From a virus, in the IMG/VR virus record IMGVR_UViG_3300035670_000030, positions 64,001-128,000 of that record: DNA of 64,000 bases. One strand, written 5' to 3'. Shown in pieces: positions 1 through 64,000 of this stretch. Under the pieces are notes generated by a model. The model was not told the origin of the DNA. It saw only the letters and a program-made list of their open reading frames with translations, and did no database searches. The translations under genes were made by a program, and so were the position numbers. Positions within the stretch are counted from its first letter, which is position 1. The number at the start of each line of letters is the position of its first letter.

Positions 1-323
1 AATTTATCTAACTTTATGGCGAGTATTTTTTTTGATATCATTTCTGTTTGAAAAAGTTTAGAATGATTTTTATTGATAGAAGATGTCTGTCCTTCTTGTA
101 TATTTTTTGGGTAGAAAAATTCTACTTCATTGATATCATCATCGACAATTGCCATTTCATAAAATTTAACAAAATCTAACTTAGAATAAAGCTGTTTAGC
201 CATAATTAAGGCTTCAGATAAAGGTTCTATTAAATAAAGTTCGGTAATTTTATCTTTATTTGATGATACATATTCATAAACATGATCATTGCCATCGTAA
301 CATCCAATTTGTAATATTTTCAT
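1..323 (-). CDS. FkbM-family SAM-dependent methyltransferase (partial, runs off the left edge; not in ORF track)
   Basis: Manual translation from ATG at 323 (ATGA overlap with the upstream stop): MKILQIGCYDGNDHV...LYLIEPL...FYEMAIVD, matching FkbM motif I and the following EP/AI motifs. Confidence 0.7.
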   Translation of the reverse strand, partial: MKILQIGCYDGNDHVYEYVSSNKDKITELYLIEPLSEALIMAKQLYSKLDFVKFYEMAIVDDDINEVEFFYPKNIQEGQTSSINKNHSKLFQTEMISKKILAIKLDK

Positions 324-1024
324 AAAATTACAGATTTAATTGTTTGCTCTTCCATCCATGGTTTTTTGTTTTTGTAAAGTAAATAATAATATTGATGTTT
401 AAATATAAATCCAGGATTATTAAAATCCATACCAATAAATCTCGCATAGTCTTGTGAATTTTGGTCTAGTTTAGAATTAATCATATCATCATTCGTATCA
501 TATAATAAATTAAAACCTAAATAACTATACATTTTCTCAATGGCTTCTGACATCACAGGTGGGCCTGTAATATAATTTAATCTTTTTTCTGTATTATCTT
601 GAATTTTTTTAATAACGTTTTCAATTGTATTTTTTAATATTGGATGTTCTTTAGTTATCATTAAACACCATTGAACAAATGAACCATGTGTCCCCTCTCT
701 AGTTATAATTGCCTTATCTTCGGTGGTTAAAAAACTGTCGATATTAATATTAATATGAGAATCTATATCTAAATAAATACCTCCATATTTATATAAAACT
801 AAATATCTCCAAAAATCAGCTTTAGCAGCTCCTATTTGTAACTTACAATAGGCTTCAAAAATTTCATTATTATAATAGGTTTTTATAAAATCAAGAATAT
901 CTTCATCTGTATAAAAATGATATTGATATTCAGGATTAATGTCTAGCATTAGCTTAATAAGATAAATTACTTCTTCTGGTAATTTATTATTAATGAATGT
1001 TTGAAATATATTTTTTTCAATCAT
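320..1024 (-). CDS. GT32/OCH1-like glycosyltransferase (DxD sugar-binding)
   Basis: IFQT, NPEY..HFYTD, AKADFWRYLVLYKYGGIYLDID and TGP motifs. Confidence 0.9.
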   Translation of the reverse strand: MIEKNIFQTFINNKLPEEVIYLIKLMLDINPEYQYHFYTDEDILDFIKTYYNNEIFEAYCKLQIGAAKADFWRYLVLYKYGGIYLDIDSHININIDSFLTTEDKAIITREGTHGSFVQWCLMITKEHPILKNTIENVIKKIQDNTEKRLNYITGPPVMSEAIEKMYSYLGFNLLYDTNDDMINSKLDQNSQDYARFIGMDFNNPGFIFKHQYYYLLYKNKKPWMEEQTIKSVIL

Positions 1025-1026
1025 AC

Positions 1027-1545
1027 TTATTTTTTAGTACCATAAATCATTAGATTTAAATTATGAGATCTCGGATTATGAATTAAAGCTTGGTCAATTT
1101 GATCATATTCAATATTATCTACTTTTATATTATTGAGTTGAAGAATTTGCGTTAATATAGAGGAATTATATGCACATTTATGAAAATCTTCGCATTTGGA
1201 TTCTTGGTTAATCCAACTTAATCCTGCAAAAATCATATGATTTAAATCTTCAATTGACCATATTCCTTTAATATATGCTTCTAATTGTTTATCGATATTA
1301 ATTGTTTGTATAAAAATTTTACCACCACTTTTTAAAACTCTGGACCATTCTCTTATAGCGTTTTTACCATCAATTAATGGCATATGTTCTAGCACATCTT
1401 TAGCATATATCTCATCTACAGATTCATCTTGTAAAAAAGATAGGTCACGAACATCTGATTTTTTTACTAATGGATGGTCATATAAATCTACATTAATATA
1501 ACCATCTTTAATATCTTGGGCACATCCTAAATTTAATTTTATCAT
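1027..1545 (-). CDS. Class I SAM-dependent methyltransferase (type 11-like)
   Basis: LNLGC..GYINVD, SVDEIYAKDVLEH, RVLKSGG. Confidence 0.85.
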   Translation of the reverse strand: MIKLNLGCAQDIKDGYINVDLYDHPLVKKSDVRDLSFLQDESVDEIYAKDVLEHMPLIDGKNAIREWSRVLKSGGKIFIQTINIDKQLEAYIKGIWSIEDLNHMIFAGLSWINQESKCEDFHKCAYNSSILTQILQLNNIKVDNIEYDQIDQALIHNPRSHNLNLMIYGTKK

Positions 1546-2546
1546 AAAACACTTTCTTTTAACATGGTTGATATTTCATTTTTAACATGAAATTTTTTGG
1601 ACATATTAAAAATAATATTAGAGTCAAATTTATATTCTAAATTTATATTAAGATTATTCAAATCTAATTTAAATCCATTAATTCCATTTTCAATTAATTC
1701 ATTTATTGAACCATAATTAGATCCATACACTGGAGTTCCTTTTGAATAACTTTCTAAAACTGTTCTACCCAATGCTTCTGGTAATCGTGTCGGCATAAAA
1801 AATCCACGCGCCTTTTGAAAAACATGCTTATGATTTTGACCTCTTTTTAAAGGACCTTTAAATTCAAAATTTGATATATTTAAATTATATAAATAATTTG
1901 CTAATTGATCATTGCCAGAACCATATGCTATAAATTTATGATTTTTATTACGTATTGCTGTTTCTATAAAAATATCTAAGCCTTTACTTTCTAAACCCCA
2001 CTGTAAGCCAGCACACCATAAAAAATAATCTTCTTTATTAACCTCTAGATCAAATTCTTTATCTTCTAAGCCTGTATAACAAAAAAAACTTTTTTCTTTT
2101 TCCCAGTCTTCTTTTACCCAATTATGAAATTGAAATTGTGAAATAAATCTATATTTTACGTTATCATAATTTTTCATCCAGCCGTACTGTTTATTACAGC
2201 TATCTTGAAATGTGCATATAATAGGTTTTTTAAATTGCAATAATGGCTCAATACTCCAATGGCTTTGAGTCCATATAACATCAAAATCTAAATTTTTTAA
2301 AATTTTAGCGACAGAATAGGCATAGAATGAGCTATTTCTTTTTGAAATTGATGTGGGTTCTTCTTCTGTTTCATAAACTTCAAATGGGTATTCTTTTGTA
2401 TTGACCCTTTTAGGACATACAACAAAAAAATTTTGTTTTTCATTATAAAGACCAGCTGCTAAATTTTCTACGCATGTTTCGATTCCACCATAGCCATCTA
2501 ATGGAAATTGTTGTAAATAATCATTTCCAATAACGGCAATTTTCAT
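1542..2546 (-). CDS. GT4-family (GT-B) glycosyltransferase
   Basis: FPLDGYGGIE, KGLD, PEALGRTVLESYSKGTPV, ELIENGING. Confidence 0.88.
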   Translation of the reverse strand: MKIAVIGNDYLQQFPLDGYGGIETCVENLAAGLYNEKQNFFVVCPKRVNTKEYPFEVYETEEEPTSISKRNSSFYAYSVAKILKNLDFDVIWTQSHWSIEPLLQFKKPIICTFQDSCNKQYGWMKNYDNVKYRFISQFQFHNWVKEDWEKEKSFFCYTGLEDKEFDLEVNKEDYFLWCAGLQWGLESKGLDIFIETAIRNKNHKFIAYGSGNDQLANYLYNLNISNFEFKGPLKRGQNHKHVFQKARGFFMPTRLPEALGRTVLESYSKGTPVYGSNYGSINELIENGINGFKLDLNNLNINLEYKFDSNIIFNMSKKFHVKNEISTMLKESVL

Positions 2547-3313
2547 ATACTCAGATTGTGTTCTTGATAATTTTCTTGAAAATCTTCTATAGATTTGTGA
2601 ACTTTATGTTTTGGGTCTTCCCCTCCAGATTCTACTTTCCAATGTTTTTCCCAGAAATTTTTATTTCTTAATATCCTGTTACTCAAATTCATATATCCAG
2701 TATGAATTACAAATGGATAATTTTTTGTTCTTAATGACTCTATATCAGAAGGCGTTTGAATAGAATAAACTAGATTACCATTTTCGTCGATTAATTCGCA
2801 TGTATCGCTTTTAGATGTATCTATAGTACCATCCAATTTTTTAGCAAAATTTACGGCACCACGGTACAATCCTTTTTTATGCATATACCATTTTGGAGTA
2901 ATTGAAAAATAATGATGGTTATCTTTATAAAGATTCACTGATGGAATCATTACAGATTTTGATGGAGAATATATTAATTGATTGCCAATATTTTCCCAAA
3001 TATGTCTTTGCCATAATGGTATATATTCATCCATATCAAGACCTATCTTTATGTCTTGTTTTGTGGCTTGTAAAGCTGCATTTTTTATTTTCCCATCAAG
3101 TAATGGATCATCATAACTAAAATTTGTTTCTAAAATATATACATTATCACAATTTTCAATTATAAAATCACGAACTTCATTTACAGAGTCATCTTCGCTT
3201 GTATTTATTGCAATAACAACTTCATCCGCAAATTGAGAAAAATTCTGGATATGGAATCTATAATTAAATTTGTTCTTAATTAAATTAAATGCAGATGTAT
3301 AAATTGAAAACAT
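2543..3313 (-). CDS. GT2-like (GT-A) glycosyltransferase
   Basis: FADEVVIA..SEDDS, KNAALQ, LDMDE (DxD), late H-x-G motif. Confidence 0.7.
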   Translation of the reverse strand: MFSIYTSAFNLIKNKFNYRFHIQNFSQFADEVVIAINTSEDDSVNEVRDFIIENCDNVYILETNFSYDDPLLDGKIKNAALQATKQDIKIGLDMDEYIPLWQRHIWENIGNQLIYSPSKSVMIPSVNLYKDNHHYFSITPKWYMHKKGLYRGAVNFAKKLDGTIDTSKSDTCELIDENGNLVYSIQTPSDIESLRTKNYPFVIHTGYMNLSNRILRNKNFWEKHWKVESGGEDPKHKVHKSIEDFQENYQEHNLSI

Positions 3314-4407
3314 TATTTAGCTAAAATTGTTTTAAATTTTGTAAAAAGATATTTACATATATCTTGATTATTTTCTAGAAATGTTCTTAATTGATCCATG
3401 CCTTGAATTTTTTCAGGAAAATCTTTATCAATATCTTCTTTAATATCTTTGATTAAACCACTATCAAAAGCAATCCATGCACCACTTTTTTTAGCGAACC
3501 CCCACTGAATAAGCATATCTGCGACTTCATATTCAGTCCAAACACTTTTGCCATCAATTCGACCATGGCGAATTGGATATGTAACTTCTACACCATCTTT
3601 TTCATTAGTAGTTTTACGAAGAAGAATTTTTGACCAATGTCCAATAATTTTATCTCCCTCCATGATTTGGTCAGATTTATATCTTGGCTGAAATTCAAAA
3701 ATCCAATCCGCATAGTGTTGTAAAGCATTTCCTCCAGAACTATTAGTAAGTTTAGGATCAGTTTTTGCATATGGATTAATTTGAACATTAGAACGAACTT
3801 GGGATATAAGTCCACAAATATGTCCAAATGTAGAAAGTGGCAACATAATCCTACGAAGAAAATTCGACGTAAGAACTGCTCCAGCAGCAACTTTAGCACT
3901 ATCCTCAAAACCCTTGCTTAAATCATTTTTCGAAATAAGCGCATCCATACTATCAATGAGAAAATAATAACGAGTATTTTCTGGGTTATTTTTGATAAGC
4001 TCTAATATAAGTGTAGCAATATTTTCATAAATATTAGAACGAAGTACAAAACATGTTCCAGCTTCCCATTTTTCTGGATCATCTACAAAGTTGACTCCAG
4101 ATATTTTTTTAACATTAGAATTAAGGCGTCCTTCGGCTTTAACTAAAAAGCCTTTCGAGTTAGGAACTGTCTTAAGAAAATTGTTCATGATAAGTAGTGC
4201 GGAACTTGTTTTTCCGCCACCACTTACTCCGGTAAAACGAACAATTGCCGGAACTTCGAGTGCACCACCAAGTTCTGAATCTAAAAGAAGAGAGCCAGTA
4301 GATACTTGGAAAATCTGCTCATCTTCGAAATTATAATGTGAATCTTTATTATCTTTAAGATGTGAAGATAATATACTTTTGCCTGTTAAAGTGTTTTCTT
4401 TTGCCAT
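3313..4407 (-). CDS. recA: RecA/UvsX-like recombinase
   Basis: VSTGSLLLDSELGG, P-loop GVSGGGKTS, IDSMDAL, ISQVR, GGNALQHYAD, KKSGAW. Confidence 0.9.
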   Translation of the reverse strand: MAKENTLTGKSILSSHLKDNKDSHYNFEDEQIFQVSTGSLLLDSELGGALEVPAIVRFTGVSGGGKTSSALLIMNNFLKTVPNSKGFLVKAEGRLNSNVKKISGVNFVDDPEKWEAGTCFVLRSNIYENIATLILELIKNNPENTRYYFLIDSMDALISKNDLSKGFEDSAKVAAGAVLTSNFLRRIMLPLSTFGHICGLISQVRSNVQINPYAKTDPKLTNSSGGNALQHYADWIFEFQPRYKSDQIMEGDKIIGHWSKILLRKTTNEKDGVEVTYPIRHGRIDGKSVWTEYEVADMLIQWGFAKKSGAWIAFDSGLIKDIKEDIDKDFPEKIQGMDQLRTFLENNQDICKYLFTKFKTILAK

Positions 4408-4778
4408 AAGTTTAGAAATTCTCTTAAATTAAGAGCTTTATCTAAATCATATGCTTTTTTGTTTTCAAAAGCAATATTATTATTTTCTATTTGAAACTTT
4501 TTTACTTCTGGCAAATTTAAGTTAAATTTTTTATATTCTGTATTGAGAAATTTACGACCATCATCAGATAAAAACCAACATAAACTATTTAATTTAAAAT
4601 TTAATTCTAAAGTATTCCAAAAATCTTCATTTGGAAAAATTTTGAATAAACTTTTGACCATTTTCATTTCTTTTGGCCAAATAATATTCGAGGTATCTTT
4701 TAAAAATTTTTTTACAAAATTTTTTTTATTTAGATTGGTAGACTTCACAATTTGCACAAATCTCTTCGGACACTTCAA
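4386..4778 (-). CDS. Hypothetical protein (true start may be downstream)
   Basis: ORF fills the gap in the operon; no recognisable motif. Confidence 0.6.
   Translation of the reverse strand: MKCPKRFVQIVKSTNLNKKNFVKKFLKDTSNIIWPKEMKMVKSLFKIFPNEDFWNTLELNFKLNSLCWFLSDDGRKFLNTEYKKFNLNLPEVKKFQIENNNIAFENKKAYDLDKALNLREFLNLWQKKTL
4446..4474 (-). promoter_or_regulatory. sigma70-type promoter upstream of recA
   Basis: TTGCTT-17 nt-TATGAT on the minus strand, about 40 nt before the ATG at 4407. Confidence 0.5.
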
Positions 4779-4929
4779 AAATTTGACGTTCGTTACAATA
4801 AAATGCTGTTAATTGATAATCCCCGCCTCTACAAGAACACCTTTTTATAGTTTTTGTTATAGGTTCTTCTGATCTAAATTTACATGTATTAAATTTAGAA
4901 GGGGTTGGGGCTAATGGCTCTATGTTCAT
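4726..4929 (-). CDS. Small Cys-rich putative metal-binding protein
   Basis: Six Cys including CSC and CANC; ATG at 4929 preferred because the GTG at 4944 lies inside the GTGTAT motif. Confidence 0.6.
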   Translation of the reverse strand: MNIEPLAPTPSKFNTCKFRSEEPITKTIKRCSCRGGDYQLTAFYCNERQIFEVSEEICANCEVYQSK

Positions 4930-4950
4930 AATAATATTATACACTATAAA

Positions 4951-5982
4951 TTAAATATTTTTCATATCAAAGCTTATCATTTCTTGAATTAGGCTGTCAA
5001 ATGAAATTTCTGGAAACCATCCCAATTTTTTTCTAGCTTTATCTGATTTTCCTAATAAAAGATCTACTTCAGCTGGCCTATAAAATAAAGGATTAATTTG
5101 TACTAAAATTCTATCTTTATAAATAAATTTTTCATTTATACCCTCTCCAGTCCAAAAACCTTGTATATCAATAAATTTAAAAGTTTTATCAATAAATTCT
5201 TTTACAGTATGTGTCTCGCCAGAAGATAAAATATATTCTATAGGTTTATCTTGATTTAACATCATCCATATTCCACGCACAAAATCTTTCGCATGACTCC
5301 AATCCCGTTTTGCATAAATATTACCTAATTCTAGTGGTTTAAATTCTTCATTATAATTTAATGCTTTATTTATTTTTGCGATCTCTTTGGTAATTTTTTT
5401 TGTGACGAATTCTTCTCCACGTCTAGGGCTTTCATGGTTGTATAATAAACCCTGAATTGCAAATAAATTATAACTTTCTCTATATACTTTTACTATATGT
5501 CTCGCGGCAGCTTTTGCGGCACCATATGGACTTCTAGGTTTTAATGGATGATTTTCGTCTTGAGGACTATAATCTACATCGCCTAACTCTTCTGAAGATC
5601 CAGCATTATAAAATCTACAATTAGGAACATGTTTTCTAATTGCTTCTAAACATCTAATTACACCCATTGAGCCAACATCAAAAGTTTGTTCTGGAATTTG
5701 CCACGAAGCGCCAACAAAACTTTGAGCAGCTAAGTTAATAAAATAATCTGGACCTATTTCTCTAACAATATTATCGATAGATTGAGAATCAGTAAGATCT
5801 CCAGTCACTAATTTAAATTTAGGGTTATTTAACAAATGCTTAATATTATGATGATTGTTAGTAGAGGCTCTTCTTACCATGCCATAAACTTCATGACCAG
5901 TATTATCTAATAAATAATCGGCCATGTAACTGCCATCCTGACCAGTTACCCCTGTTATTAAAATTTTTTTAGGCGTATTCAT
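4951..5982 (-). CDS. gmd: GDP-mannose 4,6-dehydratase
   Basis: ITGVTGQDGSY, NLAAQSFVGASW, PRSPYGAAK, NHESPRRGEEFV, RDWSHAKDFV, YRPAEVDLLLG; start uncertain between 5982 and 5997. Confidence 0.96.
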   Translation of the reverse strand: MNTPKKILITGVTGQDGSYMADYLLDNTGHEVYGMVRRASTNNHHNIKHLLNNPKFKLVTGDLTDSQSIDNIVREIGPDYFINLAAQSFVGASWQIPEQTFDVGSMGVIRCLEAIRKHVPNCRFYNAGSSEELGDVDYSPQDENHPLKPRSPYGAAKAAARHIVKVYRESYNLFAIQGLLYNHESPRRGEEFVTKKITKEIAKINKALNYNEEFKPLELGNIYAKRDWSHAKDFVRGIWMMLNQDKPIEYILSSGETHTVKEFIDKTFKFIDIQGFWTGEGINEKFIYKDRILVQINPLFYRPAEVDLLLGKSDKARKKLGWFPEISFDSLIQEMISFDMKNI

Positions 5983-6400
5983 CGTCATCTTCTTCATTGT
6001 TTGGTGGATTATAATTTTCTTTATTATCTAAGGTTTTAAGAAAAAATTGTTCTATTTGATTTAATATATTGTTATATTTTTCTTGATATATTTCTGTACT
6101 TTCTGTAATTTCATCACTATTTTGAAGTGCTGAGTAAAATATATTTTTTGGTGAATTTAATATCTCATTAATAATTTTTAAATCGGCACCAGCTATGTTT
6201 TTATGTGCAAATTTTTTCCAAGTTTTAATAAATTCTTTATGAACATATTTTTCTTGAAATTCATTTTCTTGATTTATATAGTTTGCTATATAATTAAAAC
6301 AAAAAAATAGCATTGACCATTGAAGATTCTGCATAAATTTTGTTTCCAATGTTTGATCCATTGAATCACGCAAATTTTTATGCAAATCTTTATCTTTCAT
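5969..6400 (-). CDS. Hypothetical protein
   Basis: Coupled ORF with an acidic C-terminus. Confidence 0.65.
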   Translation of the reverse strand: MKDKDLHKNLRDSMDQTLETKFMQNLQWSMLFFCFNYIANYINQENEFQEKYVHKEFIKTWKKFAHKNIAGADLKIINEILNSPKNIFYSALQNSDEITESTEIYQEKYNNILNQIEQFFLKTLDNKENYNPPNNEEDDDEYA

Positions 6401-8379
6401 TATTTAATAGGACATACTCCCCCCTCACATTCGATGCCTTCTAAAGTATCACTGCCTAAATTTTGATTTATGTTTAAAACTGGTTTAACTTTAGATTTTT
6501 TACTTTCATATTGTTCTTTGCTAATTTCTTCATATGGAGCTTGTTTAAAACCATGTTTTTGTCTTAATAAGAAACTAACAGATTTAATTCCATTTTCATA
6601 GTTTTTAGAAAGCCAATTTTTAAGATCTGAAAGTTCTGTTTCACTATAATAAGCAGTAACACTAACTGCGTTGTCAGACCAGATCTCCTGAAGTTTTTTC
6701 ACCATTTCCAATTGCTGAATTACTCCCATATCATCTGCAAACATTGCGCCATCTGGAGTTTCACATGGAAACTCTACAACTACAGTATCATGGTTTTCAG
6801 AACCATCAAAATTAACAACATATTCAGTATGATAACCCAAATCTCTACAGTAATTTACGAGAGGATCATTGCTTGCCATACGTATTCTTCTAATATAATA
6901 TTTAGAATAAGCAGGATGAACCCCTGGAGTTGCTCCAGCTAACAGGCTTAATGTTCCACTTGGCTTGACAGTCGTAAGTTTAATACTACGATTCCAACCA
7001 CGTTCTTTACTCCATTCTTTATCAAATTTACGAAGCTCTTTATAACATACATCAAGCCAATCAATTTTATCAAGAGACTGGCAAATACCTGTAACACCTA
7101 ATCCAAGACGCATATTTTTATGCACAATTTTATTTGTCTCCTCATGGATGAATGGAAGTGCCGCAATAGCTTTTTGAGTTTTATATAAAAGCTTCGCACA
7201 AAGAATAAGCTCTTCTTTAGAGTTTATATTATTTAAATATAGTTCAGAAAGATTACAGCATTCATAAGAAGCAAGACTAATTTCACCACAAGGATTTGTG
7301 CCCACAACGTTATCTTCATCAGTTGGATAAAGATTACTATCTTTCATCAGACCATCTTTTAAGCGGCCATATTTTTGAGAAAGGGGGAGGTTAAAAAATC
7401 CATAAGGCTCGCCCTTCGCAAATCCTGTTTGAGAATCTAATACATATCCATTACTCCAGATCTCATTAGAAATATGAGAAAAGTCATCTGCATAAATTGT
7501 GTTATTAGACATCGCTCTCCAGTTAGGAATATTACCTAATGACCAATTTTTAGCTCGAAGAAAAAGATAATCATCAGGATCTCCAATAGCAATTTGTGCG
7601 CTACGACGAACATTGCCAGAAACAACAATTCCACCAATAATATTACAAATATCAAGAACGTCAACAGAACGAAGTTTTTTACCTTCTCTAGATTGAAAAA
7701 TCTTGTTAATTTTTTCGATACCATCTAATAGAATTTGAGGGCCACTTGCAATACCACCAAAACCTCCAATTCTTTCACCAGCGCCGCGAATAAGAATTGT
7801 AGAATAATTAAAAGATTTACCATTAACAAAAAATGCCTCTAAAACTTTTTCTAAAAGACGAATCCATCCTTCACGACTATCAGGGACAATAAAATCAGCA
7901 TCTTTAGTATTTTTATGTGTTATATTTACTCCCTTTTTAATACGTGGTAACTCATGAATATCTTCTCTACGAATAGAGAACCCTACTCCACCACCTAACA
8001 TTAAATTTTCAAAAAGAAAAAGAAATGATTTAATACTATTCATTGAAACATTCCAACAATTCAAAAGCGAATTTGCCCCAAACCGATCAACAGTTGGTGT
8101 TCCAAGTTGCCATAGCATTCTTCCAGCAAAATTGCACTTAAGATTAAAAATCAAATCAAAAAGTTGTTCCGCTTCTTCTTGTGTATAATTTGCTCCAATT
8201 TTTTGAGCCCCATTAATACAACGACGAATTGTTTCGTGCCACTCTTCAGTCTTTCCATCTTCTTTAAGACGAGCATAAGTTCTTTTATAAACAATATACC
8301 CCAAACCATTAAAACCCCAATTAGGTTGTTTATCTGCGTATTTATTTGCGAATTTTTCTGAAATAATTTCTGTGTTCAT
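6400..8379 (-). CDS. nrdJ: Class II (adenosylcobalamin-dependent) ribonucleotide reductase
   Basis: YKRTYAR, AGRMLW, GNVRRSAQ, TNPCGEI, CNLSE, TTVKPSGTLS, C-terminal CEGGVCPIK. Confidence 0.95.
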   Translation of the reverse strand: MNTEIISEKFANKYADKQPNWGFNGLGYIVYKRTYARLKEDGKTEEWHETIRRCINGAQKIGANYTQEEAEQLFDLIFNLKCNFAGRMLWQLGTPTVDRFGANSLLNCWNVSMNSIKSFLFLFENLMLGGGVGFSIRREDIHELPRIKKGVNITHKNTKDADFIVPDSREGWIRLLEKVLEAFFVNGKSFNYSTILIRGAGERIGGFGGIASGPQILLDGIEKINKIFQSREGKKLRSVDVLDICNIIGGIVVSGNVRRSAQIAIGDPDDYLFLRAKNWSLGNIPNWRAMSNNTIYADDFSHISNEIWSNGYVLDSQTGFAKGEPYGFFNLPLSQKYGRLKDGLMKDSNLYPTDEDNVVGTNPCGEISLASYECCNLSELYLNNINSKEELILCAKLLYKTQKAIAALPFIHEETNKIVHKNMRLGLGVTGICQSLDKIDWLDVCYKELRKFDKEWSKERGWNRSIKLTTVKPSGTLSLLAGATPGVHPAYSKYYIRRIRMASNDPLVNYCRDLGYHTEYVVNFDGSENHDTVVVEFPCETPDGAMFADDMGVIQQLEMVKKLQEIWSDNAVSVTAYYSETELSDLKNWLSKNYENGIKSVSFLLRQKHGFKQAPYEEISKEQYESKKSKVKPVLNINQNLGSDTLEGIECEGGVCPIK

Positions 8380-8390
8380 TGTAATTATAA

Positions 8391-8419
8391 ATTATACATT
8401 AAGATGATTTAAAATGCAA
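8391..8419 (-). promoter_or_regulatory. sigma70-type promoter for nrdJ
   Basis: TTGCAT-17 nt-TATAAT on the minus strand, 11 nt before the ATG. Confidence 0.65.
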
Positions 8420-8449
8420 AAAATAAAAAATTTTCAAATGAAAATTGTT

Positions 8450-8788
8450 TTATTGAATAGCTTTTGGTGTATGTTTTAAATGCCTTTTTTCTTTCCAATC
8501 TTTTGAATATTCTTTTTTAATTGGATCATTTTTAATTCCACCACGTTTTTCACTTAACTCTTTTGAAAGATCCATCATTTCACCGAAGGTTCCAGCTTTA
8601 TTAGTTTTATCCATAAACGCTCGTTTTGAATATGGATCTATATTTGCATCAATACTGGCTTGCGGAACTACAAATTCACGATTCCATTTCAATCCATTTT
8701 CGTCTATATATACTTTTTCATCATTCATGTGAAAAAATATTTCACGAATTTCTTCGGTTTCTGGATGGCTAAATAAGTAATAAGGCAT
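8450..8788 (-). CDS. FmdB-like small protein (Zn ligands degenerate)
   Basis: MPYYLF..PETEE..E...MND N-terminus resembles the MPxYxYxC family but lacks Cys. Confidence 0.55.
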   Translation of the reverse strand: MPYYLFSHPETEEIREIFFHMNDEKVYIDENGLKWNREFVVPQASIDANIDPYSKRAFMDKTNKAGTFGEMMDLSKELSEKRGGIKNDPIKKEYSKDWKEKRHLKHTPKAIQ

Positions 8789-8792
8789 ATCC

Positions 8793-8933
8793 TTATTTTA
8801 CTTGTTTTTTATTCATTTTTCTAATCTGAGACGCTTTAGGAGACATTCTACGTAATTCTCCATTTGGCATGCGCATATATTCAGTACCATCTTTAAATTT
8901 AAGTTTTTCTCCAATATTTGTAATTGTATCCAT
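8793..8933 (-). CDS. 46-aa basic hypothetical protein (below the ORF-track cutoff)
   Basis: MDTITNIGEKLKFKDGTEYMRMPNGELRRMSPKASQIRKMNKKQVK*, fills the gap between its neighbours almost exactly. Confidence 0.7.
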   Translation of the reverse strand: MDTITNIGEKLKFKDGTEYMRMPNGELRRMSPKASQIRKMNKKQVK

Positions 8934-8934
8934 A

Positions 8935-10023
8935 TTAAATATTTTTCATAATGTCTAAAATAGAATCAACCATTTTAGAATAAGTAAATTGTTCTTGTAA
9001 TTTTAGACCTTGAATATTATTAGGATTTTCTTTATATCTTTTTTCAACTTTATCAAGACCGTCTAGAAAATCTTTTTCATTCCAATCGAAAATTTGACCC
9101 TGGTTAAATTCAAGACCCTCTTTAAAAAAGATATTATCATAACAAGGTATTTTGCCATTTGGTTCGATAAGAACTGAATTTTCTGGCGTCATCCAATCTT
9201 TGTACGCATGAGCATTTAATCCAAGACAATGCTTGCCAAGTGCTACCGTTTGAAATTCTGGAAGACCCCAGCCCTCTCCTCCACTCATGGCTAACACAAT
9301 ATCTGTATTATTTAATAAATCATTATACATCTCGTTAGATGGCATATAATTTAAAAAATTAATATTAAAATAATTTTGACCACCAAGAGCTTGGCTAATA
9401 ATTTGTGATTGAATTTGTGGCTCTAAGAAATGATTAAAAATAGCGCAATTTAAATTATAATTTGGATTATTTCCATATTTTTTTGCCCATAGAGCGATAG
9501 TTTTTAAATGTCTTTTTCTTTGTGGTTCTAATTTTCCAAAGAGTCCAAACTGAACTGCTTTAATATTGCGTTTCGTAGTTTGTTTAAAATGGGTATTATC
9601 AAAAGCTAGTGGGATAAAATCAACATTATTTACTCCCATTGACTTGAATAATGAGACTGTATAATTACTAGAAAATAATACTTTTTCATTATTTTTAATA
9701 ATATTTGTTTCTGTCTCCGTAGGAGAATCTACTTCATAAAATGAAAGTAAAACTTGTTTGTTCGAAAAGCTTTCTAAGCTACCATTTAGATGCCATAATT
9801 TAAATATAGGTACTGTTTTCTTGTGTTCTTTATAAGAAGAATTTATAGAATTTTGTATCCAAGAAACAAAATTATTATCTTGTTTTTGGGTGCTAATATC
9901 TATATTTCCAATAGGAAATAATCTAATATCTAGATTTCTTTGAAAAAGTTCTCTCAAAATAGAGAGTGAAACTTGTCCCAAAGATGTAGAATTTAATGGT
10001 AAATTAAATGCTAATTTATTCAC
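8935..10023 (-). CDS. GT4-like (GT-B) glycosyltransferase
   Basis: GKLEPQRKRH, SGGEGWGLPEFQTVALGK. Confidence 0.85.
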   Translation of the reverse strand: MNKLAFNLPLNSTSLGQVSLSILRELFQRNLDIRLFPIGNIDISTQKQDNNFVSWIQNSINSSYKEHKKTVPIFKLWHLNGSLESFSNKQVLLSFYEVDSPTETETNIIKNNEKVLFSSNYTVSLFKSMGVNNVDFIPLAFDNTHFKQTTKRNIKAVQFGLFGKLEPQRKRHLKTIALWAKKYGNNPNYNLNCAIFNHFLEPQIQSQIISQALGGQNYFNINFLNYMPSNEMYNDLLNNTDIVLAMSGGEGWGLPEFQTVALGKHCLGLNAHAYKDWMTPENSVLIEPNGKIPCYDNIFFKEGLEFNQGQIFDWNEKDFLDGLDKVEKRYKENPNNIQGLKLQEQFTYSKMVDSILDIMKNI

Positions 10024-10025
10024 AC

Positions 10026-10319
10026 TTAGAAAGGAATATCTTCAGTAGCTGGAGCTGATTTTGCTTCAGATTTTGGAGCGGCTTTAGTCGCTTCTTTTTT
10101 AACTGGAATATTTTCTTTTTTACTATTATTATCAAAATAAATTCGATAATCTGGTTGATTAGATCCTTCAGTTTTATATTTATTTTTGAAAACCATTACG
10201 CTAATTTCTTCACCAGATTTTGATTTGATTTTTCCAGTAAGGAATTGGTTACCAGTTTTAGAGGTTTTAATCCAAAAAGCGCCAGCTTCTTCGAGTTTAG
10301 TTTTATCATTATTATCCAT
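10026..10319 (-). CDS. DUF736-like putative ssDNA-binding protein
   Basis: GAFWIKTSKTG..FLTG, NKYK....QPDYRI, SSB-type acidic tail EDIPF. Confidence 0.65.
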   Translation of the reverse strand: MDNNDKTKLEEAGAFWIKTSKTGNQFLTGKIKSKSGEEISVMVFKNKYKTEGSNQPDYRIYFDNNSKKENIPVKKEATKAAPKSEAKSAPATEDIPF

Positions 10320-10321
10320 AG

Positions 10322-10912
10322 TTATACCATAATATCATTAATTTCTAATGATGTCAATTTTTTTTTAGCGAATTCTATAAATTTATTATGCCAATTCAGA
10401 ACTGTTTGCGGAGTTACGTTTAAAATCTGAGCTATTTCTGAATAGTTTAAGATTCTTTCTTTATTATAAAAATAACGATAGTAAATCGCATTTTTAGTAT
10501 TTGGGTCAGATATCTGATGAAATAAATCTATGATATTATTGATAGATTCTTTTTTATTTGAAAGATTTTCAAATTTATTAGAATTGTTAATAAAAAATTC
10601 TAAATGAGTATCTTCTGTTGGTACTAATTTTGAGTTTTTATTTTTAAAATTTAAGCAAAAAAATCTTACTTGATTTCCAAGCCATGTAGAAAACTTGCTT
10701 CCTTTTTTAGAATCAAAGGACTTTGCAGCATTAAAAATAATCCAGTATTTATTATCATTAAGTTCGTTAATATCTAAATTACAAGTACTACAATACTTTT
10801 TTCCAATATTGAATATCATTCCACTATGCCGATTAACTAACTCTTTCAAACTTTCATTACATTGGTCATTAATTATTCTTTTTATTAAAGTTTCATCTTT
10901 TAATTTTCTCAT
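10322..10912 (-). CDS. Phage RNA polymerase sigma70-family factor
   Basis: Region 2 (AAKSFDSKKGSKFSTWL) and region 4 HTH (YSEIAQILNVTPQTVLNW); ATG at 10912 or TTG at 10918. Confidence 0.85.
   Translation of the reverse strand: MRKLKDETLIKRIINDQCNESLKELVNRHSGMIFNIGKKYCSTCNLDINELNDNKYWIIFNAAKSFDSKKGSKFSTWLGNQVRFFCLNFKNKNSKLVPTEDTHLEFFINNSNKFENLSNKKESINNIIDLFHQISDPNTKNAIYYRYFYNKERILNYSEIAQILNVTPQTVLNWHNKFIEFAKKKLTSLEINDIMV
10329..10357 (-). promoter_or_regulatory. sigma70-type promoter with extended -10
   Basis: TTGACA-17 nt-TATTAT with a TGn extension, 9 nt before the ATG at 10319; embedded in the 3' end of the upstream CDS. Confidence 0.7.
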
Positions 10913-10987
10913 TATCAATCATATAACAAATATTAATTTTAAAGTCAAATAAAAAAATTAGATTTTTTAAAAAATCATAATATTATC

Positions 10988-11035
10988 TTTGTGAGCAAAG
11001 CGAACAAATCGAAGCCGAACGAAGTGAGGTTTCGA
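10988..11035 (+). other. Two abutting hairpins with tandem G.A mismatches and 3-nt loops (candidate ssDNA origin or primosome site)
   Basis: tttgt-GA-GC-AAA-GC-GA-acaaa followed directly by tcgaagcc-GA-AC-GAA-GT-GA-ggtttcga, in the divergent intergenic region. Confidence 0.6.
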
Positions 11036-11073
11036 AAAAGAAATGTTCCTTTACTTTAACTTTTTTTAAAGTA

Positions 11074-11472
11074 ATGTCAAGTTTATTTTTAATTTTACTC
11101 TGTTGTTTGGGCGCATTAATTATACATTTATGGTTTTATTCTGATTTTTTTGCTTATTATGCTAAGTCTATAAGATTTTTTATCCCTAAAAAAATATATT
11201 CATGGCTTTTAATTAACGAATATTTAGAAAATCAAGATCCGAATTTATTTTTTGATAGTTACATTGAGTATTTATTTGTCAAAAGATCTTTTACAAAATC
11301 TTTTAAAATACAATTTTTCTTAAAATTATTTTCTTGTATAACATGTTTTACAGTATGGGCTTCAATAATTATTTCTTTAATATATGGTAGTTTATTATAC
11401 GTGGGTTTAGTATTCATTATTTTAAGAATATTAGATTTTATTCTTAGATACATATTAAAAAAAGCTATATAA
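11074..11472 (+). CDS. Membrane protein with CxxC motif (DUF1360-like)
   Basis: About three hydrophobic segments; LFSCITCFTVW. Confidence 0.6.
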   Translation: MSSLFLILLCCLGALIIHLWFYSDFFAYYAKSIRFFIPKKIYSWLLINEYLENQDPNLFFDSYIEYLFVKRSFTKSFKIQFFLKLFSCITCFTVWASIIISLIYGSLLYVGLVFIILRILDFILRYILKKAI

Positions 11473-11478
11473 TGAATT

Positions 11479-11913
11479 ATGAAAAAATTAGATTTTTGCA
11501 AACCTACTAAATCTGTAACTGGAGCATGGATTACTTTTGGATTAACTAAAGATCAAGAAGACCAAAAAAAGAATGGTTTTTATGTTAACGCTATTAGGCA
11601 AGCTGGATGGAATGACGAAACTAAAAATGGAACATTTAAAGAAAATGTCAATAATCCTGAAAAACATAAAAGAATTAAGCTTAGTGAAAATGATATTGCT
11701 GAAATGCTTCTTGTTTTACAATCTAACGGTTCAAAAAAATGGTCTACAGTCCATGCTGGTAAAACACCTATTTTTGTAGAACCTTTTATAAAAGAAGAAA
11801 AACATCTTGGATATTTAATTAAGCTTGGTGGTATTGGTATTGCTTTAAATTTTGCAGAAACCCTTCGTCTTCAAGAATATTTAAAATTGACATTACAACA
11901 AATGTATTTATAA
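11479..11913 (+). CDS. Hypothetical protein, possibly a PC4/Whirly-like ssDNA-binding fold
   Basis: Two beta-strand/helix units (KRIKLSENDIAEML; IALNFAETLRL); the fold call is inference. Confidence 0.4.
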   Translation: MKKLDFCKPTKSVTGAWITFGLTKDQEDQKKNGFYVNAIRQAGWNDETKNGTFKENVNNPEKHKRIKLSENDIAEMLLVLQSNGSKKWSTVHAGKTPIFVEPFIKEEKHLGYLIKLGGIGIALNFAETLRLQEYLKLTLQQMYL

Positions 11914-11914
11914 T
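11887..11914 (+). promoter_or_regulatory. sigma70-type promoter
   Basis: Consensus hexamers TTGACA-16 nt-TATAAT, 8 nt before the ATG at 11923. Confidence 0.7.
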
Positions 11915-11922
11915 ACATTAAT

Positions 11923-13842
11923 ATGCGTAAAAAAAGAGTCTTATTTTTAACAGATTACGCTGGAGCTTTTACTGGTTTTGGTAAACAATGTAAATTATTG
12001 TTAACTTATTTATATAAAACTGGTAAGTATGAAATTTTGAATGCAGCGCAAGGTACTCCAAAACATGGACCTCATACACAAAAATACCCTTGGCAAACAA
12101 TCGGTGTCCTTCCAGATGATCCTCAAAAAATTCAACAAATAAATCAAGATCCAAATCTCGCAAGAAATGCTGCATATGGAGCCTTAGAAATTAATAATAT
12201 TGTCAATAGTTTTAAACCAGATGTGGTCTTTTCAATTAATGATACATGGGGATCCCAATTTGTTATTGATATGCCATTTTTTAAAAAGATTCCGACAGTA
12301 TGCTGGAATACCTTTGATTCATTACCTTTACTCCCAGATACAATAGATAAAGCTAATAAAATCACTAATTATTGGACTTGGAGTGATTTTGCAAGAAAAG
12401 AATTCCATAAACTTGGTTTTAGTCATGTCAAAAATCAATACCCTTTAGTCAATACAAATAATTTCTATAAATTACCAGATAGCAAAATAGCAGAAATTAA
12501 AGCTAGATTTGGGTTACCACAAGATGCTTTTATTATTGGTTTCGTTTTTAGAAATCAACTACGTAAATTAGTCAATACTCAAATTGAAGCGTATTCTCTT
12601 TTTAAAAAACATAATCCAGAAATAAAAAATACATTTTTATATACACATACTCATTATGGAGAAGGATGGGATATTCATCGTTTGTGTCAACAGTATGGAG
12701 TAGATCCTAGAGAAGTCCTTTGTACGTATGTTTGCAAAGAAACTCGTCAATACTTTATCGCTCCATTTCATGGTCAAGATATTGAAAATCCAATTACTAA
12801 AAGAAAAACATTAGTAACCGCCAATGTTGGTGTGGGGGTCACAGATGAGCAGTTAAACGAAATATATAATATATTTTCTCTTTATTCTCACCCAGCTACA
12901 TCTGGCGCTTGTGAGTTACCGTGTGTAGAAGCAGCTTTAACAGAAAAAATAATCACAACTTGTCCATATTCATTTGGTGAAGATATTATTGAGTATAATA
13001 AAGGAAGCATCGCAATGAAGTTTACGTTTTATACAGAACATGGAACTCAATTCTTAAAATCACAACCGTCTCCATATGAACTTTCTAAGATCTTCAAAAA
13101 AGTATATGAAATGAAGCCACAAGTCAAATATAAAATGGAACAAGATTCTAGAAAATGGGCTTTAGATAATTATGCGATTGAAGTAAATGGAAAAAAAATT
13201 GAAGAATTTATTGACGCGCAGGAGTTACTAAACGACGAAGATTTTAATTTTAATCTAGTTTCTAATAATAATCCAAATCCAGATGCAAAAGTAGAAGATC
13301 ATTCAGATGACAAAGAATGGGTCAAATCTTTATATAAATTGATTTTAGACAGAGACGTATCTGATCAAGACGAAGGATTAATCCATTGGCTACAAAAAAT
13401 TGAACAAAAAGTGCCAAAAGATCAAATAGAAAACTATTTTAGACAAGTTGCGAAAGAGGAGTTATCAAAAAATACTCCGATTAATTTTGAAGATCTTTTA
13501 GATAAAGATGATTTTGGTCGAAGAGGTTTAATTGTTATGCCAGAAAGTATTGGAGATGTATTTATGGTAACAAGTCTTTTTGAATCTTTTAAAGAGGTTT
13601 ACCCAAATTATAATTTATATGTAGCAACAAAACAAGAATATTTTGATATATTGATCGGAAATCCACATATTCATAGAATTATTCCATACATACCCCAAAT
13701 GGATAATTTATTATGGTTAGAAGGTGCTGGCGATCATAAAGGCTTTTTTGAAGTTGCTTTTCTTCCACATATCGGAACGCAAAGAATACTTAATTATTTA
13801 CATAATGGTAAAGATATTATTCAATTTGAAATAAATAAATAA
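11923..13842 (+). CDS. Multidomain glycosyltransferase: GT4-like + DUF4214-like + N-lobe of GT9
   Basis: TGFG, FRNQLRK, GACELPCVEAA (GT4); WVKSLYKLILDR..DEGLIHW (DUF4214-like); ESIGDVFMVTS...YPNY...NPHI (GT9 N-lobe). Confidence 0.8.
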   Translation: MRKKRVLFLTDYAGAFTGFGKQCKLLLTYLYKTGKYEILNAAQGTPKHGPHTQKYPWQTIGVLPDDPQKIQQINQDPNLARNAAYGALEINNIVNSFKPDVVFSINDTWGSQFVIDMPFFKKIPTVCWNTFDSLPLLPDTIDKANKITNYWTWSDFARKEFHKLGFSHVKNQYPLVNTNNFYKLPDSKIAEIKARFGLPQDAFIIGFVFRNQLRKLVNTQIEAYSLFKKHNPEIKNTFLYTHTHYGEGWDIHRLCQQYGVDPREVLCTYVCKETRQYFIAPFHGQDIENPITKRKTLVTANVGVGVTDEQLNEIYNIFSLYSHPATSGACELPCVEAALTEKIITTCPYSFGEDIIEYNKGSIAMKFTFYTEHGTQFLKSQPSPYELSKIFKKVYEMKPQVKYKMEQDSRKWALDNYAIEVNGKKIEEFIDAQELLNDEDFNFNLVSNNNPNPDAKVEDHSDDKEWVKSLYKLILDRDVSDQDEGLIHWLQKIEQKVPKDQIENYFRQVAKEELSKNTPINFEDLLDKDDFGRRGLIVMPESIGDVFMVTSLFESFKEVYPNYNLYVATKQEYFDILIGNPHIHRIIPYIPQMDNLLWLEGAGDHKGFFEVAFLPHIGTQRILNYLHNGKDIIQFEINK

Positions 13843-13843
13843 A

Positions 13844-15049
13844 ATGCATATATTAGAACAATACGCTTTAAATTGTGGTCTTAAAATTGGCAAACCATAT
13901 ATTCACGAGAAATATTTTCCATTGCCATTTGAAAAGTATATTACATTCAACCCATTTGGAAAATTTAATTCTAGAAAATATTCTTACTGGCAAGATGTTA
14001 TAGATTTAATATTTCCTATTTTATCTAAAGAAAATATTGGAATTGTTCAAATTGGTGGTCAAAATGAAATTGCCTATCAAAATTGTACTCCCTTAATGGG
14101 TCAAACAAATTTTAATCAAACAGCATATATTATTAATAATTCTTTACTTCATTTTGGTGTTGATAGTTTTCCTATACATATGGCATCTTATTTTGATAAA
14201 AAAATTGTAGCTTTATATTGTAATATGTACGCCCAACAATCTAAGCCTTATTGGTCAAGCCCTGAAAATATAAAATTAATACAGGCAGATCTTAATGGTA
14301 AAAAGCCGTCATATGCAGCAGAAGAAAATCCTAAAACAATTGATAATATTAAACCAGAAGAAATTGCTTCTTCAATCTTAAGTCTTCTTGGACTTGATAA
14401 AACAATTAATCAAAAAACAATTTTTATTGGAAATAAATACGGTGCTTTATTATTAGAAGCTATCCCGTCTGTAATCTTGCCTCCAAATTTATTTCCAAAT
14501 TTAATTTTAAATATTAGGTATGATTATATAAATGATATAAAAGAAGACGATTATATTTGTACTTTAAATAATTTAAATATAAGAAATTGTTCTATTATTA
14601 CAGATAAAGTTATAGATATTGAAAAATTAGTACAATTAAAAGATAAAATTACTAATTTGATTTACGATATTAGTTTTAATAATGTTAACACTACTTTTAT
14701 AAATAAAGTTAAGTCATTGGGAATCAAAATTGATTTAATTTTTCAAAAATCGGATGAAAATAATGAAACAATTTTAAACAATAAAAAGTTAGAACTTTTA
14801 GAGTATCAAGAACAAATTAATATTATAGAAAATAATTTAAATATTGATTTAATTAAAGATAGCAAATACTACAAAAGTAAAAAACTTTTATTTGCAAATA
14901 ATAATGTTTATCTAAGTAAAGCTGCTTATATAGAAAATAAACCTATAGAATTGACTGGCGATATAAATGTTTATCAAAAATTATCAGAAATTAACAATTT
15001 AAAATTACTTGTTAAAAATGACGCTGAATATTGTTTATTTTTTAAATAA
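13844..15049 (+). CDS. GT9 (heptosyltransferase-like) C-lobe plus unknown C-terminal domain
   Basis: RKYSYW, IVQIGG, LMGQTNFNQTAYII, FGVDSFPIHMAS, IKPEEI. Confidence 0.75.
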   Translation: MHILEQYALNCGLKIGKPYIHEKYFPLPFEKYITFNPFGKFNSRKYSYWQDVIDLIFPILSKENIGIVQIGGQNEIAYQNCTPLMGQTNFNQTAYIINNSLLHFGVDSFPIHMASYFDKKIVALYCNMYAQQSKPYWSSPENIKLIQADLNGKKPSYAAEENPKTIDNIKPEEIASSILSLLGLDKTINQKTIFIGNKYGALLLEAIPSVILPPNLFPNLILNIRYDYINDIKEDDYICTLNNLNIRNCSIITDKVIDIEKLVQLKDKITNLIYDISFNNVNTTFINKVKSLGIKIDLIFQKSDENNETILNNKKLELLEYQEQINIIENNLNIDLIKDSKYYKSKKLLFANNNVYLSKAAYIENKPIELTGDINVYQKLSEINNLKLLVKNDAEYCLFFK

Positions 15050-15052
15050 TGT

Positions 15053-15083
15053 TTGACATATAGATCAAATTTTGCAATACTAT
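15053..15083 (+). promoter_or_regulatory. sigma70-type promoter
   Basis: TTGACA at 15053 with AATACT (17-nt spacer) or TACTAT (19-nt spacer), just before the ATG at 15088. Confidence 0.55.
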
Positions 15084-15087
15084 TTAA

Positions 15088-15846
15088 ATGTCAGATAAAA
15101 TTGTATATCGTTATAAAAATCAAGTCAGTAATTTTAAAAGAGACGTGAACGGTCTTTTAGAGTGCGTAGATTATATTTTTAATCCAGATAATACAATCAA
15201 CTGGAGAGCGATGATCAATAAAGAACATCTTGTTCCGAATCGTGATGCTTTTAAAAATCAAAAAGATATTAATTTAAAAGAAGTAGATGTATCTACATTA
15301 GCAGATAATCAATTGCTTATTCTTCTCGCTGGAATCAAAGAACTCGCCCAAATTAGAGGTTATAAAAATGTATCTTATGATGTCATTCAAGCACAGCCAG
15401 ATTATGTAGCAGTTAAATGTACAATTGATTGGCTTCCAAATTATGAAACAAATATGGAGCAAGTTTCATTTTCAGCCCTGGCTGATGCTCATTTAGATAA
15501 TACAAAAGATTTTGCTAAAAATTTCTTAATGGCCATAGCTGAAAACAGGGCTTTTATTCGTACCGTTCGTAGTTTTCTTAAAATTAATATTGTTGGTAAT
15601 GATGAAATGGGTAAAACAACACATGTTGATGTAGATTTAGAGCCTAATACTTCAATAACACAACCCGTAGCTCTTTTAGAAAAAACTATGGAAGAATATG
15701 CCATTTCTTTTGAACAGATCAAGGATAGAGCTATCCAGAAAAAAATGGAAGGTGCCGAAAATTGGTCTAGTATAAAAGATATATCTCCGTTATCGATGTT
15801 TACAATTATTAGCGGAATTAAAAATAAAAATAAAAAATCTATGTAA
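15088..15846 (+). CDS. Rad52/Sak-like single-strand annealing protein
   Basis: LAGIKELA, VAVKCTI, FSALADA, MAIAENRAFIRTVR..L.I....DE pattern. Confidence 0.6.
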   Translation: MSDKIVYRYKNQVSNFKRDVNGLLECVDYIFNPDNTINWRAMINKEHLVPNRDAFKNQKDINLKEVDVSTLADNQLLILLAGIKELAQIRGYKNVSYDVIQAQPDYVAVKCTIDWLPNYETNMEQVSFSALADAHLDNTKDFAKNFLMAIAENRAFIRTVRSFLKINIVGNDEMGKTTHVDVDLEPNTSITQPVALLEKTMEEYAISFEQIKDRAIQKKMEGAENWSSIKDISPLSMFTIISGIKNKNKKSM

Positions 15847-17680
15847 TTTTTGGTGGAAAGATATTATTTTTATCAAAATCATCTCTTTGCCACTCTAAGA
15901 GTTCAAAACTTGGCTGCTTAAGGTAACTAATTTTAAAAGTATTATTTATCTCTTTCTCAAAAGAGAGTTCTTTACAATCTTTATTGTCAAAGATAAATTC
16001 TTGTTCTTTTAGTCTAAATACTTCAATATCAAATGAATTATTAGATAATTTTATTTGACATTTAGTTTTTTCAAATTCTAATTCTTTTTCTTCTTCTGCA
16101 CAGTCACTAGTTTTATACTTTGGTGGATCAATCTGAATTGTATCACTAGTTGTTAAAATATAATTTATAGACATCGGATTAGTAGAACCTATTCTGTCAT
16201 AATTATCGTTTGTTGTTGCTAATATGCTTGCTGGACTCTCAGTATTTAGCATACTTACAATATCATCTTCTTCTAGTAATTTTAAAATATTCAACATTAA
16301 TTCAGCATTTTGACCAACTGTATAAGAAGAAGTTTGTGCGCTTGATGATGACGATGACGATGATGAACTACTTATATCTTCACATTCTGTATCTTCACAA
16401 TTTTTATCTTTATCTATAATAGATCCGTATAAATATATTTCATGGTAAAGCTCAAAAAAACACATATATATTTTTTTACTTCTGATATAAAATAAGTCAG
16501 AAATGTAAAAATCTAAATATTGGTAAGTAGAATCTACAATACTATTATTATTATTTATATTATATTTTGCAGATCCAAATTTAGTAAATTCTTTTTCAAA
16601 GTTTTTTTGTTTATCAACAATATCTGGTGTTAAAGGGGATACTCCGCCAAGGTCATAAGTATGTTTATTAATTACAGATAAAACATTATCAATATTTCCA
16701 AAAATATCTGAAAAAGGATTTTGCGATATAATGACAGGGTCATTTATAAATGTAGAGTTAAAATTAAATTTATTACTATTTTGAAAAATAGATTTAAATG
16801 CGTTTGAATCAAAAGCCCATTCATCTTTAAAGATCTTAGTATTTGAATTATAAAGTAATTCTTCTTTATTTTTATCTTCTTTAATATTAATAATGGTTTC
16901 ATAATTTACAGAGTCAGCGCCTAATCTTTTTTGAAGCTCTTGAAAATCAAAAATTTTTGTAGAATTAAAATTTATATTATGTTTAATTTTTTGATTATAT
17001 TCAATTGGTTTATACCATACTACTGTAGCTTCTATTCTAACATTTGCTCCTAATGTATCTACAGCTGTAAATGATAAGGTTGATAAAGGTGTTTTTGGAA
17101 TTAAGTTCTGATTAAATGCTGATGCAGCATTTCCATCTGTAATTTTTGTACCATTTAAATAGCCTATATCATCAGCCACACCAACTGCTTTAAAATATGT
17201 TGGACTACCATCTGGACTATTAAAAACTATAGGCCCAGCAGTATCTCCAGCTTCCGCTCCACCATCTTTAAAATCTCTTTTACATTCCGGACATTCTGGT
17301 GAAAAATTATTTCCTTTTGATTCTATTTCTATATCAGAATTAATTATAACACCTTTAATCATTTTATGAAATAGTCCTTTATATTTATAAAATTCTGTTT
17401 CTGGAATTATAAGATAATTTTTACAAAATTTATTTGGAAATTCTAATTTATCAAATAGTGTAGAACCATATTTATTTTTTTTATACCATTTAAAAACCTC
17501 TTCCTCAGTTTCAAATTCTTTCGGCTTTTCTACGCTTGAATCCGGATCTTTTTCTGCAAAAGACGCTCTAAAAAAATGAATTGGAACATCGCTTATACGC
17601 CTATCTATAGAAAATTCTGGACGATACCCAAAATTACTATAAATACCATGAAAAACATGTTTATTTATTTTTGTCGCCAT
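15839..17680 (-). CDS. Putative tail-associated protein with internal poly-Ser and shared 24-aa motif
   Basis: Last gene of the tail operon; poly-Ser followed by SSYTVGQNAELMLNILKLLEEDDI. Confidence 0.55.
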   Translation of the reverse strand: MATKINKHVFHGIYSNFGYRPEFSIDRRISDVPIHFFRASFAEKDPDSSVEKPKEFETEEEVFKWYKKNKYGSTLFDKLEFPNKFCKNYLIIPETEFYKYKGLFHKMIKGVIINSDIEIESKGNNFSPECPECKRDFKDGGAEAGDTAGPIVFNSPDGSPTYFKAVGVADDIGYLNGTKITDGNAASAFNQNLIPKTPLSTLSFTAVDTLGANVRIEATVVWYKPIEYNQKIKHNINFNSTKIFDFQELQKRLGADSVNYETIINIKEDKNKEELLYNSNTKIFKDEWAFDSNAFKSIFQNSNKFNFNSTFINDPVIISQNPFSDIFGNIDNVLSVINKHTYDLGGVSPLTPDIVDKQKNFEKEFTKFGSAKYNINNNNSIVDSTYQYLDFYISDLFYIRSKKIYMCFFELYHEIYLYGSIIDKDKNCEDTECEDISSSSSSSSSSSAQTSSYTVGQNAELMLNILKLLEEDDIVSMLNTESPASILATTNDNYDRIGSTNPMSINYILTTSDTIQIDPPKYKTSDCAEEEKELEFEKTKCQIKLSNNSFDIEVFRLKEQEFIFDNKDCKELSFEKEINNTFKISYLKQPSFELLEWQRDDFDKNNIFPPKIT

Positions 17681-17684
17681 TTTA

Positions 17685-18260
17685 TTAAAAATTCAATCTG
17701 CCACCAGCAAATGGAACTGGATAAATAACTGGAACTCCGTCAAATACCATGTTACACATTAATAAATTCGTGTTAATATTTTGCATAATATAAGCAGTAT
17801 TCACAGCACTTTCATTTCCAGGAAGACCAGCAACAGCTTCATCATCTGAGACAAAAACACCAATAATAATTCTTGCTTCAATTTGTCTTAAATTATCACC
17901 TGATTCAAAAGTTACTGGTTGTAGCTCGTTAACTGTTTTATCATCTGAAACCCAAATAATTCTGGCCTCTTGGGCTTGTAAATTATTAACAGATACTTTT
18001 AAAACACAATAATAATTTTCACCAGGAAAAGAACTTGGAACTTCTTGAGGAAAATCTAATCCTTCAATGGGAATTTTTAACCATTGTAAATATTTACTAG
18101 TTATTCCCATTCCAGTAAAAAGACGAGAATGGTAATTAACTGCCAATGTATAAATAGGAGTTCCGTCTGAACGCGTGCCCTGTTTACCAATATCAATTTT
18201 AAACGGATGTGTTTGTCCAGCTGTAGGTCTAGTAATACCAATTTTATTATAATTCGACAT
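17685..18260 (-). CDS. Putative minor tail protein
   Basis: HPFK N-terminal motif, beta-rich, tail operon context. Confidence 0.5.
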   Translation of the reverse strand: MSNYNKIGITRPTAGQTHPFKIDIGKQGTRSDGTPIYTLAVNYHSRLFTGMGITSKYLQWLKIPIEGLDFPQEVPSSFPGENYYCVLKVSVNNLQAQEARIIWVSDDKTVNELQPVTFESGDNLRQIEARIIIGVFVSDDEAVAGLPGNESAVNTAYIMQNINTNLLMCNMVFDGVPVIYPVPFAGGRLNF

Positions 18261-18264
18261 AAAC

Positions 18265-19320
18265 TTATCCTTCTAAAATATCTGTGAAAAATATATTATT
18301 TCCACTAATAATATATTGGAATTTATTTCCAAAAATATTATATGGATTTGGTTTATATATTTCAATATTTAAGCCAGTATAGATTGTAGATTGATTTAAT
18401 GGTATAATACCAGATCCTGAAAATTGACTAATACCAGTATTAAAAGATATTGGAACGCCAGAATAATTTTGTGGGTTTCTCGGATCTTTAAACCCTGTTA
18501 ATATTGTATAATTTCCACTAAAACTATCTTCCCAAAGAATACCTGATATATTTTTAAATAACTCTATAGGCTCTACTTGTTTAGTATAAAAACCAGAATT
18601 TTCAACAGTAATATTAAAAACGCCTGAAAAAGAACCAATCCAAGAATTAGCTCTTGGTCTATAACTTTCTCCGCCAGTAAAATATCTATTGTGAATTTTA
18701 ATTGACTCTAAATTACTAGAGTCTCTATAAATTCTAAGATCATTGCCATTTTCTCCTTCTCGTAAATAAGAAAATAAAAATAGTTTATTGTCTATTTGAT
18801 AACCAGTAACCCCAACAATTGTTTGTAATAAAGTATATCCTTGATCATTAAATCCTCCTGTTGCTCCAGAATTTAAATTATTTAATAAATTTAAAGGAGA
18901 ACTAAATTGACCTGGATTATCTGCTCCAGTATTATAATAAAATAAGAAATCAGCTATACTTATATAATCTCCATTTTGAAGTCCAGACCCCGTATTATCT
19001 ATAAATTCTATGATATTTTGAGCTGATTTAAAACCTGTAACATAATTAAGATAAACTCTTGTTTGTTGACCTGGATGAGTTAATTGTAAGTTTTGCCAAG
19101 TATATGAACCACTTCCATCTCCAATATAACCATTTAAAACACCAGTTGTAAAATAAATAACTGGCTGTAATCCAGTTGGATTTAAAATAGTTCCAGTAAA
19201 AATTTGATTATCAAAAGAAGTAATATAACCATGCCCACGATATGAATTGATTGTTGTATTTATACGGTTATCAATGGTATGATAAAAATCTACTTTTTTT
19301 ATCCTAATAATCTCAGACAT
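18265..19320 (-). CDS. Putative tail structural protein (TG/SG-rich)
   Basis: Composition and operon context. Confidence 0.5.
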   Translation of the reverse strand: MSEIIRIKKVDFYHTIDNRINTTINSYRGHGYITSFDNQIFTGTILNPTGLQPVIYFTTGVLNGYIGDGSGSYTWQNLQLTHPGQQTRVYLNYVTGFKSAQNIIEFIDNTGSGLQNGDYISIADFLFYYNTGADNPGQFSSPLNLLNNLNSGATGGFNDQGYTLLQTIVGVTGYQIDNKLFLFSYLREGENGNDLRIYRDSSNLESIKIHNRYFTGGESYRPRANSWIGSFSGVFNITVENSGFYTKQVEPIELFKNISGILWEDSFSGNYTILTGFKDPRNPQNYSGVPISFNTGISQFSGSGIIPLNQSTIYTGLNIEIYKPNPYNIFGNKFQYIISGNNIFFTDILEG

Positions 19321-19322
19321 AA

Positions 19323-22181
19323 TTATTTATTAGTCAAGTTAATAATTTCGTCATCTTCTAAGAGTTTCAAAATATTTAACATCAATTCAGCGCTTTGCCC
19401 TACTGTGTAAGAAGAAAAAGATGAAGGTTCTTGAATTGACGAAGACGAAGATGAAGATGAGGACGATTGACAACATGGATCTAATTGGCATGGGCATGTT
19501 GGCGGATCTGATACTTTAACACACTGATAACAAATATCATTACCTCCAGGACAATTAACAATTTGAGTTTGTGCTTTAAGATATCCTTTTTCAATAAATT
19601 TATCTAGTCTAAATGGAATTGGAGTTTTCCAAGCATTGACATCTGTACATTGTTTTGGATCACATACGAATAATTCAGCAGCCGGAAAGCTCATTTCTTC
19701 TTCGCAATTAAATGCTTGTTGCTGCCAACTAAATTCAGCTGGGTCAGCATCATTTGCGCAATTATAATTCAAACAACATACATCTCTATTATCATTAATT
19801 TCAGTACAGTCTGCATTTTTTTCTACATATTGCCAACAAGGATTTTTAAAAACTACGTCTGGCAATCCTACTTCTTTTAAATTTTCACAGCAATCACAAA
19901 TCGGGCATTTGCTCTCATTTTCTTTATAATATCTTCCACAAGATAGTTCTCTAAATGATTGCCATTCGGCTTCCATTGTGTAAGGTTCGCTAGATATGTT
20001 AAGTGTATAATTATTAAATTCTGACTGCCCATCTTGACAACTACTCAACCTACTATTAATAGTACCATTTAATTTAGCAACTATAGATGGATTCAATGAG
20101 CTAGCACAAATTGTTCTAATAAAATCATCTGAAACCTCAATATCTGCAGTATTTTCAAGTAACCCCTGATTAATTCTACCACCTTGTCCTTGATAAGTTT
20201 TACCTAAAAATACAAATGACATTGTTAGACTTGTATGGTCACATTCAATAGGACTACTTTTTCCAAGTACAGAAATTTTAACCTTATCTGTACTACAATA
20301 AGGAACTGCACTTACTATTTCTACAGTTGGGGGCATTTCACAACAACTATACTCTGGTGATGGTGTTGGGGTTGGAGTAGGTGTTGGGGTTGGAGTGGGT
20401 GTTGGGGTTGGAGTAGGTGTTGGGGTTGGAGTAGGTGTTGGGGAAGGTGACGGCGATGGTCCTGTAGTACAATCTGCTTGAGTAGTGCTATTATCAATAA
20501 CAAAATCATTTTGAACAAGTTCTTCAACTTGAGCGATCTCATTGACAATATTAAAATTAACTTTTGAATCTACAAATAAAGCACAATCTGGAACTATGCT
20601 TGTGCAATAACATTGTCTAATTATAACAGATGAAGTGCCTAATTGCGTTGGAGTTCCTTCTATTAAATTACTTTTTACTGTCGATAACGTTAATCCATTT
20701 GGTAAAGATCCACTTATAACACTCCAACTATTTGGTAACAACCCAAAACTTCTCCACAAATTTTCTTCTAAATCAATTCCATGATCCACAAGACAGCCTG
20801 GGGTATTGATACTATTCACAATTAATAAATTAGATGGAGTCCATCTAGGAGTATTTATTAAAAGATTTAATGTCTGTTCATTAGATAATCTTGCTAATGT
20901 TTGTAAATTAGGTGAGCTTGAACTAGAGCTCTCACCACCTCCACCGACACATTCAAATATTAATCTACTATTATCTACAGAATACAAATTTCCGGTAGAA
21001 GTAGGAGAATTTGTTATATTAATATTGACAAAAGAATCTCTATATATTAAGCATGGTGGATACAATCCAGTACAGTAACATTGACGTATTAATACTTTTC
21101 TACTTTCAGATTGTGTTGGTGTCCCTGTTATAAGCCCAAATGCGCCAGTTGATAATGTTAAACCAGCAGGCAGGGAACCAGAAATTATATTCCAAGTATT
21201 TGGAACAAGACCAGTAGTTTGCCATAAATTATTATTAGGAGCTATAAAACTAAAAAATACGTTACCAACTTGACCAGGTTGTAATACTGAAGGTAACTCA
21301 TTTACCAACATTGGTTGATTTAAGACACCGCTTAAAGTTTGCTCATTTGTCAAAACAGAAACAAATGTTTTTAATGGGTCTATACTAGAACTCGAACTTG
21401 AGCTCGAACCCAAGCTCGAACTTGAACTCGAGCTACTTGAGCAAGTAGGACATATATCATTCAGGCCCCATTTATTATTTAAATATTCACATAATTGTAA
21501 ACGTTCTTGACAAGTCATAGTTTTATTAAAAACCATTAACTCACCTAAATCATAACTATAACCTTCTTGAAAAATTCCCGATAAACCAATAGTACCACCA
21601 GGTTTTTGAGCATTAATTCTTTCATCATTAAGATATTGGAAATTATTTAAATTTTTTATCTGATTTAATTTTTTAAATGTGTTACCATTTCGGCCAAAGT
21701 AGTTGCTTCCACTATAAATCCATTGGTCAACAATAAAATTTTCAGTACCCGTAAGACTTCCATAAGAATCAACAGCGAAACTAGGGCCTATAACCTTGTT
21801 ACCAGAAGTATACATTCCTATAAAAACATTTGTTCCAGATCCGTTATCAATTGGCGTGTATACTGCTGCTAATTTTGATACGCCAGAAATACCAGAACAT
21901 GGTAAAGAAAATGGTATTAATGGAATATCATTTAATAGTTGAACATTATCCCATTTATGCACAAAAACTATATGTAATGGAATATTTAAATCAATTACTG
22001 GAAATTCTTCGTTAATTAATTCGCCACTAGAATTAATTCTAATAAAATCTATACCATTTCCAGAATAATAGCCAAATGATTGCGTGACACCAGCCATACC
22101 AGTTACGCCAGTCATTTTGAATAAGAAATTATTCTCAGATTTATCTCTAATTCCTGAAATTGTACCAATAAAATTAACCAT
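19323..22181 (-). CDS. Modular tail appendage/adhesin: LamG-like end, two putative Ig (He_PIG-like) repeats, Pro-Thr linker, Cys-rich C-terminus, poly-Ser linkers
   Basis: GELMVFNK...YLNNKWGL; two W.IISGSLP.GLTLST...I.GTPTQ repeats; (PT)n; four poly-Ser regions. Confidence 0.7.
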   Translation of the reverse strand: MVNFIGTISGIRDKSENNFLFKMTGVTGMAGVTQSFGYYSGNGIDFIRINSSGELINEEFPVIDLNIPLHIVFVHKWDNVQLLNDIPLIPFSLPCSGISGVSKLAAVYTPIDNGSGTNVFIGMYTSGNKVIGPSFAVDSYGSLTGTENFIVDQWIYSGSNYFGRNGNTFKKLNQIKNLNNFQYLNDERINAQKPGGTIGLSGIFQEGYSYDLGELMVFNKTMTCQERLQLCEYLNNKWGLNDICPTCSSSSSSSSSLGSSSSSSSSIDPLKTFVSVLTNEQTLSGVLNQPMLVNELPSVLQPGQVGNVFFSFIAPNNNLWQTTGLVPNTWNIISGSLPAGLTLSTGAFGLITGTPTQSESRKVLIRQCYCTGLYPPCLIYRDSFVNINITNSPTSTGNLYSVDNSRLIFECVGGGGESSSSSSPNLQTLARLSNEQTLNLLINTPRWTPSNLLIVNSINTPGCLVDHGIDLEENLWRSFGLLPNSWSVISGSLPNGLTLSTVKSNLIEGTPTQLGTSSVIIRQCYCTSIVPDCALFVDSKVNFNIVNEIAQVEELVQNDFVIDNSTTQADCTTGPSPSPSPTPTPTPTPTPTPTPTPTPTPTPTPTPSPEYSCCEMPPTVEIVSAVPYCSTDKVKISVLGKSSPIECDHTSLTMSFVFLGKTYQGQGGRINQGLLENTADIEVSDDFIRTICASSLNPSIVAKLNGTINSRLSSCQDGQSEFNNYTLNISSEPYTMEAEWQSFRELSCGRYYKENESKCPICDCCENLKEVGLPDVVFKNPCWQYVEKNADCTEINDNRDVCCLNYNCANDADPAEFSWQQQAFNCEEEMSFPAAELFVCDPKQCTDVNAWKTPIPFRLDKFIEKGYLKAQTQIVNCPGGNDICYQCVKVSDPPTCPCQLDPCCQSSSSSSSSSSIQEPSSFSSYTVGQSAELMLNILKLLEDDEIINLTNK
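20362..20443 (+). repeat. 18-bp tandem repeat (about 4.5 copies) encoding (Pro-Thr)n
   Basis: Unit ggtgttggggttggagta at 20362, 20380, 20398, 20416 and partial at 20434. Confidence 0.95.
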
Positions 22182-22204
22182 TTTTACCTTTTTCCTTATA
22201 TATG

Positions 22205-22210
22205 TTACAC
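22205..22210 (-). promoter_or_regulatory. GTGTAA putative late promoter
   Basis: GTGTAACATATATAAGGAAAAAGGTAAAAATG. Confidence 0.65.
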
Positions 22211-22253
22211 TTAAAAAATATTATTATATAATTTTAAAATTAAATATTTAATT

Positions 22254-25133
22254 TTATAAACTACTCGATGACGAAGTACTCGATAATGAGCTACTCGACG
22301 AATTTTCTAATATAATATCGTTATTTTCCGGATCTACCCATAAAGTATTTACGATTAAAGTCTCAGAACTTGACGAAGAACTACTCGATGACGAACTACT
22401 CGACAATGAACTGCTAGATGACGAACTACTCGAGGACGAACTAGAATTAAGATCTAAAAATAATATATTAGATGATCCTTCTGGATCTATCCATAAATTT
22501 GAACTAAATAATGATTCTGGTAAACTAGAACTACTACTACTACTACTTGGGAATCCTGCGCAAGTAAAATAACGATTGTCACATTCGCTATCCCATTCAA
22601 TTTCACAGCAAACAAAATCAGCATCAATAACCTCCTGATAACAAATATTATTAGTGTCAATATAACTAGGAGGAATTACCGTGCAACCAAAAGAAGAACT
22701 AGAACTAGACGTAATATTTTTATTAAATATAAATTTTAAAGATTTGCATCCAGTGATGATATCAAAATTTAAATTAAGATTACCAGTATTACTATAATTT
22801 TCATAAATTGTGTTATAATTATTATTATCTCTTGAAAATTGAAGTATTACTCCAGTTGGAATAAAACCACTCTCAAACTCAATATTAAACCCAGTAAAAT
22901 CAAAAAATTTATTAGTAACAGAGTAACCTAAAAATAAATCATTATTTATATCTCCAGATATTTCTCCATAAGGATAAATATTTTTATTTTCATTAAAAGC
23001 ATACCAAGCTGGATATGATAAAGAATCATTACTATAAAAAACTTCCCCAGAAAAAGAATTATTATTTAAAATTCCCCCTGAAGGATTATTATATCCAGTT
23101 AAATTTGGAGCAACAGGATAAACAGAAAAAAATTCTGAATTATTTATAGTAACTGGTATTCCTGTGTATAACTCAATTTTTCTAAATCCTATTCCACTAC
23201 TTGATTTTTGACCCGTAAAATTATGAGGCCAATTTTGTCCAGACTTAATTTCAATTCTAGCATAATTATAACTAGCATTATTATTAATTAATTGATCGGC
23301 ATTATTACATTCTAGTATTATTTGTTGTGGATATTCATAGAAATTTAAATCTTCACTTCTTAGAAAAAGCCCGTTACCAGACCGACTATCTATTGTTGTC
23401 CATGGGCCTTCTCTATTAATTGATAATTGTAAATCAAAATTATATGGATATTTTAAAGCATTAAAGTCTAACTCAAAAGAATAAAAAGATATTTTACTTT
23501 TTATTGATGGTTCATAAAATTTAAAGAATATTCCTATATCGCCAGTATTTCCAGTTAAATAAAAATATTCATTACCAATAAATGCTTTATCTGACAAAGA
23601 GTTATTTTCAGATGCAAATCCACTTCCACCATATATAAATAACCCCTCTTCTTGATTAATTATCGGATTTAACAAAACGCCAGTAGATTCGTTTATTATT
23701 ATATTGCCTAAATTAATCTCTCCAGAATTATTAGAAATTATATTTCCAAATAAAAGTCCTGTTAGTCCTACAATTTTATTTCCAGATCCAGTATAATTTA
23801 AACCAGTAATATTATTTGATTCCCAAAATAATTTTTTATTATATAAAAAATAATCTCCAGTATAATAACCAGAACCAGTTAAACTTTGTAGTCCTGTTTT
23901 AATATTTATACTATTAAAATAAAAACCTGTTAGATTAATATTTCTTGTTTCTGAAAATAACCCGTACCCATAGACAAAACCAGTTAAGGGTGAATTTAAG
24001 AATCCTGTAGCTGTAATTAAAGTTCCTTCTGGAGAATTTCCTGTTCCACTAGCCCCAAGTAATGGCAAACGATATTGGTAATTAAGTTCTCCCGTGGCAA
24101 ATTGTAGTTCTCTATAGCTTTCTGATAAAATGCCTGTCGGAAATTGGTTATAGTAATCTCTTTCTAAAAAAGAAGTGCCTAAACCTGTTAAAACGCCAGT
24201 AATATAATCAAAACCATATATAAATCCAGATGCGTTTCCACTTATAAAACCACTTGCGGCAAATTCTCCAAGAATTAATTCACCAGTATGCCCAGAAATA
24301 TTTTTTATTAATATTGTTACGTTTAGTGGGTCTGGATATATCGTTCTTAATTCAAAATTATAATATTGCCCAAAAGTAAAATTATCAATAAGACCTGTTC
24401 CGCCAGTATAGCCTGTAAATAAATCAATAAAATAAACTGGCCCTGGAATCGAATCAAAAGAGATAGTATTTTGAATATTCCCAAAATTAGTATTTAAAAA
24501 TAAAGTAGCTAAAGACGGAGTAACTTCATTAATACTAACTTGATCGTCAAATTCTGGTTTTAAAATTATTTGACCAGATTGATTTCCAGATATGATAAAT
24601 AATGGTAAACTTTGGATTTCATAATCTGTATTTTCATTAAATAAAGTGCCGCTAAAAATTCTAAAGGATTTTTGAGATTCATTTTCTAAATTCTTAATAA
24701 CTCCAGTTAAGTTTTGTCCAAAAAAACCACTTTTTGGAAAGATTATATTATAATTTGGCTTATCTCCTTGAATATAAAAATCGTATTCAATTTCAGAGCC
24801 AGTAGTTTTTACATAAAAATAATCATAGTATGAATTGTCCAATTTCGGAGAAAATAAACATACTGGATTTTGATTTATAAAATAATTAATATATCCAGAA
24901 CCAATATTTCCGGAAAAGCTTACTACTTCTCTTGGATTATAAGACCATACATATTTGTTATTAAAATCAAAAATATTTCCATCTTTAAAGGAGAAGATTT
25001 GTAATGTTTTTTCATCTCCTGAAAAACCAATTTCTGAAACACCAGAACAAGTAGAATTTGTAGCATTAAATGAAAAAGAAAATTCATTTTGTGCTGCAAA
25101 ATTTCTATACTGTATTCCAGAAGTAATAATCAT
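22254..25133 (-). CDS. Large tail structural protein with discoidin (F5/8C)-like regions, Cys-rich module and poly-Ser tail
   Basis: PYNFDLQLS...WTTIDSRSG; YPAWYAFN; CYQEVIDADFVCCEIEWDSEC; two LW(I/V)DPE motifs between Ser tracts. Confidence 0.6.
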   Translation of the reverse strand: MIITSGIQYRNFAAQNEFSFSFNATNSTCSGVSEIGFSGDEKTLQIFSFKDGNIFDFNNKYVWSYNPREVVSFSGNIGSGYINYFINQNPVCLFSPKLDNSYYDYFYVKTTGSEIEYDFYIQGDKPNYNIIFPKSGFFGQNLTGVIKNLENESQKSFRIFSGTLFNENTDYEIQSLPLFIISGNQSGQIILKPEFDDQVSINEVTPSLATLFLNTNFGNIQNTISFDSIPGPVYFIDLFTGYTGGTGLIDNFTFGQYYNFELRTIYPDPLNVTILIKNISGHTGELILGEFAASGFISGNASGFIYGFDYITGVLTGLGTSFLERDYYNQFPTGILSESYRELQFATGELNYQYRLPLLGASGTGNSPEGTLITATGFLNSPLTGFVYGYGLFSETRNINLTGFYFNSINIKTGLQSLTGSGYYTGDYFLYNKKLFWESNNITGLNYTGSGNKIVGLTGLLFGNIISNNSGEINLGNIIINESTGVLLNPIINQEEGLFIYGGSGFASENNSLSDKAFIGNEYFYLTGNTGDIGIFFKFYEPSIKSKISFYSFELDFNALKYPYNFDLQLSINREGPWTTIDSRSGNGLFLRSEDLNFYEYPQQIILECNNADQLINNNASYNYARIEIKSGQNWPHNFTGQKSSSGIGFRKIELYTGIPVTINNSEFFSVYPVAPNLTGYNNPSGGILNNNSFSGEVFYSNDSLSYPAWYAFNENKNIYPYGEISGDINNDLFLGYSVTNKFFDFTGFNIEFESGFIPTGVILQFSRDNNNYNTIYENYSNTGNLNLNFDIITGCKSLKFIFNKNITSSSSSSFGCTVIPPSYIDTNNICYQEVIDADFVCCEIEWDSECDNRYFTCAGFPSSSSSSSSLPESLFSSNLWIDPEGSSNILFLDLNSSSSSSSSSSSSSLSSSSSSSSSSSSSETLIVNTLWVDPENNDIILENSSSSSLSSTSSSSSL

Positions 25134-25135
25134 AT

Positions 25136-27541
25136 TTAGGATGCGTTATAAGACGCTCTGTTAAATTGCGATTGAACATATCTAACTGTATTATTAGCTT
25201 TTGATAATTTTGGTGGTTTAGTTGAAAAAGTTGCGGTAGTTGTAAAACCATCAGACGATAAACTTATATCTAAATTTGATAATCCATTTTGAGGGCTAAG
25301 CGTTATATTTGATGGTTCGCCAGCAAATGTATATTTAATTTCTTCTTGCGGTCTAGAACAAACCGCATCTGCTGGTTTAATTAAATTGCTAGGACGTCTC
25401 GATTGAAAAGAATCTTCGTCTGGATCTGTAATATTTTCATTATTAATTCTAATTTCTGCGACATCATTTGCCACACCAGGATTTCCAGCAGACCATAAAA
25501 ATTGTTCCGTTCCTACTGTACTAATTTTATTGATATTAATATTGTATCTGCATACAACCTGTAAACTTCCATCAGATGGAGCGAAAATTCTAAGAGAGCC
25601 GCCTTTAAGAGAAATACTACAAGATTTTGCTGTTTTTGTTATCAAACCACTAACATAATCATCAGGGTTAGTCGTATCATTCGTAGTTCCCCCCGCTGCC
25701 TCTATAGCCTTATCTCTTGCAATTTCTTCGGCAGCTTTACAGGAACCTTTTTCTAAACTTTCATCATATTGAGGGCAATTTTTTTTACCAGATTGAATAT
25801 TAGCATTTTTCTGATCATAATATGTTTGCTCAAGAGGGTTTAATCCCCTACTAGTTGAAGATCTAAATCCAATTTTATTTCTTACAAATTTTTCACTATT
25901 TGGAAAAATTATTAAAGTATTTACTTTTTTTGATTGTTCGCCAGTAAGTATTTTTGCAGTAACTAGCGCATCTGAGATTCCAGACTCTTTTAAATCAATA
26001 TGAATAGGCGCACAATTTTGAATTTCATTTGCTAAATTTTCATAACCAAGAGCTTCTTGCGCGCTAGTTTCGTCATGGCTCATGGTACCACCCCTATCGA
26101 TAATTCTTCTACCTGCAAAATTTTCACTACCTTGTTCTTGGACTTGCCCCTCTGGATCTACAGAAATTTCTACTTCTATTGTATAATTAGAATTACAATA
26201 AAAAAATGAACCAGAAGAATCTGAAGCTCGATAATATCTACCATGATATTGTAATAATTTTTGTTCAATTTCATGCCATTTATCAGCAATTGTCGGATCT
26301 CTGTTAATAAAATTAAAGTCATAGTTAGGAAGATCTTTTGCATCAAAAGCTTCTAAGTCAGAAATCATATCCTGAAAACCAAATTTTTTAAGAGCGCTTA
26401 TAATTTTTAGTTTATTAGTTGTAATACCACTATTTATTTTATATCCAAGAGCTTCCCAATGTTCATTTTGAAAACTGTATAAATCTCTTAAACTTCTTGA
26501 TACATAACCTAAGAAAGCTGCGTGAACAAAATTGTCTTGGTTTCTTTTCCCGCCCCATCTTCCTTTGTCTGCATTGATAGATTGGGGCGCACCAACTTTA
26601 TTTATAAAATAACTAATTGGATATGGAGATAACGAATATAAAACAACTCTCGATTTTGAAGCACTCAGAGCTTTAACTGCAGATCTCGGCATTGCCGTAT
26701 ATCCAATACCATATTGTCTAAATGTTCCCTGCATAGAAACAGATTTTTCTTTTGAAATAATGCTTGGGTGAGAAATATCTGGAATGGTAGCAACGCCAAC
26801 AGAAACATCAAAAAATCTAAGCGTATTTGTTGAAAAATCCCAATAATAATCAAAACCTAGATCTGAGCACCAACTACTTAAAACTTCTCTTAGAGTTCCT
26901 TCATGAGTTGCTTTCCATTCATTATTATTTGGTGCAGATGACATATTTACAGGAATTTGGCCTTTTAAATCATTAAAAGTATAATAAGTATCTGGTATAT
27001 CACATACAGAATTTGCGAATTTTTCATGCCCAACCAAAATAACATTTCCAACTTTTGTAGATCCCAAAGAATAAGATTTAGATGGAACTGTTATTCTACC
27101 TAATCTTTTCTCTACAAATTCCGTATAAGGAAAACCTGATAATTTTGTATTTCTTCTCGGTACTAATATAGACTCGTCACTAAAATCAAAAGTTTTATTT
27201 TTATTTTGCAGCGTCCCATTTTTTCCCAACAACCCGCGTTTCCATAATAAAACATAGTATCTATCTAATATTATACTATTATCAATAAGAGTTACTTGTA
27301 ATGTTTTTTCTCCAGCAGATTCTCGAAAATTATAAGACCAAACAATTCCATTAAATTTAAAATTTCCAAAAGTTACTGAAGTTTGAGAATTTAAAGCTGG
27401 AGTTGAATAAATACCATTTTCATTCACAATATCTATTGTTAATTTAGATGGTTCAGCAGAGTATCCAATACTCATATTTAGTCCATATATTACCCCGCCA
27501 TAATTTGGCCCTGATATTGTTGGTACATTTTTTATTGCCAT
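25136..27541 (-). CDS. Putative tail tip/hub protein
   Basis: Position after the TMP; PSKLTIDIV and GTLREVLSSWCSDLGFDYYWD hub-like pattern. Confidence 0.55.
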   Translation of the reverse strand: MAIKNVPTISGPNYGGVIYGLNMSIGYSAEPSKLTIDIVNENGIYSTPALNSQTSVTFGNFKFNGIVWSYNFRESAGEKTLQVTLIDNSIILDRYYVLLWKRGLLGKNGTLQNKNKTFDFSDESILVPRRNTKLSGFPYTEFVEKRLGRITVPSKSYSLGSTKVGNVILVGHEKFANSVCDIPDTYYTFNDLKGQIPVNMSSAPNNNEWKATHEGTLREVLSSWCSDLGFDYYWDFSTNTLRFFDVSVGVATIPDISHPSIISKEKSVSMQGTFRQYGIGYTAMPRSAVKALSASKSRVVLYSLSPYPISYFINKVGAPQSINADKGRWGGKRNQDNFVHAAFLGYVSRSLRDLYSFQNEHWEALGYKINSGITTNKLKIISALKKFGFQDMISDLEAFDAKDLPNYDFNFINRDPTIADKWHEIEQKLLQYHGRYYRASDSSGSFFYCNSNYTIEVEISVDPEGQVQEQGSENFAGRRIIDRGGTMSHDETSAQEALGYENLANEIQNCAPIHIDLKESGISDALVTAKILTGEQSKKVNTLIIFPNSEKFVRNKIGFRSSTSRGLNPLEQTYYDQKNANIQSGKKNCPQYDESLEKGSCKAAEEIARDKAIEAAGGTTNDTTNPDDYVSGLITKTAKSCSISLKGGSLRIFAPSDGSLQVVCRYNININKISTVGTEQFLWSAGNPGVANDVAEIRINNENITDPDEDSFQSRRPSNLIKPADAVCSRPQEEIKYTFAGEPSNITLSPQNGLSNLDISLSSDGFTTTATFSTKPPKLSKANNTVRYVQSQFNRASYNAS

Positions 27542-27570
27542 TTCCTTTTTCCTTTATATTCCTATTTAAT

Positions 27571-27576
27571 TTACAC
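27571..27576 (-). promoter_or_regulatory. GTGTAA putative late promoter, overlapping the Val and stop codons of the upstream gene
   Basis: GTGTAAATTAAATAGGAATATAAAGGAAAAAGGAAATG. Confidence 0.6.
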
Positions 27577-29538
27577 AAAAAAATCGTCTGTATTATTATA
27601 AATTACTTCTTTAAATACGCTTGGTTCTTTAAAAACTCCAGAAATTAAATCATAATTACTATTTTCAATATAATTGCTATTAATTTTTTGTTTAATACCA
27701 TTATAATAAACTTGCGAACAGCCATGATTAAATGGGTAATTAAATTTTAATGTTCCAGAATTTCCTGATACATAATTATTATAATGGTTTATTTCTCTAA
27801 CCATAAAATAATTTAAATCATTAGAAGGATTTACGTTTAGAAAATATAAATTCATACCAGTTTCAATCCTCTCAACTGAGTAGTCAATACCACTAATTAA
27901 TTTTTGACCATTTTTAAAAACAAAAGCATCAACACCACTGTTTGATGATTGATAAAAAATTTCTCCAAATATATTACCTGTTCTTTGTGAAAAACTTGAT
28001 TTTCCACTAAAGTAGTCGTAAAATAAAAAATCTTTTACACCAAAAAATTTATTTGTTTCAACTGTTGTCCCAGTTATAAAATAATCAAATTTTGGACTTC
28101 GTATTATTTCATATCCGCTTGGAATAAGTTCATAACCATCATCAATTAGCGCTTGTCCATTACCAAACATTAAAACTTCATTTGGGCCAAATTCTCTATC
28201 GATATAAAAATAATTTTCATTTAAAACATCGTATCCTAAATTTATATTATAATCTAAAACTTTACTTTGATTTTTTTCTGCATATATTTCTACTATATCA
28301 TTATCTATTGGCTCTACACTAGCAGGGCCAACCGCTGTTAATAAACTAATTTCTTTATAAGATAATGAGGCCAAGTAGTTATCATCATATGAGTACAAAA
28401 CATCGCCAGTGTTATTAAAATAAGAATCACATATTAAACCAGTTACAAACACATTTTCGATACCAGTGTCTATTCCTATTAATTCGATCTCTGTAAATCC
28501 TGTCACGTATGTAATTCCAGTTAATGGTACCGTCACTAAAACTTCGTTATATATTTCTCCAGATAAAGCAATTTGTTCTACAATATTAACACTGTTTCCA
28601 CAGTTATCAATGTAAGATCCCAAAAATTTACCACTATAGCCAGTAATACCAGTATATACATAACCAGAATTAATTTGTTGATATCCAGTGATACCAGTAA
28701 TACCACTTTCGAATCCTGAAACTAAAACCCCAGTAACAGTAGAATAAGAATACCCAGATCCAGATAAAAATCCTGTCGTATAACAATATTCTTCTAAATC
28801 GCCCTCAAAACCCGTAGGTTCTGAAAAAAATCCCCTAGCTAAAACATTTGCATAAACATAAGGTATATTATTAAATATATATAACCTATCCATATAACCA
28901 CTAAAATTTGAAGGATTATTAGAATCCCAAGCGTATCCATTTGGATTTCCTCCTACATATAAATTAGAACTATTTATGAAATTGTTTTGATAAATTTCAA
29001 ATTCTTGAGATGAAAATTGAAAATTATTATTATTAAAATGTCCTAGAGTAATAACAGAATTTGTTCGATTGATGACCAAAATATTTTTATCTGACAGTAT
29101 ACCAGTATATGTAAAAGTAAATGATCCTTCTATATTATTCCAATATTTTAGATATAATTTATTGGCATCATTAATTCCGATATTAAATCCAGAATAAGTA
29201 TTAAACGAATTTCCAGTGACTGAAGACAATAGAACTTCATTGCCCATTCTTAGTTTTTCATATGAAATCAAAATAGTAGATTCATTTAAAGAATAGTCTT
29301 TACTTAATTTAAAATAATTTGTCGTGTTAAAATTTCCACTCCCAGAATAATCAAAAAACCCATTCCCACCGATAGTGTTTAGAATCCCAGATGAAGCGCC
29401 AGTTGCCCACGGATCACCATATACTATATCAGTATTCGTTGTGGGGTTAGATCTGAATGAAAATGCTGTGACAATATCTGCGTAGTTTATGTTTAACGCA
29501 TCTACTAAAAAATTCATTCCTGAAATTATATTTACCAT
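27571..29538 (-). CDS. Tail protein with N-terminal LamG/concanavalin A-like domain
   Basis: LYVGG...FSGYMDRLYIFN; TG-rich repeats; repeated NGQ(K/A)LI motifs; start at 29538 avoids overlap with the upstream gene. Confidence 0.65.
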   Translation of the reverse strand: MVNIISGMNFLVDALNINYADIVTAFSFRSNPTTNTDIVYGDPWATGASSGILNTIGGNGFFDYSGSGNFNTTNYFKLSKDYSLNESTILISYEKLRMGNEVLLSSVTGNSFNTYSGFNIGINDANKLYLKYWNNIEGSFTFTYTGILSDKNILVINRTNSVITLGHFNNNNFQFSSQEFEIYQNNFINSSNLYVGGNPNGYAWDSNNPSNFSGYMDRLYIFNNIPYVYANVLARGFFSEPTGFEGDLEEYCYTTGFLSGSGYSYSTVTGVLVSGFESGITGITGYQQINSGYVYTGITGYSGKFLGSYIDNCGNSVNIVEQIALSGEIYNEVLVTVPLTGITYVTGFTEIELIGIDTGIENVFVTGLICDSYFNNTGDVLYSYDDNYLASLSYKEISLLTAVGPASVEPIDNDIVEIYAEKNQSKVLDYNINLGYDVLNENYFYIDREFGPNEVLMFGNGQALIDDGYELIPSGYEIIRSPKFDYFITGTTVETNKFFGVKDFLFYDYFSGKSSFSQRTGNIFGEIFYQSSNSGVDAFVFKNGQKLISGIDYSVERIETGMNLYFLNVNPSNDLNYFMVREINHYNNYVSGNSGTLKFNYPFNHGCSQVYYNGIKQKINSNYIENSNYDLISGVFKEPSVFKEVIYNNTDDFFV

Positions 29539-29542
29539 ATTA

Positions 29543-31150
29543 TTATGAAATAAGTGGACCATCAAAAGTCCATGTCTCGTTTATTGTTACAGTTTTAATA
29601 TCATTATTCTTTGAAATATTTCTATCTTCTAATAATAAATTCGCTCTACCATTAGTATAGTTAGATTTCATTCTATTTACTTCACTAATTGCTGCGCTTT
29701 CCGCTGTAGAAATATTTTTATTCATCCTTGCGGTTGCTGTGACAGAAATTTGTATTCGGGACCTATTCGCGCATCTTAAATTTTGAACATTATGTTCTCT
29801 TGGCGTGAAAGCGGATGTATTTGGAACATGAATAAAAATAGACGGATTAAAAGTAATACTAGAACTGATATTTAAAATGTCAGCACTAAATACAACTGCT
29901 TTATTAGAATACTGGGCATTATAAGTAATTTGGGCATTAAATCTATCAAAACTTATAGATTCAGTTAAAGGAACAGGATTTAAATCAGAAGCTCCAAATT
30001 CTGATAAATATTCTTCTGATGCTAATGAGTATGGAAAGAATCTATTTTGATAAAATTCATTAACTTTTTGCCATTTCGTTGCTAAATCTCCATATTTACA
30101 AGAAATTGTAGAACTTAAATTAACCGTTCGGATACATTTTAAAGAATCTTCATTAATATCAACAGTATAATTATTAATTAATTGATCTGAAAAATCGTTA
30201 TTATATGAAGAACTAAAGCTTAATCTGTTTTCTTCCGATACCTCTTCTAATGATTGTGATATAGGACGATTAGAAATAGGTTCTTTAAAAACTCTACTAC
30301 AAATTTGACTTGCGATACTATATAAATCTAAACTGTTATAATCATTTCTTAACACAGTAAGATTATTGCCTTGTAAATCGCCATTAATATTTACAGTAAC
30401 AATACCATCATCAATTCCAGAATTTAAATCAACAGAATAATTTAAAATAGAATTGTTAGGATTTTCTAAGTTTGTTGATTTTTTGTAAGTTCCTTCCCAC
30501 GAATAAGTTCCATTAAATCTATCTACGACTTCTTGGGTTGAATATAAAAGAAATGGGCGAGATGCTACAGCATTTCTATTTTTTATTAAAATAGGTGAAA
30601 TTCCATTTATATTACCAGTTTTAGAGAGAACCCATTCTTTTGCATTTTCTATTGCATTTTTATTTTTAGCAATTATACCTTTTGCGGAAATAGAGTGGAT
30701 TACATTTAAAATATCCCCCTCTTCTTCATCAAAAGAAAAAGTTTCTTCTGGCTCAACAATGCCATAATAATCTTTAAATAAACCAGAATCATAAACAGTG
30801 ATATCTATAGAATAAGGTAATAAACCATACCAAGAAGACTGCTCAATATTAATTGAATTTATTACTGCATTAGCACCTGTATATAAACCAGACCCATTTT
30901 CAGTTATTAATAATGTTTTATAATTTTCATTAAAATTTTCATGTAATTTCTGGGCAGCTTCTGCTAATAAATTATAAGAATTAGAACCCAAAAATTTACC
31001 AGTTAATTGACCTTCTAAAGTAATATTAGTAACTTGATTCCATTTTGTTCCAAAATCAATATAGTCATTAGAAATAGAAACAAATGGCACTGTTGAGATA
31101 CCACTAAAAGCATCCTTATTGTTATATAAAATTTTTACATTGTCACTCAT
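29543..31150 (-). CDS. Tail tip protein (probable paralog of 31152..32789)
   Basis: Repeated beta units (DRFNGTYSW, DRFNAQITYNAQY). Confidence 0.6.
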   Translation of the reverse strand: MSDNVKILYNNKDAFSGISTVPFVSISNDYIDFGTKWNQVTNITLEGQLTGKFLGSNSYNLLAEAAQKLHENFNENYKTLLITENGSGLYTGANAVINSINIEQSSWYGLLPYSIDITVYDSGLFKDYYGIVEPEETFSFDEEEGDILNVIHSISAKGIIAKNKNAIENAKEWVLSKTGNINGISPILIKNRNAVASRPFLLYSTQEVVDRFNGTYSWEGTYKKSTNLENPNNSILNYSVDLNSGIDDGIVTVNINGDLQGNNLTVLRNDYNSLDLYSIASQICSRVFKEPISNRPISQSLEEVSEENRLSFSSSYNNDFSDQLINNYTVDINEDSLKCIRTVNLSSTISCKYGDLATKWQKVNEFYQNRFFPYSLASEEYLSEFGASDLNPVPLTESISFDRFNAQITYNAQYSNKAVVFSADILNISSSITFNPSIFIHVPNTSAFTPREHNVQNLRCANRSRIQISVTATARMNKNISTAESAAISEVNRMKSNYTNGRANLLLEDRNISKNNDIKTVTINETWTFDGPLIS

Positions 31151-31151
31151 T

Positions 31152-32789
31152 TTATGAATATTTATAAGTTGCTTCGTATGTTATTGTTTTGTCTGTTTCA
31201 TTTGATGAATAATTAATAGATTCTAAATATTCATCATTTCCTAATCCAGGTGTTCCACCAGCATAATTTTTAGCTTTTGTAAAATAATTCCAACTATTAA
31301 ATGTGCTAACTGTGCAACCAACTTCCATATTGACCTTAACAGTATATGTACCTTGTTTTTTTAGATCCCTATTTTGGTTTAAAGCAAATGTACGATTTGG
31401 TATAATAAAATCTTTAGTAATAGGTAGTAAACCCGTATCTGTTTTTTCTATATCTATTTTTTTAATTCCAGCGTCTGATCCATCTTTAACTGTTGGGTCA
31501 TCCGTATATGTAAAATTGTAATTAATAAAACCTTCATATTTATTACGGTTAATAGTTTTATTGATTTCCTTTAAGGTTCCTCCTATTTTATTTGTGGCTT
31601 CGTCATTGTAAAAACTAGTAACTCGACCGAATATTCCACCTTTAGCTGCATTCCATCCAATTTTAGCTTTATCATATTTATCATTTGAGCCAATTTTTCC
31701 ATTACCTTTAACAGAGCCATTCTCAGAAGCGCTCCATACTCCGTTTTCGCTTCTATCTAAATTACTTACATATTCCCAAATATAAGAAGAATTTATTTTT
31801 TTAGGGTCGTTATCAAAAGTTATCGTAAAATTTATAGTGCCATTAAACTTATTAACTTGAACAGATTTGCTAATAAATTGCTGGTTTAAGTCTGTGATAA
31901 TATTAAATTTTGTTTTATAGTTTTGGAATACGGCATTACATCTAGAATAAACACCAACTACTTGCTCGTCATATCCAGCCAGAGCATTTTCATATAGTGA
32001 TGGGACATCATATTCAGCTTTTATCGAACAATTTTCACTTGCTGTTGCGATACCATTTTCATCTATTTCAACCGAATGAGTTCTAACAAAAGAATAATTT
32101 TTATTATTATTTAATGTGCTATACGAAAACGTTCTTCTAAATCCACACTTACCAGTAATAGTATTATAATTTTCACTATTTAATACTTTGTAATTATTTC
32201 TAGTTGTGTAATTTCCTTCTGCAATATTAGAACTCGATGGGATTGTTTTTAATAGTTCTGTAGCTAAAGATTGTGCTAAACTAATTAAATTTATATTTTT
32301 ATTATCTGCATCATACTCTATATCAATAGAATGTTCTCCACCAAGCACTTTATTTTGAGTATCGAAATCTAAAGAAAAACTTTCTGAAAAACTTTTAATT
32401 AAATTAAAACTTTTATTATTAATATCAATCCCATCAAACTCTTTTGAATTCAAATCTGCAATTGGTACTTCCATCAAAACTTCAATAGTTGCTTCGTACT
32501 GTGTATAACGAACCCAATTTCCAGAATCAACAGAAAAAGATTTTACTTTTCCGACTCCGAAGTTTACACTATTAATTATTATTTCTTGAAATTCCTGCGT
32601 AAGTTTTATAATTTCTTTAGTATTTGTAAAAACGCCTTTAACACCATTATCATTTGTTAAATCTAGTATATAGCCACGAATAGATATAGTTCTTAAAGAT
32701 GAGTAAAATAAAGATCTTTCACCAAAAAAATTATTTTGATGATCATAGCCTAGAACTTCTACATTATTAAATAGTAGATTAGTTGCCAT
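31152..32789 (-). CDS. Distal tail/tail tip protein
   Basis: Immediately after the TMP; repeated NKFNGTINF / NKYEGFINY units. Confidence 0.6.
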   Translation of the reverse strand: MATNLLFNNVEVLGYDHQNNFFGERSLFYSSLRTISIRGYILDLTNDNGVKGVFTNTKEIIKLTQEFQEIIINSVNFGVGKVKSFSVDSGNWVRYTQYEATIEVLMEVPIADLNSKEFDGIDINNKSFNLIKSFSESFSLDFDTQNKVLGGEHSIDIEYDADNKNINLISLAQSLATELLKTIPSSSNIAEGNYTTRNNYKVLNSENYNTITGKCGFRRTFSYSTLNNNKNYSFVRTHSVEIDENGIATASENCSIKAEYDVPSLYENALAGYDEQVVGVYSRCNAVFQNYKTKFNIITDLNQQFISKSVQVNKFNGTINFTITFDNDPKKINSSYIWEYVSNLDRSENGVWSASENGSVKGNGKIGSNDKYDKAKIGWNAAKGGIFGRVTSFYNDEATNKIGGTLKEINKTINRNKYEGFINYNFTYTDDPTVKDGSDAGIKKIDIEKTDTGLLPITKDFIIPNRTFALNQNRDLKKQGTYTVKVNMEVGCTVSTFNSWNYFTKAKNYAGGTPGLGNDEYLESINYSSNETDKTITYEATYKYS

Positions 32790-32794
32790 TTAAA

Positions 32795-35700
32795 TTAACC
32801 TCCCCTTGCCTCTCTTGGTGTTATATTTGACGAGGCTTTAGGTGGAACTTTTTGACCAAGAGCAACTCTAACTTTTTCAATAATAGTTGGAATTGCATTT
32901 TGAACGGCCTCACCAACAGCGGCAGCGATATCTCCACCACCCTGTGCTTGAACAGTTACATTTACTGGAGCGCTAGTTGTTGTTTGTATATTAGGTTGTG
33001 CACCAGTATTCGTATTTGCATTATTAGTTTGAGTTGCATTCGCAGTTTCAAAACTTGTTTGTAGATTAGCAATTATATTTCTTAAACTTTCAATTCCACC
33101 AGTTAAATTATTTAATGCTCCTGTATTAGTATTTAAAGCCGCTTCTTGTTGAGCGAACATTTCAGGTTTTTCTTGTACTGGTTTATTAATATTTCCTGTC
33201 GTTGTTTGAGGATTTTTATTAAATAACCTATCAAGGACAGCATCAACATCATTTGATCTTTTACCATTGATTCCTGGAGAAATTAATATGTCATTAAGTA
33301 TACTATTCGTAGTATTAATTGCTTCAACTGTCGGCTCATTACCTTCAGTTGTAATTCTTTCTCTAGCAAGTTTAGCAACTTCATCAAGAATTATTTTTGC
33401 TTCTGGTGTTTGAGCGCCCATCTGAACAGCTCTTTCTTTTAAAGCTTGTAAAACAGGGTCTTGATATTTTTTAGTAATAGCTTCAAACTGTGTTTCGTCT
33501 AAAGCCCCAGTTTGTCTAGCAACTTGTAATTGTGCAATAGTTTTAAGCCCACCAAGTTCTGGAATTGTTTGAAGTGCAGCATTAATTTCATCTCTAACAA
33601 TTTGAGGTGTTTCACTTGATTTTGCTACAGTCTGCAATTCTGTAACCTGTCTTCTTAAAAATTCTTCAACACCAGCAATCCCAGCTTGATATGCTTTACC
33701 TGTGGGGTCGGGAGTATACCCAGTAAAAGATTGTAAATTTCCGATAAGTTTTAAAGCTTCTCTACCAAATTCTGGAGCCATTTCTTGGCGCGCTCTTTGA
33801 GCCGCTCCATATTGATATCTAAAATCATTTGTCCCTTGTCTATAATCGAAACGAAAATCTACTTGTTGACCTTGAAATTGATCAAAAGCTTTTGTTGATT
33901 CTAGAACTTTATCAAAAACACCTTGTCCTGGTTCTTTTGGATTAAGAAATTCATCTATTCCCCCACCAAAAGCTTGTGCTTGACTTATTTTTTGTATTAA
34001 AATTCTTTGTAATTGCTCCTTAGCTAATTTCTTAAATGATTGAACAGATTCTTGTTTTAAAAGTTTAATTTCAGAATTAACTTTTGAAGATTCTTCTTTT
34101 AATTGTGTGCTAATTTTAGTTCTTGTTTCTGCATTAACATTCGCATCTGCTAATTTACTATCAATTTGTGCTAATAAAGTTTCTAAATTAATTGTACCAG
34201 AACTTTGTAGATATTGATTGAGAACAGATTGCACTTCTTTAAATGCTCGCGTCTGTTGAAAAGCTTGTACTGATAGTTGATCATTTGTTTTAGTTATATC
34301 TTTGGATGTTCCGTCTTGTCTTGCTCCACCAATTGTTTCTCCAGTAGCATCTTTAAAAGCATCATTAATAGAAGAATTGATTGTATCTACAAAACTAAAT
34401 TTAATATTTTCAATTCCTTCAATCTGAGATTGAGCGATACCCGCAATTTGCTCTCTCAATGCGAAAGCTTCTGCTAATGGGGCTTCCGGACCAACAATTG
34501 TAGCAGCTGTTTCAGTTTTTCTTGTAAACCTATCTGCAAAAATCTCTTGTCTAGCGAATTGTTCCCTAGATCTTGCTAATTTTCTTTCTGATTCTGCCGC
34601 GAATTGTGCGACTCTTATATTTCTTTCTAAGTTTTCTATAATTTTAGCGGTTGCTTCTGTAGCGGCTTTTTTCTTTACCGCTTCGTCTTGAGTTGCCGCT
34701 GCTAATTCATCAGCAGCTGTTTTAGCGTTTTTAGCTTTTTCTGTATTTTGTATAAAACTTTGTCCAAGATCACCTACCACATTTTGGAAATCTTGAGCAT
34801 TATTATTAGCCTGAGCAATAAACTGAGCAACAATATCAGCTTTGCCTTCTTGTTCGGGAATAACCTTATTTAATAATGCTTCTAATGCTCCAACATCTCC
34901 AGTTTGAATTTGATTAAGCTGTTTAACAAAATCTATACCACCAGCTTTTTGTAAAGCATCAATAGCATCCTGTCCAGTTCTTCCTTGTGTAACCGCTTGT
35001 CCAAAAACAGACATATTTGTTCTACTAGCTTGTGTTCCAACACCAGTCTCGCTTGGTAAATAATAATCTATATAATCTTGCAATGATGGGCCATTTAGAG
35101 CCTTTGAAAATTCACTAATTGCTCCAATACCAGTATAGTTTAATACACCAGCTGCATTTCTAAGAAAGTTTCTAGATTCTACATCTCCAGTTACTTGCCC
35201 TAAATCTGCAGCTGCTTCTCTTGATTGTAATTCAGCAGTTTTTTCTGCAAGAACTTTTGCATACTCTGTTTCTAATTGTCCTGTTTTTGCTGCCGCAGAT
35301 AAACGTTTTTGATCTTCGGCAGAAAGACCAGACAATATTTTAGCATATTCTTCTGAAGCTTTATTTATTACTTCTTGAGAAGTGCTTGGATCTTCAAGTC
35401 CTTGTTGTAATGTTTCAAAAGACGCTAATAATTTTGCCCCAGAATCACTAAATTTTGTTAATTCTTCTCCAGCTTTTTTTGCTGATTGTGATAATTCTGG
35501 AAAATCTGAAGCAAATGAAGATACAATTTTTGGTATTGTTAATAATGACCCAACTACAGTACCCACTGCAGCTCCAACTGGTCCAAATACAGCACCTGTT
35601 CCAGCAAAACCAGCTATCTCACCAGCAGCACTAACAACTTCTCCACCTCTTCTTGCTCCAGCTGTTTCTTGGCCAATTATATTTTTAAGTGTTTCAGCGA

Positions 35701-38700
35701 TAATGGGACCGCCAAGAGCAAGGGCGAAGCCTCCTGCTTGACCAGCAGCCCCTAATCTTTGCCCAGCTGTTCCTGCTTGAGCTTTTTTGACTTGATTTCT
35801 AGCGGCTCGAATTTCATCTGCACTTTGTTTTCTAGAAGCTCTAAAAGCTGCTGGAGAATCGTAATTAATATTGGCTTTTGCTTGTTCTCTAGCATTTGCT
35901 AAATTAACTTTCGCACTATTAACATTAGATCTTGTTAGTTCGGCTAAAGATTGTTTATACTGTTGACCAGCCCCTTGCAAACCAAAAGCTAGAAATCCTA
36001 ATTGTGTTACTACTGCTGTTACAGCCGTAGCTAAATCTGAACCTTGAACGTCTTGATCTGCAAGTGCGAAATTAGGAATATAACCACTAGCAAAACCTTT
36101 ACTACGCATTGCGCTTTTTCTTGCGCTTTTTGTTGGCTCATCACGTTTATTAAATACTCCAATACCCATTGGATTTACGCTTGTTAAGGCTTTTTCTTGT
36201 GCAAGATAAATTTGGTTTTTCGGAATACCAGCTGCTCGCTCTCGACTAACTGCGTCTTGAAGAGCCGCAAAATTTGGTATATAGCCAGAAGCTTTTCCAC
36301 GAAAGCCTCTTGTTAAACCACGCTCACGTAATTCTCTTCCAGTTAAACCTCTTTTTACTTTTGCTCCCCCAAACCCAAATTCTTCTCTTAATATTTTTTT
36401 TCTAAAACTTGTTACAGAATCTCCGCCAGTTGTTGCTTTAAAATCCGCTTTTACAATACCACCAATTCCAAATAAGCTTTGAATTTTTTCTATTCCTTTT
36501 CCAGCGCGAACATCAAAATCACCAGCTCCAGTATTAGATCTAGCAGCTTCATAACCTAGAGCTGTAGTTATTCCAACTTCAAAGGCCGCGCCAATTGCAC
36601 TTAAAATAGCACCTTTAGCGCCTTTAGCAGATTGAAATCCTTTTTCTAAATCAGATGGAGAAATTGGTTTTCCTGGGGGCGCTAATTTTTTAGTATAACT
36701 TGCGGTTCTATTTAAAACACTTTGATATATTTGATTTTCTAATTTATTACTAGCTTCAGCTTCTCCAATTAATTTTGGCCCATAAGCTGTTTGTGGTGGA
36801 AATATATATTTAATGTTATTTGCTGTATCAGTAACTACGCCACCAGGAATTGGCTTATCAGGTGTTGATAATCTACCAGGAGCAGTAGAAGGAATTAGAT
36901 ATCCATATTTTTTAGCTCCCGATACTATTACTTCTTTAGCAGTTTGAGTACCTTTTTGAAAATTAGGAATAAATCCTTTGCCGTAAGTTGGAATTACTGC
37001 CGAATCTCCGTTTTTACCAAAATTAGTAATCTCAATCTCACGATTGTTTTTTATAAACTTTTTACCATCAATCGTTCCTTTGCTCATTTGAGCTTTAGGA
37101 TTTTTTGCTCCTAAAGTTCTAGCTAATAGTTCTTCACGAGCAAAATCATCTTTGGCAAAATTTGGAATATAACCAGTAGCTCTTCCTGGTCTTCCAGTAG
37201 GTACAACTGGGACACCACCAGAAACACGAACGCCAGCTCCAGCAAAAGCTTTTGAAATTTGTGTTGCGATAACAGCTTGTTTTTGTAGTTCAACAGTTTG
37301 TTGTTGCAAATTAGCTAATAATTGATTAGCGGCAGCATTTAGACCTTTTTCACCTTGTAAAGCAAGCTGTAATAATTTGGGATTATTCGATAAAATTTGG
37401 TTAATACTTGCTTGTAAATCTCTTTGCTGTGTTGCCGCAGTGTTTAAACCTAAAAGTTGTTTAACACTTCCAGTAGCAAAACTTGCTAAATCTTTAAATA
37501 ATTTTAATAAAACGCCACCAATTAATACCAAACCTGGACCAGCAATAAATTGGCCTAATCCGTCTAGAATTCCTCTACCTAGTACAGTACCGAATCCTTG
37601 AGCATCACTTTCGTTAAATCCTGCAAGTAATTGATTTGTCCCCCCAACCAATCTTTCAATAGATGGCCCAAATAATCTTTCACCGCCAACGGCAGCCAAT
37701 TGTCTTGCATTTTCTTGAAGAGCATTTAATTGAGCCGCATAAGTTTTATTTAATTCTTCATTTCTTCTAACAGCTTGGTCTGTAGCATTCGCAGAAACAT
37801 TTAAGGCATTATTATAAATCGAATATTCTTTTCCTAAATCAGCTAAAGCAGCTTTTAAAATGTTAATTTGGAATACGCCACCGACCTGTTCTGCAACATA
37901 TGCTTGTTGTTGTGATCCAAGAGTATCATAGACTCTACCCAAATCTTGAAGAAGTTGAATTGTTGATTTTATTTGTCCTCCAGCACCAACAGTCTCAACA
38001 CCCAAACTTTCTAATAAGCTTACAACCTTAGTTCTTTGCAATCTAGTAAAAATTGTTTTAAAAGAGTTACCAATAACAGCACCGCCACGAGCAGTTGTTT
38101 GTTGTGCAGCTGTAACAATAGCTATTAATTCATTTAATGAGACTCCTGATTGAGCAGCGCTACTACCAACACGGGCAACTGCGTCCGCAAGATCTGCAGA
38201 ACTAACAGCGAAAGCTGCATCTACAGTTGCAAATTTATTGACAACCTCAGTCGCACTAACAGCTTGGCTAGCAAATGAATTTACTGCCGCAGTAAGAGCT
38301 TCAACACTCTTAACCGTATCCAAACCACTCAAACGTGATAAAATAAGCGCTTCACTTGTTCTCTTAAGAGTTTCTTCTACACCAAGACCTTGACGAGAGA
38401 ATTCTGTTGCAGCTTCTGCTACAGCTTGAAAAGTTTGTCCTGTATTTCTAGCAATATTAAAAAGTTCTCCACCAAATTTTTGCAACTCTTTTGTTGAAAC
38501 ATTAAGAATAACATTGATATCTTGTAAAGACTTTTGGACTTCAACGACTGAAGTTAAAAGTGCTGTAAAAGCTCTTTCTACTCCAAATATAATACCAGCA
38601 CTTGCTCCGAAGGCAATAACACGAGCATTTGAAGCATCTAATGATTTATTAAATTCATTAACCTGTCCTGTAATCCGACCAAGAGGTTGATCGCCCTTAG

Positions 38701-38797
38701 TTTTTAAATTAATATTATATACCTTATTGACAGTCTTTTGTATATCCCTGTCTAAACGCCTAGTATCTCCACCAATATCTAAATTAATAGCAGCCAT
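32795..38797 (-). CDS. Tape measure protein (TP901-type core) with four G(Y/F)IPNF repeats
   Basis: 2000 aa, Ala/Gln-rich; AATEFSRQG, VIGNSFKTIFTRL; lies after the tail tube and chaperones. Confidence 0.95.
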   Translation of the reverse strand: MAAINLDIGGDTRRLDRDIQKTVNKVYNINLKTKGDQPLGRITGQVNEFNKSLDASNARVIAFGASAGIIFGVERAFTALLTSVVEVQKSLQDINVILNVSTKELQKFGGELFNIARNTGQTFQAVAEAATEFSRQGLGVEETLKRTSEALILSRLSGLDTVKSVEALTAAVNSFASQAVSATEVVNKFATVDAAFAVSSADLADAVARVGSSAAQSGVSLNELIAIVTAAQQTTARGGAVIGNSFKTIFTRLQRTKVVSLLESLGVETVGAGGQIKSTIQLLQDLGRVYDTLGSQQQAYVAEQVGGVFQINILKAALADLGKEYSIYNNALNVSANATDQAVRRNEELNKTYAAQLNALQENARQLAAVGGERLFGPSIERLVGGTNQLLAGFNESDAQGFGTVLGRGILDGLGQFIAGPGLVLIGGVLLKLFKDLASFATGSVKQLLGLNTAATQQRDLQASINQILSNNPKLLQLALQGEKGLNAAANQLLANLQQQTVELQKQAVIATQISKAFAGAGVRVSGGVPVVPTGRPGRATGYIPNFAKDDFAREELLARTLGAKNPKAQMSKGTIDGKKFIKNNREIEITNFGKNGDSAVIPTYGKGFIPNFQKGTQTAKEVIVSGAKKYGYLIPSTAPGRLSTPDKPIPGGVVTDTANNIKYIFPPQTAYGPKLIGEAEASNKLENQIYQSVLNRTASYTKKLAPPGKPISPSDLEKGFQSAKGAKGAILSAIGAAFEVGITTALGYEAARSNTGAGDFDVRAGKGIEKIQSLFGIGGIVKADFKATTGGDSVTSFRKKILREEFGFGGAKVKRGLTGRELRERGLTRGFRGKASGYIPNFAALQDAVSRERAAGIPKNQIYLAQEKALTSVNPMGIGVFNKRDEPTKSARKSAMRSKGFASGYIPNFALADQDVQGSDLATAVTAVVTQLGFLAFGLQGAGQQYKQSLAELTRSNVNSAKVNLANAREQAKANINYDSPAAFRASRKQSADEIRAARNQVKKAQAGTAGQRLGAAGQAGGFALALGGPIIAETLKNIIGQETAGARRGGEVVSAAGEIAGFAGTGAVFGPVGAAVGTVVGSLLTIPKIVSSFASDFPELSQSAKKAGEELTKFSDSGAKLLASFETLQQGLEDPSTSQEVINKASEEYAKILSGLSAEDQKRLSAAAKTGQLETEYAKVLAEKTAELQSREAAADLGQVTGDVESRNFLRNAAGVLNYTGIGAISEFSKALNGPSLQDYIDYYLPSETGVGTQASRTNMSVFGQAVTQGRTGQDAIDALQKAGGIDFVKQLNQIQTGDVGALEALLNKVIPEQEGKADIVAQFIAQANNNAQDFQNVVGDLGQSFIQNTEKAKNAKTAADELAAATQDEAVKKKAATEATAKIIENLERNIRVAQFAAESERKLARSREQFARQEIFADRFTRKTETAATIVGPEAPLAEAFALREQIAGIAQSQIEGIENIKFSFVDTINSSINDAFKDATGETIGGARQDGTSKDITKTNDQLSVQAFQQTRAFKEVQSVLNQYLQSSGTINLETLLAQIDSKLADANVNAETRTKISTQLKEESSKVNSEIKLLKQESVQSFKKLAKEQLQRILIQKISQAQAFGGGIDEFLNPKEPGQGVFDKVLESTKAFDQFQGQQVDFRFDYRQGTNDFRYQYGAAQRARQEMAPEFGREALKLIGNLQSFTGYTPDPTGKAYQAGIAGVEEFLRRQVTELQTVAKSSETPQIVRDEINAALQTIPELGGLKTIAQLQVARQTGALDETQFEAITKKYQDPVLQALKERAVQMGAQTPEAKIILDEVAKLARERITTEGNEPTVEAINTTNSILNDILISPGINGKRSNDVDAVLDRLFNKNPQTTTGNINKPVQEKPEMFAQQEAALNTNTGALNNLTGGIESLRNIIANLQTSFETANATQTNNANTNTGAQPNIQTTTSAPVNVTVQAQGGGDIAAAVGEAVQNAIPTIIEKVRVALGQKVPPKASSNITPREARGG

Positions 38798-38827
38798 TAT
38801 ATTCCTTAATCCTTTATGTACAATTAA

Positions 38828-38833
38828 TTACAC
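38828..38833 (-). promoter_or_regulatory. GTGTAA putative late promoter (TMP)
   Basis: GTGTAATTAATTGTACATAAAGGATTAAGGAATATAATG. Confidence 0.65.
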
Positions 38834-38836
38834 ATT

Positions 38837-39859
38837 TTAATTATTTTCGCGCGCTTTGAAATATTCTGATTTTTCAAGAACTCCACCTTTTTCTTTAGCT
38901 AGTTCTAATAGACTTTTACCATGTAATTTTTCGACTTTTACTCCAATTTTATCTAAATCATCTTTTGTTGCCCCGACAGGGCTTGTAACTAAATTGGAGC
39001 TACTAGTTTTAGACCTTTTATTTTTTGATTTAATACTTGTATCTTTTGATTGGTTATCAATCCACATTACAAGCTTTTCAGGATCATTTAATATATCATC
39101 GGGAACTGATTTTCCAGACTCATTGTAATTTTTTACAATATTCTTATACATTTTCCCATACAATAAAATATCTATTTGATATTTAGTACAACCAGTGGTT
39201 GCTTTGCCCCAAAAACTATAAGCGTCATCATTTAAATAAACTAAATTCTGAAAAAACCCTGTTGCAGCTACTTTCTTTATATTATCATGATTAAATATTT
39301 CTGAATACGTTTCAAAGGCATTTTTAATATTTTTTAAAGACTCCTCATTTAAATCATAATATTCATCCCTAGTAACGAAAAGCTTTTCAGTAAAAGTGGG
39401 ATTTTTATAAGTAAAAAATCTCAATAATTCTTCGGTCAATTTACTATTAGCATAATCTTCTAAAGAATAACCAACAATTTCTCGACGTTCTTTTGTATAA
39501 GTAATTAAAATAGATTCATTTTGTTTTATTTGTTTATCTATTTCTATTCTTTGAGATGGGTATAATAATTTATCTCTTGTTTTAAATAAATTTTGAATGG
39601 TCTTTTTAAGAAAATTTATTTTAGACTCGTTTTCTGATGACCACCAACCATTTTTAATGGCTTCATTTAATTTATCAGATTCTGATTCCAGACCTTTTTT
39701 ACGTCCTTCTGATAAAAAAATATCGTAACTTGAATAAGTAGAAAAATGCTCTGCTAACGTTGGGTGTTTAAAATAAATTATAGAATTATTAACTATAGAT
39801 TGTGAAAATCCTTTACATATTTCACTATATATTCTTCCATATTCAGATTGTTTGTCCAC
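38837..39859 (-). CDS. Putative tail assembly chaperone 2
   Basis: Position directly before the TMP; charged and helical; GTG start. Confidence 0.55.
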   Translation of the reverse strand: MDKQSEYGRIYSEICKGFSQSIVNNSIIYFKHPTLAEHFSTYSSYDIFLSEGRKKGLESESDKLNEAIKNGWWSSENESKINFLKKTIQNLFKTRDKLLYPSQRIEIDKQIKQNESILITYTKERREIVGYSLEDYANSKLTEELLRFFTYKNPTFTEKLFVTRDEYYDLNEESLKNIKNAFETYSEIFNHDNIKKVAATGFFQNLVYLNDDAYSFWGKATTGCTKYQIDILLYGKMYKNIVKNYNESGKSVPDDILNDPEKLVMWIDNQSKDTSIKSKNKRSKTSSSNLVTSPVGATKDDLDKIGVKVEKLHGKSLLELAKEKGGVLEKSEYFKARENN

Positions 39860-39860
39860 A

Positions 39861-40667
39861 TTATTCGGATTTGATTTCTTCTATAATAGAAATTTTTTCT
39901 TCAACTTTAATTTCTTCTACTTCAGTTTTTTGTTCTTTTTTATCTTGTTCTTGCGGTTCAATTTTATTCTCTTTTATAAAATTTTCATCAAAGATTTTAA
40001 AATCATCTACAGAATCAGCGCGCCCCAAAAACCAAAGAGTAATAAGATACATGAATCTACGAACAACACCTAGTAAAAACTCATATTTATTTTCTTCTTC
40101 TTCAAAACTATCATATTGAATTAATTTTTCTTCAAATGATTCACCTTTAAAAATAGGACTATATTCTTCAGCATTTTTTTCATAAGCTAAGTTCATTACC
40201 CACCATAAAATGGCTCTATTACGAGCTTTTGCTTCTGCGGTATTTTCAAAAATAGCAATTTGAGATGCTTCGAAATTTTGAATATCTTTTCTAATTTCAT
40301 CTAATTGGTCAATTAATTCTTTTGAACGTAATTTTTCAGCTTCAGTCCTATCTCCATCTCCTTTAATCAAAATAGATTGTAATTCAAATGATGAATCCCT
40401 AAATTTCAAAAGTAATTTACCATATTCTTCACGCTCTTGATCGCTAATACTACCACCGCCATTAGATAAAATGGTTCCCCATGCTGCTTTTGGTAAAACA
40501 CCAGCTTTAGCAAATCTTGAAGTTTCAGCCGCATAGAAAAGTTCGCCATCTTCACGTAAGCGACGATTTGGTTTTAATATTGCAAATTTTTTTGTGAGAG
40601 TATCTTGTGATCCGTCATCTTTTTTTATAACATTTTTAGCATCAAATTCGTATAACCATTTATTCAT
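39861..40667 (-). CDS. Putative tail assembly chaperone 1
   Basis: Lies between tail tube and TMP; coiled coil. Confidence 0.55.
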   Translation of the reverse strand: MNKWLYEFDAKNVIKKDDGSQDTLTKKFAILKPNRRLREDGELFYAAETSRFAKAGVLPKAAWGTILSNGGGSISDQEREEYGKLLLKFRDSSFELQSILIKGDGDRTEAEKLRSKELIDQLDEIRKDIQNFEASQIAIFENTAEAKARNRAILWWVMNLAYEKNAEEYSPIFKGESFEEKLIQYDSFEEEENKYEFLLGVVRRFMYLITLWFLGRADSVDDFKIFDENFIKENKIEPQEQDKKEQKTEVEEIKVEEKISIIEEIKSE

Positions 40668-40676
40668 ATATTTATA

Positions 40677-40901
40677 TTATTTATCCTTTAATTTAAAATC
40701 AAAATTATCTAGTTCTTGTTCTATATTTCTATAACAATTATTGCCATAATCAAGAACACGCTTTCTTAATCTTTGGAATTCATCTTCTGTAATTTTGTCT
40801 TCGCTTTTAAGGTCTTCAAGAGTATATAAAAAACTTAAATAGAGTTTTTTAACGTCTCTATAAACGAATCCTTTAACAAGATCATTTAAATCAATATTCA
40901 T
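40677..40901 (-). CDS. Small hypothetical protein
   Basis: Has its own promoter motif; FQRLRKRVLDYGN helix. Confidence 0.7.
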   Translation of the reverse strand: MNIDLNDLVKGFVYRDVKKLYLSFLYTLEDLKSEDKITEDEFQRLRKRVLDYGNNCYRNIEQELDNFDFKLKDK

Positions 40902-40929
40902 CCTTTACAAACCTTTTGCCTATTTTAAA

Positions 40930-40935
40930 TTACAC
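40930..40935 (-). promoter_or_regulatory. GTGTAA putative late promoter
   Basis: GTGTAATTTAAAATAGGCAAAAGGTTTGTAAAGGATG, just after the terminator. Confidence 0.65.
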
Positions 40936-40940
40936 TTCAT

Positions 40941-40970
40941 AAAAAAAATGGGCACCCGAAGGTGCCCATT
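40941..40970 (-). terminator. Rho-independent terminator after the tail tube gene
   Basis: AATGGGCACC-TTCG-GGTGCCCATT followed by a T run (perfect 10-bp stem, cUUCGg loop). Confidence 0.95.
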
Positions 40971-40993
40971 AAGTTTTATTTTTAATAAAATAA

Positions 40994-42097
40994 TTAAGCG
41001 GTAATGCTACCAGAGATAAAGATACCTTTTTCGATATCTTGAGGTCCAGAAAGCTGAACTTCATATGTTGCTGTCATTGTAGCATTATCACCAATTGCGC
41101 TTGAGAAGCTTTGTGAAACTAATTTAGCGCCTTTGAAAACATAAGCAATTGCTGTTGGTTTATTTACAGAACAACCTGGCTCTTTCATAAGAATTGTGAA
41201 ATTCTTTAATGTTTCACTACAAAGGATATCGGCTAAGTTACCATTTTTAAGGTCTCCTACTTCGGCATTAACTTCTAAAGTTGCTGTAACTGGGAAGTCA
41301 ATTTCACGAGAAAACGCAAAACGGTTTCCAAGTTTTTGAAGCGGGGTACGAGCGAGATCGAAAGAAAGTGTAAAATCTTGAACTTTCAAATCTGTTTCTT
41401 GGAAACCAATTGTACTATCAGCTGGAAGATTAAATACAATATCTCCAGGTTGTAATGCCGTTGGGATTCCAGCCCCAGTAATTGCCGTAGCCTGTGGCAA
41501 TTTGAAAAAGCTTCCTGTAATATTTAAGCCATCAACTGGGTTTACTGCTGGAATTACTTCGTTACCAGTAGCATTACCATATATACGGATATTTAAACCT
41601 TCAATTTCGATATCTGCTGTAGCAATTTCACCAACAGCAGCATTGACACTATATGAAGTTAAGAATCCGTTTCCGACACCAATAACACCAGTATTTGCGC
41701 CAGCATATAGAGCTGCATCATTACCTTCATCAGCAATTAAAAGATAATAATTTTTTTCGTCAGTGGCTTTTGTAAGTAAACCAGAAATACAAGAACGAAG
41801 ATTTGCTTCGGCAGTACCACTTGGATATACGTTTAATCCTAAAAATTTTTCATTTTGACCATTAGTTACATAATAAGAAAAACTAGCTGTTACATCTGGA
41901 TTTTCTGTTTCAATACGGTCAATAGCAGCTAAGTTACCAAACTGGTTAACGTCCGTGAAATTACGTGTAAAATCTTCGTCAAAATTTTGAACACGAGAAA
42001 GTTGTTTTACATCGTTTACACCAGTTTGCATTCCAGTCGCAGAAACTTGGCTTGCATAAAGAGCTAATACTTGATAAATTGTTCTATTTCTTGCCAT
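40994..42097 (-). CDS. Major tail (tube) protein
   Basis: Position, own terminator, beta-rich two-domain pattern (DVNQFG; LARTPLQKLG; GAKLVSQSFSSAIGDN). Confidence 0.8.
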   Translation of the reverse strand: MARNRTIYQVLALYASQVSATGMQTGVNDVKQLSRVQNFDEDFTRNFTDVNQFGNLAAIDRIETENPDVTASFSYYVTNGQNEKFLGLNVYPSGTAEANLRSCISGLLTKATDEKNYYLLIADEGNDAALYAGANTGVIGVGNGFLTSYSVNAAVGEIATADIEIEGLNIRIYGNATGNEVIPAVNPVDGLNITGSFFKLPQATAITGAGIPTALQPGDIVFNLPADSTIGFQETDLKVQDFTLSFDLARTPLQKLGNRFAFSREIDFPVTATLEVNAEVGDLKNGNLADILCSETLKNFTILMKEPGCSVNKPTAIAYVFKGAKLVSQSFSSAIGDNATMTATYEVQLSGPQDIEKGIFISGSITA

Positions 42098-42148
42098 ACT
42101 TATAATTACAGCTCATTTTTATTAAAGACACTAGTTATTTATTATTAA

Positions 42149-43312
42149 TTAAATTATCTGATTAACTTTTGGAACAGGTAAATATTGACTATTAATAGTA
42201 TACCAATTATTTACCATCCAAGGATATAATACATCCTCTGGACTCCAATAAATTGCATCTAATCCATTTTCCGCAAAATCAAAAATATTCCATTGATTTT
42301 CAAACCATGCTATAAACCAGTTTCCATTTCCATCTTTATTATAATAAGGTTTTCCTTGGAATTCTGTAGTGTATACAAATGTTCCATTTAGATTTGGCCA
42401 TCCACCATTTTGAACATCAACGCTTGATAATAACCCAGGAACAATTTGTGCTGGTTCTTGATCATAAACTCTAGGATATCTTAAATCAGATAATTCAAAA
42501 TCAACGAGAGCCGCAACACATTTTTTATTAATTTTTGCATTATCGATTTCATCTAATTTTGAAACAGTAACTTTATCAATATAAACAAGACTATTTGATG
42601 GTTGATTTTTACATAAATTAATATAATTAAAATTATTACTTAATTTAAAATCACCAAAATAATTAAATGGAAAATCATCAGGATTCAAGACAGGAAAAAC
42701 TTTTCTTGCGCTATCACTTAAAATAGAAATAAGACCATCTAATGAAAAACTATTTGAGGCTAATACAATACAACGTACCATTGTTTCTGTAGAATCTTCC
42801 CCACCGAAAGCAAAAGGAACATTTTCTCCCATCCTATGCTTAATAAAAATACATGGATATGGTGTATCTAAATAACCTAAAGCACCTGTTACTTGTGTTA
42901 CTTTTGGAGTGACATTATAAGCTTTTTCAAAAAGTAATTTTTCCTCACGTTCATCAGTATAATAAATATTATATTCTTTAAAACTATAAGTTGCAGTGAC
43001 ATTATTAGAATTTAATCCACTATTTAAAATTGCACGTCCTTTATTAAAATCAATTTTTAGCCCACTTACCCCACGATCTATAAAATTACCATTAACAAAA
43101 ATCCCAGAAGAAATATTCGCATTAGGAACACTACTATCGTATACCCATTGACGGAATGGAGATCCATATATAGAATTATTTGGAAAATTTGGATCAGGAG
43201 AATTATAAAGTTTACCGCTATAATTTATAAAAGCCTCTCCCCTCGTTAGAATTTCATGATCTAACCATAAATAAAAACTGGACATTAGATTTGTAATATA
43301 ACTAGCTTTCAT
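42149..43312 (-). CDS. Putative tail terminator/neck protein with an extra C-terminal domain
   Basis: YPCIFI motif before the tail tube gene; C-terminal NGTFVY...GKPYY...W-rich module. Confidence 0.55.
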   Translation of the reverse strand: MKASYITNLMSSFYLWLDHEILTRGEAFINYSGKLYNSPDPNFPNNSIYGSPFRQWVYDSSVPNANISSGIFVNGNFIDRGVSGLKIDFNKGRAILNSGLNSNNVTATYSFKEYNIYYTDEREEKLLFEKAYNVTPKVTQVTGALGYLDTPYPCIFIKHRMGENVPFAFGGEDSTETMVRCIVLASNSFSLDGLISILSDSARKVFPVLNPDDFPFNYFGDFKLSNNFNYINLCKNQPSNSLVYIDKVTVSKLDEIDNAKINKKCVAALVDFELSDLRYPRVYDQEPAQIVPGLLSSVDVQNGGWPNLNGTFVYTTEFQGKPYYNKDGNGNWFIAWFENQWNIFDFAENGLDAIYWSPEDVLYPWMVNNWYTINSQYLPVPKVNQII

Positions 43313-43890
43313 TATATAACCCCCAATCTTTTAAGAAATTTTGTATACATAGGACTAAAATATTTTACAGGACGAAATATACGATTTGAATAATTATATT
43401 TTATTTGAATACCACCGCCAGAACGAGACCCACTAAAACGTCCATATAAAAAAGAACCTAAACCAGAAATTCCGCGTTCAACATCTAATAGCCAACTACG
43501 ACCACCTTCCCATGGTAATCTTGTGACAGCACCAAATTCTTCTTTAGAGGGGATATTAACTTTTATTTCGAAACCATTTTGCGTATCTTTAACTTTACGA
43601 TCTAATAAAATTTTTTGTATTAAACGTTTTACTGGTAATGTTGGATTCGATCCTTTATTAAAACCTAAAAATGAAAATAAATTACCATAACCGCCAAGTG
43701 TTCCAGATATATTAGATGCATTTTCTCCACCATCTAATTCTTGCGTAACAGGGTGTGATTCAAATTCTGCGCGAAATAAAGCCTTTTCTTTTTCTAGTTC
43801 TTGTTTAACTAAATTACGAACTAAAGTCTTTACGCTTTTACTTTGGAAGACCTCCTTTTTAATAAGTTTTTTATTAATTTTTCCAGCCAT
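43312..43890 (-). CDS. Putative tail completion/neck protein
   Basis: Basic; position in the head-tail module. Confidence 0.5.
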   Translation of the reverse strand: MAGKINKKLIKKEVFQSKSVKTLVRNLVKQELEKEKALFRAEFESHPVTQELDGGENASNISGTLGGYGNLFSFLGFNKGSNPTLPVKRLIQKILLDRKVKDTQNGFEIKVNIPSKEEFGAVTRLPWEGGRSWLLDVERGISGLGSFLYGRFSGSRSGGGIQIKYNYSNRIFRPVKYFSPMYTKFLKRLGVI

Positions 43891-44321
43891 TATTCGCTCT
43901 CCCTAAAATATAAAGTATAAAAATCTATATTGAAAAGTCCGTGTGGACGATTAGTTCCCAATGATTGGACCGGACGACCATCAATTTCAATTTTTTCAGC
44001 ATCACTAATAAAATCTACAAAATCTTTTTTTGCTTTTATTCTGCAAATATTTCCACGTACTTCTTCACGAATTTCTGGCCAACCCATCATTTTAGATGGA
44101 TCTTGCCATTGAATTCGACAATCAAAAGTACCACTAATCGGAATATAAGTTACTTCTATAGACTCCTGATCGTTATATAAAAAATTATAATTTGGATCAC
44201 TAGATACGACTACACGTTCAGGTGTTTTCCATGCAGTAACAGGCCTTGCAAATGTATCATGTAAATTATTGAATTCATTTGCCCATGCTAATTTTTCTGC
44301 ATCTGAAACAAAACTTGGCAT
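43890..44321 (-). CDS. Putative head closure (stopper) protein
   Basis: Size, position and IEIDGR beta pattern. Confidence 0.55.
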   Translation of the reverse strand: MPSFVSDAEKLAWANEFNNLHDTFARPVTAWKTPERVVVSSDPNYNFLYNDQESIEVTYIPISGTFDCRIQWQDPSKMMGWPEIREEVRGNICRIKAKKDFVDFISDAEKIEIDGRPVQSLGTNRPHGLFNIDFYTLYFRESE

Positions 44322-44322
44322 A

Positions 44323-44856
44323 TTAATTTAATGTTCTTTGATATTCTTGAGTTATATAAATTGCAACACCTTCAGTATCATCTCCAACAACTTGATCAGG
44401 TATAGAATTATATTTAAGATACATTTTTACAGATTTATCTAATTCCGCTTTGCAGTCTTGAGCAAGACCTCTAAAATTTTTAGAAATTTCATTTTTATTA
44501 ATTTTAGTGATTGTACTGTCCCCTTCTCTTAAAGTTGTCCAATCATTACCAACAGTCATTGCACTAGATGCTGCGTTTCTGGCTTCATTTTTAAAATACT
44601 CACAATCAAATATCATTTTATAAATCGAATATTGATCAGAAGACGGCTCTGGTAATAAACCATAACCAGTAACGATTCCAGAAGAGTTTTGAAAACAAAC
44701 CCCAGAAATATGCGTGCCTATTAAATTATTTAATTTTCCAGCATTTGAATTATCCAAAAACCATCCAGATAAACGACTTGGAGGATAAGATGCAGGATTT
44801 CCTAAATCATTATATACACTATCTATAAATTGAGAAAAAGAATATGTACAGTTCAC
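44323..44856 (-). CDS. Putative head-tail adaptor
   Basis: Position; WTTLREGDSTI motif; GTG start 8 nt after GTGTAA (44865-44870). Confidence 0.55.
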   Translation of the reverse strand: MNCTYSFSQFIDSVYNDLGNPASYPPSRLSGWFLDNSNAGKLNNLIGTHISGVCFQNSSGIVTGYGLLPEPSSDQYSIYKMIFDCEYFKNEARNAASSAMTVGNDWTTLREGDSTITKINKNEISKNFRGLAQDCKAELDKSVKMYLKYNSIPDQVVGDDTEGVAIYITQEYQRTLN

Positions 44857-44876
44857 ATACTATTTTACACAAAAAA

Positions 44877-45254
44877 TTAAGCACCTTCTCTTAAGATCTT
44901 TCGCGCTTTAGCGTCTAAATCATTAATTGATTTAACTTGACCTTCTGCAACATTACTACCATATCTAGAATTCCATTTTATAAATTCCTGAACTAAACGG
45001 TCTGTAAGAACTTTTCTATCTGGAGTTGGAACAAGACCAATTTTATATGCATGTGCTTGTAGATCCGTCATATTCATTTCAGCTAATTGTCCACGATATT
45101 GTTCAGAACTTGTTGCTGTGTATATTGAAAGAGTTTCGCCTAAAATTTCATCTAAAGAAGATGGCTGTTTAACAGTTTTTTCCTCTTTCCCGTGAATTTG
45201 TAACATATCTTTTTTTGATGGGCGACCTCTTTTCTTTTTAGTTTGAGTATTCAT
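44877..45254 (-). CDS. Small protein with AT-hook-like and Rho-N/HeH-like motifs
   Basis: KKKRGRPSKK; LAEMNMTDLQAHAYKIGL...RKVL. Confidence 0.55.
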   Translation of the reverse strand: MNTQTKKKRGRPSKKDMLQIHGKEEKTVKQPSSLDEILGETLSIYTATSSEQYRGQLAEMNMTDLQAHAYKIGLVPTPDRKVLTDRLVQEFIKWNSRYGSNVAEGQVKSINDLDAKARKILREGA

Positions 45255-45300
45255 CTTAAATATTATTACATTTAATGTAAAAATAATCTAATTTTTTTAT

Positions 45301-45330
45301 AAAAAAAGGGCCACCCTTTCGGATGGCCCT
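45301..45330 (-). terminator. Rho-independent terminator after the major capsid gene
   Basis: AGGGCCATCC-GAAA-GGGTGGCCCT followed by a T run. Confidence 0.95.
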
Positions 45331-45353
45331 AATTTTTTAAACTATTTGTTTAA

Positions 45354-46478
45354 TTATACAATTAAACCAACAGCTGCGCGAGCGTCAACAGCTACGCGAC
45401 CTTCTTCTACGAAGCTGTAGAAGCCAACTTTTTGGCTACGAGCCAAGAATTGGTCGTCAGGAAGAACTCTGACTTGGCCACGGCTTTCGCTTTGGATTGC
45501 GACTGGGCGCAAGAAAGCGTTACGTGTAGCATCAACACCGATGATTAATTCATCAGTTGCGCTTGTGAATGTTGTTCCACCAGCTTGTCCGTATGTATTG
45601 AATTGTGTCGAACCAGCAAAGGTGTCGAACAAGTCATTGTATTTACGGCCTTCGCCAAGTTCAAGCAATTCATGAATTGTTACTCCGAAGATTTCATTAG
45701 TACCAGCAGCACGATAGATTTCTTCACGAACACTGTCAGGAAGAGGTACTGCAGTAGCACCACTTGTAGCAACAGCGCCAGAGCGTGTGTTCATTGGTTG
45801 ATAAGCAAATGCACGGATTTGTTCTTTGACTTCTGGGCTTACGAAGATGTCGGTTAAGCCACGGCTCTGAAGAGCTTGTGGTGTACCGCCAGTGTAAGCA
45901 GCGTTGAGTCTACGAACTAAAGTCCAGAGCTTGTTCATGTCGTCAAGTTGGAAAGTTCCAGCAGTACCAACACGGAAAACGTGTTTAGTGCTATTTGTGG
46001 AAGCTTCAGCTAAGAGTTTAAGGATAACAGCCCAAGCATTACGTTCTTGTTTTACAAGAATTTCATTGGCCATACGTTCCAAACCAGCAGCAACAACGTC
46101 GAGACGAGCCCTACGTACATAGCGTTTGTCCATGGAAATCGCACTATCAAGACGATAGGTATTGATTTTCATTTCTTGCATACCTTGTACGAAATTGGTT
46201 GGCAATCCGCCACCAACAGTTTGGCTCCATACGCTGATGTGCCCCTCATTAAGACCGTAGTAAAGATCAAGCGGAATCGAAGGAGAATCATCTTCATCAA
46301 ATTCTACGTCTCTGTAAATCATAGGAGCAGTACCAGCTTGTAAGAGAACTTGCTGAACAACTTCACTGATGAAAGCTGCGAAAGCTTCTTGAGCTTCCAT
46401 TGCTACAGTTTTATTGTCCGAAGCAAGAGCCTTGATAAGCTCGACTTGCTCTGGGTTTTTATCAAATTGAATTTTCAT
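45354..46478 (-). CDS. Major capsid protein (HK97 fold)
   Basis: 374 aa, after the protease/scaffold and decoration genes; higher GC and optimised codons; DIFVSPE, EIFGVTIHE; followed by a strong terminator. Confidence 0.88.
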   Translation of the reverse strand: MKIQFDKNPEQVELIKALASDNKTVAMEAQEAFAAFISEVVQQVLLQAGTAPMIYRDVEFDEDDSPSIPLDLYYGLNEGHISVWSQTVGGGLPTNFVQGMQEMKINTYRLDSAISMDKRYVRRARLDVVAAGLERMANEILVKQERNAWAVILKLLAEASTNSTKHVFRVGTAGTFQLDDMNKLWTLVRRLNAAYTGGTPQALQSRGLTDIFVSPEVKEQIRAFAYQPMNTRSGAVATSGATAVPLPDSVREEIYRAAGTNEIFGVTIHELLELGEGRKYNDLFDTFAGSTQFNTYGQAGGTTFTSATDELIIGVDATRNAFLRPVAIQSESRGQVRVLPDDQFLARSQKVGFYSFVEEGRVAVDARAAVGLIV

Positions 46479-46502
46479 ATTTTTCTTTCTTTATTTATTT
46501 TA

Positions 46503-47039
46503 TTAGAGTTCTACCTTTAAGAGGGCATATCCTTCGTCATTTTTAGGACCGAGGAATTTGCCAACTGTTGCGCTAGCATAAGGTACAACTTTAAGATCTC
46601 CGTTACCAGCGTCGGAAACAGCTGCGCCGCTACCAACTCCTGGGGTTCCAACGATACCGCTAACAAGAACAAGCCCTTTTGTAAGAATTGGGCATGCTTG
46701 ACCACTGATGATGACATCCATCTCAGCTGCCTTGCGTGGGTTGTAAATTAATTGTTCGCCGTTCTCATCTACTTTACGAACATCTTTAAGCAATAATCCA
46801 ACGATTTGGCCTTTAGCGGCACCAGAAGGAGCGGCGCTAACAGTCCAAGGAACATTGAATTGTGCGGAAAGAGTGTTTCCGTATTGAGAAAGGTTGTCTA
46901 AACTAAGATTAGATTTGAGATCAACACCGTTTCCGTCTGCGACAACAACAGTTCCCTTATTTAAGGATTCTGCGTTAACAGCAAAAAGATTTACGACATC
47001 ATGCTCATCATAATCTCTGAATGGTTTTAAATTTGCCAT
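46503..47039 (-). CDS. Capsid decoration/cement protein
   Basis: 178 aa, Gly/Ala/Val-rich, between scaffold and MCP; VGKFLG...LLKVEL ending. Confidence 0.7.
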   Translation of the reverse strand: MANLKPFRDYDEHDVVNLFAVNAESLNKGTVVVADGNGVDLKSNLSLDNLSQYGNTLSAQFNVPWTVSAAPSGAAKGQIVGLLLKDVRKVDENGEQLIYNPRKAAEMDVIISGQACPILTKGLVLVSGIVGTPGVGSGAAVSDAGNGDLKVVPYASATVGKFLGPKNDEGYALLKVEL

Positions 47040-47058
47040 AATTTTATTTTCTTTCTAT

Positions 47059-48933
47059 TTATTTAATTTTTACGCTGTTTTTATTGAAAGCAGCACTGAT
47101 TTTTTCAACCAATGATACCTCTTGAGGAGAGGAAGCGTTCGGAAGGACTTCTTCCTTTACCTCTGCACTCGAAATTACTTCTTCTACAGTTTTTTCTTCG
47201 CTAGCTACGACTTCAGAAGGTTCAGAAGCTTTTTCTTCTTTCATTTCTTCTTTTTTCATTTCAGCTTCTTTCTTCATCATTTCAGCTTTAGCCATTTTTT
47301 TCTTAGCTGCGGCAAATGTAGAAAACTTTTTATACCATTTTTCGAATTGTTCATCATTCTCGATGGCATTTAAATCTTCTGCGATGATACTACGATCTTC
47401 ATCAGTAAGATCAAATTCTTCATCAAGCAAGGCCATACGGCGTTGGAAATTGGCTTCAATTTCTTTGGCTTTAAGATCTTCTTGAATTTTCGTGAATTCT
47501 TCTTTTACTTTTTCACTATCGGCTTTGATTGATTCAAGGCTGGTTTTTAATTCAGCGATTTGATCTTCAGCAGCTTTAAGTGCGGTTTCTTTTTCTTCAA
47601 CTTTTGATTGCCATTCTTTAGCTAGATCTGCGATACGGTTCGAAATAAAATCACGAACTTCACTTGCAGCAACTTCCTTAATGGAATCATCCGTAATATC
47701 ATCAATATTTTTTAGTTGCATAATATTTTTTACATTTTTATTTTCTTCTTGGACACTTTTTTTATTCATTTTAATTTCAGAAGATTCTACCTCACTATAT
47801 TTTTTATAATTTGATGAAGAGCATTGTGGACAAATTTCAGCATACATACCTTTATAACCACAACCAGTACAAACATATTGATTATCTTTCATTTCGTCAG
47901 ATTTTTTTTCATATTTGTCTGCATCTTCGTTCTCAACAATAGATAAAGTTTCTTCGGCGGCTGTTGACTCTTGATTTTCTTTTGGTTTATCATAAGAAAT
48001 AACAACACCACTAACTTCAGCAGCTGGGGTATTAGTAAAACCAATTCCTAGTGGAAGAACATTTCCCTGAAGATTTAAAAGAACTAATTCTCCATCTTCT
48101 GTAAACCCATTGCCTCCAAAAACTTTAAGACGATCTTTTAATTCTATAATTTCTTCTTCTTTTTCTATAATAGTTGCTTCAGCTAAATTTTTGCTTCCTT
48201 TCGCAACATTAAATTCATTAAACCCAAGTTCCCAACTTGCACTAACTGACAAGTATCTATCAGAAGACGGATCACTGCTAGTAACCAATTCAGCTGCAAA
48301 TTCTGGATTTACAATTTTCCATACGTAACCAGAAAGAACAACATTAAATGGGCCTTTCATTCCCTTTACTTCTTCTAAAGTCAAAGGTTTACTACTACCA
48401 AACTCACTAAATCCATAACCAGTACAAACACCAACAACCACTTTACGATTATGTTCAATATTAAATGGTTTATTAATAAAATTCTCAACCATTGCTAAAG
48501 CAACATCTGTGCTGATTATATGTCCATTTTTATTTCCACGATTAACAACGAAAGCATCAAAAGCAACTCCCATTAAATCACGATTAACATCAAGATCAAC
48601 ATTTTGTGGAAGATATTGTTTTAACTGGTCAATTGAAGCTACTGCTAAATATTTATCATCATCAAAAGGAACCATCGCTTGAACGATAATTCCATCAAAT
48701 TTAATTGAGTATTTAAAATCTTTCATTGTATCCATTTGTAAATTTACACTTTCTTCTTTTAATAGGGCAACATTTTTGAGTTTACTACCTACAATAATTT
48801 TATCTTGATTTGTTTTTGTTAATTCTAACGCGCACAATGATATTGGACGGGTAAATGAAATTGATAAATCTGATAAATCAAATCCTGTTTTTGGATCGAT
48901 ATTATTAATAACAGCTTCTTCGTATGTAGGCAT
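47059..48933 (-). CDS. Prohead protease-scaffold fusion with internal Zn ribbon
   Basis: NKNGH, KPFNIEH, SASWELGF protease-like motifs; CTGC..CPQC; long acidic coiled coil. Confidence 0.75.
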   Translation of the reverse strand: MPTYEEAVINNIDPKTGFDLSDLSISFTRPISLCALELTKTNQDKIIVGSKLKNVALLKEESVNLQMDTMKDFKYSIKFDGIIVQAMVPFDDDKYLAVASIDQLKQYLPQNVDLDVNRDLMGVAFDAFVVNRGNKNGHIISTDVALAMVENFINKPFNIEHNRKVVVGVCTGYGFSEFGSSKPLTLEEVKGMKGPFNVVLSGYVWKIVNPEFAAELVTSSDPSSDRYLSVSASWELGFNEFNVAKGSKNLAEATIIEKEEEIIELKDRLKVFGGNGFTEDGELVLLNLQGNVLPLGIGFTNTPAAEVSGVVISYDKPKENQESTAAEETLSIVENEDADKYEKKSDEMKDNQYVCTGCGYKGMYAEICPQCSSSNYKKYSEVESSEIKMNKKSVQEENKNVKNIMQLKNIDDITDDSIKEVAASEVRDFISNRIADLAKEWQSKVEEKETALKAAEDQIAELKTSLESIKADSEKVKEEFTKIQEDLKAKEIEANFQRRMALLDEEFDLTDEDRSIIAEDLNAIENDEQFEKWYKKFSTFAAAKKKMAKAEMMKKEAEMKKEEMKEEKASEPSEVVASEEKTVEEVISSAEVKEEVLPNASSPQEVSLVEKISAAFNKNSVKIK

Positions 48934-48951
48934 TTTATTATTATAGATTAC

Positions 48952-48957
48952 TTACAC
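48952..48957 (-). promoter_or_regulatory. GTGTAA putative late promoter (capsid operon)
   Basis: GTGTAA 18 nt before the ATG at 48933. Confidence 0.65.
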
Positions 48958-48976
48958 TTATTTTTATAATTTATTA

Positions 48977-49675
48977 TTATAATCTTGCAAATTGCCAATG
49001 TTGATAATCCATATTTCTATAACGACCTAAACTAATCCCGCCCTCTTCTTCGACAAATTTCCAATAGTTATTATAATCTGGATGGGCCATTTTTGCACGA
49101 TCTTTTCCCCATTTTAATTGATTTCGATCAGGATCGATATCTACAGCACATCCCCAGGAATGAGTGCTAAAAGCATTGCCGCCACGCATTTTTCTAACAT
49201 TCAAAATACCACCAAATAAATTTAAACCGAGCCTATCAATTTCTTTTTCTCCATATGTTTTTAATACTTTTTCAAAAACATTATAAAAACTTTTTGCGCA
49301 TTTTTCATGACATGTAAATTTTTTAATAGTTATATTTTTAGCCCAAGCAAGTTTCATGGGATATGGTATTTCTAAACTAGTTTGATTTTCTCCAACTGGG
49401 CCATAAAAATTAACCATACTATTATAGTCTTGTTTTGGCCAGCGTTGAGAAATCGGTGTATTTTCACTAACAGTAGTAATAAATTTCCAAGTTTTTGGAC
49501 CAACAATTCCATCAGGTTTAAGACCATTTTTAGTTTGAAATTTTAAAGTTTCTCTTTCTGTCATTGGGCCGAATGCTCCATCAACATATGGTATTTTATA
49601 ACCAGCGCTTTGTAAAAACAACTGCCATTGTTTTACATCTTGTCCAAAATCACCTTTTTTTAAAACTTTATTCAT
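48977..49675 (-). CDS. Endolysin: peptidoglycan-binding domain plus M15-family peptidase
   Basis: DGAFGPMTE...FQ..GLKPDGIVGPKTW; RKMRGG, STHSWGCAVDIDP, DYQHWQ. Confidence 0.93.
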   Translation of the reverse strand: MNKVLKKGDFGQDVKQWQLFLQSAGYKIPYVDGAFGPMTERETLKFQTKNGLKPDGIVGPKTWKFITTVSENTPISQRWPKQDYNSMVNFYGPVGENQTSLEIPYPMKLAWAKNITIKKFTCHEKCAKSFYNVFEKVLKTYGEKEIDRLGLNLFGGILNVRKMRGGNAFSTHSWGCAVDIDPDRNQLKWGKDRAKMAHPDYNNYWKFVEEEGGISLGRYRNMDYQHWQFARL

Positions 49676-50138
49676 ATTTCATTACCCATTCAAGTGGGGC
49701 ATAAGATGGATCATTTTTATATTTTTCAGCATATACAATCGTTTCTTCATATATAATATTTTCTTCTCTTTGTTCTGATGTTAAAGTAGAATTTAAATTT
49801 GTATTAGAAGAGCTACCATATTTAAGATCAATAGCCGCTTGTACACCAATATAAGAGGCAACAATAATTGCTACAATTTCAATTGTCTTTGTAAAAATAG
49901 TAACATAACCAGAAATCAATTCATTTTTACTTGGTAATAAAAATAATATTGCTACTGACAATAAATAAAAAAATAGCAAACCAATAAAAGAAGAAAATGC
50001 TAGAAAAAATTTTTTTGATTTAAAGTGGTTTTCTTTTCTTAATGAATTTTGTAGCTCAATTGGCGTTCCAGGTGGTACGCGATTAGAACTTAAAAAAGAA
50101 GCGGCACTGCTTACAATATTTTTTAAATTAGTCCACAT
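49668..50138 (-). CDS. Putative holin
   Basis: Two TM segments, KSKKFF before TM1, adjacent to the endolysin. Confidence 0.65.
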   Translation of the reverse strand: MWTNLKNIVSSAASFLSSNRVPPGTPIELQNSLRKENHFKSKKFFLAFSSFIGLLFFYLLSVAILFLLPSKNELISGYVTIFTKTIEIVAIIVASYIGVQAAIDLKYGSSSNTNLNSTLTSEQREENIIYEETIVYAEKYKNDPSYAPLEWVMKYE

Positions 50139-50139
50139 A

Positions 50140-50655
50140 TTATAAAAAGATCCAAACTAATGATGCAAATAATCCAGCCCCACCAATTGGAGCTAATAAA
50201 TTATAAGGCGGTGGCACAAAACCCATAATTTGTAAACCTAGTAATACCCCACCAGCAGCTGCAATAATTGCAGCAATCCATTTTAAACGATGATAACGTT
50301 TAATTGCATTAGTATATTTTTCAAGCCATTTTTGAGCTTCTGCTTGTTGTACTATACCCCACTCTTTTAGAGTCTCAATATCTTTTTTAAGTTTATCTAT
50401 TTGAGTGAAACTGTCTTTCAAATTCATGTTTGCTTTGCTCAAATTATCTTTAAGTTTCACATTTTCAGATTTAGCAATTTTTAATTCTGATTGTAACTCT
50501 TTAACAATTTGTTTTGCATCTTGTATTGGGGCTTTTGGTGTTACAACTACAGCTGGCGTTGTATCTACTTTTGATTTTGATTTAAACCAGTTAAATTGAC
50601 TATACCCAGTATTTATAAAAATTAATAATAAAATAAATGGAATAAATTTTTTCAT
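50140..50655 (-). CDS. Putative spanin-like protein (signal peptide, coiled coil, C-terminal TM hairpin)
   Basis: MKKFIPFILLLIF...GYS-Q; coiled coil; two hydrophobic segments at the C-terminus. Confidence 0.5.
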   Translation of the reverse strand: MKKFIPFILLLIFINTGYSQFNWFKSKSKVDTTPAVVVTPKAPIQDAKQIVKELQSELKIAKSENVKLKDNLSKANMNLKDSFTQIDKLKKDIETLKEWGIVQQAEAQKWLEKYTNAIKRYHRLKWIAAIIAAAGGVLLGLQIMGFVPPPYNLLAPIGGAGLFASLVWIFL

Positions 50656-50927
50656 ATAATTGGTTCTTTAATTAATTTAGAATTAGATTCTTCTTCTATT
50701 TGTTCAAGAAGCCTCTCTAATCTATCTGCTAATGTTAAAGCTTTCTCAACTTTTTCTCCAACAATAGTATTTGATTCTCCAGCTTTATCTAATTCACTTT
50801 TTGTTTTTTCAAGTGACTGAATAACTTCTTCGGTATTTGCAATTGGTGGTCCAGATTTTTTATGCGCTGGATCTAAGCATACACATCCAGTAAAAAATAG
50901 AATAAATATTAACGATAAATACTTCAT
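50652..50927 (-). CDS. Lipoprotein (putative o-spanin)
   Basis: MKYLSLIFILFFTG-C lipobox; ATG at 50927 lies 9 nt after GTGTAC (50937-50942). Confidence 0.65.
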   Translation of the reverse strand: MKYLSLIFILFFTGCVCLDPAHKKSGPPIANTEEVIQSLEKTKSELDKAGESNTIVGEKVEKALTLADRLERLLEQIEEESNSKLIKEPII

Positions 50928-50960
50928 ATTATATATGTACACACAAAATAAATTATAAAA

Positions 50961-53177
50961 TTAATTTATCCACAATTGAGAAGGATAAGATTTTGTTTTT
51001 ATTGCGCCTTGGGCGCTTGCGCAACTATTAACACAAAGTATTACATAATATGTATGTAAGCCCTGTCCAATTCCACATTGTGCAAACGTTAAGCCTGGAA
51101 TAATTTGTCTTTCGCCTCCGCCAGCTAATAATGCTTTATAATAAGGTTTGCCAATATTAGCTAAACTTCCACACCTACTTGGATCAGCTAAATAAGAACC
51201 TTCAATTGCTGCACCACATAAAGAAGTTGGGTAAATCATATAACTACTTGGTGTATAGTTACAGTCGAAATTCGCAGGCACAATGTCACTACTATTAAAA
51301 GATAAATCTGGAACTCCAATACAAACCGTCCCACCGCCGTCGTTTATTAAAGTAGCAGTCCCACCACATTCAGGACATATAGCTAAGGTAGATTGAGTTA
51401 ATGTTGGTGAACTCCGACTAGGGCTACTAGTAACATTTGCGGATCTTACGCGTATATAATAAGTAGTGTTGGCAGATAACCCAGTTACAATTTCACTATT
51501 TGTATAGATAGCTTTATCATTATAGCCAACTACAAAATTTGTAAAGCTAGAATTCGTAGCAATATCAAGACGATATTGATTCGCATTTGGGACAACATTC
51601 CAACTTAATGTAAATCCATTAGAAGTGACATTAGAACTTGTTGGCTGATTAGGCATTGCAGTCGCAGTCACTCTACCAATATATTGTGAATTATTACTTA
51701 TACCATCTTCATTCGCCGCACGAACTCTTATCCAGTATGTTGTAAAAGCTGATAAATTATTTACAATTTGACTTGTTCCATTTACTGTAAGATTATTATA
51801 ACCAATCACATAATTTGTAAAATTATTATCCGTAGCTACATCAAGACGATAATTTATTGCTGTTGGAACGCTATTCCAATTTGCCGTAAAACTTATATCA
51901 TTTACATTAGTTGTTGTGGGTTGACTTGGGGCAGCTGGAATTGCAATACTTTTTCGACTAATCGCTATATCCATCCAATCTCTTAATGAATCTCTTTGTG
52001 ACCAAGTGTTTCCATAATCATTAGATCCGTATAATTCTGATACACCATTAGCGATTTGGTATTTTCCATCTCCATTCATAGCTATATTGTACCATTTTTT
52101 TGGAAAATCTAATATTGGACCTTTTGGAGCCCAAGAGTTTTGGAGACCATAATTATTTGAAACCCATATTCTTCCATTATCTGCTACATCAACAATACTT
52201 TGATATTTACCATCATTACTTACGGATACATCATGCATAGCTGAATTTGGTGAAATTGATAAAATATTAAAAGAAATACCTGAATTATTAGAAATAACAA
52301 CTCCTCCTTCGGTAAAGAAAGCGGATAAAGTTATGTATTTACCATCCGCGCTCATACCAACACTAGTATATGTGCCAGGTCCGATATTCGCGCCAGACCA
52401 TGTTTCCCCATAATCTTTTGAAATATATAATCCGGAAAATAACCCTTCAGAACCTGGGCCTCCAACATATGTATTTGTAACCTGAAATTTACCATCAGAA
52501 GAAACACAAAGATTTACTAAATTACCATTATTTGGTACTGAAAATTTTGGATTCCATGTTTCTCCATAATCATTAGAAACATAAATATTATTAGGAAGAA
52601 GATCTTCATATGTAAAATTATTCCTAGATACTATGGCTGTTTGGTATTTACCATTACTACTCATCGCTACACGATACCATGCTCTCGGAGTGCTTATTTT
52701 TTCAATAAAATTTTGACCAGAATTGTTAGATACAAATATACCACCACTATTAACAACAGCCGTTTGATATTTAGCATCATGACTAATAGCTACCCCACGC
52801 CACCCTGATACTTCTCCAGTCGCTACCCATGTCTGTCCATAATCTTTTGATAAATAAATTCTACTTTCAGCTTGTTTACTTGCTGCTATTTGGTATTTTC
52901 CATCATTCAATATATAATCATCATCTAATGGTCTCTCACCCCATGTGTAATTATAATTTGTATTAGAAACTATATTTGTACTTGAATTTGGCTCCCAATT
53001 AGCAATTACATTTCCACTTGTGTAAATAACTTTAAAATTTGATAAAGTTTTGCCAAAAGGATTATCAAAAAATTGCCAAAAATCCCCCCCAGGGAAAGGC
53101 CAAAGTAAGGTATTCCCCAAATATAAGCGGCTAACAATTCCAGTACCTAGATAAAAATTATCAGCTTCTTGCAACAT
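50961..53177 (-). CDS. Fibre/receptor-binding protein: Asp-box beta-propeller, two fibronectin III domains, Cys-rich tip
   Basis: Repeated S.DYG.TW and MS.DGKYQ; two F...W..V.....Y.LD.AT...L...TTY.IRVR.AN domains. Confidence 0.8.
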   Translation of the reverse strand: MLQEADNFYLGTGIVSRLYLGNTLLWPFPGGDFWQFFDNPFGKTLSNFKVIYTSGNVIANWEPNSSTNIVSNTNYNYTWGERPLDDDYILNDGKYQIAASKQAESRIYLSKDYGQTWVATGEVSGWRGVAISHDAKYQTAVVNSGGIFVSNNSGQNFIEKISTPRAWYRVAMSSNGKYQTAIVSRNNFTYEDLLPNNIYVSNDYGETWNPKFSVPNNGNLVNLCVSSDGKFQVTNTYVGGPGSEGLFSGLYISKDYGETWSGANIGPGTYTSVGMSADGKYITLSAFFTEGGVVISNNSGISFNILSISPNSAMHDVSVSNDGKYQSIVDVADNGRIWVSNNYGLQNSWAPKGPILDFPKKWYNIAMNGDGKYQIANGVSELYGSNDYGNTWSQRDSLRDWMDIAISRKSIAIPAAPSQPTTTNVNDISFTANWNSVPTAINYRLDVATDNNFTNYVIGYNNLTVNGTSQIVNNLSAFTTYWIRVRAANEDGISNNSQYIGRVTATAMPNQPTSSNVTSNGFTLSWNVVPNANQYRLDIATNSSFTNFVVGYNDKAIYTNSEIVTGLSANTTYYIRVRSANVTSSPSRSSPTLTQSTLAICPECGGTATLINDGGGTVCIGVPDLSFNSSDIVPANFDCNYTPSSYMIYPTSLCGAAIEGSYLADPSRCGSLANIGKPYYKALLAGGGERQIIPGLTFAQCGIGQGLHTYYVILCVNSCASAQGAIKTKSYPSQLWIN

Positions 53178-53178
53178 A

Positions 53179-55083
53179 TCAATCGACTATTACATAAAAA
53201 GTAGCTGGATCTTTTACTGATAGCGCATTATATTCAGCCTGTGTTAGCTTAATCATATTATTAATAGTACCGTTACTTCTAACTGCTTCACCGCTTAAAA
53301 GAACGCCAGTACCCTGAACATTTGGCCTATTTTCAAAAGAAACGGTTCCGAGTAGCGATACAAGCACGTTTGATGGTCCGAACTGGCTAAAATATACTAT
53401 TGGTTGATTATTACTAGCCTTTATCACCAAAGAATCTGTACCATCCTGGTTATCTTCTGAAGTAAAATATGGAACTGTATTAATCTCAAGCGATGGTATT
53501 ATCTGAATTCTTTCAAATGATTTAATACCACTAATATTTTGATCACCAGTCGTATAAACTACATTATTTAAAGATACATCCGCAGCTTCTCCCTGTAATA
53601 AAACACCAGTCCCATTAACAGTTGGACGAGAAATAAAATTTTTAGTACCACTAATAGTTTGTTCTCCAGTATTATATACTAAATTATTACCATAAAATTC
53701 TTCTGCAATAATATTACCTTCACTTTCAACATTACTTTGAGTGGTTAAAGATGCTTTTGATATATATATACCGAAATCGTTAACTCCTATGCATTGAACT
53801 CTACCATCACTAGACATGCCAACGCTATATGAAAGGCCTGCTGCTGGTAATGGTGAATTAATAATCGTGTCACCATAATTGTTGGAAGTATAAAGGCTAG
53901 AAAGGGCAGCAAATAATAAAATTTTACCATTAGATGAGTTTGCCATATCAAATGCGGAAGTAGTATTATTTATTATTTGCCAATTTTGCCCATAATCGAT
54001 AGATTTGGCAAATATACCTCCCACGGTTGTTACAGCTACTTGAATTCTACCATCATTAGACATTTTAATGGATCGCCAAGCTCTACTCGTGTCTTTATTA
54101 GTCCAAAAATTACCGTAATCATATGAAACAGCAAGTGACTGACTATCTCTACAAGCAGCTTGAATCCTTCCATCGCTAGACATGCTGATACCATTCCATT
54201 TAATAGATCCAATAGAGTCGAATGTTTTTTGAACCCATGTGTTTCCATAATCTGTGGATACATAAATATTGCCATTATATTGAACGGCGGTTTGAATTCT
54301 GCCATCACTAGACATAGATACGTAGGGAGCCCCAACTGAGAACGTGTTAAGACGATTTACCCATGTATTTCCATAATCTGTCGATACAAAAAGTCTACTT
54401 TCCGTAGGACTACTTAATACAGCTCCAATTGTTATAAATTTTCCATCAACTGACATTGCTATTGATAAAATATTTGGAGATCTAGTAGAACTTAAGCCTA
54501 GTTCGAATTTTGTAGACCATGTTTTCCCATAGTCTTCAGATATATTTATAATTGAGTTTTTAGAGATGCTGTTTTGAGTATATTGAATTGAAGTCGCTAT
54601 AAGATTACCTTTGCTAGATATTGCTATGGCATTATATATTTTATTTGTACCAGATGTATTTGCTGCAGGTAATGCTAGTTCCCATCCCGTTCCAATTGTT
54701 GATGTTTTTAAATCCCACGGATTTTCTTCAATTCGAGTTCTTCCTAAATATAAGCTATTATTATTTTGGCCTATTAAAATATTTCCAGCTGAAAATGAGC
54801 CACCACCTGAAGGCTCATTCGTTATATTTTTAATCCCACTAATTAATTGATTTCCAGTTGTATAAACAACATTACTTGGAGCAACAGAATTAAATTCAAC
54901 CCATTGATTACCAGTATTATAATAATAATGTTTATTTTCTCCAGTTACATATACAATTATTCCAGCATAAGCTTTATTACTTGTGACTAATGCATTTCGT
55001 TCAGTTTGATTAGAAACGACAATTCTTGAATCTAATGGTACTGATGATGCTAAATCAAAATTTGTAGATACTTGTATTCCCAT
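53179..55083 (-). CDS. Fibre protein with Asp-box beta-propeller and VYTTGxQxISGxKxF shaft repeats
   Basis: Repeated VSTDYGNTW and MSSDGRIQ; C-terminal LTQAEYNALSVKDPATFYVI. Confidence 0.8.
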   Translation of the reverse strand: MGIQVSTNFDLASSVPLDSRIVVSNQTERNALVTSNKAYAGIIVYVTGENKHYYYNTGNQWVEFNSVAPSNVVYTTGNQLISGIKNITNEPSGGGSFSAGNILIGQNNNSLYLGRTRIEENPWDLKTSTIGTGWELALPAANTSGTNKIYNAIAISSKGNLIATSIQYTQNSISKNSIINISEDYGKTWSTKFELGLSSTRSPNILSIAMSVDGKFITIGAVLSSPTESRLFVSTDYGNTWVNRLNTFSVGAPYVSMSSDGRIQTAVQYNGNIYVSTDYGNTWVQKTFDSIGSIKWNGISMSSDGRIQAACRDSQSLAVSYDYGNFWTNKDTSRAWRSIKMSNDGRIQVAVTTVGGIFAKSIDYGQNWQIINNTTSAFDMANSSNGKILLFAALSSLYTSNNYGDTIINSPLPAAGLSYSVGMSSDGRVQCIGVNDFGIYISKASLTTQSNVESEGNIIAEEFYGNNLVYNTGEQTISGTKNFISRPTVNGTGVLLQGEAADVSLNNVVYTTGDQNISGIKSFERIQIIPSLEINTVPYFTSEDNQDGTDSLVIKASNNQPIVYFSQFGPSNVLVSLLGTVSFENRPNVQGTGVLLSGEAVRSNGTINNMIKLTQAEYNALSVKDPATFYVIVD

Positions 55084-55086
55084 AAA

Positions 55087-56085
55087 TTAAAAATTAAATC
55101 TAATTTGAAAATTAGAGTTTGTTGAATTGACTAAAGATTTATATACTAAATATGGATGTGTAGACCCATTTACTAAATTTAATAACATTCCCGAACCAGT
55201 AAAACTAGATGTTATATTAAAATTATTTTGATCTATTATTGAAGTTAAAGGTCCCCATCCCGAAGGATACGCTAACCAAAAACGGCTATTAACTGTATTA
55301 TATGTTAATGTAATAGGGTTTGGTTTACTTGAAACAACTTTAGTTCTTGGTGCGCCAGTAATTTGAGAAGCTGTTAAATTATCTTGTCCAGAGCCCCAGT
55401 AATAAGGAGCTTCAAAAATAATACTTCGCGTGTTACTTTGTATTTCAATTGGGCTGTTATTTTGATTTACGCCGCTAGCTTTTATATAAACATTATTAGA
55501 TGTATTACTTAAATTTATACCAACTGACCAATTAAAATTTTGAACTACTGGAATAAGCAGCGGTAAACGTCCAACATTATTTACATAGCCCTCTACATTT
55601 GTAAATGTATTTAAATTTAAACTACCAGTATTAATTGTACCTACAAAATTTATATTAGTAACCGTTCTTCCCAATTCTTGTACAGCAAAACTATTTAGAG
55701 AAATAGATCCAGAAACAAATGGATAAAAAACATTGTTAAGGAAAGAAACAACATCATTGCCACCAGGCGTTATTCCTTGAAAACCCTGAACATCAGCAGT
55801 GATTTCCCTATTTCCATCGAATAATGTTGAACCACCTAATTCGCCAGTTGTGGCCAGGCCAGACCCATTAAAAAATGGTCTATTATCAAATGTTTTTATT
55901 CCACTAATTGTCTGATTACCAGTTGTGTAAACAACATTTTGTCCAGTTAATTCAACTTCTGGATTGAATTCACTTAATATAAAATCTAACTCACCAAATG
56001 TAACAAAATATCCAGAACCGTAGCCGCTAACTAAATCGCCTACGTCTGGATGTAATTGATTTTTTCTGATTAAACTTTTCGCCAT
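55087..56085 (-). CDS. Fibre-associated structural protein
   Basis: NVVYTTGNQTISGIKTFDNRP repeat; WLAYPSGWGPLTSIIDQNNF domain. Confidence 0.65.
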   Translation of the reverse strand: MAKSLIRKNQLHPDVGDLVSGYGSGYFVTFGELDFILSEFNPEVELTGQNVVYTTGNQTISGIKTFDNRPFFNGSGLATTGELGGSTLFDGNREITADVQGFQGITPGGNDVVSFLNNVFYPFVSGSISLNSFAVQELGRTVTNINFVGTINTGSLNLNTFTNVEGYVNNVGRLPLLIPVVQNFNWSVGINLSNTSNNVYIKASGVNQNNSPIEIQSNTRSIIFEAPYYWGSGQDNLTASQITGAPRTKVVSSKPNPITLTYNTVNSRFWLAYPSGWGPLTSIIDQNNFNITSSFTGSGMLLNLVNGSTHPYLVYKSLVNSTNSNFQIRFNF

Positions 56086-56086
56086 A

Positions 56087-57991
56087 TTAATCTAATTTGC
56101 TGTGATATAATAAAATTGCTGTTTTATAATCTAAACCATACTCAGCCGCAATTTCATTAATCTTTTCCATATTGACATTTAATTGAACTGGCGCATTAAG
56201 ATAATCATTAATTTTGTTAACCCAGTCTTTCGGATTTTCATTTGTAGCAATTGTTTCTGCAATTGTTTGAATTATTTCTTTTTGTTCTTTTGTTAATCTT
56301 TTACGATTATATTTTTCTTTTAAAGTGGTTTCTACGGCTTCAACTAAATTATCAAATTTAACTAAATTTTTTGCAACTAGATCAGCATTAATTTTAGGTT
56401 TAATTTCTGAAGCTTGAACAGTTGGAGCCGTTCTTGGTGCTTTTGTTGTTTGTGGCGTTCCAGTTCCAGTTGGACGACCAGATTGTTGCTGTTGAGGTTT
56501 ATTTAAAAGTGGTTGATATAAACCTTCTTCCTGTAATTGTTTAAAATCTTTTTGAGATTCTACACTTTCATCTGGAAGTGGTAAACGTCCGGTTTCAATT
56601 GCTGTAATACCTTCTTCTGGAGTTAATACGCCAAGCTCAATTAAACGAGAATAAATTCTTGTTAAATTCATATCATTTTTAAAGTCTGCATCTTTAAAAC
56701 GAGCTACTGGTAAATTTTTAAATCCAAGATTTTTACCAATTTTTTTCATTTCTGGTAAAAGAAAATCATTCATAAAAGTTTCTCTGGCATGTTTTAAACG
56801 AGAAAGAAATACTTCTATTTTAGTATTTGTATTTGCATATTTTTCTTCACCAAAGAGTACATTATTTAAACCATAACGAATATCACGATCTACAACTTCA
56901 TATTTCTTAGGATCTAGAATATTACTAATTTCCGGAATGATAAATTTAATATTAGTTGTATAGTCAGTAACAAGAATACGTCCAACACTTTCATTTTCAA
57001 AAATTTTTCTTAATGTACTGATTTGTTCTTTGGTTGGCATACCAACTTCATCATTTCCCATTGTAACCAAAAGGACTGCTTGCTGTATGGTACGACTAAT
57101 TGCCATATCCATATTTTTAAGTTCTTGCTTCCAGTTAATATCTTCGAGAACTGGGAAGCCCATTGGGACGCTAAATGGTTCATAATCTTGTTTTTTATAA
57201 AATACAGGAACAAATCTTTCAGGATCTAATTCAAATATCATATATTGATTAGATTGGGTAATATTACTTGATGTTTTTAAATCTTTTACATTCTTAACCC
57301 TTTCTGCAAGTTGCTGGTCTTGTTCATTAGTAGGATTAGTTAAAACTTGCATTTCAAAATCATTTAAAACTTTAACATATTGAGGGGTAATAAATGATGC
57401 AGAGCCAATAGCTTGAACATCTGCTGGATTTAAAATAATATATCTAACTGGAATTTCACCAGTACGAGCCTCTGTGGTAATTAAATCCGTAAGCACTCGC
57501 ATATCTTGTTTTGTAAATTGCGCATTTAATTTGTAAAGAAATACATTACCGCTACGGAAAAACTCACGGAAAAACATATCTTGTAATTTCCATAAATTAA
57601 CACGATCCCCCCAAGCTTGGAAGAATTTGCGAGATTGCTCATTGCCACCAGTAAAATATATAGGAGAGCAACTAAATTCGGTCATTAAATCAATGGTATT
57701 TCTAAAAATAGAAAAATTGTAATAAGCTTTTTGACACAAGATAATAGTATCTTTTATACTTATATTAGAAGTATATTTACCATAACCGCCACCATAAATA
57801 AAAGGAATAACGCCACCTTCAATATTTTTATATTTATCAGTTCTAGAAATTGTAGAAGCTCTATTCCTTCTTACGGAAGTATTGACTTCGCCGCGACTGG
57901 CCTTGACTTCTATATTATCTTTTGATTTTATAGATCCTTCAATTACCTGTGGCTCTGGGAATTTAATATTTTTATTATTATTTCGTGCCAT
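56087..57991 (-). CDS. Portal protein
   Basis: Directly after TerL; FRNTIDLMTEF, FFREFFRSGNVF, KKQDYEPFSVP, ELGVLTPEE. Confidence 0.85.
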   Translation of the reverse strand: MARNNNKNIKFPEPQVIEGSIKSKDNIEVKASRGEVNTSVRRNRASTISRTDKYKNIEGGVIPFIYGGGYGKYTSNISIKDTIILCQKAYYNFSIFRNTIDLMTEFSCSPIYFTGGNEQSRKFFQAWGDRVNLWKLQDMFFREFFRSGNVFLYKLNAQFTKQDMRVLTDLITTEARTGEIPVRYIILNPADVQAIGSASFITPQYVKVLNDFEMQVLTNPTNEQDQQLAERVKNVKDLKTSSNITQSNQYMIFELDPERFVPVFYKKQDYEPFSVPMGFPVLEDINWKQELKNMDMAISRTIQQAVLLVTMGNDEVGMPTKEQISTLRKIFENESVGRILVTDYTTNIKFIIPEISNILDPKKYEVVDRDIRYGLNNVLFGEEKYANTNTKIEVFLSRLKHARETFMNDFLLPEMKKIGKNLGFKNLPVARFKDADFKNDMNLTRIYSRLIELGVLTPEEGITAIETGRLPLPDESVESQKDFKQLQEEGLYQPLLNKPQQQQSGRPTGTGTPQTTKAPRTAPTVQASEIKPKINADLVAKNLVKFDNLVEAVETTLKEKYNRKRLTKEQKEIIQTIAETIATNENPKDWVNKINDYLNAPVQLNVNMEKINEIAAEYGLDYKTAILLYHSKLD

Positions 57992-58010
57992 AATTTATTA
58001 TAACAGTTTA

Positions 58011-58016
58011 TTACAC
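58011..58016 (-). promoter_or_regulatory. GTGTAA putative late promoter (portal)
   Basis: GTGTAA 19 nt before the ATG at 57991. Confidence 0.6.
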
Positions 58017-58032
58017 TAAAATCTGATATTTA

Positions 58033-59934
58033 TTAGATTAATTCTGCTACAAAGGTTGTATTCTTTTTTACAAAATTTTCTGGAGCCATTATATCAAAAT
58101 AAGCTTTAACACCCCAATTCCCTAACATAAGAGTAGTATAATTATCTTTTCTTGCCCTGTTTACACTTGTAGATTTTCTTAAATGTGATGGTAGGTCAAA
58201 ACTTTGGGTACCCCTAGATGTTGTAGTTACTTCTACATTCGCACATTGGTCTTTAGTATCTTGAATAATAAAATCTTGTTCTTCTATAAATTCTCTAACA
58301 GTTAATTTTTTAGTTTCAAATTCATTATCAGCTTTGTCACCAATGCCTCTAGGATAAATATACTCCATAGGAAGATTCATTGTAAAAATATTTTCTAAAA
58401 TATCAGGATGGTTGCTAGCGCGCGATGCAAACCATATCTTTTTATGATCAATACAAGTTTGTAAATAAGAATTGGCGCGACCCAAGAAGAAACTAGTAAA
58501 ATATTGTTTAATACATATATTCCCGAAATCTTTATTATACTGACGAGCACAATCTTTTAACATCTTACTATAATCTTCATTTTCTTTATCAGATTCAAAA
58601 TCGACAAATCCAATTTTGCGATTCATGTCTTTAAAAAATTGAGAATTATTAACCGCATCAATAAATGTATCTGCACCCGCATGGTCAATTATAATTAAAG
58701 CAATATTAAAATTTTTATACAAATAATAAAAATACTTAATATGGTCTTGTAATGAAGACCCCGCAGCTTGATAACCATGAACAAGAACCCCTTGTTTTTT
58801 TTCTTCATCTAGTTCAATAAGACTCATAGCAAAATAGTCAGCAACCTTAGATGATGAAAAGTTCGGGTCAATTGCTAAAATATATTTTTTATCGCTATCG
58901 CCAATGACTTTAGTAGTAGGATATTCTCCATCTGGAATAGTACATTCATGCATTTTTTTGGGTGAGAAATAACTATCTCCACCATCAATAAAACGCGCGC
59001 AATATTCTCGTAAAAACGAATGATGTGAACTTCCGCCACTTTTAGCTACTTGAATTGCGGCTTGATCCACCATATGAGAAGGCAATGCTTCATAACCTAA
59101 TTGCGAAACAAAATAAGTTCCAGGCAATTCTCCTTCTTTAGTTTCTTGTTCTTCTGGATGTTCGATTAAATGCGACCATTGTTGGTAAACACGAAATAAA
59201 TGTTCAAATGTATAACTTGCAGAACTAAGAGCTAACATCTGAGAAGTATTCTCAAATATTTGTTTATTATCAGGATGTAACAATCCTTTTTTTATTAATT
59301 CATCTTCTAATTTTCTAATACGAATTCTTTCTCCTACGTCACGAGGAGAGCTTAAGAACGGAATGAGAACATTATCAATAATATCAGGAGGTAATAATAA
59401 AAACTCATCAAGAATTAGTACGTTAGCACGAATACCACGAATCTTTTCTCCAGTTAATGGAATAGCTGTAATACTTCCACCATTAACTTCCCATTCGTAT
59501 TGGTCATTACGCTTACTTTTTAAACCAAAACATTGACGTGCTAAAGCTGCTTGTGGAGAGCTTAAAAATTTTTCAATTTCATTAAAAACACGGCGACTCG
59601 TACGAAAGTTAATAGAAGCGATAAGAATTTTAGTTCCAGGTTCGAATATACATTTTAAAATACAATAAATTGCAGCACAAAAACTTTTTGCACATCCACG
59701 ACCCCAAACAAGCATACAATAATTTCTATTGAAAAAAGAATTTATTGTTAATTCTTGATATGATTCTAAATTTAAACCTAGAGCTAAGTCTGTTGTAAAT
59801 CCAAGATTATAACGAAGAAATTTCGCAAGGGAAATCCTTGCCTCTTGATCCGTTAAATCTCCTTTTAATTTTAAAAGTTCTTGATTAACAGGAACAATAG
59901 ATTTTTTATTTTGACTACCAACTATAAGGGCCAT
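58033..59934 (-). CDS. terL: Terminase large subunit
   Basis: Walker A GRGCAKSF, IRGIRANVLILDE, LSSA, FLREYCARF, nuclease AIDP and RKDNY. Confidence 0.93.
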   Translation of the reverse strand: MALIVGSQNKKSIVPVNQELLKLKGDLTDQEARISLAKFLRYNLGFTTDLALGLNLESYQELTINSFFNRNYCMLVWGRGCAKSFCAAIYCILKCIFEPGTKILIASINFRTSRRVFNEIEKFLSSPQAALARQCFGLKSKRNDQYEWEVNGGSITAIPLTGEKIRGIRANVLILDEFLLLPPDIIDNVLIPFLSSPRDVGERIRIRKLEDELIKKGLLHPDNKQIFENTSQMLALSSASYTFEHLFRVYQQWSHLIEHPEEQETKEGELPGTYFVSQLGYEALPSHMVDQAAIQVAKSGGSSHHSFLREYCARFIDGGDSYFSPKKMHECTIPDGEYPTTKVIGDSDKKYILAIDPNFSSSKVADYFAMSLIELDEEKKQGVLVHGYQAAGSSLQDHIKYFYYLYKNFNIALIIIDHAGADTFIDAVNNSQFFKDMNRKIGFVDFESDKENEDYSKMLKDCARQYNKDFGNICIKQYFTSFFLGRANSYLQTCIDHKKIWFASRASNHPDILENIFTMNLPMEYIYPRGIGDKADNEFETKKLTVREFIEEQDFIIQDTKDQCANVEVTTTSRGTQSFDLPSHLRKSTSVNRARKDNYTTLMLGNWGVKAYFDIMAPENFVKKNTTFVAELI

Positions 59935-60854
59935 TTTGTATCAAAGTAATATTGTAAATCTATTTTACAGGCTTCATTGTCCATTTTTAAAATATATAAA
60001 GTTTTGTCTCTAGCTTCTTCACGCCCATCACAAAAAACAAATTGTAAATTATCATATTTTCTTAATAGTTGTCTCATATTATGGGCTATAAATTCACCAG
60101 ATGCTTTACCAAATTTTTGTTTTTGATACATCATATTATTTAAGGTAGACTCAACTACAACCACAATATAACCTTCTAATTTTTTAGCTTTTTGGATCTC
60201 ACGTTCGAATCTTTCACGACCACCACTTAAAGTTCCATATAAATCAGATAAACTTTTTCTTTCTATAGCTAATTTGTTATTAGGGTGAAGTGAGTAATCT
60301 CCATACTCTAATTTTGATTCAATTAAAGTAAGCTCTTCAAAATGAAATGGCTTTTGTTCACGACTATCTACAATAATTTGCGGAGTAGGGGTGAATTGAA
60401 TTTCTTCAGGAATTTGATAATTAAATCTGGAATGCAATCCAATTTTTTTACATAAATTATTGTAATCCATTCCAGAAAAAACTTCTATTGTGCTTACTGG
60501 TAATAAACAATTTATACTTTGAGCTTCTACTTGACCAGGAGCACTTTCTAAGTTTTTTAAATCGCAATATTGTTTTAATTTACTTTTAAAGTAATCAGCG
60601 CACTCTTCTTTAGAAAGCGTCTTCAACCAATTTTTATAGTTTTTCTTATCAACAAAATCACAAGTAATATATTGATCAAAGGACTTATATTCTAGTTTTT
60701 TACCATCAAAACGATCAATACGTTTCCAATAAGTTTCAAAATAAGTCTTACAAGAAAGTTTATGATAACTTCTTAAATGCTTTTGTAACTCAGCGAAATA
60801 ATTAAATTCTTCGCCACAAACTTTACATTTTAAGTATATTTTGTTATTATTCAT
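59922..60854 (-). CDS. C2H2 Zn finger plus ERCC4 (XPF/Mus81)-type nuclease
   Basis: CKVC...HLRSYH; IIVDSREQ, GDYS, IERKSLSDL, RERFEREI. Confidence 0.88.
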   Translation of the reverse strand: MNNNKIYLKCKVCGEEFNYFAELQKHLRSYHKLSCKTYFETYWKRIDRFDGKKLEYKSFDQYITCDFVDKKNYKNWLKTLSKEECADYFKSKLKQYCDLKNLESAPGQVEAQSINCLLPVSTIEVFSGMDYNNLCKKIGLHSRFNYQIPEEIQFTPTPQIIVDSREQKPFHFEELTLIESKLEYGDYSLHPNNKLAIERKSLSDLYGTLSGGRERFEREIQKAKKLEGYIVVVVESTLNNMMYQKQKFGKASGEFIAHNMRQLLRKYDNLQFVFCDGREEARDKTLYILKMDNEACKIDLQYYFDTKWPL

Positions 60855-60865
60855 AATATATTATA

Positions 60866-61978
60866 TTAGCCTTGCACCATTTCATCAATATCAATTCCAC
60901 GAATTACTGCTTTTAATTCATCCATAGAAGATAAACGTTTAGCCTCTTCTTCGAGATTCTGCTTCTGAGCTTCAGCCAAATTGATAATACTTTTTCGACG
61001 TTCTTCGTCTTTCCATGCTTGCACTAAATTAAGAATACTTGCGTTTTCTTGTTTTCTTTCTTGTAATTTTTTAGAACGATCATCTACGAGAGATTTATAT
61101 AATTTATTTTGTCTTGTGCGACATTGATTATATTCTGTTTGCAAACTACTAATAGCTTCATTCAAGCTCATTTTAATATTGCGGCCCTCATCCTCTTCAG
61201 ATGCTTGTCTTAATAATTGACGCAAGTCTTCTACTTGCTGTAAAATAGTGGAAGCCGTTACAACTTCTGTACAAAGGGTAATAAATTGGTCTAATTCTTC
61301 TTGTGTCAAATCATCTTTATCATAAGTATAACGAATAAAAGCATCTTCAAAGAGTTTTCTATCATCTTCACGACGATACGTATTAATTTGGTAACAAAAA
61401 CTAAAAGTATTTAAATATCTTTGAAGCATTTCCACTTGTTTGAGTTGCATTGCTTTGAGTTTCTTTTCCTCCCAACCCAAATTAAGATATTTATTAATTC
61501 TATATAAAGTTTGATCCATACGACGCGGCGGGAAATATTCCCCAAGAGGACTTGGGGTGGTATTCTCTGTTTCTTTTGGGGTGTAAACTGTCATGTCCAA
61601 ATATGTAGGATCTGCTTTTTGTAGTTTATTAACATATTTGTTGACTTCACGAGATTCGAGACTTAAATGCGTTAAATTATTATTTTTAAATAAAATTTTT
61701 GCCATATCAAGATAGTGCTGATTTTTATAATTATTTTTTATAAATTCTTCTTGATCTTTTGTAAGTGAAACGCGATCTCTTTGAAAAACAGAACGATTTT
61801 TATATTCAATATTATTGTCTAATAAATATTTTTTTAAAATTCGCCCTTCTTTGCTACGACTATCTATATTTTCATTATTATACGTATAAGCTGTAATTTC
61901 TGTAAGAGTTGCTTCTGGATTTTTTTGTAAAATTTCTGTTAATCGATTTTTTTGTTCTAATGTTAAAATATCATCCAT
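60866..61978 (-). CDS. Coiled-coil protein, possible terminase small subunit or packaging factor
   Basis: Position before the nuclease and TerL; HTH-like N-terminus and long coiled coil. Confidence 0.4.
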   Translation of the reverse strand: MDDILTLEQKNRLTEILQKNPEATLTEITAYTYNNENIDSRSKEGRILKKYLLDNNIEYKNRSVFQRDRVSLTKDQEEFIKNNYKNQHYLDMAKILFKNNNLTHLSLESREVNKYVNKLQKADPTYLDMTVYTPKETENTTPSPLGEYFPPRRMDQTLYRINKYLNLGWEEKKLKAMQLKQVEMLQRYLNTFSFCYQINTYRREDDRKLFEDAFIRYTYDKDDLTQEELDQFITLCTEVVTASTILQQVEDLRQLLRQASEEDEGRNIKMSLNEAISSLQTEYNQCRTRQNKLYKSLVDDRSKKLQERKQENASILNLVQAWKDEERRKSIINLAEAQKQNLEEEAKRLSSMDELKAVIRGIDIDEMVQG

Positions 61979-62688
61979 TATAATACCTCCCTTACTACTT
62001 CACGCGCCTTTTGTAAAATTTTTGATTTAATTTTACTAATTTGTCTGTATGCTGGACGACCTTCTTTTAAACTTAATTTATAACCCATTTTTTTAGCAAC
62101 CTCTGCTTCTTCAAGGTGCTGTAAGAACATATAATCATATACTTTCCATTCTATTATACTTAAATGTTTTTTCATAATTTCATGAAAAAGTGGCATTAAA
62201 TTTTCTATATCTAATGAATTTTCTGTATCATGTAAAACATTTTCTAATGTTGTTTCTGGGTTATCATGATTAGGACTATGAATACTCAACGGAAATTTTA
62301 CATCATAAGCAGATTTTTTACCCTTTTCCCATTTGGCGTAATCTTTACATGAATTATTTTGCGTTCCATATATCGAGCAACCATAATCACCAGTATTAAA
62401 TGGGCATTTTAAACACGGTCTAGAAAAATTAGAATAATGATTTCTGAGCATGTTAGTCATTTGGTGATTGATTACTTGATTAAGCCATGGGCGCATAGGT
62501 CTTTCTGGATCCCATTTCTCCCATTTTTTATAAATATGTATTCTTAATCTTTGAGCAACATCTTCAAAATCCATCCAAGCTATGGCCGTCAAATGCCAAC
62601 GATGTTTACGCTTCTGAATTTCAGAATTGATAATTTCTATCGATTCTTCAAATGAAGGTCTATTAACGCCTTTTTTCTTTCGTGGCAT
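61978..62688 (-). CDS. Sigma70/ECF-like factor with Cys4 insertion
   Basis: DFEDVAQ...KWDPERPMRPWLNQVI (region 2); CLKC..C..C; LSIIEWKV...EVAKKMGY (region 4). Confidence 0.72.
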   Translation of the reverse strand: MPRKKKGVNRPSFEESIEIINSEIQKRKHRWHLTAIAWMDFEDVAQRLRIHIYKKWEKWDPERPMRPWLNQVINHQMTNMLRNHYSNFSRPCLKCPFNTGDYGCSIYGTQNNSCKDYAKWEKGKKSAYDVKFPLSIHSPNHDNPETTLENVLHDTENSLDIENLMPLFHEIMKKHLSIIEWKVYDYMFLQHLEEAEVAKKMGYKLSLKEGRPAYRQISKIKSKILQKAREVVREVL

Positions 62689-62689
62689 A

Positions 62690-63100
62690 TTACTTAGATC
62701 TTAATGAGCCAGCTTCCTTTTGAAATTCTGCTAAAATTTCTTCTTTAGTTTTTGTTTGTATATTATCTTGAGTATTTTCTTTAATAGGGCTGGAAGGGTT
62801 TTCAATTAAACTTCCAAAAGATTCGCCTTTCGACTGGTAAACATCTACTTTAAAAGATGGTTTAATTTTTTTAAAATTAATATTACTTTCTACTTCAACT
62901 GTATCGTCACTGTCATCATTAATTACTATAGGGTTTATATTTTTCTTTAATTTTAATTCATTTAAAAATTTATTCCTATTATCTTCAGTTTGTACTGAAG
63001 ATGATTTACTAGCAAACGATTGGCCGCAAAAAGCACAAAACTTTGGTAGCTCAAAATTATATTGAGTGGTTTTACCACATTTAGAACAAAAATATTTCAT
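62690..63100 (-). CDS. Zn-ribbon protein
   Basis: FCSKCG...FCAFCG. Confidence 0.75.
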   Translation of the reverse strand: MKYFCSKCGKTTQYNFELPKFCAFCGQSFASKSSSVQTEDNRNKFLNELKLKKNINPIVINDDSDDTVEVESNINFKKIKPSFKVDVYQSKGESFGSLIENPSSPIKENTQDNIQTKTKEEILAEFQKEAGSLRSK

Positions 63101-63119
63101 ACACTAGTATTTTATAGGT

Positions 63120-63177
63120 TTACACAAAAAAATTCTAAAATCTCTTCTATAAACTTTATATAAAAATATAAGTGTAA
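63120..63177. promoter_or_regulatory. Divergent pair of GTGTAA motifs
   Basis: Minus-strand copy at 63120-63125 (19 nt before ATG 63100) and plus-strand copy at 63172-63177 (10 nt before ATG 63188). Confidence 0.65.
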
Positions 63178-63187
63178 ATAACTATTG

Positions 63188-63775
63188 ATGTCGTCTTTAA
63201 TTAATTCACGAGTGTTCGATATCATCAAGGAAGATATCGAATTGCTTGATGGTCGTATTATATTATTAAAAGGAAATTACTGCGGAGGTAAGAGTAAATG
63301 CTCTGGTCTTTTTTATTTAGATTCAAATGATAATCCACTTATTAAAGTAGCCAAAGGTAATCTAATAGAGGAAGAATGGTTTGGCGTTCTTTTGCATGAA
63401 TACTGTCATTTCTTACAATGGCGTGATGATTCTCGATTATGGAATAATTTTTGTGATTATGATATTACCTATTCAGAAATTATATTAAAACCACAAAAAT
63501 ATAAAAAAGAATTACAAGCCCTAATGGAGTTAGAAATTGACTGTGAAAAATGCGCAGCTAATATAATCAAAAATAATCAACTTTTTGATCACAAAAAATA
63601 TATCCAAAGTGCAAATGCTATTTTATATAAATATGCGATGCTTTATAAATATAATAAATGGCCAGAAAATAATAGAAAATATAAAAATGTGCAAGATTTT
63701 TGCCCAACGAAAGTTTTAAAATCTTATAAAGACTATCTAAAAATACCAGAAAAAATTATTAAATATTATCAATAG
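63188..63775 (+). CDS. HExxH zinc metallopeptidase-like protein (IrrE/ImmA-like zincin)
   Basis: LLHEYCHFLQ with downstream ELEIDCE. Confidence 0.65.
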   Translation: MSSLINSRVFDIIKEDIELLDGRIILLKGNYCGGKSKCSGLFYLDSNDNPLIKVAKGNLIEEEWFGVLLHEYCHFLQWRDDSRLWNNFCDYDITYSEIILKPQKYKKELQALMELEIDCEKCAANIIKNNQLFDHKKYIQSANAILYKYAMLYKYNKWPENNRKYKNVQDFCPTKVLKSYKDYLKIPEKIIKYYQ

Positions 63776-64000
63776 AATCGGAACCATTAAATGGAAGAAT
63801 TAGATTGTTATCAATAATGTATTGATTTAGTTCTTCTTCTGTGTCCGCAATGACCATTGTATATGGACTAGATGTTCCACCAGCACATTGAAGAGGTGGG
63901 ATAATTACCTTATTAGTTTCGGCGTCATAAATCATCCACCACTCTGTTTCGTTAGTCATGATACTCTCCACGCTAGAAACTACATCTGGCTTTTCTTGGT
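63759..64000 (-). CDS. Hypothetical protein (probably 5' truncated by the window edge)
   Basis: Reading frame stays open upstream of the GTG at 63971 to the window end. Confidence 0.5.
   Translation of the reverse strand, partial: QEKPDVVSSVESIMTNETEWWMIYDAETNKVIIPPLQCAGGTSSPYTMVIADTEEELNQYIIDNNLILPFNGSDSIDNI

Follow-up and report, generated by a model that had tools for sequence, protein, structure and literature searches.

A short peptide recurs four times within the tape measure protein (TMP) of an uncultured large aquatic phage, and the locus raises the question of what this peptide does and what the protein segments between its copies are. A preliminary description had read the protein as a polyprotein delivery vehicle, in which the repeats are cleavage or exchange junctions around a nuclease injected with the genome. 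The window analysed is the whole 64,000-nucleotide stretch at positions 64,001 to 128,000 of IMG/VR record IMGVR_UViG_3300035670_000030, from a 143.7-kb contig of ~30% GC. Coordinates below refer to this window, and all features of the TMP lie on the minus strand.

The tape measure gene and its modules

The gene (P0001; 32795..38797) is a single open frame of 2000 aa. Its reading as a TMP, already put forward in the preliminary description, is supported by matches to PF10145 (88 bits against a cut-off of 33.2; E=1e-24), to the TMP PHROGs (best E=8e-52) and to TIGR01760, the last within module A at aa 75-396 (37610..38575; 105.8 bits against a cut-off of 28.8; E=2e-30), and on these sequence matches we assign the protein to the TP901 family. 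The TP901-type domain is 32.6% identical to the N-terminal region of SPbeta YomI. The gene sits within a run of same-strand ORFs, and a major-tail-like gene is found in the same window at 50961-53177. Eighteen of 20 neighbouring genes scanned had no Pfam match, and nine of the ten also scanned against PHROGs had none there; no protease candidate was found among the 20 (Pfam for all, PHROGs for ten). For members of this group, MAG bins point to hosts among the Flavobacteriales. A tblastn search of 50,697 phage records with TMP aa ~510-946 gave no match, so that no cultured relative carries modules E, C or B, described next.

Two extended helical segments, A and D, make up the ruler of the protein, and between them lie three modules that fold independently, E, C and B; one copy of the peptide, hereafter the joint, stands at each boundary. 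Module A (aa 1-541; 37175..38797) is the conserved N-terminal ruler segment, recovered as one cluster in 119 of 120 relatives, and its sequence is hydrophobic and Gly-rich at aa 55-85 and aa 413-431. Joint 1 (GYIPNF, aa 542-547; 37157..37174) is followed by module E (aa 548-607; 36977..37156), a highly conserved alpha/beta domain of ~60 aa that clusters across 91 TMPs and is modelled by AF2 as one helix plus strands with a pLDDT of about 86-93. Beyond joint 2 (GFIPNF, aa 608-613; 36959..36976) comes the hypervariable middle module C (aa 614-837; 36287..36958), and beyond joint 3 (GYIPNF, aa 838-843; 36269..36286) a second small and highly conserved alpha/beta domain, module B (~60 aa, aa 844-904; 36086..36268; pLDDT about 77-87), whose cluster holds 117 segments. 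Joint 4 (GYIPNF, aa 905-910; 36068..36085) precedes module D (aa 911-2000; 32795..36067), which hydropathy, allele counts and a match to another module mark out as a variable helical C-terminal ruler segment: it starts with hydrophobic Gly-rich stretches at aa 922-940 and aa 1015-1099, the first of them 12 aa after joint 4, and its last ~110 aa (aa 1879-1987) match module H of longer relatives. By hydropathy the TMP has six hydrophobic Gly/Ala-rich stretches, one of which, aa 726-748, falls inside module C.

A conserved peptide at the module boundaries

The four copies of G[YF]IPNF stand at aa 542, 608, 838 and 905 with spacings of 66, 230 and 67 aa, as first described. The composition of the TMP would give about 1e-4 copies per protein by chance, at least one copy arose in 9 of 20000 shuffles of its sequence, and within the contig the motif is confined to the TMP ORF. 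The four copies differ in codon use, and the conservation of the joint therefore acts at the protein level; for the same reason it is unlikely to be a DNA-level recombination signal.

Of 120 related metagenomic TMPs, 119 carry the core A-x-G-[YF]-[IV]-P-N-F-A in near-invariant form, at 1-9 strict copies each. Over 559 copies, Gly and Pro are each 100% conserved, Asn 98% and Phe 97%, and the flanking alanines 87% (position -2) and 85% (position +1). Basic residues lie upstream of the motif, giving a full consensus of [RK]-rich/G-x-A-x-G-[YF]-[IV]-P-N-F-A. In distant relatives G-x-[LMI]-P-[RK]-[YF]-A-[RK]-G occurs at the same places, with the Asn replaced by Arg or Lys; because of this replacement, Asn-driven self-cleavage at the joint is unlikely. 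A literature search on the motif letters found no relevant paper.

In the AF2 model all four joints are in disordered linkers (pLDDT <50) between three confident domains, and the peptide makes no contact with the domains that flank it. The earlier suggestion that the repeats are module boundaries is thus borne out, with the boundaries modelled as flexible linkers. Across hundreds of related TMPs the joint peptide is kept at the protein level while the sequence adjacent to it is at chance identity.

Module exchange among relatives

Relatives share the architecture A-E-[optional]-C-[optional]-B-D-[optional I-F-H], the longer ones inserting extra modules, each with its own joint copy. Among 70 TMPs (2415 pairs), and counting as separate alleles sequences below 60% identity, module C has 32 alleles on a nearly constant A/E/B scaffold (A 3, E 6, B 11), and the first 400 aa of module D have 38. 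In most close relatives module E is 82-97% and module B 75-85% identical to that of our TMP.

Similarity breaks exactly at the motifs, and at joints 2, 3 and 4 the alignments go abruptly from near-identity to no similarity or back. Across the 2415 pairs, identity amounts to 0.86-0.96 in the joint motif and to 0.07-0.10 immediately inside module C; at joint 2 pairwise identity drops from about 0.4 to this low level within two residues downstream, at joint 3 it rises from the same level to 0.3-0.4, and right after joint 4 the similarity to relatives stops. Single relatives illustrate the pattern: identities to our TMP over A/E/C/B/D are 85/85/33/84/39 % for P0007, 81/52/84/33/31 % for P0006 and 94/28/33/46/70 % for P0048. 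The identity of module C is uncorrelated with that of A, E or B (r 0.11-0.17).

Boundaries of this kind might also arise where slowly evolving E and B simply lie beside fast-evolving C and D, and E and B are indeed short and conserved, with C and D variable everywhere. Such an account without exchange is very improbable. It conflicts with the discordant ranks of the modules (in P0006 module C is 84% and B 33% identical, in P0007 B is 84% and C 33%), with four-gamete incompatibilities between adjacent modules in the 70 TMPs (E-C 10, C-B 3, B-D 2) and with the presence or absence of whole modules at joints. Modules reassort at the joint peptide. The proposal that the repeats are exchange junctions for swappable segments is upheld, and the segments between motifs vary among homologues in both number and identity, the inter-repeat region being far from invariant.

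We also searched for relatives whose TMP gene is naturally split at a joint and found none. Two candidates were set aside: in P0176 the cut is the end of the contig, and in P0175 (L021) an A-rich run ~60 aa downstream of joint 2 carries a frame change.

The middle module

The insert had been described as non-helical and rich in Gly, Lys and Arg. The AF2 model of module C (224 aa; pLDDT 74) is 41% helix and 16% strand, contrary to the first point; as for composition, Gly (14%) and Lys (10%) agree with the description, whereas Arg makes up only 5% and clusters in the last ~35 residues. The module consists of a variable beta-rich N-terminal part, a conserved alpha/beta core (aa 683-808; 36374..36751, delimited by phmmer matches and column counts) and a basic disordered tail. 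Its best conserved part is a hydrophobic, glycine-zipper-like helix at aa 726-748 (36554..36622), with small residues at 726, 730, 734, 738, 742 and 746 and a Kyte-Doolittle value of 1.59 over aa 729-747.

A phmmer search of 1.84 billion proteins returned 109 matches, all to this same module and centred on query residues 70-195. Most of the matched proteins are longer than 1000 aa and align at about aa 600-900, and the handful of short ones seem to be fragments. A candidate free-standing module C, a protein of 160 aa encoded on a contig of 910 nt (83% identity over 42% of the query), is likewise taken to be a fragment. On this sequence evidence module C is almost confined to long proteins of tape-measure size, where its position is fixed.

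The nuclease reading of the preliminary description held that module C is a PD-(D/E)xK effector injected with the genome. The three segments on which it was based are present: IGAAFE at aa 735 (36578-36595), within the zipper helix, GDFDV at aa 759 (36509-36523) and KADFK at aa 783 (36437-36451). Together they supply the ordered residues E740, D760 and D762, and D785-F-K787 of such an enzyme, all in the conserved core, which also carries R764 and K801. In 56 sequences, position 740 is acidic in all 56, D760 is kept in 40, D762 in 46, D or E at 785 in 54, K787 in 53 and K801 in 55, so that the pattern is mostly conserved, and AF2 places D760 and D762 before a short strand and D-F-K within a strand. 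Yet these catalytic-type residues are not invariant, as only G736, F739 and F776 are, and several C alleles lack D760 and D762. The strands are of 2-4 residues, a helix intervenes between the "D" and the "DxK" strands, and the "E" belongs to the hydrophobic zipper helix.

Nor did searches recover a nuclease. Pfam, PHROGs and NCBIfam searches of E-C-B and of C alone found nothing (for module C, no Pfam match at E<=10 and no NCBIfam match at E<=1), there was no PDB sequence match for module C, and what the ESM Atlas gave was limited to unnamed viral clusters and TMP families, with scores no better than chance. Foldseek matches had E>=0.4 in PDB and E>=0.03 in BFVD, with no nuclease among them, and VIA-align, in a wide run and a second look, listed none either, its best scores being Z 4.7 (for the helical hairpin only) and 2.9, so that no fold match rose above noise; aa 722-837 folded alone reached a pLDDT of 54, too poor for searching. 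Prediction and fold search of the insert thus turned up no restriction-endonuclease-like fold in PDB or BFVD, and in the protein searches the module was not shared with free-standing enzymes. We regard a PD-(D/E)xK nuclease as improbable: module C is not demonstrably a nuclease, and the nuclease-cargo claim is unfit for annotation. What can be said is that module C has no recognised fold and combines a glycine-zipper helix with a conserved acidic/lysine cluster, while its hypervariability hints at a host-facing part in crossing the envelope, or at evasion of defences. The top structural matches are helical hairpins, many of them ion-channel pore domains (Z 3.7-4.7), which we take as a common arrangement.

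It is possible, if tentatively so, that module C belongs to the DNA conduit and acts on the envelope or a membrane. Its zipper helix would insert into, or pack within, a membrane-spanning TMP assembly, and its variable surface would adapt to inner-membrane or periplasmic factors of the host, or evade exclusion or defence proteins. The zipper helix, as one of the six hydrophobic stretches of the TMP and the best conserved part of module C, would fit such a role, as would the hypervariability of the module and its near-restriction to one position in long tape-measure-sized proteins. Some TMPs have glycine zippers that coincide with transmembrane segments, and in the T6SS effector Tde1 a glycine zipper precedes the DNase domain and is needed for translocation across the membrane (PMC10240207). 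The likeness to these cases is one of pattern only, a small-xxx-small helix in an injected protein, and in our TMP the helix lies inside module C and not in a predicted transmembrane terminus. Against a membrane role, AF2 packs the helix in a soluble-looking hairpin beside amphipathic helices, the helix bears the always-acidic E740, and the D/D/D-x-K/K cluster would be left unexplained.

Polyvalent proteins (PMC5512222) and the Sle1-type effectors, which are TMP-related, reconfigurable proteins of contractile injection systems (PMC13277306), appear from their abstracts to resemble our TMP in being modular and delivered by injection, with domains that differ or are exchanged between relatives. 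Those abstracts, however, do not mention a conserved fencing peptide such as the one seen here. What marks out a polyvalent protein (Iyer et al. 2017, PMC5512222) is the presence of several recognisable domains, enzymatic or anti-defence, in a single polypeptide; Pfam and NCBIfam detected no such domain in E-C-B. Precomputed Pfam matches on the 120 listed relatives were to PF10145 only, except for one PF04961 on P0108, and four relatives with extra modules had no credible PDB sequence matches.

Comparison with processed tape measure proteins

The pb2 protein of phage T5 matures to pb2* and pb2C by a cut in a linker during tail assembly, after R1127 and between a hydrophobic stretch and the enzymatic domain (Linares et al. 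2023, PMC10038345). The sequence at this site is NSFVPR|AEGG. The pattern [FYH][IVLM]P[RKN], which describes both the joint core and its variants in distant relatives, occurs once in the 1219 aa of pb2, at P4-P1 of the cut, where 0.041 occurrences are expected, the pattern having been defined after both the T5 site and the joint had been seen and the likeness amounting to four residues. The setting is shared as well: in both proteins a linker sets a folded, non-ruler domain off from a ruler or hydrophobic part, in our case in the AF2 model. However, T5 pb2 is cut at a single site and carries a domain known as a metallopeptidase, compared with four sites (and up to nine strict copies in relatives) and orphan modules here, and after the Pro the joint has Asn and then an aromatic residue where pb2 has Arg and then Ala. 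No homology was found by hhalign between modules E, B or C and pb2C. Module E looks by eye like the GExGxE(V/I)(V/I)P that follows the T5 cut, and like lambda gpHC, but hhalign gave probabilities of <=2% and the likeness was discarded; by the same method, modules E and B have nothing but the joint in common.

In phage lambda, gpH is processed to gpH* and gpHC in its Gly-rich C-terminal region after tail assembly, by a catalyst and at an exact site that were both stated to be unknown in the 2025 Ur-lambda paper (PMC12617516). Lambda gpH contains [FY]-A-T-G-G-[FY] twice (aa ~733 and ~778), resembling the A-x-G-[YF] half of the joint. Yet it lacks the IPNF half and embedded middle modules, has no homology to our TMP detectable by hhalign and, like T5, is cut once, compared with the four joints here. 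SPbeta YomI has a single FASGGY near its C-terminus and no IPNF. Like our TMP, YomI and the TMP of mycobacteriophage TM4 hold non-ruler domains inside the tape measure, the TM4 protein carrying a peptidoglycan-hydrolase motif, but as far as the available account goes (PMC1796659) these inserts can be recognised as enzymes, and no repeated peptide fences them off.

A proposed role for the joint peptide

We propose, with a probability of about 0.5, that the joint peptide fencing the TMP modules is read by one conserved partner, probably an activity that matures the TMP after tail assembly. The cut would fall at or just after the joint Asn (Arg or Lys in distant relatives) and would release the three modules E, C and B into the lumen of the tail, from which they would be expelled ahead of the DNA. 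Their injection is taken solely from the general behaviour of TMPs. The linker would serve as a recombination boundary too, and the joint may be where exchange is observed because only there would a crossover spare every fold as well as the recognition site. The T5 cut is a precedent for cutting at the joint. Cuts at joints 1-4 would also sever the two ruler halves, which would be tolerable only after assembly. Other points that weigh against cutting are the single cut in T5 and lambda, the failure to find a protease among the scanned neighbouring genes and the failure to find a relative with a gene split at a joint.

It may be that the joint is never cut and is instead a docking or re-registration element, which would attach to a tail assembly chaperone or to the lumen of the tube, or would allow the three chains of the TMP to come together again beyond every globular module. 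The conservation of the joint and its location in linkers would fit docking equally well. The tube lumen is acidic, and the basic residues upstream of the joint would suit it. Docking would also leave the ruler connected, where cutting all four joints would not; no protease was found among the scanned neighbouring genes, and the two unannotated genes directly upstream of the TMP gene, at 38837-39859 and 39861-40667, are in the usual position of chaperone genes. On the other side, the joint makes no contact with its flanking domains in the AF2 model, and its core matches the mapped T5 cleavage site. We consider docking somewhat unlikely, and continue with maturation at the joint as the preferred reading.

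Implications

How, by what and why TMPs are cut has been a standing question since the 1970s, and a nine-residue peptide that hardly varies at any module boundary across hundreds of TMPs, and that matches the one mapped site, that of T5, bears on it directly. The peptide is a concrete sequence that can be mutated, looked for in virome proteomics data and employed as a bait to capture its partner. In its boldest form, which we hold to be unlikely as a whole, G[YF][IV]PNFA would be the signal of a dedicated TMP-maturation activity, the TMPs of this clade would be polyproteins, and module C would be an enzyme of new fold, possibly a nuclease, delivered ahead of the DNA. If the polyprotein reading is true, the tail lumen would be loaded with interchangeable, separately released proteins. 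The sharp mosaic boundaries, for their part, make the lumen-carried part of a long tail an exchangeable cassette system, with a bearing on host range, on the evasion of defence and on the engineering of tails and injectors for chosen proteins.

Motif copies and module architecture

The region studied lies within a single open reading frame of 2000 codons on the minus strand (32795-38797) that encodes the tape measure protein (TMP), as indicated by matches to PF10145 (E=1e-24), to TIGR01760 (tape_meas_TP901; 105.8 bits over aa 75-396, cut-off 28.8) and to ten tape-measure PHROGs. All of these matches run through the N-terminal ~500 aa, the domain that shares 32.6% identity with YomI, the TMP of SPbeta, and the middle region is absent from the cultured phages of the INPHARED collection. 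The protein contains six Gly/Ala-rich hydrophobic stretches (aa 55-85, 413-431, 729-747, 922-940, 1015-1041 and 1054-1099).

The preliminary description had placed four copies of G[YF]IPNF in this protein, and their nucleotide coordinates proved exact. The copies, here called joints 1-4, stand at aa 542, 608, 838 and 905 (spacings of 66, 230 and 67 aa) and delimit modules A (aa 1-541), E (548-607), C (614-837), B (844-904) and D (911-2000). Composition predicts ~1e-4 copies per protein, just 9 of 20000 shuffles held one or more, and when all six frames of the 143.7-kb contig are read, only the TMP frame contains it. The four copies differ in their Gly, Ile, Pro and Phe codons, showing that it is the peptide, not the DNA, that is under selection.

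Searching with aa 520-930 brought up 392 proteins; the 120 listed are all metagenomic TMPs of 1273-3229 aa, 119 of which carry 1-9 copies of the strict form G[YF][IV]PNF (530 in total). A looser pattern gave 559 copies, with a core of G (100%), Y/F (98%), I/V (99%), P (100%), N (98%) and F (97%), followed by A at +1 (85%) and preceded by an [RK]-rich segment with G at -4 and A at -2 (87%). The Asn is not essential, since more distant relatives hold degenerate versions, G-x-[LMI]-P-[RK]-[YF]-A-[RK]-G, at the same places. Our literature search found no paper containing the motif.

Cutting the 120 relatives at the motif yielded 679 segments, which were clustered (A ~547 aa, E ~66, C 210-342, B ~67, D ~1000-1350). 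Some relatives hold further, optional modules (~180-240 aa) next to C, on its E side or its B side, and the relatives of 2800-3200 aa have an optional cassette of modules I (~640 aa) and F (~76 aa, B-like) before a conserved final ~110 aa, each added module being accompanied by its own motif copy. This fenced second cassette was seen in P0008, P0018, P0020, P0021, P0053, P0061, P0063, P0080, P0081 and P0104; in the window TMP the conserved C terminus is aa 1879-1987, with no joint preceding it. An AlphaFold2 model of aa 530-925 (56-sequence alignment, mean pLDDT 74) contains confident domains at aa ~550-603 (E), ~621-810 (C) and ~844-900 (B). All four motifs fall in segments with pLDDT <50, so that, as modelled, they are linker peptides between folded domains and not domain strands.

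Exchange at the joints

The suggestion that the repeats are exchange junctions was supported by comparison among relatives. Identity to the window TMP across A/E/C/B/D is discordant, at 85/85/33/84/39% in P0007, 81/52/84/33/31% in P0006, 94/28/33/46/70% in P0048 and 86/94/26/28/39% in P0062. In the multiple alignment near-identity extends to the final residue of joint 2, is then lost, returns at joint 3 and ends again past joint 4, and over 2415 protein pairs identity was 0.86-0.96 in the motif vs 0.07-0.10, the chance level, in the ten residues immediately inside module C. With alleles defined at a 60% threshold, modules A, E and B of the 70 five-segment TMPs had 3, 6 and 11, compared with 32 for C and 38 for the opening part of D; the C allele of the window is common to P0002-P0006 only. 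Identity in module C was uncorrelated with that in A, E and B (r 0.11-0.17), and four-gamete incompatibilities between neighbouring modules numbered 10 for E-C, 3 for C-B and 2 for B-D. Differences in rate between modules could not alone produce such discordant combinations and were rejected as the explanation; the sequence comparisons thus support reassortment of modules at or beside the joints.

Module C

Module C had been proposed to be a PD-(D/E)xK nuclease cargo on the strength of IGAAFE (aa 735), GDFDV (aa 759) and KADFK (aa 783). Most of the residues concerned are indeed kept, the E740 position being acidic in every sequence and D760 (40/56), D762 (46/56), D785 as D/E (54/56), K787 (53/56) and K801 (55/56) largely retained, and the model places helix-E, strand-D and strand-DxK in the expected order. 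However, the aspartates are missing from some alleles, and invariance is limited to G736, F739 and F776 and does not extend to the charged residues. The modelled strands are just 2-4 residues long, those carrying D and DxK have a helix between them, and aa 722-837 folded alone reached a pLDDT of only 54. IGAAFE itself lies within a hydrophobic helix in which small residues recur at four-residue intervals between 726 and 746, like the glycine-zipper pattern described in TMPs and in the Tde1 translocation segment (PMC10240207). No match was found in Pfam (E<=10), NCBIfam (E<=1) or PDB sequences, and Foldseek against PDB and BFVD listed no nuclease; nor did VIA-align, whose best Z (4.7 over 48,161 representative chains, 2.9 over Foldseek's top 524) reflected a helical hairpin only. 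Phmmer against 1.84 billion representatives recovered just 109 proteins, nearly all of 1000-3800 aa with the module at aa ~600-900, and a length-restricted search gave a single match of 160 aa, from a 910-nt contig.

The nuclease assignment is therefore not supported, and module C cannot be called a PD-(D/E)xK nuclease. It is a domain almost confined to tape-measure-sized proteins, with a conserved charged cluster and an unrecognised fold; that it is a new enzyme seems improbable. Its portrayal as non-helical fails against the 41% helix of the model, and in that as Gly/Lys/Arg-rich the Arg part does not hold (just 5% of the insert).

Neighbouring genes and other loci

The genes around the TMP are nearly all orphans. 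Pfam matched none of 19 of the 20 large frames flanking it (15839-48933), the exception being a He_PIG Ig domain in ORF 19323-22181, and PHROGs matched none of the nine scanned; the segment is a very divergent virion module. Two orphan genes (38837-39859 and 39861-40667, minus strand, no Pfam or PHROG matches) lie directly upstream of the TMP, the usual site of tail assembly chaperone genes. The frame of the second gene opens 7 codons ahead of its GTG, overlapping the end of the first in the +1 frame, with an A-rich run (GAAGAAAAAATTT) a short way upstream. An endolysin-like gene (48977-49675, minus strand; PG_binding_1 E=5e-14, Peptidase_M15_4 E=1e-5) stands immediately upstream of the 624-aa ORF 47059-48933 in a same-strand block otherwise of orphans. 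A 738-aa protein (50961-53177, minus strand), far longer than usual tube proteins, matches major tail protein phrog_4971 at aa 416-505 (E=2e-9).

In the relative P0175 (L021:1-700, JGI 3300075398), with ~630 nt of contig upstream of the locus, the TMP frame switches ~60 aa past joint 2 within an A-rich Lys/Arg-coding run, so that the gene caller has a second protein, of 1433 aa, starting at module C; the change may stem from an error in sequencing or from a genuine frameshift. Loci L008-L020 encode related TMPs in MAG bins of many phyla, most commonly Bacteroidota (Flavobacteriales/Flavobacteriaceae and Crocinitomicaceae in 6 of 13). Mis-binning of phage contigs is the probable cause, and the bins offer only a weak hint of host.

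Joints as possible cleavage sites

The repeats had also been proposed as cleavage junctions, and published work on phage TMPs offers two precedents. The T5 TMP, pb2, is cut after R1127, between a hydrophobic stretch and the muralytic domain (PMC10038345), and the T5 record reads NSFVPR|AEGG at that point. A single stretch of pb2 (1219 residues) fits [FYH][IVLM]P[RKN], the pattern that takes in both the core of the joint and its variants in distant relatives, and this stretch coincides precisely with P4-P1 of the cut, where a shuffled protein would be expected to hold 0.041 copies in all. The match is suggestive and not proof because the pattern was drawn up after both sequences were known. In lambda, ~14 kDa is removed from the C terminus of gpH, in its Gly-rich region (PMC12617516); gpH has FATGGF (aa ~733) and YATGGY (aa ~778), which, like FASGGY of YomI (aa 2143), are similar to the A-x-G-[YF] part of the joint. 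No protease candidate was found among the neighbouring genes scanned, no second protein with the motif in six frames of the contig and no relative with its gene split at a joint. We put putative cleavage of the joint at somewhat short of even odds. The joint may instead be a docking element that is never cut, which we hold to be rather unlikely. TMPs with embedded domains and TMP maturation cleavage are already known, and cleavage at the joints is plausible.
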